DNA from: Brevundimonas sp.
Lineage (GTDB): Bacteria > Pseudomonadota > Alphaproteobacteria > Caulobacterales > Caulobacteraceae
Length of the DNA: 64,000 nucleotides
Direction of reading: 5' to 3'
Assembly (NCBI RefSeq): GCF_030704825.1
Contig: NZ_JAUYNX010000015.1
Location: forward strand, 14,687-78,686
In this document: in pieces, positions 1 to 64,000 of the stretch
How the letters are laid out: the number at the start of each line of letters is the position of its first letter
Position numbering within the stretch: position 1 is the first letter of the stretch
Program-made: the position numbers and the translations under genes
The notes under the pieces: model-generated
Seen by the model: only the letters and a program-made list of their open reading frames with translations
Databases searched by the model: none
What the model was told of the DNA's origin: nothing

Positions 1-158
1 AAGCGGGTGCGCGAGGACGCATAGGGGCGCTCGGCGAGCGGAAATCGGCCAATCGCGGCAAGGCCAAGGTCATTTCGGGGCGCCTGAAACAAACCGTCAC
101 CTGTCGTGTTAGCCAGTCGGTGCGAGCCCTCCCCGCTCGCTTAGACAAGGCAGACATC

Positions 159-758
159 ATGCGAAAGACCGCGCTCCTCACTGGCGTCGCCGGCCTGCTC
201 CTCATGACCGCTCCCGCGTTCGCCCAGGACGGCACGGCCCCGCAAACCCCGCCGGCCCCGGCCGAAGCGGCTCCGCCGGCCGCTGAACAACCCCGGAGTC
301 TGACCCTCCAGCCCGGTTCCGACGTCAAGGGCTCGGACGGCACGGTGCTCGGGCAGCTGGAAGGCGCCCGCAATACGCCGACCGGCCAGGAACTGACCGT
401 GCGCGGCGCCGACGGCCAGCTGCGCGGCGTCCCCGTCGCCGAAGGCGTGCGCCAGGAGGGAACCGGCGTCGCGGTGGGCTGGACCAGCGCCCAGTTCGCC
501 TCGGCCCCCTCGATCAGCGATACGGCTGAAGACGTCGCCGAGCCGGCCGCGCCGCCGATGCCCGAGGAGTCGACCCCGCCGGACGCGGCGACGCCCGCGA
601 CTCCGGCGACGCCCGCCACCCCCGCCGTCCCGGCGGAACCGGGTGAATTCCCGGCCAAGCCCGCCGAACCGGCGGACCCGGCCAAGCCGGCTCAACCCGC
701 CAGCCCGGCTCCGGGCGAGGGCGAAGAGGCCCCGCCGCCGACGGAGCCCGAGGCCTGA
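159..758 (+). CDS. Secreted Pro/Ala-rich hypothetical protein with a short PRC-barrel-like segment
   Basis: ATG at 159 gives MRKTALLTGVAGLLLMTAPAFA (Sec signal, AFA cleavage), then SDVKGSDGTVLGQL (PRC-barrel-like) and a long PAT/PAE low-complexity tail; hairpin terminator follows. Confidence 0.7.
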   Translation: MRKTALLTGVAGLLLMTAPAFAQDGTAPQTPPAPAEAAPPAAEQPRSLTLQPGSDVKGSDGTVLGQLEGARNTPTGQELTVRGADGQLRGVPVAEGVRQEGTGVAVGWTSAQFASAPSISDTAEDVAEPAAPPMPEESTPPDAATPATPATPATPAVPAEPGEFPAKPAEPADPAKPAQPASPAPGEGEEAPPPTEPEA

Positions 759-786
759 CCGACCTGAGGCCGCAAGACCACAAGAA

Positions 787-815
787 AAGGGCGGCTCCAT
801 CGCGGAGCCGCCCTT
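787..815. terminator. Bidirectional intrinsic terminator hairpin
   Basis: aagggcggctcc-atcgc-ggagccgccctt, perfect 12 bp stem between convergent genes, with A-run before and T-rich sequence after. Confidence 0.8.
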
Positions 816-839
816 CGCTTTTCGGGATCGAGGCGGCGA

Positions 840-1094
840 TCAGCCGCGTCGCTTCACCAGCCCCACCAGGAACAGCAGAAGCACGGCGCCGCCCACGGCC
901 ACCAGGAGGGTGATCAGGTTGAAGCCGCCGACCGGCACGCCCAGCAGGTTCGAGGCGATGAAGCCGCCGAGCAGGGCGCCGACCACGCCGACGATCAGGT
1001 TGGTCAGCAGGCCGTGGTTGCGGCCCATGATCTGTTCGGCCAGCCAGCCGGCCACGATGCCGATGACGATCCAGCCAATAATTCCCAAGCCCAT
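840..1094 (-). CDS. GlsB/YeaQ/YmgE (transglycosylase-associated) small membrane protein
   Basis: MGLGIIGWIVIGIVAGWLAEQIMG...NLIVGVVGALLGG family pattern; SD aaggag upstream of ATG 1094. Confidence 0.85.
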   Translation of the reverse strand: MGLGIIGWIVIGIVAGWLAEQIMGRNHGLLTNLIVGVVGALLGGFIASNLLGVPVGGFNLITLLVAVGGAVLLLFLVGLVKRRG

Positions 1095-1279
1095 TTGGTT
1101 CTCCTTCCAAGCCCAATGCTCTGTCGCGGTAAATGCGCGGCCGCGGGAACGGTTGCTAAGCTTGCGGAAGAACGGCGCTCGCCGACTCTCCCCCGTCACG
1201 CGAGCCCGGCATGGTGCTTGCCGCGTGGAGGGCGAGCCGTCCCGCTTCGGGACAGCCTGCCAAACGGGGAAAATGGGCC

Positions 1280-1657
1280 ATGGCCACCGATATCGACCTT
1301 CACCTGGGACGCCGCCTGCGTCGCCGCCGGCGACTGCTCGGCCTGACGCAGCAGCAACTGGCCACCCAGGTCGGCATCCGCTTCCAGCAGATCCAGAAGT
1401 ACGAATGCGGCGCCAACCGCATCTCGGCCGCGCGCCTGTGGCAGTTGTCCGAGGCCCTGGAATCGCCGGTCAGCTATTTCTACGACGGCCTGGAAGAAGC
1501 CATCGAACGCAAGGAGGCGGCCAACCAGGGCGGCGAGATGTTTTCCCGCAAAGAAACCCTCGACCTGATCCAGGCCTACTACCAGCTCGACGAGAAGCCG
1601 CGCCGGCGCCTGCTGGACCTGGCCAAGTCGCTGCACGCCGAGGGCGACGCCGCCTGA
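1280..1657 (+). CDS. XRE-family HTH regulator (PraR/PhrR-like)
   Basis: IDLHLGRRLRRRR...LTQQQLA...FQQIQKYECGANRISAARL...SYFYDG matches the alphaproteobacterial PraR/PhrR group. Confidence 0.85.
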   Translation: MATDIDLHLGRRLRRRRRLLGLTQQQLATQVGIRFQQIQKYECGANRISAARLWQLSEALESPVSYFYDGLEEAIERKEAANQGGEMFSRKETLDLIQAYYQLDEKPRRRLLDLAKSLHAEGDAA

Positions 1658-1669
1658 AGGCGGTGAGAT

Positions 1670-1782
1670 TGGCGGGTGGCGAGTGGCGAGTGATCGCGAC
1701 TGCACCCGCCATCTCGCGGCGGACGCGGCTGATTTGTGATGCGACGGTTGACTCGCCACCCGCCACTCGCCACTCGCCACTC
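1670..1782. repeat. Inverted pair of heptamer tandem arrays (TGGCGRG)n / (ACYCGCC)n
   Basis: 1670-1692 tggcggg-tggcgag-tggcgag-tg; 1751-1782 actcgcc-acccgcc-actcgcc-actcgcc-actc. Confidence 0.85.
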
Positions 1783-1783
1783 C

Positions 1784-2569
1784 ATGACCGAGTACGAACT
1801 GTTCGCCGTTGAACTGGCCCGCGAGGCCGCGCGCGTCTCCCTGCCGTATTTCCGCGGCGCTTGCGAGGAGACGGACAAGGGCGGTCCGGGCGCCTTCGAT
1901 CCGGTCACCCAGGCCGATCGCGAGGCCGAGGCGGCGATCCGCCGGCTGATCGCGTCCCGCTATCCCGACCACGGGGTGATCGGCGAGGAGTATGGCGAGG
2001 ATCGCCCGGACGCCGACCGGGTCTGGATTCTCGACCCCATCGACGGCACGCGGGCCTTCATCGCCGGCCTGCCCCTGTGGACCAATCTGATCGCCTTGCG
2101 AAGCGAAGGCCGCCCGACCGTCGGGATCATCGGCCAGCCGTATCTCGACGAAGTCTTCCTCGGCGGTCCGTCGGGCGCGCGCCTGTTGAAGGGCGGGGCG
2201 ACGACGCCGTTGGCCGTCCGCCCCTGTCCGCGCCTGACCGAGGCCCTGATCGCCACCACCGACCCGGACCTGTTCACGGGCGCGGAGCTGGGAGCATGGA
2301 CCCAGGTTCGCGCCGCCGCCCGGCTGGCCCGACTGGGCTGCGACGCCTACGCCTACGCCATGCTGGCGGCGGGCCGCGTCGATCTGGTGGCCGAGAGCGG
2401 GCTGAAGGTCTGGGACTGGTCGGCCCTGGTTCCCGTCATCGAGGCGGCGGGCGGCGCGGTCAGCAACTGGCGCGGCGAGGCGCCGGACGGAAGCGGACAG
2501 ATCCTGGCCGTGGGGGATGTCGGCATCCGGGACCAGGCCCTGGTCACCCTGAGAAGAGCGGCGATCTAA
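1784..2569 (+). CDS. hisN: Histidinol-phosphatase, inositol monophosphatase family
   Basis: FDPVTQADREAE, EEYG, WILDPIDGTRAF, DCYAY-like CDAYAY and WDWSAL motifs. Confidence 0.85.
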   Translation: MTEYELFAVELAREAARVSLPYFRGACEETDKGGPGAFDPVTQADREAEAAIRRLIASRYPDHGVIGEEYGEDRPDADRVWILDPIDGTRAFIAGLPLWTNLIALRSEGRPTVGIIGQPYLDEVFLGGPSGARLLKGGATTPLAVRPCPRLTEALIATTDPDLFTGAELGAWTQVRAAARLARLGCDAYAYAMLAAGRVDLVAESGLKVWDWSALVPVIEAAGGAVSNWRGEAPDGSGQILAVGDVGIRDQALVTLRRAAI

Positions 2570-2588
2570 AATCCGCTCATTCTATGGT

Positions 2589-3629
2589 TCAGGCCGCCTC
2601 GGTCGGTTCGCCGGCGGGCTCCGGAGCCGGGATCGGCGACAGGTCCTCGACCGGCGAGACATAGGCCCCCATGGCGTCGAACTCCTCGAGGAAGACCGCG
2701 CGCTTGTCGTCGGTCTCCATGATGATCTCGTGCTTCGCGTCCGGGATCTCGACGTAGCGGCCCCGGCCGAGGCGTTTGGCGGCCCATTTGTTGGTCTGTT
2801 TCCAGACCCGGTCGTCGTCGCCCGCCTGAACGATGGCGACGGGGATCCGCACGGCCTTGAGCGCCCGGGGCTTCAGCGACCGCTCGCCGGCGTCGAGACC
2901 GAAGGCCAGCCAGCCCCAGGTCGGTCCGCCGACGGCCAGATGAGGGCAGGCGTACAGCTGTTGCCGCCATTGCTCGTAGCGGCTTTCGTCGGACGTCAGG
3001 GCGTCCTTTTCGAAGGTGTGGTCGAACGGATCGTCCGGATCGTCCAGAACATAGTCGCCGGCCTTGCCGTGGCGCAGGTTCCAGCGCACCGCGAGCTTGA
3101 CCGACCACATCGACCGCTTGCCGGTCTTTATGCGCAGCATGGGACTGGTCAGAAGGGCGCCGGAGAAGCGGCTCTCGCCCCCCTGCAGGGTCATCAGGTT
3201 CAGCGTGGCGCCCATGGAATGACCGACCATGACCCAGGGCTTGGGCGCGCGACCTTCAAAGGCTTCGAGCAGACGGCCGTAGTCGTCGAGGAATTCCTCG
3301 ACCGCCCGGGCGTGGCCCTTCAGCCGGTCCGGCAGCAGACGGGCGGACAGGCCCTGGCCGCGCCAGTCGTGGGCCAGGACGCACCAGCCGCGGGCGAGGA
3401 AATTGCCGATGACCTCATAGTATTTCTCGATCGGCTCGGTCCGGCCGGGACTGACCACCACGGTGCCGCGCGGCTTCCGCGCCACCAGGGCCGAGGGCGT
3501 CCAGAAGGCGGCGCGCAGGCGCAGGCCGCCCGCGCCGCGGAACCATTCGCCCACGCCTCCCGGAGGCGCGGACGCGCCCGGGACCCCCATCAGGGGCGCG
3601 TTGGCGGCATAGGCGACGGCTCGGTTCAC
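2589..3629 (-). CDS. Alpha/beta hydrolase (lysophospholipase PldB-like)
   Basis: PGRTEPIEKY, DWRGQGLS, GHSMG nucleophile elbow, HEI; GTG start overlaps the upstream stop (GTGA). Confidence 0.85.
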   Translation of the reverse strand: MNRAVAYAANAPLMGVPGASAPPGGVGEWFRGAGGLRLRAAFWTPSALVARKPRGTVVVSPGRTEPIEKYYEVIGNFLARGWCVLAHDWRGQGLSARLLPDRLKGHARAVEEFLDDYGRLLEAFEGRAPKPWVMVGHSMGATLNLMTLQGGESRFSGALLTSPMLRIKTGKRSMWSVKLAVRWNLRHGKAGDYVLDDPDDPFDHTFEKDALTSDESRYEQWRQQLYACPHLAVGGPTWGWLAFGLDAGERSLKPRALKAVRIPVAIVQAGDDDRVWKQTNKWAAKRLGRGRYVEIPDAKHEIIMETDDKRAVFLEEFDAMGAYVSPVEDLSPIPAPEPAGEPTEAA

Positions 3630-4546
3630 TCTGGCTTCCTGAATCTCAGGGTCATGCGATCACTCTCCCCGATCGCGTCATACTTCGAGCGATCGAAGGT
3701 CGGGTTGGGCGGCGAACCGCGGGGCGCGGTCAGACTCATCGGCGGCAAGGTTTCCACGCCGAACGGATGATCCTTGGTATCCCTTTCATTCGCGTTGATT
3801 TCCGAAGCGGCGACGAAAGCGAACCCCGCTTCGGCCGCCAGCTGCTTCACGAACGCTTCCTGGACGTATCCGTTCGCCGCCGCCGGGTCCTGGTCCTCCT
3901 CGGGTCCGAGCCGGTGCTGCTCGATTCCCAGCACGCCGCCGGGGCGGAGAGCCGCCCAGGCGTCGGCGAAGGCCTTTTCGGCGATGCCCGCCGCCATCCA
4001 CGCATGGATGTTGCGCATGAACAGGACCATGTCGGCCGTGCCGGCGGCGGTCACCGGGCCTGACGTCGGCCCGAAGGCGCTGAGTTCGATCTCGCCGTAC
4101 AGGCGGCGATCGTTGGTGAACCGCTGCTGGAAAGCCGCCATCAGCTGGACCTGCGAAGGGTCAGCCCCGGGCCCGGTCTGAAAGCCCGCCGCGACGTATT
4201 TGCCGGCGCCCTCGGCCAGATAGGGGGCGAGAATCTCGGTCCACCAGCCGCTGCCGGGCCAGAACTCCACCACCGTCATTCGCGGCTGCAGGCCGAAGAA
4301 GCGCAGGGTCTCCATCGGATGGCGGGCGGCGTCCCTCGCCTTGTGCTGGGCCCGCCAGGGTCCGGCCACCGCCCATTCCAGCGATCCCTTGGGCGGCCCG
4401 TCTGGCTCGGGCGGGGGTTCGGCGGTCTGTTCGCGACCGCAGGCTCCGAGGCCGCCCAGCGCGCCGGTCAGCGTCAGGCCGGCGATGCCGGACACCAGGT
4501 CCCGGCGCGACAGCGACGGCCGCCAGCCCTGTCTCGATTCAGCCAT
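3626..4546 (-). CDS. Predicted class I SAM-dependent methyltransferase (COG4798-like), Tat lipoprotein
   Basis: LSRRDLV twin-arginine motif plus LGAC lipobox; VVEFWPGSGWW; LRPGGVLGIEQHR; C-terminal IGESDRMTLRFRKP. Confidence 0.75.
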   Translation of the reverse strand: MAESRQGWRPSLSRRDLVSGIAGLTLTGALGGLGACGREQTAEPPPEPDGPPKGSLEWAVAGPWRAQHKARDAARHPMETLRFFGLQPRMTVVEFWPGSGWWTEILAPYLAEGAGKYVAAGFQTGPGADPSQVQLMAAFQQRFTNDRRLYGEIELSAFGPTSGPVTAAGTADMVLFMRNIHAWMAAGIAEKAFADAWAALRPGGVLGIEQHRLGPEEDQDPAAANGYVQEAFVKQLAAEAGFAFVAASEINANERDTKDHPFGVETLPPMSLTAPRGSPPNPTFDRSKYDAIGESDRMTLRFRKPE

Positions 4547-4652
4547 TCAGATCCCCTCGAGGACGGCCCTGCACGCTTTGGGCCAGCCCCGGCCGGCAGG
4601 GCTTAACCCTGTTCCCCGGCCCGGTCAAAACGGTTCCCGGCATCGGCGGACG

Positions 4653-5480
4653 TCAGTCCGGCTTGCGGAAACGCAGGGTCATGCGGTCGCTCTCGCCGAT
4701 CGCGTCATACTCGGCCCGTTCGGCCTCGGTCAGCGGCGTGGGCCGGTCATATGTGTTGCCCTCGCGCGGGGCGCTGGTGCGCACGGGCGGCAGGGTCCAG
4801 ACGCCGTACGGATGGTCGTGATCGTCCTTCGGATTGGCGTTCAGTTCGCTGCGGGCCTCAAGCACGAAGCCCGCGGCCTGGGCGGCGTGGATGACGTAGC
4901 TTTCCGAGACATAGCCGTAGGGGGCCGTGGCGTCGGCGTTCAGGCCCTCGGCGCCGCGATGCTGTTCGACGGCGAGGACCCCGCCCGGCCTCAGCGCCTT
5001 GAAGAAGGCGGCCATGTAGGGGGCGGTGCGGCCGTTGCGGTGCCAGTTGTGGAAGGCGCGGGCGACCACGACCATGTCGGCGGTCCCGTCCTCGACGCCC
5101 ATGCCCTCCAGCGGGCGATTGACGGCGACATAGGTCCCGCCGGTGGCCTCGGCGTAGGGCCGCAGGATGGCGCTCCACCACCCGCCGCGGCCCGGCTCGA
5201 TCTCGACGACGGTAGACCCCGGCGTCAGGCCCCAGAAGGTCAGGGTCTCGAATGGGTGGCGGTGGACGTCGCGGGCCACGTCGGCGGCGGGGCGGGCGTC
5301 GGAACCGACCGCCGCCTGCAACGCCGCGTCCTCCTGCAGCACCGGCGGCGTCATGGCGGCGCGACGGACGGTGCGCTGGGCGGCCGTCTCGTTCAGGGCC
5401 GGCAACGTCGGCAGGGTCTGGGCCGCGGCGATCGCGGGCAGGGCGAGGGCGGCGGTCACGGCGAGGGCGAGCAGACGCAT
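4653..5480 (-). CDS. Second COG4798-like methyltransferase, Sec signal peptide
   Basis: ATG 5480 gives MRLLALAVTAALALPAIAAA; RHPFETLTFWG; LRPGGVLAVEQHR; same IGESDRMTLRFRKP tail as its neighbour. Confidence 0.75.
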   Translation of the reverse strand: MRLLALAVTAALALPAIAAAQTLPTLPALNETAAQRTVRRAAMTPPVLQEDAALQAAVGSDARPAADVARDVHRHPFETLTFWGLTPGSTVVEIEPGRGGWWSAILRPYAEATGGTYVAVNRPLEGMGVEDGTADMVVVARAFHNWHRNGRTAPYMAAFFKALRPGGVLAVEQHRGAEGLNADATAPYGYVSESYVIHAAQAAGFVLEARSELNANPKDDHDHPYGVWTLPPVRTSAPREGNTYDRPTPLTEAERAEYDAIGESDRMTLRFRKPD

Positions 5481-5579
5481 GGGGGGACTCCACAAGGGAT
5501 CGCGGGAATGCGGGCGAACCCTAAGGAGTCTGTGGACGGGGGCAAGCCTCCCGAGGGGAGGGCGACAGACGGGCGCGGC

Positions 5580-5607
5580 CTTGACGCCGGCCGGACACTT
5601 CCCACAT
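5580..5607 (+). promoter_or_regulatory. RpoH (sigma32)-type promoter of ibpA
   Basis: CTTGAC-N15-CCCACAT upstream of an Hsp20 gene; resembles the alphaproteobacterial CTTG...CCyATAT consensus. Confidence 0.7.
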
Positions 5608-5612
5608 CGGCA

Positions 5613-5748
5613 TCCGAGGCCGCCGATCCCGGGGCCTCCAGACCGGACGGGGCCGAGCATCGGGCCGACCGGGCTGAACTCCCACCGCCGTCCCGGGCAA
5701 ATCGCTGGGACGGTTCAACCTTGCTGATCCTCAGGAGGATGACCCATG
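5613..5748 (+). ncRNA. ROSE-like RNA thermometer in the ibpA 5' UTR
   Basis: Final hairpin 5712-5744 pairs CCUU(G)CUGA with UCAGGAGG: UUGCU opposite the SD with a bulged G; long GC-rich leader. Confidence 0.75.
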
Positions 5749-6225
5749 CGTACCTATGATTTCACCCCGCTGTACCGTTCCGCCGTCGGTTTCGACCGTC
5801 TGGCCGGCCTGCTGGAAAACGCCGCGCGCACCAGCCAGGAAAACGGCTGGCCGCCCTACAATATCGAGACGACCGGCGAGAACGCCTATCGCATCGAGAT
5901 CGCGGTCGCCGGCTTCAAGCCCGACGAACTGACCCTCGAGGTCAAGGAGAACCTGCTGACGGTGACCGGCCGCAAGACCGCCAACGACGATGCTGGCGCC
6001 GGGCGCACCTATCTGCATCGCGGCCTGGCCGAGCGCGACTTCGAGCGCCGGTTCCAGCTGGCCGACTATGTGGTGGTCCGGAGCGCCGATCTGGTGAACG
6101 GCCTGCTGTCCATCGATCTGGTCCGGGAGCTGCCGGAAGCCCTCAAGCCCCGCCGCATCGAGATCGGCGCCGGCGAGGCTTCGGCCAAGCCCCTGATCGA
6201 GGGCAAGAAGGCGAAGGCGGCGTAA
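5746..6225 (+). CDS. ibpA: Small heat shock protein Hsp20 (IbpA family)
   Basis: [51 protein letters not shown]. Confidence 0.95.
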
Positions 6226-6249
6226 GCGCGGCCTCCGCTGATATCCGGG

Positions 6250-6277
6250 AAAGGGCGGCGTTCGCGCCGCCCTTTTT
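6250..6277. terminator. Intrinsic terminator after ibpA
   Basis: aaagggcggcg-ttcg-cgccgcccttttt: UUCG loop with T-tract. Confidence 0.9.
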
Positions 6278-6287
6278 CATGCCCGGA

Positions 6288-7523
6288 TCAGGCCGCCTCG
6301 GCGCGCGCCGCCCGGCCGATGGCGCGCTGCTGATCCTCGCTCAGGCCGGTCGCGTCGATGCGGGCGCCCGAAACGTCGGCGCCGTCCAGCCGCGCCCCGT
6401 CCAGCACCGCGCCCTCCAGCCGGGCGTAGCGCAGGCTGGCCTCGACCAGGACGACCGGCATCGACCGGTCGCGTCCGATCGCCAGGGCCCCGAGGTTGGC
6501 GCCGCGGAGATCCGCCTTGTTCAGCAGGGCCCCGTTCAGGCGCGAACCCCGAAGGTCGGCGCCCCTGAGGTCGGCGCCGCGCAGGTCGGCGCCCTCGAGG
6601 CTGGCGCCCTGGAGGCCGACGCCGCGCAGGTCCATGCCCGCCAGACACGCATGCTTGCCCGAGAGGCCCGGCAGTTTCAGCCCGGCCAGCCGCCCGCCCA
6701 GCGGACGCAGATCCTCGCCGTCGAACGCGGCCGGGGCGCCGAACACGCCGCCGCTCTCGGCCCAGGCGTTGGCGTCCAGCGCCTGTTCGGTCAGGGCGTC
6801 GGCGCGGGACCGGGCGTCGGGCGTGGGGGCCCGCAGCGCGCCGGTCATGTCCGCGCGGTTGGTCGTGGCGCGCTCGACCGCCACGCCGGTGAGGATCGCC
6901 CCGGTCAGCCGGGCGCCGTCCAGATTGGCGCCTTCCACGGTCGCATCCTCCAGCATGGCGCCGGACAGGTTGGCGTCCTTGAGATTGGCGCCCTTGAGGG
7001 TCGCGCCGCGCATCGAACAGTCGGAGAAGTCCGCCTTGAACGCCGTGACGCCTTCGAAATGAATGCCGTCCAGGGTGGCGCCGGCGAAGGTCGCGCCATC
7101 GGCTATGCCCTGCCGCTTCTCGTGCTTGACGGCGGCCAGGCCCCGTGTGGCGTGGGGCACGGCGATGACGCCTTCGCGGAAGTCGGCCCGCGTCAGGTCG
7201 GCGTCCGTCAGGCTGGCCCCGCGCAGGCAGGCGCCGCGCAGGTCGGCGCGCACCAGCCGGGCGCCGGTGAAGTCCGCCCCGCGCAGGTCGCAGCAGAACA
7301 GCACGGCGCCGTTGAGACAGGCGCCGGTCAGCCTGGCGTTCTCCAGCGCGCAGCCGGTGAAGTCGGCGTCGGTCAGGTTGCGGCCGGACAGGTCCAGACC
7401 GTTCAGGTCGACGAATTTCAGCGCCAGACGCCGGCCGCCGGGGCGACCCTCGACCAGCCGCTCGTGCGCCGCGAGGAACAGATCCAGGTCACCCTGGGAA
7501 AGGGGCCGGCGGACGAAGCTCAT
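6288..7523 (-). CDS. Pentapeptide repeat protein (downstream paralog)
   Basis: True start ATG 7523 (MSFVRRPLSQGDLD) overlaps the upstream stop (ATGA); many A(D/N)LxG repeats. Confidence 0.85.
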   Translation of the reverse strand: MSFVRRPLSQGDLDLFLAAHERLVEGRPGGRRLALKFVDLNGLDLSGRNLTDADFTGCALENARLTGACLNGAVLFCCDLRGADFTGARLVRADLRGACLRGASLTDADLTRADFREGVIAVPHATRGLAAVKHEKRQGIADGATFAGATLDGIHFEGVTAFKADFSDCSMRGATLKGANLKDANLSGAMLEDATVEGANLDGARLTGAILTGVAVERATTNRADMTGALRAPTPDARSRADALTEQALDANAWAESGGVFGAPAAFDGEDLRPLGGRLAGLKLPGLSGKHACLAGMDLRGVGLQGASLEGADLRGADLRGADLRGSRLNGALLNKADLRGANLGALAIGRDRSMPVVLVEASLRYARLEGAVLDGARLDGADVSGARIDATGLSEDQQRAIGRAARAEAA

Positions 7524-8794
7524 GCCACGGCGTCCATCGGCTCGAAGCCCCGGACGCCGGCCATGACCGCGTCCGTCAGTTCGGCCTGGCGCAGGCAGGC
7601 GCCGAACAGCATGGCGCGGCTGAGGTCGGCCCCGGCGAGAACGGCGCGCTTCAGGTCCGCGCCGGACAGGTCGGCCCCGCGCAGGCAGGTTCCCGTCAGG
7701 TCGGCCGGCAACAGGCGGTCGGCCGCGATCAGCAGCGGGCCCAGCTGCGCCCCCCGCAGGTCGGCGCCGTTCAGCCGCGCCCGGGCCAGCCGGGCCCCGC
7801 GCAGGTCGGCGCCCTTCAGATTGACCGAGCGCAGGTCGGCGTCCTCGAGATGCGCGCCCTGGAGCTGCACCCCTTCCATGTCGAGGCCGTAGAAGACCGC
7901 CCCCTTGGCCGACAGGGCGGTGAGATTGTAGCCGTGGATCGACCGCAGCGCCCTGAGATCGACGCCGTCGAAGACCGAGGGACGCCCCGTGGCGCCGCCG
8001 CTCTCGCACCATTGGGCGTGTTCGGCGAGCATTTCGGCGGCGGGCATCTTGCCGACCGGAGCGCCCGTGGAGCGGTCGTCGGTCAGCGCGCCGGCCATGT
8101 TGGCTCCGTCGGTCCGCCACATGGCGCTCTTGACGCCGACGAGGATGCAGTCGCGCAGGTCCGCGCCCGACAGGTCCGCGCCCGACAGATCGGCGCCGGC
8201 CAGGTCCGCGCCGCGGAAGCTGGCCTGTTTGAGGTTCGCGCGGACCAGTTTGCAGTCCTTCATGATGGCGTCGGAGAAGTCGGCGGCCACGGCGACCACG
8301 CCGGTCAGCCTGGACCGTTCCAGATTGGCGCCCGCCAGACAGGCGCCCTGCGCCTCGGTCGCGTTGCGCGACTTGGCCTCCACCACCTTGAAGCCCAGCT
8401 TGGCGTCGGCGGCCGCGATCGTGCCTTCTCTCAGGTCGGCCTCGAACAGGTCCGCGCCGGTCAGGTCCGCGCCGCGCAGACAGGCCCCGCGCAGGTCGGC
8501 GCGGCGCAGGCTGGCCTCGACCAGCAGGCAGTCCTGCATGTCCGCGCCGAAGAAGGTGGCGTTGTCCAGCCGGGCGCCCGACAGGTCCGTCCCGATCAGG
8601 CGGCAGGCGGCGAAATCGGCGTCGGCGAGGTTGCGGCCCTTGAGCGAAAGGCCGGACAGATCGAGCCAGGCGAAGACCGCGCGGGCGCCGCCCGGCTTGG
8701 CCTGCCACAGGCGGTCGTGCCGGGCGCAGATGGCGTCCAGCTCGGATTGATCGATGCGCCTTCTGGCGACGGTTGGGGCGGCGTTTCCCGACAT
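7520..8794 (-). CDS. Pentapeptide repeat protein (upstream paralog)
   Basis: Extensive ADLSG/ADLRG repeats; N-terminal 'ARHDRLWQAKPGGARAVF' parallels the paralog's 'AAHERLVEGRPGGRRL'. Confidence 0.9.
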   Translation of the reverse strand: MSGNAAPTVARRRIDQSELDAICARHDRLWQAKPGGARAVFAWLDLSGLSLKGRNLADADFAACRLIGTDLSGARLDNATFFGADMQDCLLVEASLRRADLRGACLRGADLTGADLFEADLREGTIAAADAKLGFKVVEAKSRNATEAQGACLAGANLERSRLTGVVAVAADFSDAIMKDCKLVRANLKQASFRGADLAGADLSGADLSGADLRDCILVGVKSAMWRTDGANMAGALTDDRSTGAPVGKMPAAEMLAEHAQWCESGGATGRPSVFDGVDLRALRSIHGYNLTALSAKGAVFYGLDMEGVQLQGAHLEDADLRSVNLKGADLRGARLARARLNGADLRGAQLGPLLIAADRLLPADLTGTCLRGADLSGADLKRAVLAGADLSRAMLFGACLRQAELTDAVMAGVRGFEPMDAVA

Positions 8795-8927
8795 GGTCCC
8801 GATATGGCACGCCTCCGCTTAAGGAAGGGTGTGCGGGCATCTTGTCGCGCTAACGGCCGCGACGCGGTCGCGGCCTGCTTGAGCGCAGCCGCTCCGGCCT
8901 CAAGTAGCGCGAAGCGCGGTAGGCTCC

Positions 8928-9566
8928 TTAAGACGTGAGAAGCCCCTGGGCTTCGAGGGCGTCGGCCAGTTCGCCGGGGCTGACCCAGACGCGGGTATAG
9001 CCGGCCTCGCCCAGCCGTTTCAGCTCGGTGGTCAGGTCGGCCTTGGCCGAGGCCGCGAAACGGGCGTCGAAGCCGGCGCCGTCGTCGCTGACCCGAACCA
9101 TCGGCCGGCCGGTCTCGACCCGGTGCAGATAGCCCTCGTAGAGGACCGCCGCCTCGGACGCGAGCAGGCCGGTCTCGACCTCCAGTCCCGCCTTGCGCAG
9201 CCGTTCGACGCCGCGTCCGGAGGCGAAGGGCGAGGGATCGACGGCGGCCACCACGACCCGGCCGACCCCCGCGTCCATCAGGAAATGGGAGCAGGAGGTG
9301 CGTCCCGACGACCGTGCGCCGCAGGGCTCCATGGTCACATAGGCGGTGGCTCCCCGCGCCTTTTCGCCGGCGGCGGGCACGGCCTGTTCCTCGGCGTGGG
9401 GGCGGCCGCCCGACGCGGTGGCGGCCTCGGAGACGACCTCGCCGTCCCTGACGATGACGCAGCCGACCGCCGGATTGGGCCAGGTCTGACCCATGCGGCC
9501 CTTGGCCAGGGCGATGGCCCGGCCCATGAAGCGGATGTCGTCGGAGGCCTGACGGGCGTCACTCAT
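8928..9566 (-). CDS. RibD-like deaminase domain protein with vestigial reductase segment
   Basis: FMGRAIALA...TWPNPAVGCVIV, HAE and EPC...C zinc ligands, VETGL; only ~60 aa follow the deaminase domain; ATG 9566 overlaps the gpmA stop. Confidence 0.8.
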   Translation of the reverse strand: MSDARQASDDIRFMGRAIALAKGRMGQTWPNPAVGCVIVRDGEVVSEAATASGGRPHAEEQAVPAAGEKARGATAYVTMEPCGARSSGRTSCSHFLMDAGVGRVVVAAVDPSPFASGRGVERLRKAGLEVETGLLASEAAVLYEGYLHRVETGRPMVRVSDDGAGFDARFAASAKADLTTELKRLGEAGYTRVWVSPGELADALEAQGLLTS

Positions 9567-10288
9567 GAAGCGGCTCCCGGCAGGGGCGGAAGCTCCGTCG
9601 CCCTGCCCTCGTCCAGATACCGCGCCGCGACGGGCCGCAGGTCCGCGTCGAGGTCGATCTCGAGCGGATTGCCGGTCGGGATCTCGACGCCGACGATCCG
9701 GTCGTCGGGCACGTCGAACAGGTGTTTGACGATGGCCCGCAGCGAATTGCCGTGGGCGGCGACCAGCACGTCCTCGCCGGCTCTCAGGCGCGGTGCGATG
9801 GTTTCGTTCCAGTAGGGAAGGACGCGGTCCAGGGTGGTCTTCAGGCTCTCGGCATCGGGGATCGCCTGGCCGGCGTAGCGGGGGTCGCTGGCGAAATCCC
9901 ATTCGCCGCCGGGAGCCAGCGGAGGGGGCGGCACGTCGTAGCTGCGCCGCCAGATCTTCACCTGGTCCTCGCCGTGCTTCGCAGCCGTCTCGGCCTTGTC
10001 CAGCCCGGTGAGGCCGCCGTAGTGGCGTTCGTTCAGCCGCCAGTCCTGGATCACCGGCACGTCCCTGAGACCCGCCGAGTCCAGGGCCAGGGCGCCGGTG
10101 CGCGTCGCCCGCTTCAGAACCGAGGTGAACAGGACGTCGGGCCTGAACCCCGCCTGGGCGATCAGTTCGCCGCCGCGCCGGGCCTCGGCCTCGCCCTGAT
10201 CGGTCAGATCCACGTCGACCCAGCCGGTGAAGCGGTTTTCCAGGTTCCACTGGCTCTGGCCGTGGCGCAGCAGGATCAGGCGGGGCAT
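9563..10288 (-). CDS. gpmA: 2,3-bisphosphoglycerate-dependent phosphoglycerate mutase
   Basis: LLRHGQSQWNLENRFTGW, LNERHYG, WRRSYD, AHGNSLRA. Confidence 0.95.
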   Translation of the reverse strand: MPRLILLRHGQSQWNLENRFTGWVDVDLTDQGEAEARRGGELIAQAGFRPDVLFTSVLKRATRTGALALDSAGLRDVPVIQDWRLNERHYGGLTGLDKAETAAKHGEDQVKIWRRSYDVPPPPLAPGGEWDFASDPRYAGQAIPDAESLKTTLDRVLPYWNETIAPRLRAGEDVLVAAHGNSLRAIVKHLFDVPDDRIVGVEIPTGNPLEIDLDADLRPVAARYLDEGRATELPPLPGAAS

Positions 10289-10447
10289 ACGGGTCTCCGG
10301 GCGTCTGGGCTTGGGTAGGCCCGGGGTCGGAACCGGTCAAGGTTCGCCCCGCCTCGCCCAACGTGGCTTCGAAAACGGCGTTCCCGCGTTGTTGTCGGCC
10401 CGGGCCTGGCTGCTATACCGGCCGCCGCTTCCCCACAGGACCCGATC

Positions 10448-11947
10448 ATGATCAAGCCGCGCCAGGACCTTCGCCCCAATACGGCCGGGTACGAGACCAC
10501 GCCGCTGGTGAAGCCGACCGGTTTCCGCGAATACGATGCGCGCTGGATCCTGGACAAGGAGATCAACCTGCTGGGCCTCCAGGCCTTGGGGCTGGGGCTG
10601 GCGACCTATGTCCACGAGATCGGCCAGAGGCCGCGCATCGTGGTCGGCCATGACTATCGATCCTATTCCCTGAGCGTGAAACAGGCCCTGACCCTGGGTC
10701 TGCTGGAAGGCGGGATGGAGGTGCTGGACATCGGCCTGGCCCTGTCTCCGACCGCCTATTTCGCCCAGTTCGCCCTCGACGCGCCCTGCGTGGCCATGGT
10801 CACCGCCAGTCACAACGAGAACGGCTGGACCGGGGTCAAGATGGGAGCCCAGCCGCCCCTCACCTTCGGCCCCGACGAGATCGGCCGCCTGAAGGACATC
10901 GTGCTGAACGGCGAGGGCGTCGCCCGCCCGGGCGGGTCCCTGACCCGGGTGGAGGGCTTCCGCGAACGCTATCTGGAAGAGGTCACCGCCGGCGTGAGGC
11001 TGAGCCGGCCGATCAAGGTCGTGGCCGCCTGCGGCAACGGCACCGCCGGCGCCTTCGCCCCCGAGGCCCTGCGCCGCATGGGCGCCGAGGTCATCGAGAT
11101 GGATACGGACCTCGACTACACCTTCCCCAAATACAATCCGAACCCGGAAGACCACGCCATGCTGATGCAGATGGCCGCCCGGGTGCGCGAGACCGGGGCC
11201 GACCTGGCCCTCGGCTTCGACGGCGACGGCGACCGCTGCGGCGTGGTCGACGATACGGGCGAGGAAATCTTCGCCGACAAGATCGGCCTGATGCTGGGCC
11301 GCGACCTGTCGGCCCTGCATCCGAACGCCACCTTCGTCGTCGATGTGAAATCGACCGGCTTGTACAAGACCGACGCGGTGCTGAAGGCCAACGGGGCCGA
11401 GACCGTCTACTGGAAGACCGGCCACAGCTACATCAAGCGCAAGACCGCCGAACTGGGAGCCCTGGCCGGGTTCGAAAAGTCGGGGCATTTCTTCTTCAAT
11501 GCGCCGATCGGCCGGGGCTATGACGACGGCATCGTGGCCGCCGGGGCGGTGCTGGCCATGCTGGACCGCAACCCCGGGAAAAAGCTGTCGCAGCTGAAGG
11601 CCGCCCTGCCCGACGCCTGGACCTCGATGACCATGTCGCCGCATTGCGACGACGAACTGAAATACGAGGTGCTCGAGCGGATCGTGGCCGAATACCAGGC
11701 CCTGGCCGACGCCGGCGGCTCGATCCTGGGCCGCAGGATCGTCGAGGCGATCACCGTCAACGGGGTGCGGGTGCATCTGGAGGACGGATCGTGGGTGCTG
11801 GTGCGGGCCTCGTCCAACAAGCCGGAGCTGGTGGTGGTGGTCGAGAGCATGCGCTCGGCCGACGACATGCGCGCCCTGTTCCGCGAGGAGGTGAAGCCGC
11901 GACTGGCGAAGTACGGCGAGATCGGGGCCTACAACCAGGAAATCTGA
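10448..11947 (+). CDS. Phosphomannomutase/phosphoglucomutase (AlgC-like)
   Basis: GFREYDAR, TASHN phosphoserine loop, FDGDGDR metal site, GFEKSGH, RASSNKP. Confidence 0.9.
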   Translation: MIKPRQDLRPNTAGYETTPLVKPTGFREYDARWILDKEINLLGLQALGLGLATYVHEIGQRPRIVVGHDYRSYSLSVKQALTLGLLEGGMEVLDIGLALSPTAYFAQFALDAPCVAMVTASHNENGWTGVKMGAQPPLTFGPDEIGRLKDIVLNGEGVARPGGSLTRVEGFRERYLEEVTAGVRLSRPIKVVAACGNGTAGAFAPEALRRMGAEVIEMDTDLDYTFPKYNPNPEDHAMLMQMAARVRETGADLALGFDGDGDRCGVVDDTGEEIFADKIGLMLGRDLSALHPNATFVVDVKSTGLYKTDAVLKANGAETVYWKTGHSYIKRKTAELGALAGFEKSGHFFFNAPIGRGYDDGIVAAGAVLAMLDRNPGKKLSQLKAALPDAWTSMTMSPHCDDELKYEVLERIVAEYQALADAGGSILGRRIVEAITVNGVRVHLEDGSWVLVRASSNKPELVVVVESMRSADDMRALFREEVKPRLAKYGEIGAYNQEI

Positions 11948-12285
11948 GCCGTCCCGGCGACCGGCCCGGGACATCGGGAAAATGCGAAAACCGCTACTCT
12001 GGAGACATTCGGCCCCAGCCGGCCGGGTTGAGGCCGGAGCGAGCGGGCGTTTCTGCGCGCCGGATCCTGGGCGGAGGCGGCGTATCGGGATGTCAAAGAC
12101 CAGCAGCGGCGGACCTGGCGCGAACTGCAGCCTAGAAGAGCACGCGGGTACGCCATTTCCGGACGCAGGGCGCCGGATCGTCCCTCTCGTGGGGTGGAAA
12201 GGGCGGGTTCAGGGGTCGGAAAGGGCGGATCGGACGGGGCGAGAGTCCCGGCCTTCGGGCGTAGGCGGGCCGCTCGCCGGACGCC

Positions 12286-13329
12286 TCAGACCAACGCCAG
12301 CAGATAGATCAGGGCCAGCGCCAGGCCCAGCAGCGCCAGCAGCGACAGGATCACGACGGAGGCGATGCGGACCCCGGACCGGGCCACCGCCCGCGCGTCG
12401 GTGCTGAGCCCGAGGGCGGCCATGGACACCCCCGTCAGGACGGTGGCGGTCTGGGCCAGCGCCGGCAGGACGGCGGCGGGGATCAGCGCCATCGAACGCG
12501 CGGCCATCATCAGCAGGAAGCCGACGATGAACCAGGGGACGAGGTGGTGCAGGGACACGGCCCGCGCGGGCGCCGCGACCGCCCCGCCCTCGCGGCCGCG
12601 GACGGCGGTGAGGATCGAAAGGCCCAGACAGACAGGCCCCAACATCAGCACACGGACCAGTTTGATCAAGGTTCCGGCCTGGTTGGCCACGGCGCCCACG
12701 GGCAGGGTGGCGGCCAGCACCTGGGGCACGGCGTAGACCGTCAGGCCGGCGAGGGTGCCGTAGCGGACGTCGGTCATCCGCAGCGCCGCGCCGAGCAGCG
12801 GCAACAGAAGGACCACCGCCACCCCCAGCACGGCGGTGAAGGCGATGGCCGCGGAGACGTCCTCGGCCTCGGCCTCGATCACCGGGGCCACGGCGGCGAT
12901 GGCGGAGTTGCCGCAAATGGCGTTGCCGCAGGCGATCAGCACAGCCATCCGGTGCGGCAGGCGCATCAGCCGCCCGATCCCGTAGCTGACGGCCAGGGCG
13001 AGCGCCACGACCACCGCCGTGCCCGCCAGCAGGCCGGGGCCGATGGCCATGACGGTGGCGGCGCTGACCGAGGCGCCGAGCAGGACCACGGCGATCTCCA
13101 GCAGGGTGCGGGCGCTGAACTCGACACCGGGGCGGATCGACGCCGGCGGAGTCCAGACGCTGCGGATCGCCGCGCCGATCAGGATGGCCAGGACGATGGC
13201 GTCGATCCACCCTCGCCCGAACAGCCGCAACTCCAGCGCCTGGACAGCCACCGCCGCCAGCGCGACCATCGCGCAGGCGATCAGGCCGGGGATCAGGGAG
13301 AGGGCGCCCCGAAGGCGTGCTAGAATCAT
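12286..13329 (-). CDS. YeiH/putative sulfate exporter family membrane protein
   Basis: LIACGNAICGNSAIAAVAP, YAVPQVLAA, LIKLVRV, PWFIVGF; the upstream extension in the ORF track lies in a REP element, so start placed at ATG 13329. Confidence 0.85.
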   Translation of the reverse strand: MILARLRGALSLIPGLIACAMVALAAVAVQALELRLFGRGWIDAIVLAILIGAAIRSVWTPPASIRPGVEFSARTLLEIAVVLLGASVSAATVMAIGPGLLAGTAVVVALALAVSYGIGRLMRLPHRMAVLIACGNAICGNSAIAAVAPVIEAEAEDVSAAIAFTAVLGVAVVLLLPLLGAALRMTDVRYGTLAGLTVYAVPQVLAATLPVGAVANQAGTLIKLVRVLMLGPVCLGLSILTAVRGREGGAVAAPARAVSLHHLVPWFIVGFLLMMAARSMALIPAAVLPALAQTATVLTGVSMAALGLSTDARAVARSGVRIASVVILSLLALLGLALALIYLLALV

Positions 13330-13366
13330 GGCGGGAGACTGCGCCGGACGGGCGGCGGGTTCCACC

Positions 13367-13504
13367 CCGTCATCCTGGGGCTTGACCCGGGGATCAGAGG
13401 CGAGAGGCAGGCTGTGCGGCGGAGACGGCCCCGCGACCGCGCCCGCGCGCGCTGTCACCGGACGCCGGATAGTCCGATCCTCGGGTCAAGCCCGAGGATG
13501 ACGG
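13367..13504. repeat. CGTC-type REP dimer (REPIN/MITE-like), copy 1
   Basis: Arms ccgtcatcctggggcttgacccggggatc (13367-13395) and gatcctcgggtcaagcccgaggatgacgg (13476-13504) are inverted, each internally palindromic; 80 nt spacer. Confidence 0.85.
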
Positions 13505-13518
13505 TGGGAAGGGTGAAC

Positions 13519-14868
13519 CTAGCCCGCCGCCTTCACCGCCGCGACCACGTCGGCGACCACCGACTTCACCAGTTTCGCGTCGTCGCCCTCGGCCATGACC
13601 CGGATCAGTTTCTCGGTGCCCGAGGGCCGCACCAGCAACCGCCCCACACCCTTCAGCCGCGCCTCGGCCTCGGCGATGGCGGCCTTGACCCCGGCGTTCT
13701 CCAGCGGCTTGCCGGTCGTGTAGCGGACGTTCTCCAGCCTCTGCGGCACGGTCTCGAACTGTTTCGCCAGCTCGCTCATCGGCCGGCCGCTCTCGACCAG
13801 CACGGCCAGGACCTGCAGCGCCGACATCAGGCCATCGCCGGTGGTGGCGTGGTCGTGCAGGATGATGTGGCCCGACTGTTCGCCGCCCAGGTTGAAGCCG
13901 CCCTCGCGCATCCGCTCCATGACGTAGCGGTCGCCGACCTGGGTTCGCTCCAGGGTCAGGCCGGCGGCGTTCAGGGCCCGCTCGAGCCCGAGGTTGGACA
14001 TGACGGTGGCGACGACGCCGCCACCCACCAGCAGGCCGCGGCGGGCCCAGTCCAGGGCGACCATGGCCATGATCTGGTCGCCGTCGACGACCTGGCCCTT
14101 CTCGTCGCAGATGATGACCCGGTCGGCGTCGCCGTCCAGGGCGATGCCGATGTCGGCGCGATACAGCTTCACCGCCTCGGCCAGGGTCTCGGGATGGGTC
14201 GAGCCGCATTCGGCGTTGATGTTCAGGCCATTGGGCTCGACGCCGACGGCGCAGACCTCGGCCCCCAGCTCATAGAGGGTGGTCGGGGCGACCCGGTAGC
14301 CGGCCCCGTTGGCGCAATCGACGGCGACGCGCAGGCCCTGCAGGCTCAACCCCTTGGGGAAGCTGGCCTTGGCGATCTCGACATAGCGGGCCTGGGCGTC
14401 GTCGATGCGCTTGACCCGGCCCAGGGCGTCCGGCGCGGCCAGGTCGGCGTCGAGGGCCTGGTCCATCATCGATTCGATCTTCAGCTCGACCGCGTCGGAC
14501 AGCTTGTAGCCGTCCGGCCCGAACAGCTTGATGCCATTGTCGAGGTAGGAGTTGTGCGAAGCCGAGATCATCACGCCGATGTCGGCCCGCATCGACCGGG
14601 TCATCATGGCCACGCCCGGCGTCGGCAGCGGCCCGAAGGTGCGCACGTCCATACCGGCCGAGGAGAACCCGGCCACCAGCGCAGGCTCGATCATATAGCC
14701 GGACAGGCGGGTGTCCTTGCCGATCACCACCAGATGCCGGCGGTCGTCCGAGGACATGAACAGGCGGCCGGCCGCGAGGCCGACGCGCAACGCCACCTCG
14801 GGAGTCATGGGGTGGGTATTGGCGCGGCCGCGGATGCCGTCGGTGCCGAAATATCGTCGTTCGCCCAA
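13519..14868 (-). CDS. glmM: Phosphoglucosamine mutase
   Basis: [33 protein letters not shown]; TTG start. Confidence 0.95.
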
Positions 14869-15032
14869 CTGTCACGTTCCTTGAGTACGGCGGCGCAGAA
14901 ACCTTGCGAAACCGCTTTTTAGATGCAAATCCAGCCGCCTGTCGCCTACACGACATCTGACGATGACGGTGGCTTAGACCGTCAACCGCCCGTGCGCAAA
15001 GCACCTGACCCCCGGTTTTCGAGGATACATCC

Positions 15033-16847
15033 ATGTGCGGCATCATTGGCGTGACAGGCGTGGGCCCGGCGGTTCCCCGTCTGATCGACAGCCTCAAGCG
15101 ACTGGAATACCGGGGCTATGACTCAGCCGGCGTGGCCGCCCTGGTCGACGGCCGCATCGAACGTCGCCGCGCCAAGGGCAAGATTCGCGAGCTGGAGGCG
15201 GTGCTTCTGGCCGAGCCGCTGGCGGCGACCGTCGGCATCGGCCACACCCGCTGGGCCACCCATGGCGCACCGACCACGGCCAACGCCCATCCGCACAAGG
15301 CGGGACGGGTGGTGCTGGTTCACAACGGCATCATCGAGAATTTCGCGGAGCTGAAGGCCGAACTGGCCGCCGGTGGCCGCACCTTCGAGAGCCAGACCGA
15401 CACCGAGGTGGTGGCGCATTTGCTGGACCGCGCGCTGGAAACCGCCAACGACCCCCTGGTCGCGTTCAAGTCCGTGCTGGACCGGCTGACCGGCGCCTAC
15501 GCCCTGGCCGTGCTGATCGAGGGCGAGGACGGCCTGATCCTGGGCGCCCGACGCGGCAGCCCGCTGGTGGTCGGCTGGGGCGAGGGCGAGATGTACCTGG
15601 GCTCGGACGCCCTGGCGGTCGGGCCCTTCACGACGCAAATCTCCTATCTGGAAGAGGGCGACTACGTCGGCATCGACCGCAGCGGCGCGCGCATGTTCGA
15701 CGTCGACGGCCACGAGGTCAAACGTCCGGTGGTGCAGGTCTCGGCCTCCTCGGCCCTGGTCGAGAAGGGCGAGTACCGGCATTTCATGGAGAAGGAGATC
15801 CATGAACAGCCCGACAGCGTCCAGCACACCCTGTCGCACTACCTCGACTTCGTGAACGGCAAGGCCAAGGACGGCGGGACCGACTTCGCCGCCGTCGATC
15901 GCATCCAGATCGTGGCCTGCGGCACGGCCTTCTACGCCGGCCAGATCGGCCGCTATGCGTTCGAGAAGCTGGCCGGCCTGCCCTGCGACGTCGAGATCGC
16001 CTCGGAGTTCCGCTATCGCCAGCCGGCGCTGACGCCGGGGACCCTGGCCGTGGCGGTCAGCCAGTCGGGCGAGACCGCCGACACCCTGGCCAGCCTGTCG
16101 TGGTGCAAGGCCCGGGGCCTGCGCACCGCGGCCCTGGTCAATGTCCATTCCTCGTCCATGGCGCGCGAAGCCGAAACCCTGTGGCCGACACACGCCGGAC
16201 CCGAGATCGGCGTCGCCTCGACCAAGGCCTTTACCGCCCAGGTCGCGGCCCTGCTGGCCCTGGCCGTGGGCGCCGGCGTGCAGCGCGGGGTGATCGACGC
16301 CGCGCGCGAGGCCGAGCTGGTCAAGGCCCTGTTCGAGGCGCCGCGTCTGATCGCGGAGGCCATGCGAATGGAGGACGACCTGAGGGCCGTGGCCGTCGAC
16401 ATCGCCAAGGCCGCGGACGTCCTGTTCCTCGGCCGCGGGGCGATGTTCCCGCTGGCCATGGAGGGGGCGCTGAAGCTGAAGGAGATCAGCTACATCCACG
16501 CCGAAGGCTACGCCGCCGGCGAGCTCAAGCACGGGCCGATCGCCCTGGTCGACGAACTGACGCCGATCATCGCCCTGGCCCCGCTGGACGAGGTGTTCGA
16601 GAAGACCGCCTCCAACCTGCAGGAAGTCGCGGCGCGCGGTGGACCGGTGATCATGATCGCGCCGAAGTCGGCCCCCGATCCGCACGGCGCCGGCATCCGC
16701 CGGGTCGACGCGCCCGAGTGTCATACGCTGATCGCGCCGCTCGTCTACGCCGTGCCGGTGCAGCTGCTGGCCTACCATGTGGCGGTCCAGAAGGGCACGG
16801 ACGTGGACCAACCGCGAAATCTGGCGAAATCCGTCACGGTTGAATGA
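15033..16847 (+). CDS. glmS: Glutamine-fructose-6-phosphate transaminase
   Basis: MCGIIG, GHTRWATHG, HNGIIEN, SQSGET, STKAF, QPRNLAKSVTVE. Confidence 0.97.
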   Translation: MCGIIGVTGVGPAVPRLIDSLKRLEYRGYDSAGVAALVDGRIERRRAKGKIRELEAVLLAEPLAATVGIGHTRWATHGAPTTANAHPHKAGRVVLVHNGIIENFAELKAELAAGGRTFESQTDTEVVAHLLDRALETANDPLVAFKSVLDRLTGAYALAVLIEGEDGLILGARRGSPLVVGWGEGEMYLGSDALAVGPFTTQISYLEEGDYVGIDRSGARMFDVDGHEVKRPVVQVSASSALVEKGEYRHFMEKEIHEQPDSVQHTLSHYLDFVNGKAKDGGTDFAAVDRIQIVACGTAFYAGQIGRYAFEKLAGLPCDVEIASEFRYRQPALTPGTLAVAVSQSGETADTLASLSWCKARGLRTAALVNVHSSSMAREAETLWPTHAGPEIGVASTKAFTAQVAALLALAVGAGVQRGVIDAAREAELVKALFEAPRLIAEAMRMEDDLRAVAVDIAKAADVLFLGRGAMFPLAMEGALKLKEISYIHAEGYAAGELKHGPIALVDELTPIIALAPLDEVFEKTASNLQEVAARGGPVIMIAPKSAPDPHGAGIRRVDAPECHTLIAPLVYAVPVQLLAYHVAVQKGTDVDQPRNLAKSVTVE

Positions 16848-16901
16848 TCGCATCCATCCGCGAATGCATTAGGCTGTCCGTCCCCGCCGCCCAGGAAACC
16901 C

Positions 16902-17780
16902 ATGACCGTTCACGCCCGCCGCCTCCGCAAGGCCGTCCTCCCCGTCGCCGGTCTCGGCACCCGCGTCCTGCCGGGCACCAAGACCACGCCCAAGGAGCTG
17001 CTGAACGTCGTCGACCGGCCGATCCTGAGCTATATCGTGGAAGAGGCGCGCGAGGCCGGGATCGAGCACATCGTCTTCGTCACCGGCCGCTCCAAGGGCG
17101 CCATCGAGGACTATTTCGACCACCAGATCGAGCTGGAAGCCCAGCTGCTGGCCAAGGGCAAGACCGAGATTCTCGACGCCATGATCGCCGAACTGGCCAC
17201 GGCGGGCGAGATGAGCTTCACGCGCCAGATGCAGCCGCTTGGGCTGGGGCACGCCGTCTGGTGCGCGCGCGACATCATCGGCGACGAGCCGTTCGCCGTC
17301 CTGCTGCCGGACGTGATCGTGGACTCCCAGCCGGGGGCCCTGAAACAGCTGGCCGACGTCTACGCCGAGGTCGGGGGCAATGTCATCGGCGTCGAGGCCG
17401 TGCCGGAGAGCGAGACGCACAAATACGGCATCGTCGATCCCGAGAACCGCGACGGCCGCCGCATCCGCATGAAGGGGATGGTGGAGAAGCCGCCGCGCGG
17501 CGAGGCGCCGTCCAATCTGTCGATCGCGGGACGCTACATCCTGCAGCCGGAAATCTTCGGCATTCTGGAAAACCAGCCGCGCGGCGCGGGCGGCGAGATC
17601 CAGCTGACCGACGGCATGGCGCGGCTGATGAAGGACCAGACCTTCACGGCAGTCGAATACGAGGGCGTGACCCACGACTGCGGCGACAAGATCGGCCTGT
17701 TGCGCGCCAATGTGGCGCTGGCGCTGAAGCGACCGGACCTCGGCGAGGCGGCGCGGGCGGCGATCACCGCCCTTCTCTAG
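16902..17780 (+). CDS. galU: UTP-glucose-1-phosphate uridylyltransferase
   Basis: KAVLPVAGLGTR...PKE, LGLGHAVWCA, VEKP, IQLTD, DCGDK. Confidence 0.93.
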   Translation: MTVHARRLRKAVLPVAGLGTRVLPGTKTTPKELLNVVDRPILSYIVEEAREAGIEHIVFVTGRSKGAIEDYFDHQIELEAQLLAKGKTEILDAMIAELATAGEMSFTRQMQPLGLGHAVWCARDIIGDEPFAVLLPDVIVDSQPGALKQLADVYAEVGGNVIGVEAVPESETHKYGIVDPENRDGRRIRMKGMVEKPPRGEAPSNLSIAGRYILQPEIFGILENQPRGAGGEIQLTDGMARLMKDQTFTAVEYEGVTHDCGDKIGLLRANVALALKRPDLGEAARAAITALL

Positions 17781-17808
17781 TCCGACTCCGGCTCTAGTCC
17801 GACTCCGG
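17775..17808. repeat. Perfect 17 bp tandem duplication spanning the galU stop
   Basis: ctctagtccgactccgg at 17775-17791 and 17792-17808. Confidence 0.9.
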
Positions 17809-17814
17809 TCCGGC

Positions 17815-18042
17815 TCAGCCGCCGTCGGTCAGCCGCGAGGCTCCGCCGGTGATCCTGCAGGCATTGTCGACCTGGGGCCGGCCGGTGGCCTCGCCCGAGG
17901 GGACCAGGACGCCGCCGCGGGCGCGGCAGTCGGCGGCGAGGCGCTGAACCGTGTCGTTGTCGGAGCCGGTCGCCCCGGTTGAGGCGCAGCCGGCGAGGAC
18001 GAGGATCAGGGCGGCCGGAGCCGCGGTGGCGAAGGCGCGCAT
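17815..18042 (-). CDS. Small lipoprotein, unknown function
   Basis: LAGC lipobox; two further Cys (DCRARGG...NAC); SD aaggaga. Confidence 0.7.
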   Translation of the reverse strand: MRAFATAAPAALILVLAGCASTGATGSDNDTVQRLAADCRARGGVLVPSGEATGRPQVDNACRITGGASRLTDGG

Positions 18043-18066
18043 GGGAATCTCCTTGCGATGCGTCTG

Positions 18067-18822
18067 CTATATAAGCGCCTGACGGCGGGTCCGTTCAACG
18101 GCTTCGATCAGCCGATCGATATCGGCGGGGCCGGACAGGCGATGGTCGCCGCCCTCGATCAGATCCAGCCGGACGTCGCCGCCCGTCAGGCGCTCGACCA
18201 GGGCCGCCGCGTGCCGCCAGGGCACCACGTCGTCGGCCCGCCCCTGCAGGATGTGGATCGGCGTCCGGATATCCAGCGCACCGTCCAGAAGCAGCCAGTC
18301 GCGCGCCTCCTCGAACATGGCGCGGGTCAGCACATATTCGCCCGACCCTTTCTCGACGATCAGCGTCTCTCCGTCGCGCAGGATGGCCTGGCGCTCGTGG
18401 TCGGCCAGCCCCGGCCACATGAGCCGTTCCGTGAAGTCGTGGGCCGGATTGACCAGCACCAGTCCGGCCATGCGGTCCGGCCGGGCCAGGGCCAGCAGAA
18501 GGGCGATCCAGCCGCCCATGGACGAACCGACCGGAATGACCGGGCCCTCCAGGCTGTCAACCAGGGCGATGGCGTCCTCGCGCCAGCGGCCGATGGCGGC
18601 CTTGCGCCAGTCGCCGGACGACCGGCCATGGGCGAAATGGTCGTAGCGGACGTAGTTCCAGCCGCGCTCGCGCGCGGCGGCGTCCAGGGCCAGCGCCTTG
18701 GTCCCCTCCATGTCCGAGCGGAAGCCGCCGATCCAGATCACGGTCGGACCCGTCCCCTCCACGCGCCGGAAGGCCAGGGTCTCGCCATCCGGACGGCGCA
18801 GGCGCTGAATGGTGTCGGCCAT
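18067..18822 (-). CDS. Alpha/beta hydrolase
   Basis: GGFRSDMEGTKA, GSSMGG, QGRADDVVP, GDHRLS. Confidence 0.85.
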   Translation of the reverse strand: MADTIQRLRRPDGETLAFRRVEGTGPTVIWIGGFRSDMEGTKALALDAAARERGWNYVRYDHFAHGRSSGDWRKAAIGRWREDAIALVDSLEGPVIPVGSSMGGWIALLLALARPDRMAGLVLVNPAHDFTERLMWPGLADHERQAILRDGETLIVEKGSGEYVLTRAMFEEARDWLLLDGALDIRTPIHILQGRADDVVPWRHAAALVERLTGGDVRLDLIEGGDHRLSGPADIDRLIEAVERTRRQALI

Positions 18823-18893
18823 GGCCCTTCCTCTCGCGAAATCGGTCGCGGACTGATAGCGAACCCCGGCAAGGGTAGCGAAGGCGAAACCGC

Positions 18894-19859
18894 GTGTCCG
18901 ACAAGAAGGTCCTGTTCGTCACCTCCAACCGCATCGGCGACTGCGTCATATCCTCGGGCGTGATCCGGGAGATCGGCCGGCAGGTCCCGGGGGCGAGGAT
19001 CACCGTCGCCTGCGGCCGGCCGCCGGCGCCCCTGTTCCGCGCCGCGCCGGGCGTCGAACGGGTCATCGTCCTCGACAAGAAGAAGTTCGCCGGTCACTGG
19101 CTGGACCTGTGGAAGCAGGTGGTTGGAGCCCGCTGGGATCTCGTCATCGACATCCGCGGCTCGGCCCTCGGCTATCTGATTCCGGCGAAGCGGCGCGTGA
19201 TCTACAATCGCTCGTGGGAAACCGGGGTGCGCAAGGTCGAGATGGTTTCGCGGCTGATGGGCGCGGCGGCCCCGCTGGATCCCGAGATATTCCTCGATGA
19301 TCAGGCCCGGGCCGAGGCCGCCGCGGTGATCGACCCGCAACTGGCGGCGGGGCCGGGCGCGGGCCCGATCCTCGCCCTGGCCCCGATCGCGCACCAGCCG
19401 GGCAAGAGCTGGCCCGCCGACCGCTGGGGGGAACTGGTGGAGAAGCTGAAGGCGGAGCCGCGCTTCGAGGGCTGGAGGTTCATGCTGGTCGGCGGCCCCG
19501 GGGACCATCCGCCCGCCGCGCCCGCCCTGGCCGCCGCCGGCGAACGCGGCGTCGATTTCGTCGGCAAGGGCGACATCCTCGCCTCGGCGGCGGCGATCGA
19601 TCGCGCGGCCCTGTTCGTCGGCAACGATTCCGGACTGATGCATGTGGCGGCGGCGGCGGGCCGGCCCACCCTGGGTCTGTTCGGACCGACCGAATGGTGG
19701 CTGTACGGACCGTGGGGCCCCCGGACCCGCACCGCGGCTTCCAACGAGACGCGCGGAGAGTTCGCGCCGATCGAGGCGCTGACGACCCAGCGTGTCTTTC
19801 AGGCCGTTATCGAGCTGCACGAGGCCTTCATCGACGCGCCCGCTCCGGGCGAACCTTGA
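18894..19859 (+). CDS. Glycosyltransferase family 9 (heptosyltransferase-like)
   Basis: SNRIGDCV, KSWPADRW, FVGNDSGLMHVAAAAGRPTLGLFGPT. Confidence 0.85.
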   Translation: MSDKKVLFVTSNRIGDCVISSGVIREIGRQVPGARITVACGRPPAPLFRAAPGVERVIVLDKKKFAGHWLDLWKQVVGARWDLVIDIRGSALGYLIPAKRRVIYNRSWETGVRKVEMVSRLMGAAAPLDPEIFLDDQARAEAAAVIDPQLAAGPGAGPILALAPIAHQPGKSWPADRWGELVEKLKAEPRFEGWRFMLVGGPGDHPPAAPALAAAGERGVDFVGKGDILASAAAIDRAALFVGNDSGLMHVAAAAGRPTLGLFGPTEWWLYGPWGPRTRTAASNETRGEFAPIEALTTQRVFQAVIELHEAFIDAPAPGEP

Positions 19860-19972
19860 AGAGACGGGCGTTCGCGGTCATATAGGGCCGCTTGAGGGGA
19901 GCGGCGGCGAGCCGCCGCGCGCTTCACCTCGTCAGACACCCGCCTTTTCGACCACGCAAGGAACCGACGCCC

Positions 19973-20506
19973 ATTCGCCGTCCGATGAACCAGCCGCCCG
20001 TCAAGGACGGGCCGCCCATGAACCACGAAATCCGCGCGCCGCGCGTTCTGCTGATCGATCAGAACGGCGAGAAACAAGGCGTCATGCCGACGTCCGCCGC
20101 GCTGGAAGCGGCCGAAGAGGCCGGCATGGATCTGGTTCAGATCGTCTCGACGTCCGAACCGCCGGTCTGCAAGATCCTCGACTACGGCAAATTCCGCTTC
20201 CAGGAGCAGAAGAAGAAGGCCGAGGCGCGCAAGCGCCAGAAGGTCGTCGAGCTGAAAGAGATCAAGCTCCGCCCGAACATCGACGTCCACGACTATGAGG
20301 TGAAGGCCAAGGCCATGCACCGCTTCTTCGACGAGGGCGACAAGGTCAAGGTGACGCTGCGCTTCCGCGGCCGCGAAATGGCTCACCCCGAACTGGGCAT
20401 GAAGCTGCTCAACAAGGTCCAGGCCGATTTCGAGGAAATCGCCAAGGTCGAGTACGCGCCGCGCATGGAAGGCCGCCAGATGATCATGATCCTCGCGCCG
20501 AAATAA
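19973..20506 (+). CDS. infC: Translation initiation factor IF-3, ATT start
   Basis: [40 protein letters not shown]; in-frame ATT at 19973 ten nt after AAGGA (19958-19962). Confidence 0.93.
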
Positions 20507-20528
20507 CGGTCGCGCGCCATCGACTTCG

Positions 20529-20561
20529 AAAAGCCCCGACCGGAAACGGCCGGGGCTTTTT
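20529..20561 (+). terminator. Intrinsic terminator after infC
   Basis: aaaagccccgaccg-gaaa-cggccggggcttttt. Confidence 0.85.
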
Positions 20562-20635
20562 CTTTTGGCCGCGACCCCTTGCAGCCGGGGCGCAGGGCGA
20601 TGGAAAAGGATACCCGGCAAAGGGGAGTATGCGTC

Positions 20636-22642
20636 GTGTTCAAGTCAGGGGTGAGGGCGTGCGCCCTCGCGGTCGCCGTGCTTTGTTCTTTGGCGAATGG
20701 GGAGGCCTGGGCCCAGAGCCCGGCACCCCCGCCCCCGCCGCTTGAGGCCTATGGCGCGACCCCGGCCATAGAGCTTATCCAGCTGTCGCCCAGCGGCGAG
20801 CTGATCGCCCGCATCACGGTCACGGGCGAGACACGCTCCCTCATCGTCACCCGGATCGCGACCCGCGAGGACCTCTTCGTCGGCGATATCAGCGTCATCA
20901 AGGTCCGGGACCTGCGCTGGATCGGCGAAGGCCGGGTCCTGGTGGTCACCTCGCAAACGCGCAACATCGCCTCGCTCGGGGTGCCGCGGTCAGAGCTGTT
21001 CTTCGGCCAGGTGCTGGACCTTGAGAGACAGAGGGTGGTCCAGGTGCTGGACCGCACGCAGGACGTGCTGCCGGTGCTCTACGGGCCGGCCTCGGTCCGG
21101 AACACCAGCGACGGCGACGCCCTGTTCGTGCGCGGCGTCAGCGTCTCGAATGACCAGGCCAATCTGCACCGCGTCGACCCGGCAACCGGGCGCGGTCGCT
21201 CGGTGGCCTATATGGACAGCACGACCGACGACTATGTGCTGGACGGCGAAGGCAAGGTCATCGCCCTGTCGCGCTACGACGAACGCACCGGCCGCTGGTC
21301 GCTGCGCCTGCCCGCGGGTCAGGGACACCGGGAGGCCTGGACGGTCGATGCGCCCGTGGACACGCCGTCGTTCCACGGCATGGGCCGCGCGCCCCGCACC
21401 ATCGTCATCAGCGCCGACCGGCCGGACCTCGCGTCCGGGGACGCCGATGCAGGGGACGCCGATGCAGGGGACGCCGACGGCGTGTTCGAGGTCAATGTGG
21501 ACACCGGCGAGTGGAGCCGCCTGCCGTTCGGGCGCGACCCGGACTTCCTGGTGCATCACCCGCAGACCCGCCTGCTGATCGGCGGCGGCCGCAATGACGA
21601 GGCCGGCGTCCGGTACGAGTTTCTGGATCCACAGGCCGCGCGGCGGTGGCAGTCCGTCGAGCGGGCCTTCAGGGGCAAGGCCCCGCAACTGGTGTCGTGG
21701 AACGATGCGTTGAGCCAGGTCGTCGTCTTCACCGACACGGGCGACGCGGGCCAGTATCAGTTGGTCGATTTCGGTCGCGGCGCCGCCGACATAGTGGCGG
21801 ACGCCTATCCGGCCATCGCGCCCGAACAGGTGGGCGCGGTGCGGTCCATCCACTACGCCGCCGGGGACGGTTTGGACATTTCCGGCCACCTGACCCTGCC
21901 GCCGGGGGTGTCCGAACCTTCAGGTCTGCCGCTGGTGGTCCTGGCGCACGGAGGGCCGGCGGCCCGGGACGTAGCGGGGTTCGACTGGTGGGCCCAGGCG
22001 CTGGCCTCGCGGGGCTATGCGGTGCTGCAGGCCAATTTCCGGGGTTCGACCGGCTACGGCCGCGCCTTCCTCGAGGCGGGGTATGGCGAATGGGGCCGCA
22101 AGATGCAGACTGACCTGTCCGACGGCGTCCGCTGGCTGGCCGCTGAAGGCGTCATCGACCCCGCCCGTGTCTGCATCGTCGGCGCCAGCTACGGCGGCTA
22201 TGCGGCGATGGCGGGTCTGACCCTCGACAGCGACGTCTATCGTTGCGGCGTATCAGTCGGCGGCGTGTCGGACCTGCGCCGCATGGTCAACTGGGAGGCG
22301 GAGCAATCGCGCCACAAGAACAATCAGACCGTCCGGTACTGGAACCGGTTCATGGGGGCGGCGCGCCTCAATGACCGGTCCCTGGACGCCCTGTCCCCGG
22401 CCTGGCTCGCTGCCTCGGTCGACAGCCCCCTGCTGTTGATCCACGGCAGGGACGATACGGTGGTGCCCATCGAACAGAGCCGGGTCATGGCCGAGGCCCT
22501 GCGTCGGGCCGGCAAGCCTGTCGAGTTCGTGGAGTTGCCGGGCGAGGATCATTGGCTGTCGCGGTCCGCGACGCGCCGGCAGATGCTGGTCGAGACGGTT
22601 CGTTTCCTCGAGGCGAACAATCCGGCGGGCCGGGCGGACTGA
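20636..22642 (+). CDS. Secreted S9-family (prolyl oligopeptidase/dipeptidyl peptidase-like) peptidase
   Basis: GTG 20636 after GGGGAG SD; signal peptide ending AWA; HGGP, ANFRGSTGYG, GASYGG (Ser), HGRDD (Asp), EDH (His). Confidence 0.85.
   Translation: MFKSGVRACALAVAVLCSLANGEAWAQSPAPPPPPLEAYGATPAIELIQLSPSGELIARITVTGETRSLIVTRIATREDLFVGDISVIKVRDLRWIGEGRVLVVTSQTRNIASLGVPRSELFFGQVLDLERQRVVQVLDRTQDVLPVLYGPASVRNTSDGDALFVRGVSVSNDQANLHRVDPATGRGRSVAYMDSTTDDYVLDGEGKVIALSRYDERTGRWSLRLPAGQGHREAWTVDAPVDTPSFHGMGRAPRTIVISADRPDLASGDADAGDADAGDADGVFEVNVDTGEWSRLPFGRDPDFLVHHPQTRLLIGGGRNDEAGVRYEFLDPQAARRWQSVERAFRGKAPQLVSWNDALSQVVVFTDTGDAGQYQLVDFGRGAADIVADAYPAIAPEQVGAVRSIHYAAGDGLDISGHLTLPPGVSEPSGLPLVVLAHGGPAARDVAGFDWWAQALASRGYAVLQANFRGSTGYGRAFLEAGYGEWGRKMQTDLSDGVRWLAAEGVIDPARVCIVGASYGGYAAMAGLTLDSDVYRCGVSVGGVSDLRRMVNWEAEQSRHKNNQTVRYWNRFMGAARLNDRSLDALSPAWLAASVDSPLLLIHGRDDTVVPIEQSRVMAEALRRAGKPVEFVELPGEDHWLSRSATRRQMLVETVRFLEANNPAGRAD
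21437..21477 (+). repeat. In-frame 15 bp tandem repeat (x2.7) encoding GDADA
   Basis: ggggacgccgatgca ggggacgccgatgca ggggacgccga. Confidence 0.9.
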
Positions 22643-22727
22643 CAGGCGACGATGGGAGAAGACCGCGCCTTGCGCCCCCGCGCGATCTGACTGACACAGG
22701 GGCCGCCTCCCGCCAGAGTAACGCCCC

Positions 22728-23978
22728 GTGACGTCAGCCTCCTCCCCCCAGCCCCCGTCGCGATCGGCGCTGTTCGTCCTGTTCGGGGTGGTCTTCATCA
22801 ACCTCGTCGGCTTCGGCATTGTCATTCCGTTGCTGCCCTTCTACGGCCAGACGCTGGACGCCCCGCCGTGGCAGGTGGCGCTGATGTTCTCGGCCTATTC
22901 GCTGGGCCAGTTCGTCGCCGAGCCCTTCTGGGGACGGCTGTCGGATCGCATCGGTCGCAAGCCGGTGCTGATGATCACCATCCTGTGCAACGCGGCCGGC
23001 TATCTGGCCCTCGCCTTCGTGCCCAACATCTGGCTGGCCATCGTGGTGCGGCTGTTCACGGGCATGGGCGCGGGCAATATCTCGACCGCCCAAGGCTATG
23101 TGGCGGACGTGACCCCGCCGGAACTGCGCGCCGGCCGGATGGGATTGATCGGCGCCGCCTTCGGCCTCGGCTTCATCTTCGGCCCGGCGATCGGCGGACT
23201 GCTGACCCGGCCGGATCTGGGGACGCTGGGCTACCAGCTGCCGATCTTCACCGCCTCCGGCCTCTGCGTCCTGGCCGCCGTCGGCGTCGCCGTCCTGCTG
23301 AAGGAGAGCCGGGTCAAGGCGGACCCCGCCGTGGCCCGCCCGCCCTTCCTCGGCGGGGTGCATGACGCCGTATCCAACCCGGTGGTGTCGCGCGTGCTGC
23401 TGGTAACCCTGATCTATATGGCGGGCTTCTCCGGCATGGAGTCGACCTTCGGCTTCTGGACCGAGGCGCGCTACGGCTGGACCGCGCGCGAGGTCGGCCT
23501 GTGCTTCATGGCCGTGGGGATTGTCTCGGTCATCTGTCAGGGCTTTCTGGCCGGACGGCTGGCCCGGCGCTTCGGCGAGGCGCGGGTTCTCGCCGTCGGC
23601 TGCCTGGTCTTCGGCGCCGGCCTGGCGGGCCAGGTGGTCGCCAGCCGCCTGCTGCCCGACGCCGACTGGCTGGTGCCGGTGATCATGGCGGCCGGCGCCT
23701 TCGGCATGGCTGTGACCATGCCCAACATCTCGGCCCTGATCTCGCGCTCCGTCGACCCCGACCGCCAGGGCGCCATGCTGGGGCTGAACATGGCCTCCAG
23801 CTCGATCGCACGGATCTTCGGCCCCATGATCGCCGGAGCCATCTTCTCGCAGGTCGGCCACGACTGGCCCTTCCTGATCGGCGCGGCCCTGACGATTCCC
23901 GCGGCGGTGATGGCGATCAACGCCGGCCGGGCCTTCAAACGGCGACAGGCCGCGCCGGTCCCCGCCGTCGCCGAGTAG
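22728..23978 (+). CDS. MFS transporter, DHA1/TetA-like
   Basis: Motif A GRLSDRIGRKP; motif C GFIFGPAIGG; about 12 hydrophobic segments. Confidence 0.85.
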   Translation: MTSASSPQPPSRSALFVLFGVVFINLVGFGIVIPLLPFYGQTLDAPPWQVALMFSAYSLGQFVAEPFWGRLSDRIGRKPVLMITILCNAAGYLALAFVPNIWLAIVVRLFTGMGAGNISTAQGYVADVTPPELRAGRMGLIGAAFGLGFIFGPAIGGLLTRPDLGTLGYQLPIFTASGLCVLAAVGVAVLLKESRVKADPAVARPPFLGGVHDAVSNPVVSRVLLVTLIYMAGFSGMESTFGFWTEARYGWTAREVGLCFMAVGIVSVICQGFLAGRLARRFGEARVLAVGCLVFGAGLAGQVVASRLLPDADWLVPVIMAAGAFGMAVTMPNISALISRSVDPDRQGAMLGLNMASSSIARIFGPMIAGAIFSQVGHDWPFLIGAALTIPAAVMAINAGRAFKRRQAAPVPAVAE

Positions 23979-24138
23979 CGCCGCCCTTGCTTTCCCGCGC
24001 CGGCTGGCCTAGAAGCCGCGCCTTCGCGTACCGAACCGCCGGGCTAACAGGCATGCCTGGGCGGTTCTCATCAGGGTTTCCAATCCGACGGCTCCAAAGG
24101 CCGGAAGAAGCGGCAACCCACTCAAACAGAGAGTGAAA

Positions 24139-24336
24139 ATGCCGAAACTCAAGACGAAGTCGGGCGCCAAGAAGCGCTTCAAATTCACGGCGACTGGCAA
24201 GGTGAAAGCCGGCGTGGCGGGCAAGCGGCACCGCTTGATCAGCCACAACAGCAAATACATCCGCCAGAACCGCGGCACCTCGGTCATGGCCGACGCCGAC
24301 GCCAAGAAGATCAAGTCCTACATGCCGTACGCCTGA
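24139..24336 (+). CDS. rpmI: 50S ribosomal protein L35
   Basis: [23 protein letters not shown]...KRH. Confidence 0.97.
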
Positions 24337-24390
24337 TCGGCGCGCAGCATTTCGACCTGATCTCCACCCAGAATTTGAAAGGATAGCGAC

Positions 24391-24750
24391 ATGGCTCGCG
24401 TCAAACGCGGCGTAGTTTCCCACGCCAGACACAAGAAGGTTCTCAAGCAGGCCAAGGGTTTCTACGGCCGCCGCAAGAACACCATCCGCACGGCCAAGGC
24501 CGCGGTCGACCGCGCCGGGCAGTACGCCTACCGCGACCGCCGCAACAAGAAGCGCTCGTTCCGCGCCCTGTGGATCCAGCGCATCAACGCCGCCGCGCGT
24601 CTGGAAGGCTTCACCTATTCGCAGTTCATGCACGGGCTCGGCGAGGCCGGCATCGAGCTGGACCGCAAGGTCCTGGCCGCGATGGCCGCCGACGAGGCCG
24701 CCTTCAAGGCCGTGGCCGACAAGGTCCGGGACGCCCTGAAGACCGCCTGA
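24391..24750 (+). CDS. rplT: 50S ribosomal protein L20
   Basis: MARVKRGV...AKGFYG...[24 protein letters not shown]. Confidence 0.98.
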
Positions 24751-24776
24751 CGGCGATCGCGGGACACAGACTGTCG

Positions 24777-24810
24777 AAACGCCCGTTCCGGTCGCCGGAG
24801 CGGGCGTTTT
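24777..24810 (+). terminator. Intrinsic terminator after rplT
   Basis: aaacgcccgttccgg-tcg-ccggagcgggcgtttt. Confidence 0.85.
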
Positions 24811-24849
24811 CGTTTGCGGCCCGGGGGGAGAGGCTGCCAGGCTGCGCCC

Positions 24850-25794
24850 ATGATCGCTCTTCGCCTCGCCGGCCTGGCCCTGGCCGCCGCCCTGTTCGCC
24901 TCTCCGGCCACGGCCGGGCCGCGCGCCGTCGCCGTCACCTTCGACGACCTGCCCTACCAGGCCCCGGACGCCGTGCTGTGCGATCCGGAACAGGCCATGG
25001 CCCTGACCGAGGATTTCGTGGCCATGCTGAGGCCGCTCGACACCCGGGCGACCGTCTTCGTCAATGAAGGCAAGGTCTGCGACGAACGCCGCGCCGACCT
25101 GCTGCCCGCCCTGCTCAACGTCTGGCTCGACGCCGGGCTGGACATGGGCAACCACACCTTCAGCCACATCAACATCCATCGGACCACGGTCGAGGCGTAT
25201 CTGGCGGATGTGGACGCCGGCGCGCCCGTCAGCCGGGCGGCGCTCGCGGCGCGGGGCCGGCCGCTGCGATTCTTCCGCCACCCCTATCTGTTCACGGGCG
25301 AGACGCCGGAGAAGAAGGCCGCCATCGCCGCCGGTCTGGCGGAACGGGGCTATACCGTCGCGCCGGTGACGATCGACAACAGCGACTGGATGTTCGCGGC
25401 CGTCTATCGCCAGGCCGAGGCGGCGGGCGACGAAGCGCTGTCGGCCCGCATCGGCGATGCCTACGTGGCCTATATGGCGGCGATGCTGGACCACTGGGAG
25501 CCGTACAGCGCCGAACTGACCGGCGGTCGCGAGCCGGCCCAGGTGCTTTTACTTCACGCCAATTCGCTGAACCGCGACTGGTATCCGCGCATCCACGCCC
25601 TCTACCTCGATCGCGGCTATCGCTTCGTGACGCTGGACGAGGCGCTGGCCGACCCGATCTACGGCCATGCCGACGACTGGGTGCGGGCCAACGGCGTCTC
25701 ATGGCTGCATCGCTGGACCTTGAGCGAGGGGCGGCCGGTCCGCTGGGAGCCGGAGCCGCCGGCCTGGATCGCCGAGGCCTACGCCGCCCTCTAG
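24850..25794 (+). CDS. Secreted polysaccharide deacetylase (CE4/NodB)
   Basis: Signal peptide; TFDD, NHTFSH, FRHPYL and LLLH CE4 motifs. Confidence 0.85.
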   Translation: MIALRLAGLALAAALFASPATAGPRAVAVTFDDLPYQAPDAVLCDPEQAMALTEDFVAMLRPLDTRATVFVNEGKVCDERRADLLPALLNVWLDAGLDMGNHTFSHINIHRTTVEAYLADVDAGAPVSRAALAARGRPLRFFRHPYLFTGETPEKKAAIAAGLAERGYTVAPVTIDNSDWMFAAVYRQAEAAGDEALSARIGDAYVAYMAAMLDHWEPYSAELTGGREPAQVLLLHANSLNRDWYPRIHALYLDRGYRFVTLDEALADPIYGHADDWVRANGVSWLHRWTLSEGRPVRWEPEPPAWIAEAYAAL

Positions 25795-25797
25795 CCC

Positions 25798-26223
25798 TCA
25801 GGCAAACGTCTCGGCCTCATTCCGTCTCCCGGTTCGCGCGAGGTCGCCGCGCAGCACGGCCAGAACGCCGATCCAGCCGTAGAGCACGGCCGGCGAGGTG
25901 ACGGCGGCCAGCGCCATCAGCCCGCCGGTAACCGCCACGCCCAGCCAGGCCGGCCAACCGATGTCGCGCGCCCGGCGCGTTACAAGGGCGGTCCAGCCCC
26001 AGAACCAGGCGACCACGACGAGAAGCACCAACAGGGTGAGAAGCAGGCCCACCAGGAGCGCGCCCTCGCGCGACGGGCCGCCCATCAGTACGGGAATGGC
26101 CGGAATCAGGGCCATGGAGAAGGCCATCGGACCGATGCTGAGCAGGGCGGCCGCGCCGATGAATTCCCGGCGGTTGCTCCGACCCCTGTACCCCAGCATG
26201 CGGGGACTCCTGTGCGGTGCCAT
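25798..26223 (-). CDS. Small membrane protein, DUF805-like
   Basis: YRGRSNRREF N-terminus, RRARDIGW motif, 3-4 hydrophobic segments. Confidence 0.6.
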   Translation of the reverse strand: MAPHRSPRMLGYRGRSNRREFIGAAALLSIGPMAFSMALIPAIPVLMGGPSREGALLVGLLLTLLVLLVVVAWFWGWTALVTRRARDIGWPAWLGVAVTGGLMALAAVTSPAVLYGWIGVLAVLRGDLARTGRRNEAETFA

Positions 26224-26316
26224 GGTCGGCGGACCGGGTTCAGAATTCCCTGTCGAACATCCTTAAGCACGGCACGGGATGACGAACCGCGCGCGGGCCG
26301 CTAGACGACTGCGACC

Positions 26317-27405
26317 ATGCCAAATCCTGACCCGGGCCTCGCCCAGCTCGAACTCGACCTGATCAACGCCATCGGCTCGTCGGAGACCGCCGCGGCGGTC
26401 GAGGAGCTGCGCGTCGCCGCCCTCGGCAAGTCCGGCTCCATCTCCGGCCTGCTCAAGGGCATGGGCGCCCTGTCGCCGGACGAGCGCCGCGAGCAGGGGC
26501 CGATGATCAACGGCCTGCGCGACCGGGTGTCGGCGGCGCTGGCGGCCCGCAAGGCGGAACTGGAAGGCGCCGAGCTGGACGCCCGCCTCAAGGCCGAGCA
26601 CGTCGACCTGACCCTGCCGTCCCGCCCGCGCCGCGCCGGCTCGGTGCACCCGACCATGCAGGTGATGGACGAGATGATCGCCCTGTTCGCCGAGATGGGT
26701 TTCGCCGTCGCCGAAGGGCCGGACATCGAGGACGACTTCCACAATTTCACCGCCCTGAACTTCCCGCCCAAACATCCGGCGCGGGAGATGCACGACACCT
26801 TCTTCCTCAAGCCCGACCCGGAGACCGGCGAGCGCAAGGTGCTGCGCACCCACACCAGCCCGGTGCAGGTGCGGACCATGATGACGCAGAAGCCGCCGAT
26901 CCGGATCATCGCCCCGGGCCGGACCTTCCGGAAGGATTCCGACGCCACCCACACCCCGATGTTCCACCAGGTCGAAGGGCTGGTCATCGATCGCGACATC
27001 CACATGGGCCATCTGAAGTGGACGCTGGAGACCTTCGTCGCCCGTTTCTTCGAGGTCGACGACGTCGACGCCCGCTTCCGTCCGCACCATTTCCCGTTCA
27101 CCGAACCCTCGGCCGAGATGGACATCCGCTGCGACCGCTCGGGCGGCGAGCTGAAGCTGAACCAGGGCGACAGCTGGATGGAGATCCTGGGCTGCGGCAT
27201 GGTCCATCCGAACGTGCTCCGGAACTGCGGCATCGATCCGGACGAATTCCAGGGCTTCGCCTTCGGCATGGGCGTCGACCGCCTGGCCATGCTGAAATAC
27301 GGCATCCCGGACCTGCGCCCGATGTTCGAGGCCGACACCCGCTGGCTGGCCCACTACGGCTTCTCCGCCTTCGCCGCCCCCAATCCCGCCAGCGGTCTGA
27401 GTTGA
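26317..27405 (+). CDS. pheS: Phenylalanyl-tRNA synthetase alpha subunit
   Basis: [45 protein letters not shown]. Confidence 0.97.
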
Positions 27406-27412
27406 GCCGCCG

Positions 27413-27805
27413 ATGACCGACCCCGGCCAATACATGCCCTGGCGCCCGCTCGGCGACGGCCCGACCTATGAGCAGGAACAGATCTGGCTGCCCCAGCTGA
27501 TCGCGCAGACCATGAGCGCCGGAAGCCCGATGATCGAGGGCAAGACCTTCATCGCCTGCCGGATCGAGGGACCGGCCGTCCTGCTGGCCGTCGACGGCTG
27601 CGAATTCGACGGTTGCGACATGGGAGTCACCGGCGGCGACGTGCGCAATCTTCTGCTGCGTCCGATGGGGCCCCAGAAGGTCGTCGGCGCCATCGCCTTT
27701 CGCAACTGCGTGTTTCGCCGCTGCGCCTTCTTCTCGGTCGGCTTCACGGGAAGCCCGGCCTTCCTCGATAGTTTTCTGACCATTCCCGGAGGCAGGACCT
27801 CGTGA
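27413..27805 (+). CDS. Cys-rich hypothetical protein inside the pheS-pheT operon
   Basis: 130 aa ORF 7 nt after pheS, stop overlaps the pheT GTG; repeated FxxCxF pattern. Confidence 0.75.
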
Positions 27806-30225
27806 AATTCACCCTGTCCTGGCTGAAGGAGCATCTCGACACCTCGGCGGAAATCGCGGACGTGGCCGGAGCCATGACCATGGCCGGGCTGGAGGTCGAG
27901 GAGGTCCACGACCCCATCGCCAGCCTGGCGCCCTTCACCGTGGCCCGGATCGTCTCGGCCGAGCAGCATCCCAACGCCGACCGGCTGCGGGTCTGCCAGG
28001 TCGACACGGTGGACGGGCCGAAGGAGATCGTCTGCGGCGCGCCCAACGCCCGCGCGGGCCTGACCACCATCTATGCTCCCATCGGCGCCTTCGTGCCCGG
28101 GCTCGGCGTGACCCTGGTCGAGAAGCCGGTGCGCGGCGTGGTCTCGCACGGCATGCTGTGCTCGGCCTCGGAACTGGAGCTGGCCGGCGACAGCGACGGC
28201 ATCCTCGAACTGGCCGACGACCTGACGGTCGGGACGCCTGCCGCCGGCGTCTTCGGCGCCGAGCCGGTGATCGATTTCGAGGTCACGCCGAACCGGCCCG
28301 ACTGGCTGGGCGTGGCGGGCATCGCCCGCGACCTGGCGGCGGCGAGCCTGGGCCAGCTGAAGACGCCGTCGGTCCTGCCGGTCCCGGGAGCGTACCCCTG
28401 CCCGATCTCGGTCCGGATCGAGGCGCCGGAGATGTGTCCCGTGTTCGCCGGCCGGCTGATCCGGGGCGTCAGGAACGGCCCCTCTCCGGAGTGGCTGCAG
28501 CGGCGGCTGACGGCCATCGGCCTGCGCTCGATCAGCCGGCTGGTCGATGTGACCAATCTGATCGCCTACGACCGCTGCCGGCCTGCCCACGTCTACGACG
28601 CGGCCAAGCTGGTCGGGAGCGAGATCGTGGTGCGCGGCGGGCAGGTCGCCCGGGACACCCCGAACCACGAGGGAGGCGAGCACGAGCATCTGATCGCCCT
28701 CGACGGCAAGACCTACACCATCGATCCGGCCATCTGCGTCATCGCCGATGCGAGCGGCGAGCGACCGATCGGCCTGGGCGGCGTCATGGGCGGCGAGAGC
28801 ACCGGCTGCTCGGACGAGACCACGGACGTCTTCCTCGAATGCGCCTGGTTTGATCCGCTGGTCACGGCCCAGACGGGCCGGACCCTGTCGCTGAATTCCG
28901 ACGCCCAGTACCGGTTCGCGCGCGGCGTCGATCCGGCCTTCGTCGTGCCCGGCCTCGAGCTGGCGACCCGGCTGATCCTCGACCTGTGCGGCGGCGAACC
29001 GTCCGAGGTCGTGGCAGCCGGGCAGGCGCCCGCCAGTCCCGCGCCCTTCGCCTTCGACCCGGCCCGCGTGGCCTCGCTCACCGGCCTGTCGCTGGACGAC
29101 GACCGGATCGCCGAGATCCTCACCCGGCTCGGCTTCGAGGTCGCGCGTGGAACACCGTGGACCGTGACCCCGCCGTCGTGGCGCGGCGACGTCGAAGGAC
29201 CCGCCGACCTGGTCGAGGAGGTGGCGCGGATCGAGGGCTACGGCGCCCTGCCCTCCACCCCCCTGCCTCATCTCGGCGCGCCGTCGCGGGGCGTGCTCAA
29301 CCCGCGTCAGGCGCGGGTGCGGCTGGGCCGGCGGGCGCTGGCGGCCATGGGCTACGCCGAGGCGGTCACCTGGTCCTTCACCAAACAGTCGACGGCGGCC
29401 CTGTTCGGCGGCGGCGACGACCGGTTGCTGGTCGAAAACCCGATCGCGGCCGATCTGGACTGCATGCGGCCCTCGGCCCTGCCCAATCTGATCGAGGCGG
29501 CGGCGCGCAACGCCGCCCGCGGCCACGCCGACGCCGCCCTGTTCGAGATCGGCCCGATCTATCTGGACGACACCCCGACCGGCCAGCGCACCGTGATCTC
29601 CGGCCTGGTCGCGCCGAGCGCCGCCCGCCACTGGGGCGCCGCCCCAGAGGACGCCCTGTTTGGTCTCAAGGGCGACCTGATGGCCCTGCTGGAGGCGCTG
29701 GGCGCGCCCGTCGCCTCGCTGCAACTGGCGCAGGGCCAGAACCGCGACTGGTGGCATCCCGGACGGTCCGCGCGCCTGCAACTGGGCCCGAAGAACGTCA
29801 TGGTCGAGTTCGGCGCCCTGCACCCGCGCGTGCTCAAGGCGCTGGACGCCGACGGCCCGATGCTGGGTTTCGAGATCGTGCTCGACGCGGTCCCCGAGCC
29901 GCGCGGCGCGAAGTCCAAAACGCGGGGGCCGGCTCATCTGGCCAACCTCATGCCCCTGACCCGCGACTTCGCCTTCGTGGTCGAGGACAGCAAGGCCGCG
30001 GGCGACCTGGTCCGCGCCGTCGCCGGCGCCGACAAGGCGCTGATCGCCGGGGTGTCGGTGTTCGACGTCTATCGCGGCGCGGGCATACCCGAAGGGATGA
30101 AGTCGGTGGCGCTGGAGGTGGTCATCCAGCCGCGCGAAGCGACCCTGACCGAGGCGGAGATCGAGGCCCTGTCGGCGAAGGTCGTCGCGGCGGCTGGCAA
30201 GACCGGGGCCGTTCTGCGCGGCTGA
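27802..30225 (+). CDS. pheT: Phenylalanyl-tRNA synthetase beta subunit
   Basis: [50 protein letters not shown] domain. Confidence 0.97.
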
Positions 30226-30308
30226 GGCCGGGGGCGGCGACGGGCGGTCGACCCGGCGAGGGAACCGGCTTCGCGCGGTCGCATTTGCGGACGGGAAGGA
30301 CGCCGCCG

Positions 30309-30575
30309 ATGAAACCGGACCGGATCGCCGGGCTGCTCGCCGCGGGCCTTGCGCTCGTGGCCTGTTCCCCGGAAAAGCCCTCGCGGGTCCCGTCGCCCGA
30401 CACGCCCGGCGCGACGGTCGACGTGGCCGGAGATGCTTCGACCGGGTCAGATGTTCCAGCGCCGGAAGAGTCCCGGCCCGGGCGACCCGGGGCCAGGCTG
30501 GAACGGGTCGCCCCCGACCCGCAAGCGGGCGTCGAGCTGCCGGAGCCGCCGGTGCGGGTTCCCGAAAACCCCTGA
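30309..30575 (+). CDS. Small Pro-rich lipoprotein
   Basis: GAAGGA SD, ATG 30309, MKPDRIAGLLAAGLALVAC lipobox. Confidence 0.55.
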   Translation: MKPDRIAGLLAAGLALVACSPEKPSRVPSPDTPGATVDVAGDASTGSDVPAPEESRPGRPGARLERVAPDPQAGVELPEPPVRVPENP

Positions 30576-30615
30576 CGGCCGTCGATCGCCCGGGAGGGCG
30601 AACCCCCGGCGGCTA

Positions 30616-30990
30616 TCAGGCGGCTTTTGCCTTGGCGCGCAGGGACAGGCAGTAGCCAAGCGTCACCGCCATTCCCGCCAGCACCGCGCCGCATCCTCCG
30701 ATCAGCGCGACCGAGGTCGGGGCGAACGCCCACAGCCCGGCATAGACAAGCCCGCTCAGGGCCATGGACCAGCCTCCGACCCGCGCGGCCTGACGGGCGT
30801 AGGCGTTGGGGGCGAAGGCCTTGGGCATCCGGTTGCCGTACCAGGCGACCATGAGGCCGGTCGCGCCCAGGACGATCCGGGTGGTCGTCTCGGAGTCTAT
30901 ATAGCCCTGCTGCCGTGCGAAACTGGCGCCGAGCCCCAAGGCGACGAGGCCGCCGGCCCAGGCGAGGCTTCCGATCAGATCCTTGTTCAT
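30616..30990 (-). CDS. SdpI-like small membrane protein
   Basis: Four hydrophobic helices with YGNRMPK...PN segment; translationally coupled to the upstream ArsR gene (ATGA). Confidence 0.6.
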   Translation of the reverse strand: MNKDLIGSLAWAGGLVALGLGASFARQQGYIDSETTTRIVLGATGLMVAWYGNRMPKAFAPNAYARQAARVGGWSMALSGLVYAGLWAFAPTSVALIGGCGAVLAGMAVTLGYCLSLRAKAKAA

Positions 30991-31283
30991 TGCGCAGTCT
31001 CCTTTTTTGGCCCCGGCGTCTCCGCGGCGGGCGTGAACGAATCGACGAAGCCGAGCAGCGCTTCCTCGAGCACTGAAAGCTTCAGGTGATAGATGACGGA
31101 CTTGCCGGCCTTTTCGGCGTGCACCAGGTCGGCTTCCTTCAGCACCGCGAAATGCGCCGACATCGTCGGCCTGGAGACGTCGAACCGGTCGCTGAGTTCC
31201 CCCGCGCTCATCGGCCCGTTCTGCAGCAGCTGCAGCACCCGGCGGCGGGTCGGATCGGAAAGGGCCTTGAAAACCTGACTCAT
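30987..31283 (-). CDS. ArsR/SmtB family autorepressor, SdpR-like
   Basis: VFKALSDPTRRRVLQLL...MSAGEL...SRPTMSAHFAVLKEADLV...GKSVIY; no Cys metal ligands. Confidence 0.85.
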   Translation of the reverse strand: MSQVFKALSDPTRRRVLQLLQNGPMSAGELSDRFDVSRPTMSAHFAVLKEADLVHAEKAGKSVIYHLKLSVLEEALLGFVDSFTPAAETPGPKKETAQ

Positions 31284-31290
31284 GATGTGA

Positions 31291-31318
31291 CGTTTAGCTA
31301 ATCGTCGAAATGAGTCAA
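31291..31318 (-). promoter_or_regulatory. Sigma70-type promoter with overlapping palindromic operator (SdpR-like gene)
   Basis: Minus strand TTGACT-N14-GCTAAAC, 8 nt before ATG; near-palindrome cgtttagctaatcg (31291-31304) covers the -10. Confidence 0.55.
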
Positions 31319-31453
31319 GAGCCTCCATCCCCGATCACGCCCGGCAACCCCTCGTTAACCTCGCCGCCGCAAGGCTGACTCAAAGACCGGCGACGGTGAA
31401 ACCCAGCGCCCGCGCGAGTCGGGCGGCCCGTCCCGCCTATCGGAGCCATCGTC

Positions 31454-32068
31454 ATGCACCGCCGCCAACTGATCCTCTCCGGCCTCGCCGCCACCGCCGG
31501 CGTCTCGGGCCTGTCTGCCTGCGCCACCGGCGGCCAGGCGACCGATCCCGCCTATCCGATCGCTTCCGACCAGCAGGCCCAGGCCTATACCGCCGACGAA
31601 CTGATCGCCGCCGGCTCGCGCGAGCTGGGCATCGCCGCCGAGGCCATCGGCGCGGCCATCGAGCGCATCTTCGCCGAACAGGGCGACCGCCCGACCGCCT
31701 ACATCGCCGGCGAGGAGGCCTCCGGAGCCGCCGCCGTGGGCCTGCGCTATGGCCGCGGCGCCCTGCACATGAAGGACCTGTCGGCCTCGCAGGAGGTGTT
31801 CTGGCAGGGCATTTCCATCGGCTGGGACGTCGGCGGCAACGCCAGCCGGGTCTTCACCCTGGTGTACGGCCTGTTCCACCCGGACATGCTCTACCGCCGC
31901 TATCCCGGCGTGGAAGGCTCGGCCTATCTGGTCGGCGGCCTGGGCGTGAACTACCAGCGCGCCGACGGCATCGTCCTGGCCCCGATCCGCACCGGCGTCG
32001 GCCTGCGCCTCGGCGCCAACGTCGGCACCATGGCCTACAGCCGCCAGCGCAACCTGCTGCCGTTCTAG
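31454..32068 (+). CDS. eipA: DUF1134 envelope integrity protein (EipA), Tat lipoprotein
   Basis: HRRQLIL...LSAC; GEEASGA, FWQGISIGWDVGG, GSAYLVGG, PIRTGVGLRLGANVG. Confidence 0.8.
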   Translation: MHRRQLILSGLAATAGVSGLSACATGGQATDPAYPIASDQQAQAYTADELIAAGSRELGIAAEAIGAAIERIFAEQGDRPTAYIAGEEASGAAAVGLRYGRGALHMKDLSASQEVFWQGISIGWDVGGNASRVFTLVYGLFHPDMLYRRYPGVEGSAYLVGGLGVNYQRADGIVLAPIRTGVGLRLGANVGTMAYSRQRNLLPF

Positions 32069-32074
32069 CCTCTT

Positions 32075-32210
32075 CGTCATCCTCGGGCTTGACCCCGGAG
32101 GATCAGACCGTCCGGTGCTCGGTGACAGGGCACGACCGCGCTCGCCGGGCCGTCTCACACGCACAGCCCGCTCCCACGTCTGATCCTCGGGTCAAGCCCG
32201 AGGATGACGG
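32075..32210. repeat. CGTC-type REP dimer (REPIN/MITE-like), copy 2, inverted relative to copy 1
   Basis: Arms cgtcatcctcgggcttgaccccggaggatc and gatcctcgggtcaagcccgaggatgacgg; reverse-complemented spacer aligns with the copy 1 spacer. Confidence 0.85.
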
Positions 32211-32220
32211 CGGGGAGGAG

Positions 32221-32589
32221 TCAACCCGACGGGTTCTGCACCAGCCGCAGCAGCGTCCCGTCCGGGTCTAACAGGTAGCCGATCCGCAGGCCCGAATGCT
32301 CCAGCGCCGGGGCTTGGAGCCGGGGAGAGCCGCCGGACCGCTCGGGCACGCCAGCCGCCTTGCAGACGGCATGGAAGGCGTCGACGTCGTCCAGCCGGAG
32401 GCAGGCGCTGAAGGAGCTCGTCGCCGGATCGAGGTCCGGATACGGGAAGAATTCCAGCTTCACCCCGCCGCGCATCAGGATCATCCAGCCGCCGTCGCGC
32501 CAGCCCTGTTCGAAGCCGAGCTTGCCGTAGAAGCGCGCGGTCTGTTCGAAGTCCCGCGAGGGCAGGTTCGGGGTGGCGTGGTCGGTCAT
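32221..32589 (-). CDS. Bleomycin-resistance/VOC family protein
   Basis: ATPNLPSRDF...FY..LGF...DGGWMIL.RG...LEFF, SACLRLDD, DPDGTLLRL. Confidence 0.85.
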   Translation of the reverse strand: MTDHATPNLPSRDFEQTARFYGKLGFEQGWRDGGWMILMRGGVKLEFFPYPDLDPATSSFSACLRLDDVDAFHAVCKAAGVPERSGGSPRLQAPALEHSGLRIGYLLDPDGTLLRLVQNPSG

Positions 32590-32783
32590 CGGCTGGCTCC
32601 TTCCGCTGCGAATCTAGCACGCCGGACCGTCGGCGAGAGGGGTCGGAGGCGGGGCGTTTCCGGACATCGGCGGGCGTCTGTCCGGCATCTGCGGCGGCCA
32701 AACGGACCTTGTCCCGCATGTCGGCCTTGTCGCGGGGCCGATGTCGACGACGTCCTGGCCGAAATGTATCGAGCCGAGGTCGC

Positions 32784-33662
32784 CTATGTACTGGCGTCGC
32801 CGATCATCGCCTCCAGCCCCTCGCGCCAGGTCGGATAGAGCGGCCGCCAGCCCAGCTCGGCCTTGGCGCGGGCGTTCGAGAGCCGCTTGGAGTCGAGATA
32901 GAAGCGCCGCATCGCGTCGGACACCGAGGGATCGTCGAGGTCGACCTCGGGCGGGAGCGGGAGGCCGAGGCGGCGCGCGGCCGATTCCATGACCACGTCC
33001 GCCGGGGCCGGCTCGTCGTCGCACAGGATGTAGGCCGCGCCGGGCCGGGGGCGGGCCATGGAGGCGAACAGGCCGGAGACGGCGTCATCGACGTGAACGC
33101 GGTTGAACACCTGGCCCGGCTTGCGCACCAGCCGCGCCGTGCCGTCGCGCAGCCGGTCCAGGGGCGAGCGGCCGGGTCCATAGAGGCCAGGCAGGCGGAA
33201 GATCTGCACGGTCAGCCCCATGCCCTGTCCGGCGTCGAGCCAGTCGCGCTCGGCCCGGACCCGCCGCGCGCCTTCCAGACTGGCGGCGTTCAGCTCGCTG
33301 TCCTCAAAGGCCCAGCCGCCGGCGCGGTCGCCATAGACGGCCGTGGACGAGACGTAGCCGATCCAGTCGGGCCAGGACCCGGACGCCGTGATCGCGGGCA
33401 GCAACGCCCTGACTCCCGGACAGCCGGTCGCTTCCGGCGGCGCGGTGACCAGGATGGCGGAGGCGTCGGCGACCGCCGCGGCCAGCGCCGCCGCGTCGGC
33501 CGGATCGACGGTCGTGAATCCCTCCGCGTCCAGGGCCGCGCGGCGTCCGGGGTCGCGGCTAGTCAGGACGGCGCGTCCGCCCCGGCGAACGGCCTCGCGG
33601 GCCGCCGCCCGGCCCAGCCAGCCGCCGCCGAAGACCAGCAGGGATGCGGACGCGTCCGGCAT
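32784..33662 (-). CDS. Atypical SDR / NAD-dependent epimerase-dehydratase family protein
   Basis: GGGWLG, YVSSTAVYGD, RLPGLYGPGR, FNRVHVDD, KRLSN, YPTWREGL. Confidence 0.85.
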   Translation of the reverse strand: MPDASASLLVFGGGWLGRAAAREAVRRGGRAVLTSRDPGRRAALDAEGFTTVDPADAAALAAAVADASAILVTAPPEATGCPGVRALLPAITASGSWPDWIGYVSSTAVYGDRAGGWAFEDSELNAASLEGARRVRAERDWLDAGQGMGLTVQIFRLPGLYGPGRSPLDRLRDGTARLVRKPGQVFNRVHVDDAVSGLFASMARPRPGAAYILCDDEPAPADVVMESAARRLGLPLPPEVDLDDPSVSDAMRRFYLDSKRLSNARAKAELGWRPLYPTWREGLEAMIGDAST

Positions 33663-33671
33663 GGCCGGGAC

Positions 33672-34907
33672 TCAGGCCGACCGGGCGTGAACCGGGGCCT
33701 TGGGCGGAGCGGTCAGGGTCGGCTCGGTCTGCACCGCCTGCGCCCGCTTGCTGTTCCACGTCGAGACGCAGGGCACCTTGGACAGATCGGCGCGGCCGGC
33801 GTGGCGGCGGGCGATGTCGGTGACCTCGTCCAGAAGCCCCTGGGCCAGGGTGATCGGCTTCAGGCCGAGGTCGCGGAACTGGTCGTTGGCCACGACCAGT
33901 TCATTCTCGTCGGCTTCCTGGCGCGGATTCGGGACGTTGTGCACCTCGGCGCCCGTCATGTCGGAGATCATCGCGGCCAGGTCGCGGACCCGCCGGCTCT
34001 CGGTCATCTGGTTCAGGATCTTGACCCGCTCGCCCGACTTGGGGGGATGGGCCAGGGCCAGCTCGACGCAGCGCACCGTATCCTGCAGATGGATGAAGGC
34101 CCGCGTCTGGCCGCCGGTGCCGTGAACGGTCAGCGGATAGCCGACCGCCGCCTGCATCAGGAAGCGGTTCAGCACCGTGCCGTAGTCGCCGTCGTAGTCG
34201 AACCGGTTGATCAGCCGCTCGTCCCGGCGCGTCTCCTCGGTCTGGGTGCCCCAGACGATGCCCTGGTGCAGGTCGGTGATCCGCAGCCCGTCGTTCCGGG
34301 CGTAGAACTGGAACAGCAGGGCGTCCTGGGTCTTGGTCATGTGATAGATCGAGCCGGGGTTCGGCGGGAACAGGATCTCCTGCTCGGCCGGGCCGAAGTC
34401 GGTGTCGACCGTGACCTTCAGATAACCCTCGGGGATGCGCAGCCCGGCGGTGGTGTAGCCATAGACGCCCATGGTCCCCAGGTGGGTCAGGTGCACGTCC
34501 AGCCCGCTCTCGACGATGGCCGCCAGCAGGTGGTTGGTGGCGTTCAGGTTGTTGTCGACCGTGTACAATTTGTGCCGCGCCGACTTCATCGAATAGGGGG
34601 CGGCGCGCTGTTCGGCGAAATGAACGACGCTGTCGGGCTTCCAGTCGCGGATCAGGGCGACGAGACGATCGAACTCCTTGCCCACGGTCATATTGACGAA
34701 GTCCAGGGTCTGGCCGCTGATCTCCTTCCACGCGGCGATACGCTCGCCCATGGTGCGGATCGGGGTCAGGGACTGGACTTCCAGCTCGTTGTCGATGTTG
34801 CGGCGGCTCAGGTTGTCGACGACGCAGACGTCCCAGCCACGCGCGGACAGGTGCAAGGCCGTGGGCCAGCCGCAGAAGCCATCGCCGCCCAGAACAAGAA
34901 CCCGCAT
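33672..34907 (-). CDS. sqdB: UDP-sulfoquinovose synthase
   Basis: VLGGDGFCGWP, HFAEQRAAPYSM, HLGTMGVYG, YHMTK, DLHQGIVWG, RFDYDGDYGTVLNRF. Confidence 0.92.
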   Translation of the reverse strand: MRVLVLGGDGFCGWPTALHLSARGWDVCVVDNLSRRNIDNELEVQSLTPIRTMGERIAAWKEISGQTLDFVNMTVGKEFDRLVALIRDWKPDSVVHFAEQRAAPYSMKSARHKLYTVDNNLNATNHLLAAIVESGLDVHLTHLGTMGVYGYTTAGLRIPEGYLKVTVDTDFGPAEQEILFPPNPGSIYHMTKTQDALLFQFYARNDGLRITDLHQGIVWGTQTEETRRDERLINRFDYDGDYGTVLNRFLMQAAVGYPLTVHGTGGQTRAFIHLQDTVRCVELALAHPPKSGERVKILNQMTESRRVRDLAAMISDMTGAEVHNVPNPRQEADENELVVANDQFRDLGLKPITLAQGLLDEVTDIARRHAGRADLSKVPCVSTWNSKRAQAVQTEPTLTAPPKAPVHARSA

Positions 34908-35001
34908 TCGACCATCCCTCGTGATTTCCCCGACCTTGCGTAGCGGATGGCGACGCGGGGTCAAAGCCTGACCTTGTAACGCGCCAATGGGCCCGTCGGG
35001 C

Positions 35002-35541
35002 TCAGCCGCGCGTGCGCGCCCGCCAGTCCTCGCGGCTCTGGCCCCAGCGGTCGATGGTCAGCTCGTGGAACGGCGGCGGCAGCCGCGTCGGGCCCAGGTT
35101 GCGCGAGCCGACCCGCCCGGCCAGCCGTTGCGACGGGACGTTGTCCGGATCGATGCAGTGGATGACCTCGGTCCAGCCCAGTACGTCGAAGGCGTAGTCG
35201 ATCGCCGCCGTCGCCGCCTCGACGCCATAACCCTTGCCCTGGGCGTCGGGATGAAGACCCCAGCCCACCTCCGTCCCCGGCCAGCCCTCGGGCCGCCACG
35301 GCCCGATCCGGCCCAGCCACAGGCCGGTGTCGCGCTCGACCAGCGAGAACATGGAGATTCCGGTCAGGCTCCAGGCCCCGGCCATGGTCATGAAGCCCCG
35401 CCAGGCCACGGCGGCCGGCTGGGCGCCGCCGAGGAATTTCGCCGCCTCGGGGTCGGCCATCATCCCGGCCCAGCGCGGGAAATCCTCCAGGGCGATGGGC
35501 CGCAGGATCAGGCGTTCGGTCTCCAGCACCGGTCCGGTCAA
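35002..35541 (-). CDS. GNAT (RimJ/RimL-type) N-acetyltransferase
   Basis: TTG 35541 overlapping the thpR stop; LETERLILRP, EVGW...GKGYGVEAA, IDPDN..S. Confidence 0.8.
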   Translation of the reverse strand: MTGPVLETERLILRPIALEDFPRWAGMMADPEAAKFLGGAQPAAVAWRGFMTMAGAWSLTGISMFSLVERDTGLWLGRIGPWRPEGWPGTEVGWGLHPDAQGKGYGVEAATAAIDYAFDVLGWTEVIHCIDPDNVPSQRLAGRVGSRNLGPTRLPPPFHELTIDRWGQSREDWRARTRG

Positions 35542-36077
35542 AGGATGTACTCCCGTTCGAGTTCGTAGTGGCTGCCGTCGTGGGTCAGGACGCTGGAGTA
35601 CAGGCCGAAGCGGTCGACGCGGATCGGCGGCGAACGCAGCAGGTTGTGGCCGGCGATCCAGGCTCCGATCCGGTCCGGATTGGCGTGAGGCTTCAGATAG
35701 GCCAGCGTCAGATGGGGCCGATAGTCGCGGCGTTCGAGGACGACGGCGGCGCGCTCGGCCGCCGAGCGGCATCGTCCGGCCAGTACCGACAGGCGTTCGT
35801 TCGGCTCAACTCCCGCCCAGAGCGCCTGGGTGCGATGGCCCTCGCCGAAGGCCCCGACGCCGGCAAGGGCGATCTCGAACGGCCCGCCCGTCGCGGCCCG
35901 CTCCAGTTCGACCGCCAGATCGTCGGCGCGACGCGCCTCGACCTCGCCGTAGAAGGCCAAGGTGATGTGCAACTGCTCGGCGCCGCGCCATTTCGCGCCG
36001 GGCAGGCCGGTTTGACGGCGGGCGAGCGTCTCGGCCACATCGTCGGGAACGGACAGGGCGGTGAACAGCCGGATCAT
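35538..36077 (-). CDS. thpR: RNA 2',3'-cyclic phosphodiesterase (2H family)
   Basis: MIRLFTAL, two HxT motifs (LHITL, PHLTL), LYSS...GSHY. Confidence 0.9.
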   Translation of the reverse strand: MIRLFTALSVPDDVAETLARRQTGLPGAKWRGAEQLHITLAFYGEVEARRADDLAVELERAATGGPFEIALAGVGAFGEGHRTQALWAGVEPNERLSVLAGRCRSAAERAAVVLERRDYRPHLTLAYLKPHANPDRIGAWIAGHNLLRSPPIRVDRFGLYSSVLTHDGSHYELEREYIL

Positions 36078-36124
36078 GCGACCCTTGGTAGCGGTTGGAA
36101 ACCCGACGCCCAAGTCCGGTTTTC

Positions 36125-36153
36125 CTTGCGGAACGGGCGGACGCCCCCGATAT
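36125..36153 (+). promoter_or_regulatory. Possible RpoH-type promoter of the BI-1/YccA gene
   Basis: CTTGCG-N16-CCGATAT about 50 nt upstream of the ATG. Confidence 0.4.
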
Positions 36154-36201
36154 TTGCGCAAAGGCCGGGATCGCCCGGCCCAACGGAGGACCGATCTCGC
36201 C

Positions 36202-36957
36202 ATGAGCGATTTCAGAAACAGCCATTCCATCCCCGCCACCGCCGACATGTCGGTGGACGCGGGCCTGCGCAGCTTCATGCTGGGCGTCTACAACAAGGTC
36301 GCCCTGGGTCTGCTGGTCTCGGCGGCCCTGGCCTGGGTGACCGGATCCTATCCCCCGGTGCGGGATCTGCTGTTCTCGACCGCCGTCTTCCCCGACGGCG
36401 TGACCCGGCTGACCGGCATGACCCTGCTGGGCATGATCGTGGCCTTCTCGCCGCTGGTGGTGCTGCTGGGCTCCAACTTCGTGATGAAGAACCCGACCGC
36501 CGGGACGGCCGGCGGCCTCTACTGGCTGATCGTGGCCCTGATCGGCGCCTCGATGGGCACGGTGGTGCTGGTCTATACGGGCGCCTCGGTGATCCAGACC
36601 TTCCTGATCACCGCCGCCGCCTTCGGCGCCCTGAGCCTGTTCGGCTACACGACCAAAAAGGACCTGACCGGCTTCGGCAGCTTCCTGATCATGGGCGTGA
36701 TCGGCCTGATCATCGCCTCGGTGGTCAACATCTTCCTTCAGAACTCGATGATGCAGCTGATCATCAGCGTTCTGGGCGTGCTGATCTTCGCGGGCCTGAC
36801 GGCCTACGACACCCAGCGGCTGAAGATGACCTACTACGCCCTGGGCGGCGACCGGAACGCCATGGGCGTGGCCACCAGCTACGGCGCGCTGAGCCTGTAC
36901 ATCAACTTCATCAACATGTTCCAGTTCCTGCTGATGCTGTTCGGCGGCCGGCGCTGA
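36202..36957 (+). CDS. Bax inhibitor-1/YccA family membrane protein
   Basis: VDAGLRSFMLGVY, YGYTTKKDL-like FGYTTKKDLT, LTAYDTQRLK, GALSLYINFINMF. Confidence 0.9.
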   Translation: MSDFRNSHSIPATADMSVDAGLRSFMLGVYNKVALGLLVSAALAWVTGSYPPVRDLLFSTAVFPDGVTRLTGMTLLGMIVAFSPLVVLLGSNFVMKNPTAGTAGGLYWLIVALIGASMGTVVLVYTGASVIQTFLITAAAFGALSLFGYTTKKDLTGFGSFLIMGVIGLIIASVVNIFLQNSMMQLIISVLGVLIFAGLTAYDTQRLKMTYYALGGDRNAMGVATSYGALSLYINFINMFQFLLMLFGGRR

Positions 36958-37028
36958 TGTAACGGGTGTCGCGGGTGTTTCGCCGCCCGTGTTCTCGGCG
37001 AGAAACCTCCACAAGCGCGACAATGCAG

Positions 37029-37060
37029 GAAGGGCCCCGGTGCGAACCGGGGCCCTTCTT
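37029..37060. terminator. Bidirectional terminator
   Basis: gaagggccccggt-gcga-accggggcccttc, 13 bp perfect stem between convergent genes. Confidence 0.85.
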
Positions 37061-37392
37061 CATTCCACGATGGTGAATTTCCGGCTGTCGAAGACGCGCA
37101 GGACCTGGGCCAGATCGCGGCCCCGGCGCAGCACCAGGCCGCCCTCGCCGATCACCGCCCACTGCCCCTGCTTCAGGCGAAGGGCCGGGCGTTTTTCGAT
37201 GCGGTACAACGGCGCGTCCCCCGAGCGGCGAAACACCGCGAACTCGGCCACGTCCCTGTGCCCGACCATGGCGTAGTCGCGCCATTCCGCCGCGGCGACC
37301 ATCCGGCCGTAGACGCGAAGGATCAGATCCAGTTCGCGCCGGTCGAAGAAGACCGGGCCGGGCTGGGACTGCAAATCGGCGGCGTCGCTCAT
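37060..37392 (-). CDS. DUF2794 family protein
   Basis: VFFDRRELDLILRVYGRMVAAAEWRDYA...F.VFRR...PLYRIEKRP...LRRGRDLAQVLRVFD. Confidence 0.85.
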   Translation of the reverse strand: MSDAADLQSQPGPVFFDRRELDLILRVYGRMVAAAEWRDYAMVGHRDVAEFAVFRRSGDAPLYRIEKRPALRLKQGQWAVIGEGGLVLRRGRDLAQVLRVFDSRKFTIVE

Positions 37393-37577
37393 CAGCATCA
37401 GGTTACGCCGCCGGTCTGGAAACACCAGTCTTGCCGGGGCCGGCAAGCAGCCGGCCTGCCGAACACTGTGTCGGGAACGCCGCGATGCGAACAAATCGTA
37501 CCGAACACGAAATAGCCTCCGTTCGGCCCATCGCCCGCCCCCTTGGGGGGCGACACCCGATCCATCGGCTCGTTGGA

Positions 37578-37715
37578 GCCCGGAGCGGTTCCGGATCCTG
37601 AACAGCCCCCCCAGCCCCCCTGGATCACTCCACATGGGCTTCAGCGGGCCGATGCTTCCTCCAAAGCGAGACGCCCGCTCCGCCACCCTCCCCCCTCCGG
37701 CAGAGCGGGCGTTTT
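37578..37715 (+). ncRNA. Candidate small RNA with C-rich/CCUCC loops (GsrN- or cuckoo-like)
   Basis: Plus-strand terminator (37671-37715) with no plus-strand gene to terminate; three C-rich hairpin loops; GCGAC-N16-CGTT upstream. 5' end is estimated. Confidence 0.6.
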
Positions 37716-37743
37716 GCTGTCCGGGGCCCGGCGGGCCTCCGGG

Positions 37744-39075
37744 TCAGGGCAGGATGATCTCCACCGGTTCCCCGGCCCGGGTCACCGACAGGATTTTCTG
37801 ACCGGCTCCCTCCAGCGCGGTGGCCAGGGCGTCCAGCCCGGCCACGGCGGAATCGTCGACCAGGGTGATCAGGTCGCCGGCCTGCAATCCCGCCCCGGCG
37901 GCCGGCGAACCGCCCTCGACCGAGAAGACCTGCAGGCCGTCCGACGCGGCCCGGACCGCGGCCCCACGCGCCATGACCGCATCCGGACCGGAAATGACCG
38001 AACGCTCGCGCGGCGTCTCCACCACCACCGTCGCGCGGCCCTCGCGGCCGTCGCGCAGATAGACCACCTCGACCCGGGTTCCCGGCTCGGCGATGCCGAC
38101 GGTCGCGGCCACCGTGCCGGCATTGGAGACGGGGCGATTCTGGATCCGCGTCACCACGTCCCCGCGGCTCAGGCCGGCGGCCTCGGCCGACGAGCCGGGC
38201 GCGACGTCCTCGACCACGGCGCCACGCACGATGCCGAGGCCGAAATCGCGCGAGCGCGCCGCGTTCAGCGACCCGAAGATGGCGCCCGTGGTTCCGCGTT
38301 TGACCTCGCCGGTCTCGCGCAGCTGGGCCGCGACATACATGAGGATGCGGCTGGGCACGGCGAAGGCGATGCCGTCGTTGCCGCCGCCGCCGCCCGACAG
38401 GATGGAGGTGTTGATGCCGATCAGACGGCCGCGGCTGTCCAGCAGCGGTCCGCCGGAGTTGCCCGAGTTCACCGCGGCGTCGGTCTGGATATAGTCCTCG
38501 ATCCGGTCGCCCATGCCCGAACGGCCGAGGCCGGAGATCACCCCCATGGTCAGGGTCTGGTCCAGGCCCAGCGGATAGCCGACGGCGAAGGCGAGATCGC
38601 CGGTCCGCAGCGAATCGGAATTGACCACCTCGATCTGGGACAGGCCGAGGCTGGCCACCGATGGCGCCTCGATCCTGAGCACGGCCAGATCGGTGGCCTT
38701 GTCGGTCCCGATCAGAACGGCGTCGAAGATGCGGCCGTCCGTCAGGTCGACGGTGAATTTCCGCCCCCCCTCGACCACGTGATTGTTGGTGACGACGATC
38801 CCCTCCCGGGCGTCGATGATGGCGCCCGAGCCGCTGGACATCGGACGCGGCTCATTGTCGCCCGAACTGGGTCCCTCGGACTGGCCCAGGGTGGTGACCT
38901 GCACCACGGCGGGCAGGGCCTGCTCCAGTCCGGTGGCGAAGGTGAAGACGCCGCGCCGGGCGTCGAACGGCACGGGCGACTGCTGCGCGGCCGCCGGCGT
39001 GGTCGTCGCCAGCAGCGGGACCGCGACGACAAGCGCCAGCAAGGCAAGACCGCCGGTCCGGTTGGTGGAACGCAT
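37744..39075 (-). CDS. DegP/HtrA (Do) serine protease with two PDZ domains
   Basis: Signal peptide; TNNHV, TDLAVL, QTDAAVNSGNSGG catalytic triad; PDZ repeats (V.PGS.A..AGL..GD). Confidence 0.9.
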   Translation of the reverse strand: MRSTNRTGGLALLALVVAVPLLATTTPAAAQQSPVPFDARRGVFTFATGLEQALPAVVQVTTLGQSEGPSSGDNEPRPMSSGSGAIIDAREGIVVTNNHVVEGGRKFTVDLTDGRIFDAVLIGTDKATDLAVLRIEAPSVASLGLSQIEVVNSDSLRTGDLAFAVGYPLGLDQTLTMGVISGLGRSGMGDRIEDYIQTDAAVNSGNSGGPLLDSRGRLIGINTSILSGGGGGNDGIAFAVPSRILMYVAAQLRETGEVKRGTTGAIFGSLNAARSRDFGLGIVRGAVVEDVAPGSSAEAAGLSRGDVVTRIQNRPVSNAGTVAATVGIAEPGTRVEVVYLRDGREGRATVVVETPRERSVISGPDAVMARGAAVRAASDGLQVFSVEGGSPAAGAGLQAGDLITLVDDSAVAGLDALATALEGAGQKILSVTRAGEPVEIILP

Positions 39076-39101
39076 CGCCAATCCCCTGTTGTTCGCAGAC
39101 C

Positions 39102-40550
39102 CTAGCGCGAGAAACGCGCCGTGACGACAGCCCCCGGCCCGGCGTCATCAATCGTCATGGACGCCCCGTGCCGCTTGAGGATGGCGCGCACGAACGCCAG
39201 CCCCATCCCGTGACTCTCGCGGCCGTTGTCGGCGGCGCTGGAAACGGCGCGCGCCAGGTCGTCCAGCACGGCCGGGTCCATGCCGGGGCCCTGGTCGGCG
39301 ACGGCCAGGACCGGCAGACCGTCCTCGAGCCGCACGCCGAGCGTGACCGTCCCGCCGTCCGGCGAGAATTTGACCGCATTGTCCACCAGATTGGTCACGG
39401 CCCTCTGCAGCAGGGAGCGAACGCCCAGCACCGGCACCGGCGAGGTTTCGACCCGGAGAACGACCCCGCGCTCCTCGGCCAACGGCTGGTAGAGGTCGGC
39501 CGCCGCCGCCGCCAGCCGATCCAGCCGGACCGTCTCGAACACCCAGGCCTCGCCGTCGCGCAGCGCCATGGCCTCGTTCATGGCGCGGGTCAGGCCGGTC
39601 AGGTCGGCGCGGGCCTCGGCCGCCAGGGCGCGGGCCTCGGGCGTGACGCTGGCCTCCTTGAGCCGGTCCAGGCGGGCCGAAGCCCGCGCCAGCGGAGTGC
39701 GGAAATCGTGGGCCAGCTGGTCGGCGGAATCCCGCAGCCAGCTGAGCAGTTCCTCCAGCCGGTCGAGGGTCAGGTTCACCTGGCCGGTCAGTTCGGTGAG
39801 CTCCGGAGCGACCGCGGTCTCGGGGGCCCGCACCGAGAAATCGCCCACCGAGGCCCGGTCCAGCGCCCGGCTGACCTGGGCGACGGCGCTGGTCAGGCGG
39901 CGGCGGGCGAAGGTGGCCGCCGCCAGGCCGAACACCAGCAGCAGAACCCCGGCGGCGGCCACCGCCGCGACGGCCCAGCCCCAGGCTGCGCCCGACCGGT
40001 CGACCACCCGGCCCACCGCGATGTCGAGCGCGCCGACCGACTGGCGCACCACCACCACTTCGACGGCGCGGGAGCGGCATAGCACGCCCCGCTCAAGCTG
40101 GACCACATAGACCCCGTCGCCGAGCCGCGGCGCACGCTCTCCCCGGACAGTTTCCAGCTCCGCCAGACCCGCCGGCTTGCCCACCGGAGCGCGAATGAAC
40201 CGCACCCCCGCGCCTCCGCGGCCCGTGCTGCAGGTCTCCTCGAGGCTGCCGGCCTCGCGGGTCGGGCCGGCCTGGAAGGCGCTCAGCCAGCCGGACAGAT
40301 AGGCGGCGTCGGCCTCGGTGATGCTGGAGGCGGCGAGGCTGGATTCCTCGCCCAGCTTGCCGACCATGGTGCTGTAGTCGTTGAGCGCGGCGAGCGCCGC
40401 CTTCTCTCGCTGGTCCATTCGCACCGCGGCGCTGGTGACCACCAGCGAGCCGATCAGGGCGGCGGCGGCCATGACGGCGATGCCGGCGGCCAGCTGGGTC
40501 GAGGTCCGGCGCCCCAGCCAGACGCCCAGGCCGAACAGGCGGAACGCCAC
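39102..40550 (-). CDS. Membrane sensor histidine kinase (HAMP-HisKA-HATPase)
   Basis: Two TM segments; LAHDFRTPL H-box; NLVDNAVKF N-box; DQGPG; HGMGLAFV. Confidence 0.85.
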   Translation of the reverse strand: MAFRLFGLGVWLGRRTSTQLAAGIAVMAAAALIGSLVVTSAAVRMDQREKAALAALNDYSTMVGKLGEESSLAASSITEADAAYLSGWLSAFQAGPTREAGSLEETCSTGRGGAGVRFIRAPVGKPAGLAELETVRGERAPRLGDGVYVVQLERGVLCRSRAVEVVVVRQSVGALDIAVGRVVDRSGAAWGWAVAAVAAAGVLLLVFGLAAATFARRRLTSAVAQVSRALDRASVGDFSVRAPETAVAPELTELTGQVNLTLDRLEELLSWLRDSADQLAHDFRTPLARASARLDRLKEASVTPEARALAAEARADLTGLTRAMNEAMALRDGEAWVFETVRLDRLAAAAADLYQPLAEERGVVLRVETSPVPVLGVRSLLQRAVTNLVDNAVKFSPDGGTVTLGVRLEDGLPVLAVADQGPGMDPAVLDDLARAVSSAADNGRESHGMGLAFVRAILKRHGASMTIDDAGPGAVVTARFSR

Positions 40551-40556
40551 GGCCGC

Positions 40557-41369
40557 TCAGCCCGTCCAGGCGGACAGGTCCCGAAACACCAGACTCTGGC
40601 TGCGGGCCGAGACGATCAGCGGATGCAGGTCCTCGCCCAGTTCGGGCGCCTGCTCCTTGAGCCGGCGACGCAGGGCGCTGATGCGGGCGTCTATGATGTT
40701 GACGAAATTGTCGGGCAGGAACCGCCATTCGACCCAGCAGCGGTCCCACAGCATGGTCTTGGTCACCGGCTGGCCGCGCGCGGTCATCAGTTCGCAGACG
40801 ATGGCGAACTCCAGCGGCGACAGGTCGATCAGGCGCGAACCGCCCTCGACCTCGAACTTCAGCGTGCGGGCGCCGAAGGCCAGCCGGAAGGGCCCGTTGA
40901 CCAGGTCGCCGCCGGCCGGGGCGGCATGGCGGGCGGCGCGGCGCAGCTGGGCGGCGATGCGAGCCAGCAATTCCTCGTCGCCGACCGGCTTGGCCAGATA
41001 GTCGTCCGCCCCGCCCAGCAGGCCCTCGACCTTCTGGCGCTCGCCCCCCAGGGCGGTCAGCATCAGGGCCGGGGCGTCGGCGCAGGGCCCGCCGCCCGCC
41101 CGGACGCGCTTCAGCGTCTCCAGCCCGTCCAGCCCCTTGGTCAGGCGGTCGAGGATCAGGACATCAAAGGGGCTGGCCGCGGCGGCGATCGCGGCCTCGC
41201 CGCTGTCGACCCGCTCCACGGCCCCGAATCCCGCGTCCAGCAGCCGCCCGGCGACGTGATCGGACAGGGCCGGATCATCCTCCAGCAACAGGGCGCGGCG
41301 GCCGGCGAACACCGCGCGCAGCTGGGCGAAGGGATCGTCGCCGTCGATGCCTGCCGTTTCCCCGTCCAT
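40557..41369 (-). CDS. OmpR-family response regulator
   Basis: LLLEDD, DVLILDR (phospho-Asp), LMLTALG, ADDYLAKP, C-terminal winged helix; GGGGAG SD before ATG 41369. Confidence 0.88.
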   Translation of the reverse strand: MDGETAGIDGDDPFAQLRAVFAGRRALLLEDDPALSDHVAGRLLDAGFGAVERVDSGEAAIAAAASPFDVLILDRLTKGLDGLETLKRVRAGGGPCADAPALMLTALGGERQKVEGLLGGADDYLAKPVGDEELLARIAAQLRRAARHAAPAGGDLVNGPFRLAFGARTLKFEVEGGSRLIDLSPLEFAIVCELMTARGQPVTKTMLWDRCWVEWRFLPDNFVNIIDARISALRRRLKEQAPELGEDLHPLIVSARSQSLVFRDLSAWTG

Positions 41370-41606
41370 GGTCACTCCCCCCGGGCCGACGATACGGCGT
41401 TGAAGCGGAATGACAATGCTCAACGGACCGCGTTCGCGCAGACTAAGCGTCGCGCGGGGTCCCGGGGCTGATTGTTCCTGATCGGGCATTCCAGCGGGCC
41501 GCGGTCGTCGGCCCTTCGGGACCTCCCGACCAGACGCGGCCTGGCGCTTCGCGCATGCCTGGCGCTCAAGCAGCGAGCGACCGCGTCGCGAGCGTTAGCG
41601 CCCCGC

Positions 41607-42797
41607 CTAAAAGGCGCTCTCGCCCGTGATCGCCCGGCCCAGGATCAGGGCGTGGACATCGTGGGCGCCCTCATAGGTATTGACCGTCTCCAGGTTCATG
41701 GCGTGGCGCATGACGTGCATCTCGCCGGTGATGCCGGCGCCGCCGTGCATGTCGCGGGCCTCGCGGGCGATGGCCAAGGCCTTGCCGCAGTTGTTGCGCT
41801 TCATCATCGAGATGGCCTCGGGAACCCAGGCCCCCTGGTCCAGCAACCGGCCCAGGGCCAGGGCGCCCTCGAAACCGAGGAAGATTTCGGTCTGCATGTC
41901 GGCCAGCTTCTTCTGCACCAGCTGGCGCGAGGACAGCGGGCGGCCGAACAGCATGCGCTCGCCGACATAGTCGCGGGTCAGGTGGAAACAGGCCTCGGCC
42001 GCGCCCATCGCCCCCCAGGCGATGCCGTAGCGGGCCTTGTTGAGGCAGGAGAAGGGACCGCGCAGGCCCTTCACGCCCGGAAGCAGGTTCTCCTCCGGCA
42101 CGAAGACGTCGTTCAGGCCGATGTCGCCGGTGATCGAGGCCCGCAGGCTCAGCTTGTCGCCGATCTTGTCGGTGGTGAAGCCTTCCATGCCCCGCTCGAC
42201 GATGAAGCCGCGGATCACGTCGTCCAGCCTGGCCCAGACCACGGCCAGGTCGCTGATCGGCGAGTTGGTGATCCAGTATTTGGCGCCGTTCAGCCTGTAG
42301 CCGCCGTCGACCTTGACCGCCTTCGTCTTCATCGAGGCGGGGTCGGAACCACCGTCGGCCTCGGTCAGGCCGAAGCAGCCGACCAGTTCGCCGGCGGCCA
42401 TGCGGGGCAGGAAGCGCATCTTCTGCTCTTCCGAGCCGAAGGCGTAGATGGGGTACATGGCCAGGGACGACTGCACGCTCATGGCCGAGCGGTAGCCGCT
42501 GTCGACGGCCTCGATCTCGCGCGCGATCAGGCCGTAGGCGACATGGCTGACCGAGGAGCCGCCGTACTGTTCCGGCAGCATGGCGCCGAGGAAGCCCATC
42601 TCGCCCAGCTCGGTCATGATGGCGCGGTCGAAAGTCTCGTCGCGGAAGGCCTCGACGACCCGGGGCAGAAGCTTCTCGCGGGCGTAGGACCGCGCCGCGT
42701 CCTGGATCATCCGTTCGTCGTCGGTCAGCCGGCCCGAAAGGTCCAGCGGGTCGTCCCAGCGAAAGGTCTTGTGCGAAGCGGGGGCGCCGTCGGCCAT
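41607..42797 (-). CDS. gcdH: Glutaryl-CoA dehydrogenase
   Basis: [64 protein letters not shown]. Confidence 0.9.
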
Positions 42798-42939
42798 GAG
42801 GTCGTCTTTCCTGAGCGTGGCGGGGACTCGCGGCGGAATCGTCGCGCGATCCCGGCATCCCCCCTGTTCTGGCGCGCGGTTTAGGCCAAAATGCACCGGT
42901 CGGGTAGAGGGACGGCCCGACGCAGGCTAGACTGTCAGC

Positions 42940-43206
42940 ATGAGCCGCACCTTCCATCGCCTGTTCGTCGAACACCCGCGCGAGGTCGACGAAAGCTATC
43001 TCCACCATATGGCCGCCTCGTCGCGGTTCGGCTTCCGCCTGCTCAAGCTGGCGGCCTGCGCCTTCGCGCATGCGCTGGTCCCCGGCGTGCACAAGGCCAC
43101 GGTCTCGAAAGAGGTCTGCTGCATGGCCGAGGAAGTCGGGGGCCGCGCCCGCGAGGCCCGCGAGTGCCGGATGCGGAACGCAGGCGTGTGGGACCCGGGG
43201 CTCTGA
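42940..43206 (+). CDS. Small protein, DUF6356-like
   Basis: LF.EHP..V.ESY..H...S..F...L...A.A.F.HAL.P pattern. Confidence 0.65.
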   Translation: MSRTFHRLFVEHPREVDESYLHHMAASSRFGFRLLKLAACAFAHALVPGVHKATVSKEVCCMAEEVGGRAREARECRMRNAGVWDPGL

Positions 43207-44390
43207 AGGGCCCGCTCTCCGGCGTTCGCGTCCTCGACCTCAGCCGCGTGCTCGCCGGGCCGTGGGCGACGCAGACGCTGGCCGATCTCGGGGCCGAGGT
43301 GATCAAGATCGAGCGGCCCGGGGTCGGCGACGACACCCGCGCCTGGGGCCCGCCCTTCACCACGAAGGCCGACGGTTCGAAGGGCGACGCGGCCTATTTC
43401 CTGTGCGCCAACCGGGGCAAGAAATCGGTCGAGCTGGATCTGGCCACGCCCGAAGGCGCAGAGATCGTCCGTCAACTGAGCAAGACCTGCGACGTGGTGG
43501 TCGAGAATTTCAGGACCGGCGGGCTGAAGAAATACGGCCTCGACCACGCGGCCCTGTCGGCCGTCAATCCGAAGCTGGTCTATTGCTCGATCACCGGCTT
43601 CGGCCAGGACGGGCCCGACGCCCGACGCGCCGGCTACGACTATATGATCCAGGCCATGGGCGGGCTGATGTCGATCACCGGCCAGCCCGACGGCGCGGCC
43701 GGGGCCGAGCCGATGAAGGTCGGCGTCGCGGTGGTGGACCTGTTCACCGGCCTCTACGCCTCGAACGCCATCCTCGCCGCCCTGCTTCACGCGCGGGCGA
43801 CGGGGCAGGGCCAGCACATCGACATCGCCCTGTTCGACGTCCAGGCGGCCATGCTGGCCAACCAGGCGACCAATTTCTTCGTCTCCAGCAAGGCCCCTAC
43901 CCGGATGGGCAACGCCCACCCCAACCTCGCGCCCTATCAGCCCTTTCCGTGCACGGACGGCATGGTGGTCATCGCGGTCGGCAACGACGGCCAGTTCCGG
44001 GCCCTTGCCGGAGCGCTGGGGGCGGACGGCATGGGCGCCGACCCCCGCTTCCTGACCAACGCGCTGCGCATCGAGCACCGGGCGGCCCTGACGGCCGAGC
44101 TGTCGGCCCTGACGGCGGGGCTGAGCATGCACGGGCTGATGGCGGCGCTGGACGCCGCAGGCGTCCCGTGCGGCCCGGTCAACACCATCGATCAGGTGTT
44201 CGACGAGCCCCAGGCGAAGCATCGCGGGCTGGAGGTGACCCAGGATCGCCCCGACCTGTCGGCGCCGGTGCGCACCGTCGCCTCGCCGATCCGGATGTCC
44301 CTGACGCCCGTGGCCTACGACCGGCCCCCGCCCGCGCTGGGAGCGGACACGGACGCCGTCCTCGGCTCCATCTCCGGGGCGCGGTCCTAG
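43188..44390 (+). CDS. CaiB/BaiF (class III) CoA-transferase, probable succinyl-CoA:glutarate type
   Basis: GPLSGVRVLDLSRVLAGP, GDDTRAWGPP, NRGKKS, AGYD, RMGNAHP, PPALGADT; start (GTG 43188) is uncertain. Confidence 0.85.
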   Translation: MGPGALKGPLSGVRVLDLSRVLAGPWATQTLADLGAEVIKIERPGVGDDTRAWGPPFTTKADGSKGDAAYFLCANRGKKSVELDLATPEGAEIVRQLSKTCDVVVENFRTGGLKKYGLDHAALSAVNPKLVYCSITGFGQDGPDARRAGYDYMIQAMGGLMSITGQPDGAAGAEPMKVGVAVVDLFTGLYASNAILAALLHARATGQGQHIDIALFDVQAAMLANQATNFFVSSKAPTRMGNAHPNLAPYQPFPCTDGMVVIAVGNDGQFRALAGALGADGMGADPRFLTNALRIEHRAALTAELSALTAGLSMHGLMAALDAAGVPCGPVNTIDQVFDEPQAKHRGLEVTQDRPDLSAPVRTVASPIRMSLTPVAYDRPPPALGADTDAVLGSISGARS

Positions 44391-44795
44391 CCGCCGAGCG
44401 CCGTCATCAGGCATCCGGCGACCGGGAAGACCACGAACGCCAGGACGATGACGACGGCGCCCGCCTTCTTCGCTTGGCCGAGCACCCCGCTGATTTCGTC
44501 CTCCCTGAGATCGCCGACCTTGCCGGGAACGGCCTCGATCTTCCAGTCGCCGGTTTCGTCATCCGTCGGATCGATGAACTCGTCCTTGCGAGCGCGGGCG
44601 ATGATCTCCCGCGCTGACGATCTGGCGATCCGGGGCGACGACGCGGACGCCGCCGATGGCGATCAGGAGATCCGGGTTGATGGTCGCCACGTCCCGGTCG
44701 GGCAGGAAGGCCTCTATGCCATGACGTCGGAGGAGGGCGACGGCCAGTTCCCCTTCGGGGATCGTCGAAAAGCGGGCGACCTCGAACTGGCTCAT
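44387..44795 (-). pseudogene. Frameshifted DUF2007-like membrane protein
   Basis: 60 codons from ATG 44795, then one out-of-register base at 44615, then a 75-codon continuation ending in a TM helix and TAG at 44387. Confidence 0.7.
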
Positions 44796-44798
44796 GCC

Positions 44799-45194
44799 TC
44801 AGCGTAACACGCCGGACTGGCACCACCAGAGCACGGCCAGGGTCGGGCCGGTGTAGGCGACGAAGGCGTTGATCGTGCTGCGTCTGAGAGCGGTCAGTTC
44901 GGGGCCTTCGGGCCGAAGCCAGCGTTGCGCCCAGAGCAGGTAGCCGGCCTGGACGATCCAGCAGGCGACGAAGGCCGGAACGGCCCACCGGCTCAGAAAC
45001 GCCAGGGTCAGGCCGGACAGCAGGGTCAGGGCGGCGATGACGGCGAGCATAACGTCGGCCGCCTTCTCGGCCGGCGACGTCCCCATGAAGGCGCCGAACA
45101 CCCGCTCGAGCCGCCAGTTCATGATGGCCTGCCGGACGGTGATCACACCGGCGAGGATGTAGAAGGCCCCGACGAGGCGCGCGATCCAGTCCAT
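44799..45194 (-). CDS. Hypothetical 4-TM membrane protein
   Basis: 131 aa hydrophobic ORF directly after sucB, 3 nt before the next ATG. Confidence 0.7.
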   Translation of the reverse strand: MDWIARLVGAFYILAGVITVRQAIMNWRLERVFGAFMGTSPAEKAADVMLAVIAALTLLSGLTLAFLSRWAVPAFVACWIVQAGYLLWAQRWLRPEGPELTALRRSTINAFVAYTGPTLAVLWWCQSGVLR

Positions 45195-45246
45195 GGCGCG
45201 ATCCTGGACCGGATCGCGCGCCCTGACGCCTGACAGGACCTGTCGG

Positions 45247-46803
45247 CTACAGGTCCAGCAACGCTCGCGCCGGGTCTTCCAGCAGCTCCTTGACCCGCAC
45301 GAGGAAGGTCACCGCCTCCTTGCCGTCGACGATGCGGTGATCGTAGCTGAGGGCCAGGTACATCATCGGCCGGATCAGCACCTGTCCGTCCACCGCCATC
45401 GGGCGCTGGACGATGTTGTGCATGCCCAGGATGCCCGACTGCGGCGCGTTCAGGATCGGCGTCGACATCAGCGAGCCGTAGGTGCCGCCGTTGGTGATGG
45501 TGAAGGTGCCGCCCTGCAGCTGATCAAGGGTCAGGTCGCCGTCGCGGGCCGCCTTGCCGAGGGCCGCGATCCCCTTCTCGATACCCGCCAGTGACAGCTG
45601 GTCGGCGTCGCGCAGCACCGGCACGACGAGACCCTTTTCGGTGCCGACGGCGACGCCGATGTCGTAGTGATTCTTGTAGATGATGTCCGTGCCGTCGATC
45701 TCGGCGTTGACGGCCGGGATCTCCTTCAGGGCCGCGACGATGGCCTTGGTGAAGAAGGACATGAAGCCCAGCTTCACGCCGTGGCGCTTCTCGAACGCCT
45801 CCTTGTACTGGGCGCGCAGGGCCATGACGTTGGTCATGTCCACCTCGTTAAAGGTGGTCAGCTGGGCGGCCGTGTTCTGCGATTCCTTCAGGCGGCGCGC
45901 GATGGTCTGGCGCAGGCGGGTCATCCTGACCCGCTCCTCGCGCGGCTGGTCGGCGCGCGGCGCGGCGGGCGCCGCCGGTGCCGCGGCGGGCGCCGGGGCC
46001 GTCGCGCCGATGGCGGCGATGGCGTCGGCCTTGGTGATGTGGCCCTTGGGTCCGGTGGCGGCGATGGCCTTGGGATCGAGGTTGTTCTCGGTCACCACGC
46101 GCTGGACGGCGGGCGACAGGTGCGGCTCCTCGCCCGGCTTGATCTGGGCCGAGCCGGCGTTGGCCGAGGCGGGCGCGGCGGCGGCCGGAGCGGGGCTGGC
46201 GCCCTCGCCCGAGGCGGCGATGCTGCCGATCTGCTGGCCCGGCGCGACGGTCGAACCGGCCTCGGCGTCGATGGTCAGCACGCCGGCGGCCGGGGCGGAC
46301 ACCTCGACGGCGACCTTGTCAGTCTCGATCTCGACCAGCATTTCGTCCTTGGCCACGGTGTCGCCGGCCTTCTTCAACCAGGTCCCCATGGTGCCCTCGG
46401 CGACGCTCTCGCCCATGGTCGGCGTCATGATCGGGACGGCGCCGGCCGAGGCGGCGGCGGGGGCAGGGGTGGCGGGAGCGGGCTCAGCGGCCGGAGCGGC
46501 CTCGGCCTTCGGCGCGGGCGCGGCCTTCGCTTCAGCCTTCGGGGCCTCGGCGGCCGGAGCGGCCGCAGCGCCTTGGCTGACCACGCCCAGCACGGCGCCC
46601 GGGGTCACGGTCTCGCCGTCGGGCGCCTTGATCTCGGACAGGATGCCGTCGGCGGGCGAGACCACTTCCAGGGACACCTTGTCGGTCTCCAGCTCGACCA
46701 GGACCTCGTCCTTCTTCACGGCGTCGCCGGCCTTCTTCGTCCACTTGCCGATGGTGGCTTCGGTGACGGATTCACCGAGGGCGGGGGTGAGGATGTCGGC
46801 CAT
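45247..46803 (-). CDS. sucB: 2-oxoglutarate dehydrogenase E2 with two lipoyl domains
   Basis: Two ETDKV lipoyl motifs, HLSPAV E3-binding domain, TFNEVDM, DHRIVDG. Confidence 0.95.
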
Positions 46804-46841
46804 GGTCGGTTCCAGGTCTCGTTCAGATCAGTTGAAGGCGT

Positions 46842-49800
46842 TCAGGCGAAGGCGTCGGTCAGGAAGGCGTCGAGTTCTTTCAGGTGCCGGCTCATCAGGC
46901 CCGCGGCGGTCGAAGCCGAGGCCGGGCGACCGACGTAACGGGCGCGCTTCGCCTTCACGTCCAGCTTCTCGAGCGTCAGCTCGATCCACGGGTCGACGAA
47001 GGTCCAGCCGCCCATGTTCTTCGGTTCTTCCTGGCACCAGACCAGTTCGGCGTTGGGGAAGCGGGCCAGTTCGGTCATCAGCGACTTCATCGGCCACGGA
47101 TAGAACTGCTCCAGCCGCATCAGATAGACGTCGTCGATCTGGTCGCGCTCGCGCCGGTCCAGCAGGTCGTAATAGACCTTGCCCGAGCACAGGACGACAC
47201 GGCGGATGTCCTTGTCCGTCCTGATCCCGATGCCAGAGACCTCGGGGCGGGTCTGGGCGTCGTCGTGCAGCACGCGGTGGAAGCTTGATCCCTCGGCCAT
47301 GTCCGCCAGGGTCGAGACGGCCTTCTTGTGCCGCAGCAGCGACTTGGGCGTCATGATGATCAGCGGCTTGCGGAACGGCCGGTGCATCTGGCGACGCAGG
47401 ATGTGGAAATAGTTGGCGGGGGTGGTGCAGTTGGCGACCTGGATATTGTCCTCGGCGCACTGCTGCAGGAAGCGTTCGAGACGGGCCGAGGAATGCTCGG
47501 GTCCCTGTCCCTCGTAGCCGTGCGGCAGCAGCATGGTCAGGCCGCACATGCGCAGCCATTTCCGCTCCCCCGAGGTGATGAACTGATCGATCACCACCTG
47601 GGCGCCGTTCACGAAGTCGCCGAACTGGGCCTCCCACATCACCAGGGTGTTGGGGTCGGTCAGGGCGTAGCCGTATTCGAAGCCCAGCACCGCCTCTTCC
47701 GACAGGGCGGAATCGATCACCTCGAACTCGGCCTGGCCCTCGCCCAGATTGTTGAGCGGGACGTAACGCGCCTCGGTGGTCTGGTCGACGATGCCCGAGT
47801 GGCGCTGGCTGAAGGTGCCGCGCACCGAGTCCTGGCCCGACAGGCGGACCGGGAAACCCTCGTCCAGCAGCGAGGCGAAGGCCAGGCTCTCGGCCGTGGC
47901 CCAGTCGATGTTCTCGCCCGTCGTGATCATCTCGCGCCGGCCGTCCATGACGCGCTTCAGCGTCTTGTGCATGTCGACGTCGTTCGGGATGGTGGTCAGG
48001 CGGTGGCCGAGATCGGTCAGCTTCGCCGCCGGGACCGAGGTCTCGCCGCGGCGCTCATCGCCCTCGGGCAGGCCGATGCCCTGCCACTGGCCGTCCATCC
48101 AGTCGGCCTTGTGGGCCTCGAAGGTCTTGCCGGCCTCGAACTCGGCGTCGAGGAAGGCCTCGAACCGCGCCACCTCCGCGTCCACGGCGGCCTGGTCGAT
48201 CACCCCCTCGGCGATCAGCCGTTCGGCGTAGATCTCGCGCGTCGACTTCAGGGCGCGAATCTTCGAATACATCAGCGGCTGGGTGAAAGTCGGGTCGTCG
48301 CCCTCGTTGTGGCCGAAGCGGCGGTAGCAGAACATGTCCACCACCACGTCCTTGTGGAATTTCTGGCGGAACTCGGTCGCCACCTTGGCGGCGAAGACCA
48401 CCGCTTCCGGGTCGTCGCCGTTGACGTGGAAGATCGGCGCCTGGACCATCAGCGCAACATCCGAGGGATAGGGCGAGGAGCGGCTGTTGCGCGGGCTGGT
48501 GGTGAAACCGATCTGGTTGTTGACGACGAAATGCATCGTCCCGCCGGTGCGGTAGCCCTTCAGTCCCATCAGGGCGAAGCATTCGGCCACCACGCCCTGG
48601 CCGGCGAAGGCCGCGTCGCCGTGGATCAGCAGGGGCATGACCTTGGAGCGGTCCAGCGCCTTCTCCTCGGCGGCGGCGTCAGCCTCGGCGCGCGCCTCCC
48701 GGATATCGAACGCCTGTTTCGCGCGGGCCTTGCCCAGCACCACCGGGTTGACGATCTCGAGGTGCGACGGGTTCGCGGTCAGGGACAGGTGGACGGAGTT
48801 GCCGTCGAACGACCGGTCCGAGCTGGCGCCCATGTGGTATTTGACGTCGCCCGATCCCTCGATGTCCGAAGGCACGGTCGAACCGCCCTGGAACTCGTGG
48901 AAGATGGCGCGGTAGGGCTTGCCCATCACCGCAGCCAGGGTGTTCAGCCGGCCGCGGTGGGCCATGCCGAAGACCACCTCGTCGACGCCCAGGGCGCCGC
49001 CGCGCTTGATGATCTGCTCCAGCGCGGGGACCATGGCCTCGCCGCCGTCCAGGCCGAACCGCTTGGTGCCCGGGAAACGTTTGTGCAGGAAGCGTTCGAA
49101 GCCCTCGGCCTCGATCAGCTTGTTCAGGATGGCCAGCTTGCCCTCGCGGGTGAAGCCGTTGCGGGCGAAGGTGTCCGGCCCCTCGAAGCGCGCCTGCAGC
49201 CAGTTCTTCTCGTCCGGCTCGGCGATGTGCATGAACTGGATGCCCAGCGTGCCGCAATAGGTGCGCTTGAGCAGGGCCATGACCTCGCGGATCGTGCCCG
49301 TCTGCAGGCCCAGCACGCCGTCCAGGAAGATGGGGCGGTCGAGATCGGCCTCGCCGAAGCCGTAGAATTCCGGGGTCAGTTCGGGGTTGCTGGTCGGCTG
49401 CTCGATGCCCAGCGGATCGAGGTTGGCCTGCAGATGGCCGCGTACGCGATAGCTGCGGATCAGCATCAGGGCCCGGATCGAATCGTGGGCGGCGGCGCGC
49501 ACGGCCTCGGCCGAAACGGCGGCGACCGGGGCGGGCGCGGCGGCCGGAGTCGGGGCGCCGGGCTTTTTCGGGTCGGGTTTGGGCGCGGGCCAACGGCCGT
49601 CGAAAACGCCGGTCGATTCGCTCGGCTCGGTCGTGACCGGACGGCCCCAGGACCCGGCGGCGCCCGACGCCTTCACGCTCTCCGCATTGTCGCGCAGCTG
49701 ATCGAAGAAGGCGCGCCACTCGTCGGAAACCGACGCCGGATCGGTCGCCCAACGACCATGCAGGTCCTCGATGAACGAGGCGTTCGAGCCATACAGGAAG

Positions 49801-49847
49801 CTGGTCTCGGCAAAGACCTGGTTCAGCCGACCGGCATCGTCCGCCAT
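46842..49847 (-). CDS. sucA: 2-oxoglutarate dehydrogenase E1
   Basis: GTKRFGLDG, MAHRGRLN, GDVKYHMG, HGDAAFAGQG, WEAQFGDF, HSSARLERF. Confidence 0.97.
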   Translation of the reverse strand: MADDAGRLNQVFAETSFLYGSNASFIEDLHGRWATDPASVSDEWRAFFDQLRDNAESVKASGAAGSWGRPVTTEPSESTGVFDGRWPAPKPDPKKPGAPTPAAAPAPVAAVSAEAVRAAAHDSIRALMLIRSYRVRGHLQANLDPLGIEQPTSNPELTPEFYGFGEADLDRPIFLDGVLGLQTGTIREVMALLKRTYCGTLGIQFMHIAEPDEKNWLQARFEGPDTFARNGFTREGKLAILNKLIEAEGFERFLHKRFPGTKRFGLDGGEAMVPALEQIIKRGGALGVDEVVFGMAHRGRLNTLAAVMGKPYRAIFHEFQGGSTVPSDIEGSGDVKYHMGASSDRSFDGNSVHLSLTANPSHLEIVNPVVLGKARAKQAFDIREARAEADAAAEEKALDRSKVMPLLIHGDAAFAGQGVVAECFALMGLKGYRTGGTMHFVVNNQIGFTTSPRNSRSSPYPSDVALMVQAPIFHVNGDDPEAVVFAAKVATEFRQKFHKDVVVDMFCYRRFGHNEGDDPTFTQPLMYSKIRALKSTREIYAERLIAEGVIDQAAVDAEVARFEAFLDAEFEAGKTFEAHKADWMDGQWQGIGLPEGDERRGETSVPAAKLTDLGHRLTTIPNDVDMHKTLKRVMDGRREMITTGENIDWATAESLAFASLLDEGFPVRLSGQDSVRGTFSQRHSGIVDQTTEARYVPLNNLGEGQAEFEVIDSALSEEAVLGFEYGYALTDPNTLVMWEAQFGDFVNGAQVVIDQFITSGERKWLRMCGLTMLLPHGYEGQGPEHSSARLERFLQQCAEDNIQVANCTTPANYFHILRRQMHRPFRKPLIIMTPKSLLRHKKAVSTLADMAEGSSFHRVLHDDAQTRPEVSGIGIRTDKDIRRVVLCSGKVYYDLLDRRERDQIDDVYLMRLEQFYPWPMKSLMTELARFPNAELVWCQEEPKNMGGWTFVDPWIELTLEKLDVKAKRARYVGRPASASTAAGLMSRHLKELDAFLTDAFA

Positions 49848-49904
49848 TGTTCTCGTCGCGTCCCTTGGGCGGCGCGCGCACCCCTGCGCGAAACCGGCGC
49901 CGCT

Positions 49905-49982
49905 GATATAGGCGCTGTTTCCTTATGGGTCATGACCGAATGGGGGCGAAAAGGTCGAAAATCGGCGAAATTCCGGGAAATT
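49905..49982 (-). promoter_or_regulatory. Internal sucAB promoter with upstream phased A-tracts
   Basis: Minus strand ATGACC-N17-TATATC (49933-49905); GAAA(A/TT) tracts start at 49948, 49957, 49967, 49977. Confidence 0.55.
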
Positions 49983-50023
49983 CGACAGTTTGATGCCCCA
50001 CCACCGGGACATCGAGGAGCCTC

Positions 50024-50686
50024 CTATTCGGCCTCCGCTGGCTCCTCGGGAAGGGCGGAGCTCATGGTGATCGACAGGCCGGCGAAGCCCGGGGCGATGC
50101 CCATTCCGCCTCCTTCGTGGACAAAACCCATATGCACCTCTCCGGTGCCTGGCATCATGTGATGGACGTTCCAGGTGCCGCCGCTGATCTGCCCCGGCGC
50201 GTCGATGAACTGCACCGGCCCGGCCCCCACCCAGGCGTTCATGACAGCATTATCGATGGGGCCGGTCGCTTCGAAATCCCAGAGGCCGCAGCCCAGTGTG
50301 TCCCACGAAAGGGCTCGCTCCCACGACTGGATGACCCCGTCGCCGTCACTGTCCTCCGTGTCGCCGATCATGGCGTGGACGCGGTTGAGCACAAGGTGAA
50401 GCCGCAGGCCGTCACGGGTCCGGCCCCAGACGCTGAAGTCGAGCGTCATCTCAAGTTCCGGATCGTCGACTTCTGCTCGTGCGCGCGCCATGGCGGCGGC
50501 CAGTCGCGGATGGTCGTCGTCGGCTACCTGCTCCCAGCCGTCGGCGGCTAGCGCCTCGGTCGCCTTGGCCATATCCTGACGATGGGGCACGCATGCCGCC
50601 TTGAACGCCTCCAGCCGCGGGTCGGTCGGCGGCGGCGGGAGGTCCGCCCCGGCCGCCAGCGCCAGTACCGAAATCCATCCGATCAT
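50024..50686 (-). CDS. Secreted hypothetical protein inserted between sucD and sucA
   Basis: AGGAGG SD; N-terminal hydrophobic leader; two Cys; DSDGDG EF-hand-like loop. Confidence 0.7.
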   Translation of the reverse strand: MIGWISVLALAAGADLPPPPTDPRLEAFKAACVPHRQDMAKATEALAADGWEQVADDDHPRLAAAMARARAEVDDPELEMTLDFSVWGRTRDGLRLHLVLNRVHAMIGDTEDSDGDGVIQSWERALSWDTLGCGLWDFEATGPIDNAVMNAWVGAGPVQFIDAPGQISGGTWNVHHMMPGTGEVHMGFVHEGGGMGIAPGFAGLSITMSSALPEEPAEAE

Positions 50687-50752
50687 CGATGCGCCCTCCT
50701 AAGGTTCGCATCATCCTGACCAGAGGAGCCCGGGCCGTCCCCTGTCGATACC

Positions 50753-51655
50753 TTACCCCTTGAGCACTTCGACCAGGGTCGCCCCCAGACGCGCCGGCGA
50801 ATCCGACACGCGGATGCCCGCGGCCTGCATGGCGGCGATCTTGGATTCCGCGTCGCCCTTGCCGCCGCTGACGACCGCGCCGGCGTGGCCCATGGTCCGG
50901 CCCTTGGGGGCGGTGCGGCCGGCGATGAAGCCGACCATCGGCTTGGAGCGGCCCTTCTTCGCCTCGTCGATCAGGAACTGGGCCGCGTCCTCCTCGGCCC
51001 CGCCGCCGATCTCGCCGATCATGACGATCGACTGCGTCTCGGGGTCGGCCAGGAACAGCTCCAGCACGTCGATGAATTCGGTGCCCTTGACCGGGTCGCC
51101 GCCGATGCCGACGGCCGTGGTCTGGCCCAGGCCCTCGTTGGTGGTCTGGAACACCGCCTCATAGGTCAGGGTGCCCGAGCGCGAGACTATGCCGACATTG
51201 CCCTTCTTGAAGATCGAGCCCGGCATGATGCCGATCTTGCACTCTTCCGGGGTCAGGATGCCGGGGCAGTTGGGGCCCAGCAGGCGCGACTTGGAGCGGT
51301 CCAGCCGCGCCTTGACCCGCACCATGTCCAGCACCGGAATGCCCTCGGTGATGCAGGTGATGAACGGCACCTCGGCCTCGATGGCCTCGAGGATGGCGTC
51401 CGCGGCGCCCGCCGGCGGGACATAGATGACCGAGGCGTCGGCGCCGGTGGCTTCCTTCGCCTCGGCGACCGAGGCGTAGATCGGCAGGCTCTCGCCCTCC
51501 GACCCGTGCCAGATCTCGCCGCCCTTCCTGGGGTGGACGCCCCCGACCATCTGCGTGCCGTAGTAGCGCAGCGCCTGTTCGGTGTGGAAGGTGCCGGTCT
51601 TGCCGGTCAGGCCCTGGACGATGACCTTGGTGTTCTTGTCGACGAGGATGGACAT
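50753..51655 (-). CDS. sucD: Succinyl-CoA synthetase alpha subunit
   Basis: [38 protein letters not shown]. Confidence 0.97.
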
Positions 51656-51679
51656 TTTAAGCGGTTCCGAAGGCGAGAT

Positions 51680-52200
51680 CTATTGGGCGCTGATGGTCGA
51701 CGGACGCGTGAAACGTACGGTCAAGCCCGAGCGGTACAGGTCGTAGGACAATGAAAGTCGAGCAGAGCTGTCGGTTGACCACGCCCGCGCCTCAAGCGAA
51801 TTCGGCCTCTCGACCGCTGGCGCTGGACTCATCTCGAGCTCCAGGGCGAGGGCTTCAAGGGCGGATCGCCAGTCGACATCTGGCTCAGTGGCGGCCACTC
51901 CGCAGGACGTCGCGTGCGAGGAATCGGTGCCTCCGGTTTCCCCTGACATCCAGAACTGCATGCCGGTCGCCTTCATCCCATACATGGTCTCCCACGTTTG
52001 AGAGTCCTGCGGCTCGCCGGCCCTGACGATGCGTAAAAGCCGTTCTCCACCGCGCTCCGCAGCCAGTCGATCGAAAGGCTCCCGACGCATCTCGGTCACC
52101 AGGCAGAGTTCGCGGAGCAGATCGACCTGCGTCTGAGCCAGACTCGGCCCAGCGAACGTCGCGCAGCCCGCGACCATCAGAACCAGGAGCGACGGCTTCA

Positions 52201-52201
<1 letters not shown>
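51680..52201 (-). CDS. Secreted hypothetical protein inserted between sucC and sucD
   Basis: ATG overlaps the sucC stop (TGATG); signal peptide ending SLA; two Cys in the mature part; codon choice looks less GC3-skewed than neighbours by eye. Confidence 0.65.
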
Positions 52202-53391
<1,190 letters not shown>

Positions 53392-53580
53392 GGATGCCGC
53401 CGAACCGCTGGGAGGAGTTGCGGCGCTTATAGGCGGCGCGCCTTCGCACGCGCAACCGTGGACGCCCCTTGCTCCGGAAACGGGCGGATCGCGGTCTCCC
53501 CATCGAGGTCCCGCGGGTCCGCACGAACCGGAACCATGGCCTCGGCGCCTCGCGTCCCGACGGGATATCCCGGGGCTTCG

Positions 53581-53600
53581 CCCCGGTCCCGGGACCGGGG
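53581..53600. terminator. Perfect 20 bp palindrome downstream of phyR (possible terminator)
   Basis: ccccggtcccgggaccgggg, 21 nt after the phyR stop; no clear T-tract. Confidence 0.4.
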
Positions 53601-53620
53601 CTATTCCGGGGAGGAAGGGC

Positions 53621-54418
53621 TTACGCCGCCGCCTTCTGACGCGACGGATGGAAGAACAGGGCCTGGCTGATCGCCGCCTTCACCGTCTCTGGCTGGAAGG
53701 GCTTGGTGATCAGGAAGGTCGGTTCGGGCCGTTCGCCCGTGAGCAGCCGTTCGGGGAAGGCGGTGATGAAGATCACCGGAACATCGATCCGCTTGAGGAT
53801 GTCCTTGACCGCGTCGATCCCGGACGAGCCGTCGGCCAGCTGGATGTCGGCCAGCACCAGGCCGGGGCGATGGCGGGCGACCGCATCGACGGCCTCGTCA
53901 TGGGTGATGGCGGTGCCGGTGACGCGGTGCCCCAGTTCCTTGACCAGGCTTTCGATGTCGGCCGCGATGATGGCCTCGTCCTCGATGATCAGGACGTCGG
54001 TGGCCAGTTCCGCGTCGATGTCGGACTGGGCTTCCGAGATCAGCCGTTCCACGTCATGGGCGTCGGCGTCGAGAATCTGGGCGGCCTCCGAAGGAGTGAA
54101 CCCCTCGAGCGCGGTGAGGAGGAAGGCTTGGCGGGAGCGCGGCGCGATCCGCATCAGGCGGCGCGAGGCGTCGTCGCCCCGCCCTTCCAGGCCGCTCTTG
54201 TCCTCGAGCTGGGCGCCCGTGGTGGTCCAGATGGCGTGGAAGACATGGTAGAGCGCCACGCGCGGCGTCATGTCGGCCGGCAGTTGGCGTTCGCCCGCGG
54301 CCAGCGCCTCCAGCGCCACCCGGACATAGTTGTCGCCCGTCATCTGATCGCCGGTCAGCGCCCGGGCGTAACGGCGGACGTAGGGAAGATGCGGCGCAAG
54401 GCGGGCCAGCAGGCTCAT
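53621..54418 (-). CDS. phyR: Anti-anti-sigma factor PhyR
   Basis: N-terminal sigma-like domain ([13 protein letters not shown]) plus C-terminal receiver ([24 protein letters not shown]). Confidence 0.95.
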
Positions 54419-54476
54419 GTACTAAAATCCCCGACATTAATGAGGGTCCGACCATGGAACCTCAGCAGTTCGGGTC

Positions 54477-54501
54477 AACGTATCAAATCGGCCACGGTTC
54501 C
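54477..54501 (-). promoter_or_regulatory. SigT/EcfG promoter of phyR
   Basis: Minus strand GGAAC-N16-CGTT. Confidence 0.85.
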
Positions 54502-54542
54502 CGTCCCGCGCCCAAGCTTGAGCATTAATCGTTCGTCACCTA

Positions 54543-54567
54543 GGAACCGCCCTCGCGGGCCGGCGTT
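54543..54567 (+). promoter_or_regulatory. SigT/EcfG promoter of nepR-sigT
   Basis: GGAAC-N16-CGTT. Confidence 0.85.
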
Positions 54568-54612
54568 CCGGCACTCGCAACAACTATCGTCAGGGTGGCG
54601 GCCGTTTTCTCT

Positions 54613-54810
54613 ATGACAGACAATTCCAATCCTCCCGGCAAGCCGCCCAAGGGCGGCGCAGGCCTGGAGGAAGCGCGACTTCGCCAGCAGGCCATCGGCG
54701 TCAAGCTGCGCCACATGTTCGACGAGGTCGTGAACGAGCCGGTGCCGGACGAGTTTCTCGATATCCTGCGCCGCGCCGACGACCGGGCCTCCGGCGAGGG
54801 CGGCTCATGA
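54613..54810 (+). CDS. nepR: Anti-sigma factor NepR
   Basis: QQAIGVKLRHMFDEVVNEPVPDEFLDIL; coupled to the sigma factor gene. Confidence 0.92.
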   Translation: MTDNSNPPGKPPKGGAGLEEARLRQQAIGVKLRHMFDEVVNEPVPDEFLDILRRADDRASGEGGS

Positions 54811-55418
54811 GCGGAACCTCCAGTCCGCCGCCGAAACCGCCCTCAGCCGACGACGACGCCTTCAAGCGGGAGCTCGTCACGCTGATTCCACATCTGCGGG
54901 CTTTCGCGCGCACCCTCACCGGCGATCCCACGGCGGCGGACGATCTCGCCCAGGACGCCATGATGAAGGCGTGGGACGCGCGGGCCAGCTACCAGATGGG
55001 CACCAACATGAAGGCCTGGACCTTCATGATCCTGCGCAATCAATTTTACTCGGAAAAGCGCCGCTCGTGGCGCCAGTCGCAGCTGGACCAGGAGGCCGCC
55101 GAACGCACCCTGGTGGCGGTCGACGACCCGGAATCGCCGGTGGCGCTCGACGAGCTTCGGCTGGCCCTGGCCACCCTGCCGGAAGAGCAGCGCGAGGCCC
55201 TGATCCTGGTCGGCGCCGGCGGCTTCGCCTACGAGGAGGCGGCCGAAATCTGCCAATGCGCCGTGGGTACGGTGAAGAGCCGTGTGTCGCGGGCGCGCAA
55301 GGCCCTGCAGGCCACGCTGGAAAAGGGTGGATACGCCCGCGACGGTCGCGCCGCGGGCGACGCCATGCGATCGATCCTGGCCGCCGCGGACCGCCTGAGC
55401 AGCGTCCGGCAAGGCTGA
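54807..55418 (+). CDS. sigT: ECF sigma factor EcfG/SigT
   Basis: LRAFARTL...ADDLAQD...GTNMKAWTFMILRN...REALILVGAGG..YEEAA...GTVKSRVSRAR. Confidence 0.92.
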   Translation: MSGTSSPPPKPPSADDDAFKRELVTLIPHLRAFARTLTGDPTAADDLAQDAMMKAWDARASYQMGTNMKAWTFMILRNQFYSEKRRSWRQSQLDQEAAERTLVAVDDPESPVALDELRLALATLPEEQREALILVGAGGFAYEEAAEICQCAVGTVKSRVSRARKALQATLEKGGYARDGRAAGDAMRSILAAADRLSSVRQG

Positions 55419-55422
55419 GGCC

Positions 55423-57195
55423 GTGGTCCGGCTTGGCCGAGCGCTCGGACGCGGTCTGGCTCCGCCGAAGTTTCAGGGAATCCGGTTCCGACTGGGCCTG
55501 TGGCTGGCCGCCGCCCTGTTGCCCGTCCTGGTCCTCGGCGCCTTCCAGACCCAGTCGGCCTTCCGCGCCCAGGATCTTGAGCGGCGCTCCGACCTGCAGC
55601 TCGCCGCGGAACGGGCCGCCGCCAGCGCCAAGGCCCGCCTGGACAGCACCGGGGTGTTGCTGCAGGCGCTGCGGCCCGAGGCGCTGGAGGTGTTCTGCGA
55701 GCCGCGCCTGACCGACCTTGTCGAACGGCTGGACGATCTGGACGGTCTGGCCCGATTGACAGCCACGGGTCAGCCCGATTGCGCCTCGGCGAGTCTGGTC
55801 GCCGCGCGGCCGGCCTGGATGGAACAGGCCCGCGCCACGCCGTGGTTCGAGCGGCTTCGCGCGGGTGAGAGTACGGTGCTGGCGCGCGCGCCCGCCACCG
55901 GGGGGCGGCCGCCTGGCCTGATCGTCGCCATCCGGCTGGAACGGCCGATGGGCCGATTCGACGGGGCCATGGCGGCCCTGATCCCGCTGTCGAGCCTGCA
56001 GCCCGATGTCGAGGACCCCGCCTTGCCGGAGGCCTCCGAGGCGGCGCTGACCGACGCCGAAGGCCGGCTTCTCACCGCCACCGACAGCGCTGCCTTCACC
56101 CTGACGGGGGGCGTCAGCCTGACCGGTTGGGTCGAAAGGGCGCGATCGGACGCCTCCGGCATCTTCGAAGCCGAGAACGCCGCCGGCCGCCGGCGGGTCT
56201 ATGCCGGCGCGGCCCTGGCCGGCCGCGACGTCTACGCCCTGCTATCGGCGCCGGCGCCCGGCCTGCTGTCCTGGGCGCGGCTGAACCCGGTCGGCGCCCT
56301 GTTCATGCCGCTGCTGACCTGGCTCATCGCCTTCTCGGCGGTGATGCTGGTCAGCGAGCGGATCGTCATCCGCTGGCTGGGCTATCTGGAGCGGGTCGCG
56401 GCCATCTATGCGAGAGGGCGGTTCTCGGTTCGGCCCGTGCAGGCCATTAACGCCCCCGCCGAGATTCGCGTTCTGGCGCGCACCCTGGACGAACTGGCCG
56501 AATCCATCGCCGCCCGCGACGCGGCCCTGACGGCCTCGCTGGCCGAGAAGGACGCGCTGATGCGCGAGATTCACCACCGGGTGAAGAACAATCTGCAGAT
56601 CATCTCGTCGCTGCTGTCGATGCAGCAGCGCGCCCTGACCGATCCGAAATCCAAGGCGGCCGTGGGCGACACGCGCCAGCGCATCTCGGCGCTCGCCCTG
56701 ATCTACCGCACCCTCTACCAAAGCGACGACCTGCGCTTCGCCGACGCCCGGATCTTCCTGACCGAACTGGTCGGCCAACTGGTCGCCAGCGAGTCCGGGC
56801 GGGGTCAGCTGGTCACCTCGTCGGTCGAGGCCGATTCCCTCGTGGTCGATCCGGACAAGCTGGCCCCCCTGGCCCTGTGGCTGGTCGAAGCGGTCACCAA
56901 CGCCCAGAAGCACGCCTTCGCCGGACGCGGCGGCGATCTGAAAGTGCGTTTCTCGGTGCGGGGCGACACCAGCGTGCTGGAGGTGCAGGATGACGGGCCG
57001 GGCGTCAGCGAGACCCTCCGCGCCGGCGTCGGCCGCACCCTGATGGGCGCCTTCGCCAAACAGTTGCGCGGCGAGGTGGAAATGGTTCCGGCGGAGGGTG
57101 GCGGGACGATCGCCCGGATGACCTTCGCCACGCCCGAGGCCGTGGCCCCGACGGACCCGGCTGATCTTGGAACCCCGGCCGGTCCGCGACGTTGA
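55423..57195 (+). CDS. phyK: HisKA_2 membrane sensor kinase of the general stress response (PhyK-like)
   Basis: EIHHRVKNNLQ H-box; two TM segments with a periplasmic domain carrying two Cys; position directly after sigT. Confidence 0.75.
   Translation: MVRLGRALGRGLAPPKFQGIRFRLGLWLAAALLPVLVLGAFQTQSAFRAQDLERRSDLQLAAERAAASAKARLDSTGVLLQALRPEALEVFCEPRLTDLVERLDDLDGLARLTATGQPDCASASLVAARPAWMEQARATPWFERLRAGESTVLARAPATGGRPPGLIVAIRLERPMGRFDGAMAALIPLSSLQPDVEDPALPEASEAALTDAEGRLLTATDSAAFTLTGGVSLTGWVERARSDASGIFEAENAAGRRRVYAGAALAGRDVYALLSAPAPGLLSWARLNPVGALFMPLLTWLIAFSAVMLVSERIVIRWLGYLERVAAIYARGRFSVRPVQAINAPAEIRVLARTLDELAESIAARDAALTASLAEKDALMREIHHRVKNNLQIISSLLSMQQRALTDPKSKAAVGDTRQRISALALIYRTLYQSDDLRFADARIFLTELVGQLVASESGRGQLVTSSVEADSLVVDPDKLAPLALWLVEAVTNAQKHAFAGRGGDLKVRFSVRGDTSVLEVQDDGPGVSETLRAGVGRTLMGAFAKQLRGEVEMVPAEGGGTIARMTFATPEAVAPTDPADLGTPAGPRR
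57169..57193 (+). promoter_or_regulatory. SigT/EcfG promoter of the entericidin gene, inside the kinase 3' end
   Basis: GGAAC-N16-CGTT. Confidence 0.8.
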
Positions 57196-57235
57196 TACCC
57201 GTGAGGCGCTCCCCCGACCTCGAGGAGTTCGACCC

Positions 57236-57373
57236 ATGCGTAAACTGTTTGTCCTGTTCGCCGCCGCCGCCGCCCTGACGACCGCCGCCTGCAATACCGT
57301 TTCGGGCGTGGGCCGTGACGCATCCGCCGCCGGCGACGCTGTCACCGAGGCTGCCGAAGACGCCAAGACCTGA
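57236..57373 (+). CDS. Entericidin A/B family lipoprotein
   Basis: GAGGAG SD; MRKLFVLF...TAACNTVSGVGRDASAAGDAV. Confidence 0.9.
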   Translation: MRKLFVLFAAAAALTTAACNTVSGVGRDASAAGDAVTEAAEDAKT

Positions 57374-57424
57374 GGTTTCCCTGTTCCCGGCCGCGCTTCC
57401 CCCCCGACATGCGGTCCGGTTGAA

Positions 57425-57460
57425 GAAGGCCCGCCGGCATCCCCCCGCCGGCGGGCCTTC
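57425..57460. terminator. Hairpin after the entericidin gene
   Basis: gaaggcccgccggc-atcccccc-gccggcgggccttc, 14 bp perfect stem. Confidence 0.7.
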
Positions 57461-57580
57461 GCTATTTCGGGACCTCCACGCCCCGGGATCGCGTCGGCTA
57501 TTTGCGCCGGGGCCGGGCCCGTCTAGCATTCCCCGGACAGGCGCCCGCAGAGGCGCCGGGACACGCGGGGAGGCGGTCGA

Positions 57581-59245
57581 ATGACGGATGCGGCGGACGC
57601 GAAGGCGGGCCCGGGCCTGAAGACGGTGGTGATCGCCTCGGCGGCCGGCACGGCGTTTGAATGGTACGACTTCTTCGTCTTCGGATCGCTGACCACCATC
57701 ATCGCCCGGCATTTCTTCGCCGACGCCGGCGAGACCGTCGCCTACATCATGGCACTGCTGACCTTCGGTCTCGGCTTCGTGGTCCGGCCGCTGGGGGCCC
57801 TGGTGTTCGGCTGGTTCGGCGACCGGACCGGACGCAAGACCACCTTCCTTGTCACCATCACCCTGATGGGTCTGGCGACCGTGGCGATCGGTCTGCTGCC
57901 CGACTACGGCCAGATCGGTCTCGCGGCCCCGATCCTGCTGCTGATCATGCGGATGCTGCAGGGCTTCGCCCTGGGCGGGGAGTACGGCGGGGCGGCCATC
58001 TATGTGGCCGAGCATTCGCCGCCGAAGAAGCGCGGCCTGCTGACCGGCTGGATCCAGACCACGGCCGCCTTCGGTCTGATCGGGGCGCTGGCGGTGATCC
58101 TGGTCACGCGGGGGATCGTCGGCATCGAGGCCTTCGACGAATGGGGCTGGCGCATCCCCTTCCTGCTGTCGGCCCTGCTGCTGGCCGTATCGCTGTGGAT
58201 TCGGCTGAGACTCAACGAGAGCCCGGCCTATCAGCGCATGGAGGCCGAGGCGTCCGATACCGATCACCGCGCGCCTTACAAGGAGGCCTTCTTCCAGTGG
58301 GACAACGGCCGGTTCGTGCTGATCGCCCTGTTCGGCATCATGATCGCCCAGGGGGCGGTCTGGTACTGCGGCTATTTCTACACCCGGTTCTTCATGGAGC
58401 GGGTGCTGAAGGTCGACACCAACACCGTCGACCAGCTGGTCCTGGCGGTGACGGTGGCCTCGGCGGGGCTGTACGTCTTCTTCGGCTGGCTGTCGGACCG
58501 GCTGGGGCGCAAGCCGGTGATGCTGTTCGGCATGATCCTGGCGCTGGTCGCCTTCTTCCCGGGTTTCCATGCCTTGACCCGCGCCGCCAATCCGGCCCTG
58601 GCCGAGGCCCAGGCCGCCGCGCCCGTGACCGTGGTCGCCGATCCCGCCACCTGCGCCCTGCAGTTCGATCCGATCGGCAAGGCGGCCTTCGCCAGCTCCT
58701 GCGACATCGCCAAAAGCGTGCTGTCGAACGCGGGGGTCTCCTATGACAACGTCGAGGCGATCGCCGGCTCGGTGGCCAGCGTCCGCATCGGCTCGACGGA
58801 GGTGGTCTCGGTCGAGGGCGCCGGCCTGTCGCCCGTTGACCTGAAGGCTGCGCGGGCCGGGGTTGAGACGCGGATCAAGGCGGTCCTGGTGGAGGCCGGC
58901 TATCCGGCGAAGGCCGATCCGGCGCGGATCAACATGCCCCTGGTCTTCGCCATCCTGATGATCTTCATGGTCGCGGCGACGGCCCTGTACGGACCCCAGG
59001 CGGCGGCCCTGGTCGAGCTGTTTCCGACGCGGGTGCGCTACACCGCCATGAGTCTGCCCTACAACATCGGCACCGGCTGGGTCGGCGGCTTGCTGCCGGC
59101 CGCCAGTTTCGCCTTGGTGGCCTGGTCGGGGAACATCTATTTCGGCCTCTGGTATGCCGTGGCCTTCACCGCCGTGGCCGCCGTCGTCGCCCTGATCTGG
59201 CTGCCCGAAACCCGGGCCCGGGATCTGCACACGATCGGAACCTGA
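57581..59245 (+). CDS. MFS transporter, metabolite:H+ symporter (MHS) family
   Basis: GTAFEWYDFF, RPLGALVFGWFGDRTGRK, QGFALGGEYGG, ELFPTRVRYTAMS. Confidence 0.88.
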   Translation: MTDAADAKAGPGLKTVVIASAAGTAFEWYDFFVFGSLTTIIARHFFADAGETVAYIMALLTFGLGFVVRPLGALVFGWFGDRTGRKTTFLVTITLMGLATVAIGLLPDYGQIGLAAPILLLIMRMLQGFALGGEYGGAAIYVAEHSPPKKRGLLTGWIQTTAAFGLIGALAVILVTRGIVGIEAFDEWGWRIPFLLSALLLAVSLWIRLRLNESPAYQRMEAEASDTDHRAPYKEAFFQWDNGRFVLIALFGIMIAQGAVWYCGYFYTRFFMERVLKVDTNTVDQLVLAVTVASAGLYVFFGWLSDRLGRKPVMLFGMILALVAFFPGFHALTRAANPALAEAQAAAPVTVVADPATCALQFDPIGKAAFASSCDIAKSVLSNAGVSYDNVEAIAGSVASVRIGSTEVVSVEGAGLSPVDLKAARAGVETRIKAVLVEAGYPAKADPARINMPLVFAILMIFMVAATALYGPQAAALVELFPTRVRYTAMSLPYNIGTGWVGGLLPAASFALVAWSGNIYFGLWYAVAFTAVAAVVALIWLPETRARDLHTIGT

Positions 59246-59253
59246 GCGACGGT

Positions 59254-59333
59254 CGTTCGCGGGCGGTCATCCACGCTTCGCGAACGAACAGGCGCCGCCG
59301 TTCGCGAACGGCGCGCGCCCGAACCCGCAAACG
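59254..59333 (+). promoter_or_regulatory. Four iterated TTCGCGAACG-like boxes, candidate LytTR binding sites
   Basis: Boxes start at 59256, 59277, 59301 and 59324 (spacing 21, 24, 23). Confidence 0.5.
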
Positions 59334-59416
59334 ACGTGGCGGGGCGCCGGGCAGCGCTCCACGGTCGGTCCATCGAAACGGCCCGGTCGTCGGGCCTCGC
59401 ACGAAGGACACGTCTC

Positions 59417-59851
59417 ATGATCCGCCTCGCCTCCGCCGCCGTCGCCCTGCTGCTCACCGCCGCCCCCGCCTTGGCCCAGTCGGCCGACGATTCCAGGATC
59501 GTCCTGACCTTCGAGACCGGCGCCCGCACCGGCATGGTCATGATCGCCCTGTACGACTCCGCCGGCGCCTTCGACGGCTCGGGCGCCGGCGACGGGGCGG
59601 TCGCCCGCACCGCCATCTCCGCTTCGGGCCGCGTCGTCGCCGCCTTCGATAACCTGCCCGCCGGCGACTATGCGGTGAAGGCGTTCCACGACGTCAACGG
59701 CGACGGTGAGATGAACACCAATCCGTTCGGCATGCCGACCGAACCCTATGCCTTCTCGAACAACGCCGTCGGCAACATGGGCCCCGCCCGCTGGGACCGC
59801 GCCCATTTCGCCGTCTCGGGCGAGACCGCCCAGACCATCAACATCCGATAA
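59417..59851 (+). CDS. DUF2141 family secreted protein
   Basis: Signal peptide (PALA); F.NLP.G.YAV..FHD.NG.GE...N.FGMP.E.Y.FSNN...GP..W..A.F. Confidence 0.85.
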   Translation: MIRLASAAVALLLTAAPALAQSADDSRIVLTFETGARTGMVMIALYDSAGAFDGSGAGDGAVARTAISASGRVVAAFDNLPAGDYAVKAFHDVNGDGEMNTNPFGMPTEPYAFSNNAVGNMGPARWDRAHFAVSGETAQTINIR

Positions 59852-59937
59852 GCAGCCTGCCGCCGGCCGCGCGTTCCCGCCTGAGGGGGGAATGACGTGG
59901 CTCGCTGCTTGAGACCGCGCCCATCAGGAGATTTCCC

Positions 59938-61398
59938 ATGCACGCTTCCCGCCGCAACTTCCTGATGGGCGCCGCCGCCCTGTCAGCCGCCGTCGTCACG
60001 CCGGAAACGGTCCGCGCCATGGCCGCGATGCAGGCCACCGCCGACTGGGCCCTGGCCACCGCCGACCTCGAGGCCGATGTCGTCCCCCGTGCCATGCGGC
60101 TGGTCCACGGCCGCGCCCCGGCCGGCCTGACCGGGACCCTGTTCCGCAACGGCCCGGCCAAATTCCGCCGCCCCGGCGGCTCGGCCACCCACTGGTTCGA
60201 CGGCGACGGCCTGATGCGGGCTTTCCGCGTCGCCGACGGCCAGGTGACGCTCGACGCCCGCTTCGCCGACACCCCCAAACGCCGCTGGGAGTCCGAGATT
60301 GACGCCGTCGTCACCCCCGGCTTCGGCACCGCCGGCGACGCCCGCGCCCGCATCGGCGGCACGGATGACGCCAACGCCGCCAACACCGCCGTCATGGTCG
60401 CGGGCGACGAAGTCTGGGCCCTCTGGGAGGGCGGCTCGCCGACGGCCATGGACGCGTCCGACCTGTCGACCAAACGCTTCGTCGCCCTGCGCGACGACCT
60501 CAAGGGCATGCCCTTCCAGGCCCACCCGCGCTATGACCCCGACGGCACGATCTGGAACATCGGCCTGAACGGCGGCCAGGCCATCGTCTGGCGGCTCAAC
60601 GCCGACCGCAGCCTGCACACGGCGGACGTCATCGACCTGCCGCGCGCCAGCTTCATGCACGACTTCACAGCCACGGCGCGGCATCTGATCTTCGTGCTTC
60701 AGCCCTGGGTCCATGACCGCCAGGGCATGCCTTACGCCGCGCGCTTCGCCTGGAAGCCCGAGCTGGGGACCCAGATCATGGTCGTCGACAAGGCCGACCT
60801 CTCGCGCCGCCGGATCTTCGAACTGCCGACCTTCAGTTATTTCCATCTCGGCGACGCCTGGGAGGACGCCTCCGGGACGATCCGCTTCGACGTCGCCGCC
60901 GGCAAGGACGTGGCCTTCGCCATCGAGGGCGCCCGCGTGCTGGTCGAACAGCGCGGTTCGGTGCCCGGCGAGCACGCCGTGCTGAACCTGATTACTCTGC
61001 ATACGGACGGCCGGGCCGAAATGGCCTCCAGCGGCGTCACGGCGGAGTTCCCGAAAAACGATCCCCGCCGCGCCGGCCTGCCGCGCCGTCTCACCGCCCA
61101 CGTCGCCGGCGAACGACCGGACCGGCCGCTGCCGACCGGTCTGGCGACCTGGGACTGGGACTCGGGAAGGTCCGACTATTTCAACTTCGGCGACACGCAG
61201 ATCGTGGAGGAGGCCGTCTTCGTGCCGCGCGGCCCGAACGAGACCGACGCCTGGCTGATCGCCCCCTCGATCAATCTGCGCGAAGGCGTCACCGAACTGC
61301 ACGCCTTCGACGCCGCCCGCGTCTCCGCCGGCCCGGTCGCCACCTGGCGCGCCGACGTGGCCCTGCCGGCCGGCTTCCACGGGGTGTGGGCCGGCTAG
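59938..61398 (+). CDS. Carotenoid oxygenase (RPE65/CCD/LSD) family dioxygenase with Tat signal
   Basis: SRRNFL twin-arginine motif; GTLFRNGP, HWFDGDG; four Fe-His motifs (AHP, MHDF, FHL, FHG); EEAVFVP. Confidence 0.88.
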   Translation: MHASRRNFLMGAAALSAAVVTPETVRAMAAMQATADWALATADLEADVVPRAMRLVHGRAPAGLTGTLFRNGPAKFRRPGGSATHWFDGDGLMRAFRVADGQVTLDARFADTPKRRWESEIDAVVTPGFGTAGDARARIGGTDDANAANTAVMVAGDEVWALWEGGSPTAMDASDLSTKRFVALRDDLKGMPFQAHPRYDPDGTIWNIGLNGGQAIVWRLNADRSLHTADVIDLPRASFMHDFTATARHLIFVLQPWVHDRQGMPYAARFAWKPELGTQIMVVDKADLSRRRIFELPTFSYFHLGDAWEDASGTIRFDVAAGKDVAFAIEGARVLVEQRGSVPGEHAVLNLITLHTDGRAEMASSGVTAEFPKNDPRRAGLPRRLTAHVAGERPDRPLPTGLATWDWDSGRSDYFNFGDTQIVEEAVFVPRGPNETDAWLIAPSINLREGVTELHAFDAARVSAGPVATWRADVALPAGFHGVWAG

Positions 61399-62174
61399 TA
61401 CCAGCCAGCCTCGCGCAGGGCCTTGGCATAGCGTCGGCTGACCGGGGCCTCGACGCCGCCCTCCAGCGTCAGGGTCGCCCGGCCGTCGCCGCGGCTGACG
61501 CCCCGTACCGCGTCCTTCGCGACCCACCAGCTGCGATGCGTCTGCGCCCCCTCCAGCCCCTCCAGTTCGGCCAGGGCGTCGGACAGCCGCATCAGGATCA
61601 GGTCCGAGCCGCGATCGGTGTGGATGCGCAGATAATGGTCCTCCGACTGGACCGCCCGGACGACCGCGCCCTTCAGCCTGAACGGCAGCCGGTCGATGAA
61701 CCGGGCCGGCTTCGCCCCGGGCGCCGCGGCATGTGTCTGCACCGGCGTCCGCGCCAGAAAGACGTTCAGGGCGCTCAGCGAACCCGTCACGATCATCACC
61801 GGCCCGAGGAAGTCGGGAAGCCGCGCCAGGACGATCGTCCGGTCATCGTCGAAGAACCGGCTCGTGATCCCCCAGACCATCACCGCCAGTGGCCCCGAGA
61901 TCACCAGGGTCAGGGCCAGGACCGCCAGCCAGGGTCGCCGGTCCATGTCCACACGCCGTTCGACCAGCCGCGAGCACAGATGCCCCCAGGACGCCCCGAT
62001 CAGCATCATCGGCAGCCAGTAGGTCAGCCGAAACAGCAGCGAGGTCTCGCCCATGCCGAAAGCCCCGGTGAGGGCCAGAACGACGCCTCCGGCCAGGGCC
62101 ACGGAGAGGCCGCGCAGCAGGTTCCTGTCGACCTCGAAGCGGACGACGTTCTGCGGCGTCTCCCGCTCGCTCAC
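61395..62174 (-). CDS. Membrane-anchored LytTR-domain transcriptional regulator
   Basis: GTG 62174 overlaps the TetR stop; four hydrophobic helices, then SEDHYLRIHT...LMRLSDAL..L...G.QTHRSWWV. Confidence 0.85.
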   Translation of the reverse strand: MSERETPQNVVRFEVDRNLLRGLSVALAGGVVLALTGAFGMGETSLLFRLTYWLPMMLIGASWGHLCSRLVERRVDMDRRPWLAVLALTLVISGPLAVMVWGITSRFFDDDRTIVLARLPDFLGPVMIVTGSLSALNVFLARTPVQTHAAAPGAKPARFIDRLPFRLKGAVVRAVQSEDHYLRIHTDRGSDLILMRLSDALAELEGLEGAQTHRSWWVAKDAVRGVSRGDGRATLTLEGGVEAPVSRRYAKALREAGWY

Positions 62175-62884
62175 GCCGGACCCGCCGGACCCGCCGGGCC
62201 GCAAACCGCCCGGAACCCGGCCGCCGCGAACCGCACCATATAGTCGGAGGCGGTTTCCAGATCGCCGGACCGGCACAGGCCGTCCGACAGCCGGTCCAGC
62301 CGCCCGGTCTCGCCCAGGGTCAGCGTCAGGGCCCCCGACAGATTGTGGTAGGCCCAGTACAGGTCGACCTCGCGCGCTTCCGGCATGATCACCTTGACCA
62401 GCTCGATCAGGCGTCGGATCGCGGGGTCGAAATAGCGGGCCATGGTCTCGCCGCCGAAGGTCGGGTTGGCGTTGGTCTGGGCCACCAGGGCGGAATAGTG
62501 CTTCCACCCCGGCCCGCCCTTCAACGACCACTGGAACGGCGGCCGCAGGAAAGCCTCGAACAACCCTTCCAGGGTCATGCTCCCGGATCCGGTCTCGCGG
62601 GCGTAGCGGTTGATCGCATCGACCCGCTCGTTGTTCCAGACCTCGGCCCGGCGCAGGAAGACCGCGTCGAACAGGCCTCGCTTGGCCCCGAAATAGTAGT
62701 GGACCAGCGCCGTATCGACCCCGGCCTCGCGCGCCACCTCGCGGATGGTGACGCCATAGAAGCCGTGCTTGGAGAACAGGTCTTCGGCCGCGTCCAGGAT
62801 CAGGTCGCGGGTGTCGGCGGAGCCCGCGGTCTTGGCCTTGGGCGGGCGGCCACGCCGGGTCGGCGGCGCATCGAGCTTGGTCAT
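62171..62884 (-). CDS. TetR/AcrR family transcriptional regulator
   Basis: TRDLILDAAEDLFSKHGFYGVTIREVAREAGVDTALVHYYFGAK. Confidence 0.92.
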   Translation of the reverse strand: MTKLDAPPTRRGRPPKAKTAGSADTRDLILDAAEDLFSKHGFYGVTIREVAREAGVDTALVHYYFGAKRGLFDAVFLRRAEVWNNERVDAINRYARETGSGSMTLEGLFEAFLRPPFQWSLKGGPGWKHYSALVAQTNANPTFGGETMARYFDPAIRRLIELVKVIMPEAREVDLYWAYHNLSGALTLTLGETGRLDRLSDGLCRSGDLETASDYMVRFAAAGFRAVCGPAGPAGPA

Positions 62885-62968
62885 GGCCCATGACTAGGCC
62901 GCAATCCCCCGCCTGTGCAACGGCGCCACAGGTCCGGGCGGACGGTGACGCGGGGGAAGCTGCGCCGT

Positions 62969-63023
62969 TTGACAGCGAGCCGAAAACGACTACGGTCCCG
63001 GAAAATCATTGAACGCTGAATAA
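62969..63023 (+). promoter_or_regulatory. Promoter and candidate TetR operator of the TonB-dependent receptor
   Basis: TTGACA at 62969; imperfect palindrome tcATTGAACGCTGAATaa at 63006-63023. Confidence 0.5.
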
Positions 63024-63062
63024 AAAGCGTCGTCGGCTGGAAACACAGAATTGGGGCTACCT

Positions 63063-64000
63063 ATGAATCGTTACGTGAAGACCGCCTTGCTCGCCGGCGC
63101 CGCCTGGAGCGCGCTGTCCACCTTCGCCATGGCCCAGGACGCACCGCCGCAGGACGGCGCGTCGGCCCTTGATGACGTCGTCGTCAGCGCCCGCCGCCGC
63201 GACGAACTGCTGAAGGACGTGCCGATCTCGGTCTCGGCCATCGGCGAGGAACGTCTGGAGCAGACCGGCGCCTCGGACATCACGGCCCTGCAGCAGCAGA
63301 CCCCGAACGCGACCGTGCAGGTCGCGCGCGGCTCGAACTCGACCCTGATCTCCTTCATCCGCGGCGTGGGCCAGCAGGATCCGCTGTGGGGCTTCGAGCC
63401 CGGCGTGGGCCTGTATGTCGATGACGTCTACGTCGCCCGCCCCCAGGGCGCCGTGCTGGACATCTACGACGTCCAGCGCATCGAGGTGCTGCGCGGACCG
63501 CAGGGCTCGCTCTACGGCCGCAACACCGTCGGCGGCGCGATCAAATATGTCACCAACCGCCTGTCGAACGATCCGGAACTGACGCTGCGCGGCGCCTACG
63601 GCAGCTATAACCAGATCGACCTCATGGCCTCGGGCAGCGTTCCGCTGGCCGATAATTTCCGCGTCGGCGGCGCCATCGCCAGCTATCAGCGCGACGGCTA
63701 CGGAACCAACATCAACACCGGGGCCGAGCACTACAACAAGGACGTCCTGGCCGGCCGGTTGAGCGCGGAATGGGAGCCGGCCGACAACCTGTCCGTCCGC
63801 CTCGCCTATGACCGGGTCCAGGACGATTCCAATCCCCGCCACGGTCACCGCGAAGTGGCCGGCGCGACCCCGGCCGGCGCCGTCCTGCCCAGCGTCTACG
63901 ACACCAACGCCGGGATCGGCGACGACAACTCGGTGATGAACCAGGGCGCCTCGGCGACGATCCAGCTGGATGTGAACGACCACTGGACCTTCAAGTCGAT
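63063..64000 (+). CDS. TonB-dependent receptor (5' part, runs off the window)
   Basis: Signal peptide MNRYVK...AMA; DDVVVSARRR TonB box; plug motif RIEVLRGPQGSLYGRNTVGGAI. Confidence 0.92.
   Translation, partial: MNRYVKTALLAGAAWSALSTFAMAQDAPPQDGASALDDVVVSARRRDELLKDVPISVSAIGEERLEQTGASDITALQQQTPNATVQVARGSNSTLISFIRGVGQQDPLWGFEPGVGLYVDDVYVARPQGAVLDIYDVQRIEVLRGPQGSLYGRNTVGGAIKYVTNRLSNDPELTLRGAYGSYNQIDLMASGSVPLADNFRVGGAIASYQRDGYGTNINTGAEHYNKDVLAGRLSAEWEPADNLSVRLAYDRVQDDSNPRHGHREVAGATPAGAVLPSVYDTNAGIGDDNSVMNQGASATIQLDVNDHWTFKS

Follow-up and report, generated by a model that had tools for sequence, protein, structure and literature searches.

The locus described here lies within a 64,000-nt stretch of Brevundimonas sp. 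DNA (hereafter, the window), and it contains a gene for a small RNA (sRNA) on the plus strand that has been unannotated in this Brevundimonas genome until now (Table 1). A preliminary description of this DNA had proposed an independently terminated plus-strand sRNA gene with three C-rich loops, divergent from a DUF2794 gene and followed by no plus-strand protein gene, and our analysis bears out each of these points. Beyond the sRNA, an operon on the minus strand encodes an OmpR-type response regulator, a histidine kinase, and a DegP-like protein, the gene for which ends 34 nt before the sRNA terminator hairpin on that strand. This hairpin may well also stop the minus-strand degP-like transcript.

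Table 1. Features of the sRNA locus, in window coordinates.
Feature	Position	Strand	Basis or detail
sRNA gene, ~152 nt	37564..37715	+	First nucleotide of P1 to end of U-tract; RF01530 match; fold
P1, 5' strand AUCGGCUCGUUGG	37564..37576	+	Pairs 13/13 with 37641-37653, three G-U pairs included
P1, 3' strand UCAGCGGGCCGAU	37641..37653	+	Partner of 37564-37576; covariation and RNAalifold
Inner part of 5' hairpin (P1b + P2)	37577..37640	+	
P1b, AGCCC/GGGCU	37577-81/37636-40	+	Pairing kept by wobble in relatives (AGUUC/GGGCU)
P2, GGAGCGGUUC/GGAUCACUCC	37582-91/37622-31	+	Own-versus-foreign partner test
Apical module GGAUCCUGAACAGCCCCCCCAGCCCCCC	37593..37620	+	C7 at 37606-12, C6 at 37615-20; CUG/CAG closes AACAGCCCCCC
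Stem-loop 2 (SL2), GCUU-CCUCCA-AAGC, anti-Shine-Dalgarno CCUCC loop	37654..37667	+	MFE and centroid fold
Intrinsic terminator	37673..37715	+	Stem 37673-84/37699-710, then G-UUUU at 37711-15
Promoter block ACGAAATAGCCTCCGTTCGGCCCA, 24 nt	37507..37530	+	-57 to -34 relative to 37564; conserved across sampled genera
Core promoter spacer and -10 region	37543..37557	+	TTGG-GGG-GCGA at -21 to -11; weak -10-like GACACC at -12 to -7
DUF2794 gene, 110 aa, divergent from sRNA	37060..37392	-	Pfam PF10984, E 9e-37
OmpR-type response regulator / histidine kinase / DegP operon	41489-37744	-	

Folded from position 37564, the sRNA has a minimum free energy (MFE) of -80.3 kcal/mol, with identical MFE and centroid structures and a z-score of -6.37, and none of 200 shuffled sequences was as stable; the opposite strand has a z-score of -2.5, and its ensemble is diffuse. 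What is conserved is a long hairpin made of P1, P1b, and P2, capped by CUG/CAG around the 11-nt loop AACAGCCCCCC. In 39 homologs, 98.6% of the P1 cells are paired and both-side compensatory changes occur at nine of the 13 pairs. This level was reached by 0 of 500 shuffles, pairing dropped to 6-50% in slid controls, and RNAalifold independently predicts the same helix. Of the 506 P1 cells that were counted, 80 hold a G-U pair; read from the opposite strand, each of these would turn into an A-C mismatch. For P2, which is paired at eight of nine positions in this window, we compared the partners found in the same sequence with those taken from other sequences (37 distinct 5' strands). Own partners pair at 8.0 of nine positions on average, foreign ones at 6.4 of nine, and eight or more pairs are formed by 74% of the former versus 14% of the latter. 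The stem cugaa..gccc/gggcuucag that had been put forward earlier is available as an alternative fold; the structure that is conserved is the P1/P1b/P2 hairpin.

The tip of this hairpin carries the C-rich tract that had already been noted in the upstream stem, C7-AG-C6 at 37606-37620. The 28-nt apical module around it is letter-for-letter the same as the C. crescentus-type sequence, and the family alignment (39 rows) shows no variation in most of its columns and at least 90% conservation in the remainder. The module is presumed to be a seed or recognition region. Downstream of P1, the gcUU-CCUCC-AAAgc hairpin of the preliminary description is present as SL2. Its CUUCCUCCAAG is kept in nearly all Brevundimonas copies, with a stem that is invariant within the genus and thus leaves no variation for a covariation test; at the same place, other genera carry another C-rich stretch or none.

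The sRNA ends in an intrinsic terminator with a 14-nt loop composed of C and U only (ACCCUCCCCCCUCC, 37685-98), which was missed by a consensus terminator scan because this loop exceeds the scanner's 8-nt limit. Since on the minus strand 34 nt separate the end of the degP-like gene (37744) from the hairpin, it could be argued that no plus-strand RNA is made here, that the hairpin at 37673-37710 terminates the degP-like gene only, and that the rest is non-functional intergenic DNA. The T-run argues against this, as it is located on the plus strand, and only GUCUCGCUUUGG (CUUUGG) and no T-run follows the stem on the minus strand. Among relatives, the letters of the terminator stem differ yet stay complementary, with the T-run always on the sRNA strand, and the hairpin accompanies the sRNA in genera in which the downstream gene is another one, such as DUF1223 in Caulobacter. 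The 90 nt upstream of the hairpin are occupied by the helices outlined above, whose G-U pairs are strand-specific and whose paired positions change in a compensatory manner, the 28-nt block is common to the sampled genera, which would be unexpected for spacer DNA, and the Caulobacter ortholog is a detected transcript. A hairpin serving degP alone is thus extremely improbable.

We compared the sRNA to the families in Rfam. Its only significant match is RF01530 (CC3664 / CCNA_R0088), the covariance model of which aligns to 37564-37711 over its whole length (positions 1-136) with 38.1 bits and an E value of 7.5e-5. This score stays below the curated gathering cut-off of 60 bits, which is a curation threshold rather than a biological feature, and the same holds for 21 of the 22 matching genomes of the genus. 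Such sub-cut-off scores in Brevundimonas are expected if RF01530 was built from close Caulobacter relatives. Apart from the score, we found the features of the family in place: the GGAUCCUGAACAGCCCCCCCAGCCCC module, P1 and P2, its own C-rich-looped terminator on the same strand as the sRNA, a site divergent from DUF2794 (CCNA_03779) and beside Bax1-I, and the 24-nt promoter block. RF01530 matches once in this genome and in 22 of 24 genomes of the same genus. Across the sampled Caulobacteraceae, 108 of 121 genomes, representing 25 of 27 genera, have a match; one draw outside the family (16 genomes of other families in the order), searched with stricter filters, gave none. The R0088 family is thus present in almost every sampled Caulobacteraceae genome, and across the sampled genera its 28-nt C-rich module hardly varies. 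In Brevundimonas, scores stay below the curated cut-off, so that standard Rfam annotation overlooks the copies there, and a model rebuilt from the sequences gathered here would annotate the sRNA across the family. Matches to Thr_leader, 6C, mir-3937, and ar14 were rejected, as they have E values of at least 0.25 and are due to the terminator and the C-rich loops.

The genomic setting is conserved as well, with the order Bax1-I, DUF2794, divergent sRNA common to the Brevundimonas window and Caulobacter. At 66 of 80 Brevundimonas DUF2794 loci, the sRNA core motif is found on the opposite strand, in 62 of these ~140-220 nt upstream. The other 14 loci have no adjoining sRNA, and Rfam found no copy in them; several of them belong to B. 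diminuta, B. naejangsanensis, and B. bullata records, and contig ends truncate some of the 14.

In C. crescentus NA1000, the family is represented by R0088 and R0092, whose RNA-seq-mapped ends are listed in the supplement of Schrader 2014. Placed on the C. crescentus-type locus, these coordinates run exactly from the first nucleotide of P1 to the U-tract. The table in Schrader 2014 labels the CC3664 sRNA "minimal medium expressed sRNA", citing tiling-array mapping, and the Caulobacter ortholog is a discrete transcript of ~140 nt expressed in minimal medium. The sRNA in our window shares with R0088 and R0092 the 28-nt apical module, the P1/P2 architecture with compensatory changes, the C-rich-looped intrinsic terminator, the site divergent from DUF2794 next to Bax1-I, and the 24-nt promoter block at the same distance. 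It differs from them in several respects. This Brevundimonas has a single copy in place of the R0088/R0092 tandem pair of Caulobacter, and its RNA is ~12 nt longer, with an extra P1b helix and a bulge. The middle region forms the CCUCC hairpin in Brevundimonas and reads AUAUCCCCUCCCC in Caulobacter, the -10 element is weaker (GACACC versus GATAAG), the downstream neighbor is degP and not DUF1223, and the Rfam score falls below the RF01530 gathering cut-off. Taken together, we are highly confident that 37564-37715 is a real, stand-alone plus-strand sRNA gene and the ortholog of C. crescentus CCNA_R0088. The RNA is known but uncharacterized in Caulobacter, and the window adds its Brevundimonas ortholog. 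In the literature searched, CCNA_R0088 and CCNA_R0092 appear in expression-level mentions only, no published target or function was found for the R0088 family, and none of the papers listed uses the term CC3664.

The preliminary description had instead suggested that the RNA may belong to the GsrN sRNAs as a diverged or novel member, transcribed in a SigT (EcfG)-dependent manner from GCGAC-N16-CGTT at 37550-37574. These letters are indeed present, with the N16 spacing, an exact CGTT, and three of five matches at -35; GsrN has similar C-rich loops, and the general stress response locus (phyR, nepR, ecfG) is found 16-18 kb away in the same window. As a SigT promoter, the motif does not hold. The window contains 36 sites of this quality on both strands, so that the match is not beyond chance, and four perfect sites; the real EcfG promoters of the genome are perfect. 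The supposed -35 element GCGAC (37550-54) falls in the core promoter spacer region, and the CGTT (37571-37574) is located within the covarying helix P1, further downstream than the 5' end mapped for the ortholog. CGTT occurs at this position in nine of 65 Brevundimonas loci and CGTC in 40 of 65, none of the homologs has GGAAC, and the Caulobacter ortholog has no such motif.

Kinship with GsrN fares no better. We recovered GsrN nucleotides 10-57 and 62-89 from published northern probes, and these have no likeness to the window sRNA; neither sequence similarity to GsrN nor its 5' loop ACGCCCCCCGAC is found at the window locus. A BLAST search of this genome with the same nucleotides has its best match elsewhere, at C11:82174-82191 (18 of 18 identical). 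This site sits immediately downstream of a perfect GGAAC-N16-CGTT, and a proper terminator comes after it. The true gsrN ortholog is thus located at C11:~82163-82275, ~3.5 kb past the window end, and we rejected GsrN as the identity of the window sRNA. A SigT-dependent GsrN relative at this locus is refuted at the sequence level, and we give it next to no credence. Membership in the cuckoo family, also raised earlier, fails too, as the sRNA reaches 12.1 bits with Rfam ar14 (RF02344), E 6.9, where the cut-off is 58.8 bits, and no other alpha-r family matches; the feature in common with the alpha-r14 "cuckoo" and AbcR/alphaR8-type sRNAs is the CCUCC-type loop. Rfam does recover a known sRNA family here, RF01530, and the right annotation of the element is an R0088/CC3664-family sRNA rather than a GsrN-like RNA.

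We investigated which regulator may control the sRNA. The 24-nt promoter block is presumed to be an activator site. Scored with its position weight matrix (PWM), the block reaches 21.9 bits, more than any other place in the 3.39-Mb genome (16.5 bits for the runner-up), and in Caulobacter every tandem second copy has a block of its own at the same distance (26.2, 23.4, 17.1, and 14.7 bits). In the C. crescentus-type genome, matches with at most one mismatch are confined to the R0088 and R0092 promoters; at three mismatches, matches are no more frequent than those of a reversed-pattern control, and one that we inspected is coding sequence. At 37515-37528, the block reads exactly GCC-N8-GCC. Putative ChvI sites have been reported with the same spacing, as GCC direct repeats 11 nt apart (10.1101/2021.04.17.440287) and, for S. 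meliloti, as N-GCC-N8-GCC (cited in PMC9731502). In C. crescentus ChvI ChIP-seq, the promoter of CCNA_R0088 gives one of the top peaks (PMC9731502, Fig 3A legend). In the comparison of wild type and chvI deletion, R0088 and R0092 have log2 fold changes of 6.14 and 5.23 and rank third and fifth (PMC9731502, S2 table), with the R0088 level ~70-fold lower (log2 6.1) in the deletion under osmotic upshift (PMC9731502). R0088 is thus among the most strongly ChvI-dependent transcripts of C. crescentus. The Brevundimonas genome contains chvI-chvG-hprK, and judged from its sequence the block may well be bound by ChvI.

The core promoter itself can be aligned with the C. crescentus elements TTGC-GGG-TCGA and GATAAG (-12 to -7). 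A sigma-70 consensus scan found no promoter, and the poor -10 of this subclade would fit an activator-dependent promoter. With the mapped 5' end of the ortholog as a guide, transcription is predicted to start at ~37564. The weak core promoter would need an activator at 37507-37530, most likely phosphorylated ChvI, which would respond to envelope, osmotic, or acid stress and also to minimal medium.

The block is not a general ChvI box. Applied to the promoter of the genome's own chvI gene, its PWM gives -9.8 bits, a value equaled by 62% of random windows; we rejected this reading, as the chvI promoter goes unscored and the sRNA site is the only one genome-wide. A degenerate GCC-N3-[GT]TTCG pattern was uninformative, with 598 matches. 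In most genera, the block takes the form of an inverted repeat, CGAAAT-N6-ATTTCG. It is thus conceivable that the sRNA is real and that its Brevundimonas regulator is another one, either the product of the adjacent OmpR-type regulator/histidine kinase/DegP operon, which resembles an envelope-stress two-component system with a protease, or some other factor that binds the block. The block is shared neither with the chvI promoter nor with any other site, and an inverted repeat would be unusual for a tandem-binding regulator of the OmpR family. The block is kept, however, where the neighboring operon is absent, as in Caulobacter with DUF1223 downstream, and both block-bearing Caulobacter promoters are strongly ChvI-dependent, one of them being bound by ChvI in vivo. 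A regulator other than ChvI thus appears unlikely, and ChvI probably controls the sRNA in this organism.

By analogy to other sRNAs, the exposed C tracts and the CCUCC loop would pair in trans with G-rich or Shine-Dalgarno regions of mRNAs; in GsrN and AbnZ, C-rich loops act on G-rich leaders. An exact-complement search with the conserved module returned matches of at most 15 nt, and no ribosome-binding site was hit convincingly. Neither R0088 nor R0092 belongs to the 18 sRNAs enriched on Hfq in C. crescentus, and the mode of action may thus be Hfq-independent or may proceed without base pairing. Accommodating the latter, the C-rich tip of an R0088-orthologous RNA could bind a protein or sponge a G-rich RNA, for instance one of the CrfA type, with a G/A-rich loop that captures UUUCCUCCCU-type sRNAs. 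Several observations are compatible with this: the 28 nt are nearly fully conserved, paired bases included, which goes beyond the usual short seed; the C. crescentus RNA is not enriched on Hfq; the complement search yielded no obvious mRNA target; and CrfA sponges the alphaR8 core UUUCCUCCCU, to which the SL2 loop CUUCCUCC is similar. SL2 is genus-specific, though, and cannot account for conservation across the family, no protein or G-rich RNA partner was found, and GsrN and AbnZ, the two C-rich-looped Caulobacter sRNAs that have been characterized, both act on mRNAs. Binding of a protein or a sponged RNA is therefore the improbable choice, and we lean slightly towards action by base pairing. 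An R0088-type sRNA that is controlled by an activator, likely ChvI, and that acts by base pairing is the best overall explanation for this locus, with a probability of about 0.7.

We next compared the sRNA to described Caulobacter sRNAs. ChvR (R0100), CrfA (R0093, with a G/A-rich loop), SisA-D (R0014, R0133, R0143, R0157), AbnZ (R0123), and RusT (R0199) were rejected as candidates for its identity, as all of them map to other loci. GsrN (CCNA_R0081) is likewise an alphaproteobacterial trans-acting sRNA whose 5' hairpin exposes a cytosine tract, and the principle that such a tract pairs with G-rich leaders, such as those of katG and osrP, is likely shared. The two sequences are unrelated, however, the window sRNA has no EcfG promoter, and the regulator of its ortholog is ChvI. 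AbnZ (CCNA_R0123) is similarly high in GC and has three hairpins, with homopolymeric C loops acting on a G-repeat in the tamAB 5' UTR independently of Hfq; it differs in locus and sequence. ChvR (CCNA_R0100) is comparable in that ChvI-ChvG activates it, in minimal medium as well as under envelope stress, and in that it is not associated with Hfq. It is unrelated in sequence and was reported to be specific to C. crescentus, whereas the R0088 family is spread over the Caulobacteraceae. We may tentatively speculate, at rather less than even odds, that the R0088-type RNA and not ChvR is the ancestral Caulobacteraceae riboregulator of ChvG-ChvI. Its C7-AG-C6 tip would then be a module dedicated to recognizing a conserved set of G-rich leaders or a protein, and the 24-nt block a high-affinity or composite ChvI operator unseen at other ChvI targets. 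In the chvI deletion comparison, the log2 fold change is 6.1 for R0088 versus 2.2 for ChvR.

We scanned the whole window against Rfam, and nothing in it reached a gathering score. Scanning the intergenic region with higher sensitivity returned a sole significant match, RF01530 ('Caulobacter sRNA CC3664'), which covers the whole model at 37564-37711 (38.1 bits, E 7.5e-5); with ar14 the score was 12 bits only. The RNA starting at 37564 (153 nt) folds with a minimum free energy of -80.3 kcal/mol into a structure that equals the centroid (z -6.37), and the opposite strand yields a diffuse ensemble (z -2.5). The preliminary description, which had proposed an sRNA here, is right on this point; the terminator, CCUCC hairpin and C tract that it listed at 37550-37715 are all present as described. 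No plus-strand gene follows 3' of the sRNA. RF01530 occurs once in this genome, in 22 of 24 same-genus genomes and in 108 of the 121 sampled genomes of the family (25/27 genera), with tandem pairs in some. With a score below the Rfam threshold, the sRNA is a new member of a family that is known but functionally uncharacterised.

Features of the sRNA locus, its homologs and the general stress response locus (window positions unless a contig or locus is named)
Feature	Position	Strand	Remarks
Bax1-I	36061-36957	+	
DUF2794 gene	37060-37392	-	
Conserved 24-nt block ACGAAATAGCCTCCGTTCGGCCCA	37507-37530 (-57 to -34)	+	conservation upstream of sRNA
C7-AG-C6 tract	37606-20	+	
Small hairpin GCUU-CCUCCA-AAGC	37654-67	+	
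Terminator hairpin GCCCGCUCCGCC / GGCAGAGCGGGC	stem 37673-84 / 37699-710	+	loop ACCCUCCCCCCUCC, then G-UUUU
DegP-like protease, histidine kinase, OmpR-type regulator	37744-41489	- (all three)	beyond DUF2794, in that order
phyR	53621-54418	-	
nepR	54595-54810	+	
ecfG/sigT	54807-55418	+	
HWE/HisKA_2-type kinase	55423-57195	+	
True gsrN ortholog	G000:C11:82130-82275 (~window coordinate 67444-67589)	+	promoter, 18/18 identity, terminator
Second tandem copies	L024:1744-1857, L135:1882-1999		further second matches in genomes G134, G158, G118

The 5' hairpin contains the helices P1 and P2. We aligned 39 distinct 5' domains, in which P1 (37564-76 with 37641-53 in the window) is paired in 98.6% of cells, with two-sided changes at 9/13 pairs (53 cells). 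None of 500 shuffles did as well, sliding the partner strand lowered pairing to 6-50%, and RNAalifold predicted P1 independently. G-U pairs account for 80/506 counted P1 cells, of which the copy in the window contributes three, and the helix is therefore complete on the plus-strand RNA only. Because MAFFT misaligned P2, we compared own with foreign strands in an anchored test, where the own 3' segment pairs at a mean of 8.0/9 positions versus 6.4 for foreign strands. The module between the helices, GGAUCCUGAACAGCCCCCCCAGCCCCCC, matches the C. crescentus-type sequence at every position, and the family alignment shows no variation in most of its columns. The consensus fold places the first C tract within an apical loop of 11 nt that CUG/CAG closes, and most of the second in the 3'-side internal loop. 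The RNA's 3' half varies, with a CCUCC hairpin in Brevundimonas, AUAUCCCCUCCCC in Caulobacter and nothing in some genera; a terminator with a C/U-only loop is kept in every homolog compared.

The suggestion that the RNA is a GsrN-type member did not hold. Northern probes for R0081 (GsrN) cover nucleotides 10-57 and 62-89, with gsrN at NA1000 3830125-3830250 (PMC5869019 supplement), and the GsrN sequence deduced from them (GACGCCCCCCGACUUGAGACUGGCGAAAGCCAGUCCGCCGCCUUCGCA...) bears no relation to the RNA in the window. A whole-genome BLAST of GsrN pieces instead located another locus, where C11:82174-82191 matches C. crescentus GsrN nucleotides 10-27 with 18/18 identity. Directly upstream lies a perfect GGAAC-N16-CGTT (C11:82130-82154), followed by GCGGAGGCGGCGACGCCCCCCGACUUGAGGCUGA..., and on the 3' side are a GsrN-like hairpin and the terminator GGCGGGCCCCGGGCCCGCCUUUUU. 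Here, ~3.5 kb beyond the right-hand edge of the window, lies the true gsrN ortholog. Its distance of ~12 kb from the general stress response locus fits the report that gsrN homologs in Brevundimonas lie near general stress response genes (PMC5869019). That locus has perfect GGAAC-N16-CGTT promoters at 54501 (-), 54543 (+) and 57169 (+). Further perfect sites are found at 10384 (-) and, in the opposite direction to gsrN, at C11:82091 (-).

The CC3664 RNA has a different counterpart. Published NA1000 coordinates place CCNA_R0088 at 3946037-3946176 (+) and CCNA_R0092 at 3946278-3946395 (+) (Schrader 2014 supplement), and transcription of CCNA_03779 ('cytosolic protein') starts at 3945886 (-) with the promoter string GTTCCAATCGCCTCGTTTATCGCTA (Zhou 2015 supplement). 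This string matches exactly in one Caulobacter genome examined, G160. On that C. crescentus-type locus, the transferred coordinates define R0088 as GUCGGCUGAUCGG...GCGGGCUUUUU and R0092 as GUCGAAAGCGACC...CGCGGGUUUU; both thus span the first nucleotide of P1 to the end of the U tract. The gene at the CCNA_03779 start is a DUF2794 homolog with a leaderless mRNA (homology shown on the neighbouring Caulobacter locus L024). Given these ends and this neighbor, R0088 is the RNA named CC3664, with R0092 as its tandem sibling, and the single copy in the window, at the same genomic position, is the ortholog of both. Other named Caulobacter sRNAs (ChvR, CrfA, SisA-D, AbnZ, RusT) are excluded by locus numbers. 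Tandem pairs of an R0088-like and an R0092-like copy occur in many Caulobacter genomes and in several other genera; the second copy is shorter, with a degenerate apical module (CCUGACCAGCCCCCAGCCCUCCC) and its own promoter block.

The promoter had been read as a SigT-like GCGAC-N16-CGTT. Its CGTT (37571-74) lies inside the P1 5' strand, 7 nt downstream of the nucleotide that corresponds to the 5' end mapped in Caulobacter, and is therefore no -10 element for the sRNA. It occurs there in only 9/65 Brevundimonas loci (CGTC in 40), GGAAC occurs in no homolog, and the window holds 36 sites of equal quality. Conservation upstream centers on a block of 24 nt that reads aCGAAAUGRCCyyAuUUCGGUCC in most genera. 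After it come a CGCC that does not vary and a -10 region (-12 to -7) richer in A/T, with GATAAG in C. crescentus but only GACACC in the window. The block is the top site genome-wide (21.9 bits; next 16.5). In the C. crescentus-type genome it is matched only by the R0088 and R0092 promoters, and the second copies of the Caulobacter tandem pairs each carry one at the same distance. These observations tie the block to this sRNA. The spacer between block and -10 region contains an inverted repeat, TCGCCC...GGGCGA (37530-37553), which overlaps a TTGS-N3-GCGA element and whose arms change together in relatives (for example CGCCCGCCC-GTTT-GGGCGGCG and CGTCC...GGACG); it is too near the start site for an upstream terminator.

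In C. crescentus, the R0088 promoter is among the top hits of ChIP-seq for the envelope-stress regulator ChvI in minimal medium, and on sucrose upshift (wild type versus chvI deletion) R0088 and R0092 rank 3 and 5 of ChvI-activated genes (log2FC 6.14 and 5.23; PMC9731502). In a separate study R0088, which has no Fur box, was up 7.7-fold when fur was mutated. Putative ChvI motifs are GCC direct repeats 11 nt apart (10.1101/2021.04.17.440287) and TTGC-N3-GCAA (PMC9731502); an exact GCC-N8-GCC occurs in the window at 37515-28, as does TTGG-GGG-GCGA at 37543-53, and the genome encodes a chvI-chvG-hprK operon. Since pattern and profile searches in this and the C. crescentus-type genome did not support the block as a general ChvI box, we only infer its assignment to ChvI, from the Caulobacter experiments and promoter conservation.

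By extension from the ortholog's expression data, the sRNA is probably a ChvGI-activated, trans-acting RNA. On the model of GsrN and AbnZ, its exposed C tracts and CCUCC loop would base-pair with mRNA segments that are G-rich or contain a Shine-Dalgarno sequence. A complement search found no mRNA target, and the sRNAs enriched with Hfq in C. crescentus do not include R0088 or R0092; the RNA may therefore bind a protein or act as a sponge instead of pairing with mRNAs. GGGGGCUGGGGGG at window 22756 (-) (C11:37442), directly followed by AGGAGG, complements the sRNA's C6-AG-C5 stretch perfectly over 13 nt; we did not accept it as a target because it has no start codon at ribosome-binding-site distance. 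The searched literature mentions R0088/R0092 in expression tables only, and a functional study may exist elsewhere.

The sRNA adjoins, in Brevundimonas, an operon encoding an OmpR-type response regulator, a HAMP histidine kinase and a DegP/HtrA protease with two PDZ domains, which resembles a Cpx-like envelope-stress module. In Caulobacter, by contrast, DUF1223 holds this place and the operon is not the neighbor. The nearest relatives of the DUF2794 protein all carry the label Brevundimonas or Caulobacteraceae. At the Brevundimonas loci L107-L117 and L124 (several B. diminuta, B. naejangsanensis and B. bullata records, among others), the sRNA is not beside the DUF2794 gene, and three of these loci show a small ctRNA_p42d match (RF00489, 33-38 bits, below cut-off) just past that gene.

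Follow-up and report, generated by a model that had tools for sequence, protein, structure and literature searches.

The closest described relatives of the enzyme considered here belong to the carotenoid cleavage oxygenase/RPE65 superfamily. They are ACO (Diox1), the apocarotenoid-15,15′-oxygenase of Synechocystis (PDB 2BIW), and the group formed by LsdA, NOV1, CAO1 and MapADO, bacterial O2-dependent alkene cleavers. To our knowledge, the characterised enzymes of this family are all confined to the cytoplasm, to plastids or to the cytoplasmic face of membranes. ACO, which we take to lack a signal peptide and to act at that face of membranes, differs from the predicted export of the oxygenase described below, and the LsdA/NOV1/CAO1/MapADO group is cytoplasmic and has neither a Tat signal nor a DUF2141 partner. 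DUF2141 proteins are encoded beside crtG in Sphingomonadales (PMC5989583, PMC9241875), and a DUF2141 domain constitutes domain 5 of Bacteroides LptZ (bioRxiv 10.64898/2026.10.02.756314). Among the membrane-anchored LytTR regulators of Alphaproteobacteria only HigX (CCNA_03131) of Caulobacter crescentus has been studied so far; it has four transmembrane (TM) helices, is membrane-associated and binds DNA (PMC13384398).

The locus lies in the window, i.e. the whole stretch of 64,000 nt of Brevundimonas DNA that was analysed, and brings together a DUF2141 protein, an oxygenase and a LytTR regulator. We found no paper in the literature describing this unit, which is widely conserved. All elements of the original prediction are present, at or a few bases from the positions it had given, and the observation is confirmed as such; its interpretation is partly supported. 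The explanation that we favour, with somewhat better than even confidence, is that the genes encode a LytTR-controlled periplasmic system that would cleave a lipophilic, non-phenolic alkene with DUF2141 as partner.

The Oxygenase Belongs to the Carotenoid Oxygenase Family

The oxygenase (59938–61398, + strand; 486 aa) scores 286.4 bits against PF03055 (cut-off 27), with residues 53–485 covering positions 12–468 of the 469 in the profile. Four Fe-His motifs had been noted in the original prediction, and the predicted iron ligands His196, His241, His303 and His481 are invariant both in alignment A1 (24 sequences, down to 25% identity) and in alignment A4. In the same alignments the second-shell residues Glu164 and Glu425 are invariant and Glu370 is invariant or nearly so. 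The AF2 model (pLDDT 89.1, pTM 0.87) is a seven-bladed β-propeller with ACO as its best fold match (TM 0.83, E 8.6e-35); LsdA, NOV1 and CAO1, which like MapADO share the superfamily and the fold, follow with TM scores of 0.76–0.79. A sequence search of the PDB gave matches to ACO and NOV1 at 1e-27, again with ACO as the best (E 6.6e-28). Profile, histidines, glutamate shell and propeller all place the protein in the carotenoid cleavage oxygenase/RPE65 superfamily, and it is predicted to be a four-His Fe(II) β-propeller enzyme of the carotenoid-oxygenase family.

The four His and the Glu triad are common to ACO and the present oxygenase, and by alignment and fold comparison Trp149-Glu150 of ACO correspond to Trp163-Glu164. 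The identity is only ∼24–25%, however, and ACO has no DUF2141 partner. The NCBIfam equivalog for apocarotenoid cleavage (8′-apo-carotenoid 13,14-cleaving dioxygenase) was not reached either (120.9 vs. a cut-off of 675).

The DUF2141 Partner

The upstream gene (59417–59851, + strand) carries GAAGGA 7 nt 5′ of its ATG and encodes a DUF2141 protein of 144 aa (PF09912, 97.2 bits, cut-off 24.4). According to alignment A2 and the AF2 model (pLDDT 92.6), the mature protein is a small β-sandwich with a conserved loop, HDxDGDGxM..NPFGxPxEPyaFSNxA, of which the DxDGDG part could equally be a structural calcium site. No significant fold or sequence match, and no informative structural analogue, was found for it in the PDB.

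The original prediction had seen in DUF2141 a carrier or chaperone for a lipophilic molecule, and the family context lends this indirect support. Other DUF2141 copies adjoin LptFG or MMPL lipid-transport genes, and both the crtG-neighbouring protein and LptZ domain 5 belong to the same Pfam family, are exported and are tied to lipophilic envelope molecules. The DUF2141 protein here is free-standing and paired with an oxygenase, whereas in Bacteroides LptZ it is a domain. By association only, it probably presents or holds a hydrophobic substrate, or else sites the enzyme at the membrane. The locus offers a testable handle on DUF2141 in general, which also adjoins Lpt, MMPL and CrtG genes.

A Membrane-Anchored LytTR Regulator and Its Candidate Operator

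The LytTR gene (61395–62174, − strand; 259 aa) starts with GTG and converges on the oxygenase gene. As the original prediction had it, the two stop codons (61397–61395 and 61396–61398) interlock in the sequence CTAG at 61395–61398, and the protein has four hydrophobic segments. It was assigned by PF04397 (62.8 bits, cut-off 22.6; residues 195–279 of a 282-aa frame), hydropathy and a tree; no other Pfam domain, and no receiver domain, was found in it. The segments lie at about residues 21–40, 45–65, 81–103 and 120–140. In the Kyte-Doolittle plot, a crude method, the cores near residues 30, 92 and 131 are strong, whereas the segment at 45–65 is weaker and amphipathic. The loops are short, leaving no periplasmic domain, and a short Ala/Pro linker leads to the C-terminal LytTR domain. 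A bundle of four helices would thus anchor the protein in the inner membrane, and the protein would respond to something sensed there.

HigX is built in the same way, with four N-terminal TM helices joined through a short low-complexity linker to a LytTR domain, and neither protein has a receiver or a kinase partner. Yet HigX adjoins ctrA and a COG4188 hydrolase and recognises an inverted repeat, ATGTTASC/GSTACCAT (PMC13384398), while the present regulator adjoins DUF2141-oxygenase (its orthologues DUF2306) and has direct TTCGCG repeats as candidate sites. Genomic context and candidate motif set it apart, and on these two grounds it is probably not an orthologue of HigX. The locus is a testable handle on this little-studied class of regulators.

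LytTR-like repeats had been reported ahead of the operon. Sequence inspection, a repeat search and conservation identify three direct boxes on the + strand (59255–59308) as a candidate LytTR operator: GTTCGCG at 59255–59261, CTTCGCGAA at 59276–59284 and GTTCGCGAA at 59300–59308. TTCGCG begins at 59256, 59277 and 59301, so that box starts are 21 and 24 nt apart, and the element ends 109 nt ahead of the DUF2141 start codon. There are only two copies of TTCGCGAA in the window, and across the 3.39-Mb genome there is a single instance of the perfect pair TTCGCGAA-N16-TTCGCGAA. Of 73 loci, 45 have a box pair upstream, compared with 0.2% of shuffled sequences; in ∼40% of loci the element is degenerate or undetected. 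The element is conserved and travels with the LytTR gene; it also occurs in the LytTR-DUF2306 intergenic regions of genomes with neither the oxygenase nor the TetR gene.

AlgR/AgrA-type sites share with the candidate boxes here the direct orientation and a spacing of about two helical turns, and the box cCGTTCGCG resembles the AlgR core, CCGTTCGTC. AlgR and AgrA are kinase-driven cytoplasmic response regulators, whereas the LytTR protein here is predicted to be membrane-anchored. It would bind the TTCGCG repeats upstream of DUF2141 and so control transcription.

The original prediction had envisaged a sensing circuit for the oxygenase. Adjacency speaks for this, with LytTR orthologues adjoining the module in 65 of 96 loci and in two different orientations. 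The regulator is nevertheless not dedicated to the module: members of its orthologue group are found in many oxygenase-free genomes, where they pair with DUF2306, and six carriers in the family sample have a LytTR gene that is not adjacent to the module.

What the Regulator May Sense

One possible reading, which we put forward tentatively, is envelope surveillance and clearance of polyenes. Through its four-helix membrane domain the LytTR protein would directly detect polyene molecules dissolved in the inner membrane and induce DUF2141 and the oxygenase as a periplasmic extraction-cleavage pair, the former as the lipid-handling partner and the Tat-exported enzyme as the cutter. Candidate ligands would be carotenoids or apocarotenoids that neighbouring organisms or detritus supply, or other conjugated alkenes, and a DUF2306 membrane oxygenase would have been added in most lineages. 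If true, the module would be the first carotenoid-oxygenase pathway in the periplasm, with first functions for DUF2141 and for bacterial DUF2306.

DUF2306 is the commonest partner of the LytTR group. The divergent LytTR-DUF2306 pair is more widespread than the oxygenase module and carries the same repeat element, and several lineages have the operons DUF2306-DUF2141-oxygenase or DUF2141-oxygenase-DUF2306. Haem binding is predicted for the DUF2306 family (bioRxiv 10.64898/2025.12.11.692455), and its fungal member PraC, a membrane protein, is required for pramanicin epoxidation, in which a lipophilic diene is epoxidised. PraC acts on a lipophilic molecule at its C=C bonds (PMC12895699), as the oxygenase here is predicted to do. 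These data raise a somewhat less probable alternative, envelope-lipid maintenance, by which the LytTR protein would sense the state of the membrane and, together with DUF2306 in most lineages, drive oxidative processing of an endogenous unsaturated envelope lipid, oxygenase and DUF2141 being an optional periplasmic extension. Besides the wider LytTR-DUF2306 core, the shared operons and the PraC precedent, the DUF2141 paralogues beside LptFG or MMPL favour it, as does the binding of cell-envelope promoters by the paralogue HigX (PMC13384398). Against it, the present genome has no orthologue of the LytTR-linked DUF2306 that shares an operon with the module elsewhere: it has lost this gene and keeps the oxygenase, so the two can act independently. 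Moreover, we know of no conjugated alkene lipid in the envelope of those Caulobacterales that are free of carotenoids. The sister genomes that do carry the gene make the locus a testable handle on DUF2306 as well.

Probable Substrate Class of the Oxygenase

Under the favoured reading the periplasmic oxygenase would split, with O2, a C=C bond in an alkene or polyene that is lipophilic and non-phenolic. Family chemistry and the active-site residues together suggest a substrate of apocarotenoid or carotenoid type rather than of stilbene type. The original prediction had named a lipophilic polyene or stilbene as the target; the polyene part is retained as an inference, and the stilbene part fits the predicted active site poorly. 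In aromatic dioxygenases an essential Tyr/Lys pair binds and activates the phenolic OH of the substrate (PMC12308385; Y101/K134 in NOV1, Y136/K169 in MapADO). The oxygenase has Phe129 and Trp163 at these positions, and position 163 is Trp in 96 of 99 clade members and Lys in none. A stilbene-type substrate is accordingly disfavoured on the predicted active site; the absence of Tyr/Lys argues solely against 4-hydroxyaryl substrates, and a polyene substrate is not established thereby. The enzymes may be of biocatalytic interest as cofactor-free alkene cleavers that are predicted to be secreted and to differ in specificity from those acting on 4-hydroxyaryl substrates.

It is hence unlikely that the enzyme is a periplasmic lignostilbene/isoeugenol-type dioxygenase to which 4-hydroxystilbenes or propenylphenols from plants or lignin are delivered by the TonB receptor, with the MFS transporter taking in the aldehyde products. 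Caulobacterales and sphingomonads do feed on plant-derived material, and the adjoining TonB receptor and an MFS protein akin to aromatic-acid/anion symporters would suit such a role. The fold likeness to LsdA, NOV1 and CAO1 nearly equals that to ACO, and the best NCBIfam model by score is the lignostilbene one (LigStilDioxAlpha). That score of 141.7 is, however, far under the equivalog cut-off of 800, and the NOV2 model was not reached either (95.8 vs. 650). LSD-like paralogues proper, which show the Tyr and Lys and have the motifs YRNP and KED, are found separately, elsewhere in the same bacterial family, and these have neither DUF2141 nor an N-terminal extension.

Just as doubtful, in our judgement, is that the cell trims its own envelope carotenoids to apocarotenoids for turnover or signalling, with DUF2141 as the carotenoid carrier. 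The co-location of DUF2141 with crtG in Sphingomonadales is in line with such a role, the nearest solved relative is an apocarotenoid oxygenase, and crtI is present in 6 of the 17 carrier genomes of the family sample. The present genome, on the other hand, has no crtI above the cut-off (best 73.8 bits vs. 238) and only a 100-residue match to SQS_PSY. crtI is likewise missing from the other 11 carriers, and ten crtI-positive genomes lack the oxygenase. Caulobacter vibrioides has the module (locus L068), and no crtI was registered there in the control search. Since crtI is missing here and in 11 of 17 carriers, endogenous carotenoids are not the general substrate, and most likely the substrate is not made by this cell as a C40 carotenoid.

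Gene-Order Conservation and Predicted Export

In 91 of the 92 related loci with upstream sequence the gene immediately before the oxygenase is DUF2141, and all 17 carrier genomes of the family sample have it. No terminator was found between the two genes, and the core is predicted to be a two-gene operon, DUF2141 followed by the oxygenase. The pair is also found in non-alpha Pseudomonadota. Neighbourhood analysis agrees with the original proposal of a three-gene association: DUF2141, oxygenase and LytTR co-occur in Caulobacterales, Sphingomonadales, Hyphomonadaceae and some non-alpha Pseudomonadota.

Two different export signals had been proposed, and both can be read at the N-termini. DUF2141 begins with MIRLASAAVALLLTAAPALA|QS, a Sec-type signal by hydropathy, and a signal peptide is also seen in the orthologues of alignment A2. 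The oxygenase begins with MHASRRNFLMGAAALSAAVV. By motif inspection this consists of the twin-arginine motif SRRNFL (residues 4–9), then the hydrophobic stretch MGAAALSAAVV and then VRA|MA as an A-x-A-type site, and the RR motif recurs in 82 of 103 full-length clade representatives. TatC is encoded in the genome (236 bits). The oxygenase would accordingly fold and load iron in the cytoplasm before Tat export to the periplasm, and DUF2141 would go out via Sec.

In a genome of ∼70% G+C with many long spurious ORFs, chance neighbours with no functional tie, or a Tat signal that is a start-codon artefact, might be suspected; this is scarcely credible given the gene order held across several orders, which contradicts chance adjacency, the conserved RR motif, AGGAG 8 nt 5′ of the oxygenase ATG and the disorder of residues 1–21 in the AF2 model, as for a signal peptide.

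About a hundred clusters at 50% identity make up the well-supported oxygenase clade, which has Tat signals and a near-obligate exported partner. This implies an unexplored periplasmic alkene-cleavage chemistry among common Proteobacteria of freshwater, soil and plants.

Lineage-Specific Neighbours

The TetR-family gene (62171–62884, − strand; TetR_N and TetR_C_30 by Pfam, NCBIfam and sequence) ends in a TGA that overlaps the LytTR GTG start as GTGA, and the two genes are predicted to be translationally coupled. As originally described, it is divergent from a TonB-dependent receptor gene, which starts at 63051 (+ strand; Plug domain by Pfam), reaches the window end at 64000 and extends beyond it to ∼65261, where it is followed by an MFS_1 transporter; barrel and MFS_1 are seen in locus L119. 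The receptor obtained no specific NCBIfam assignment. Conservation of the MFS_1 neighbour extends to 19 loci.

The proposed link of the module to TetR and the receptor is confined to Brevundimonas and Caulobacter relatives, where TetR, receptor and MFS_1 accompany it in ∼34 of 96 loci; the three also occur with LytTR-DUF2306 in oxygenase-free genomes. In these two lineages receptor, predicted periplasmic enzyme, inner-membrane transporter and regulator may make up a PUL-like uptake locus centred on the TonB receptor, in which a TetR-controlled receptor and the MFS protein may import the substrate or move products onward, a weak and lineage-specific link. An inverted repeat in the TetR/TonB-receptor intergenic region, CCTGTG-N9-CACAGG (62912–62932), is a candidate TetR operator. 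As for its conservation, 11 close Brevundimonas loci share TGTGCAACGGCGCCACA unchanged, and loci beyond these do not.

Organization and conservation of the module

The module formed by a DUF2141 gene and a gene for an RPE65/carotenoid-oxygenase-family enzyme is real and widely conserved. We found no published description of it, and a full-text literature search returned no account of a native periplasmic enzyme of the carotenoid-oxygenase family or of its pairing with DUF2141. As judged from the sequences, the core is a predicted Tat-exported member of this family with a near-obligate exported DUF2141 partner, and the module is most likely under the transcriptional control of a membrane-anchored LytTR one-component regulator, which would act through direct TTCGCG repeats. 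The kind of enzyme is already known, and the module is a variation on that kind and not a new type of system.

The DUF2141 gene (59417-59851, + strand) precedes the oxygenase gene (59938-61398, + strand), and no terminator-like site was found between them. DUF2141 starts with a Sec-type signal (MIRLASAAVALLLTAAPALA, predicted to be cut before QS) with no lipobox. The oxygenase starts with a twin-arginine signal of textbook form (MHASRRNFLMGAAALSAAVV...VRA, cut before MA), and AGGAG lies 8 nt 5' of its ATG. The gene for the LytTR-domain protein (62174-61395, - strand) converges on the oxygenase gene, and the stop codons of the two interlock in CTAG (oxygenase TAG at 61396-61398, LytTR stop at 61397-61395 on the - strand). 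The GTG start of the LytTR gene overlaps the TGA of a TetR-family regulator gene (62884-62171, - strand) in the sequence GTGA. A TonB-dependent receptor gene begins at 63051 (+ strand) and runs past the window end, where an MFS_1 transporter gene comes next; neither of these two received a specific NCBIfam assignment, all scores being far under the cut-offs. The gene set, the Sec and Tat signals, the CTAG stops, the TetR-LytTR coupling and the TonB receptor described in the original prediction were all recovered with Pfam and in the sequence.

For the conservation analysis 96 loci were compared. A 61-genome sample of the bacterial family supplied 16, and the other 80, all named loci, came from GTDB species genomes, among them Brevundimonas, Caulobacter, Phenylobacterium, Asticcacaulis, Hyphomonadaceae, Maricaulis, Kordiimonas and many Sphingomonadales. 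As the G+C content of the window is ~70%, ORF lists are crowded with spurious antisense frames, and a GC3 filter against antisense ORFs of high-GC DNA was applied in the neighbor clustering. The proposed co-occurrence of DUF2141, Tat oxygenase and transmembrane LytTR protein held up well: among the 92 loci with upstream sequence, 91 have DUF2141 directly 5' of the oxygenase (locus L085 is the sole exception), and a full-length LytTR orthologue with four transmembrane segments adjoins the module in 65/96 loci, convergent and downstream in Brevundimonas and divergent and upstream elsewhere. Within the family sample the Tat enzyme is found in 17/61 genomes, all 17 of which have DUF2141, and a further 23 genomes have DUF2141 without the Tat enzyme. 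Beyond the class, a sample of 401 genomes of the phylum contained the pair in three genomes, one of which also has LytTR. The TetR, TonB receptor and MFS_1 genes stand beside the module only in Brevundimonas and Caulobacter relatives. The ProP-like MFS transporter gene at 57581-59245 (+ strand) was rejected as a module member, being kept in just three related loci.

The convergent ends of the oxygenase and LytTR genes are 0-17 nt apart in many Brevundimonas loci (61395-61398 in the window; also loci L045 and L048-L050). This leaves no space for a terminator, so the transcripts may overlap and give antisense RNA. Further upstream, at 54807-57195, the window encodes an ECF-type sigma factor with PhyR_sigma2-like matches and no receiver domain, followed after 4 nt by a histidine kinase of the HisKA_2/HWE type (590 aa, N-terminal part Cache-like), which looks like a general-stress-type sigma/kinase pair.

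The oxygenase and its possible substrate

PF03055 matches the oxygenase across its full length (286 bits). Alignments down to 25% identity show no variation at His196, His241, His303 and His481, nor at Glu164 and Glu425 of the second shell; Glu370 is invariant or nearly so. The AlphaFold model (pLDDT 89) has residues 1-21 disordered, as a signal would be, and superposes best on the Synechocystis apocarotenoid oxygenase ACO (TM 0.83, E 9e-35), followed by LsdA, CAO1 and NOV1 (TM 0.76-0.79). All NCBIfam equivalog scores stay below cut-off, including those for lignostilbene dioxygenase (142 vs 800) and for an apocarotenoid dioxygenase (121 vs 675).

Searching 1.84 billion cluster representatives at E<=1e-30 gave 265 relatives. 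Among the 103 full-length sequences from the best 150 of these, 82 have an RR motif near the N-terminus, and 99 form one clade in the tree (support 0.91). Caulobacteraceae genomes contain three classes of this oxygenase family: the Tat class (motifs PGFGT and ALWEGG), a class with the motif ALEE and no N-terminal extension, and genuine LSD-like enzymes (motifs YRNP and KED). Of these, only the Tat class has an adjoining DUF2141 gene. An internal TAA interrupts the oxygenase frame in one complete genome (locus L146 of genome G322), and in two MAG contigs (loci L108 and L112) the frame is broken into pieces; pseudogenes or errors of assembly may account for these cases.

The original prediction had a lipophilic polyene or stilbene as the substrate. 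The stilbene part is disfavored by the active-site residues, which argue against phenolic stilbenes: the Tyr and Lys with which stilbene and aromatic dioxygenases bind the phenolic OH (Y101 and K134 in NOV1) align with Phe129 and Trp163 of the Brevundimonas enzyme, so that the Tyr/Lys pair is missing. In MapADO both of the corresponding residues, Y136 and K169, are reported to be essential (PMC12308385). Trp occupies the position of Trp163 in 96 of the 99 clade members and Lys in none, and in ACO Trp149-Glu150 sits where Trp163-Glu164 sit here. Carotenoids made by the cell itself were rejected for the Brevundimonas genome, in which no crtI scores above cut-off and the SQS_PSY match is only partial. 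In the family sample crtI is missing in 11/17 carrier genomes and present in 10 genomes without the Tat enzyme, so the general substrate is not an endogenous C40 carotenoid. What remains of the proposal, as far as sequence can indicate, would be a non-phenolic, lipophilic alkene or polyene, either imported or resident in the envelope.

The DUF2141 partner

The mature DUF2141 protein is modeled confidently as a β-sandwich (pLDDT 92.6) with a strongly conserved loop, HDxDGDGxM..NPFGxPxEPyaFSNxA. Foldseek comparison of the model with the PDB returned only generic β-sandwiches (best E 0.012, TM <=0.53), and a profile search of PDB sequences matched nothing. Caulobacteraceae also have DUF2141 genes away from the oxygenase; of 20 such copies, five stand beside genes for the LPS-export permeases LptF/LptG (loci L167, L169, L170, L177 and L184) and one beside an MMPL transporter gene (L171); in L184 DUF2141 is co-directional with the permease gene with a gap of 4 nt. 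DUF2141 also adjoins crtG in Sphingomonadales (PMC5989583, PMC9241875) and is a domain of the Lpt-associated LptZ in Bacteroides (bioRxiv 10.64898/2026.10.02.756314). By association, the common thread of these contexts is the periplasmic handling of lipophilic envelope molecules.

In some Brevundimonas loci the LytTR and TetR genes flank a second DUF2141 paralogue, a divergent one (L004 194-595; L050 9328-9717; L053 9352-9762; L090 9482-9874), with the loop variant WPxGLPKEAYGFSxDA.

The LytTR regulator and its candidate operator

In the LytTR protein (259 aa) the DNA-binding domain comes after four hydrophobic segments and a short Ala/Pro linker. HigX of Caulobacter crescentus, the only studied protein with this architecture, associates with the membrane and binds envelope-related promoters; both its motif and its genomic context are different (PMC13384398). 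The LytTR orthologue group is broader than the oxygenase, with a full-length relative (>=44% identity) in ~38/61 family genomes, and in the LytTR tree module-adjacent and non-adjacent members are intermixed and follow taxonomy. A gene for the small membrane protein DUF2306 is divergent from LytTR, with mdh/sucCD nearby, in 10 of 16 loci without an adjacent oxygenase, and lies inside the oxygenase operon in Caulobacter vibrioides and some Hyphomonadaceae; the Brevundimonas genome of the window has no LytTR-linked DUF2306 orthologue. In C. crescentus NA1000 (L068) the DUF2306-DUF2141-oxygenase-TetR-receptor arrangement is complete. A DUF2306 protein is required for diene epoxidation in pramanicin (PMC12895699), and heme binding has been predicted for the family (bioRxiv 10.64898/2025.12.11.692455).

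The repeats said to precede the operon are present, conserved and tied to the LytTR gene. TTCGCG starts at 59256, 59277 and 59301, 5' of DUF2141 (spacing 21 and 24 nt), and the second and third copies are perfect TTCGCGAA boxes, the only two in the 64-kb window. Such a perfect pair is found once in the 3.39-Mb genome, at the DUF2141 promoter, with single copies of the 8-mer numbering 60. The element can be aligned across Brevundimonas species, and a box pair with <=3 mismatches lies 5' of DUF2141 in 45/73 loci compared with 0.2% of shuffled sequences; a stricter direct-repeat test gave 29/70 upstream regions against 3/140 coding control windows. Sphingomonadales loci have a direct repeat of (C)GTTCGCGCA at 20-21 nt.

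LytTR domains bind direct repeats with a spacing of about two helical turns, the core for AlgR being CCGTTCGTC. The TTCGCG repeats fit this form, being direct, spaced by about two turns and similar in core to the AlgR site. Hyphomonadaceae loci without TetR retain the element almost perfectly (e.g., L097 and L105), and it recurs in LytTR-DUF2306 intergenic regions of genomes lacking the oxygenase (L120, L122 and L123); the element thus tracks the LytTR gene rather than TetR or the oxygenase. This co-inheritance is the best available argument for the element as a candidate LytTR operator. TetR is unlikely to bind the repeats, as they occur at a LytTR-DUF2306 region with no TetR gene nearby (L122) and a separate, lineage-specific palindrome suits TetR better. 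This inverted repeat, CCTGTG-N9-CACAGG at 62912-62932 between the TetR and TonB-receptor genes, is separate from the TTCGCG boxes and a candidate operator for TetR. It is identical in 11 close Brevundimonas loci (handles L039-L049, L112) and was not found beyond them.

A wider LytTR regulon in the Brevundimonas genome is unsupported: the strict TTCGCGAA pair is unique to the DUF2141 promoter, and a genome scan with a loose 7-mer pair model gave ~100 uninformative, mostly coding matches. The genome has just one other LytTR-domain gene (G000 C23:172325-172606), with genes for an MFS transporter, an acyltransferase-like membrane protein and a phenylalanine-hydroxylase-like protein as neighbors and no ctrA in view. 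In Caulobacteraceae loci without the oxygenase (L120-L135), GNAT, mdh, sucC, sucD and sucA genes are often found beside LytTR, and the TetR gene and TonB receptor still adjoin it in three. A G+C-rich hairpin (GGCCCG-GTCGT-CGGGCC, 59380-59396) sits 3' of the repeat element and ahead of the ribosome-binding site of DUF2141; its stem is retained in several Brevundimonas relatives. As no T-run follows, it is not a classical terminator and may be a 5'-UTR structure.
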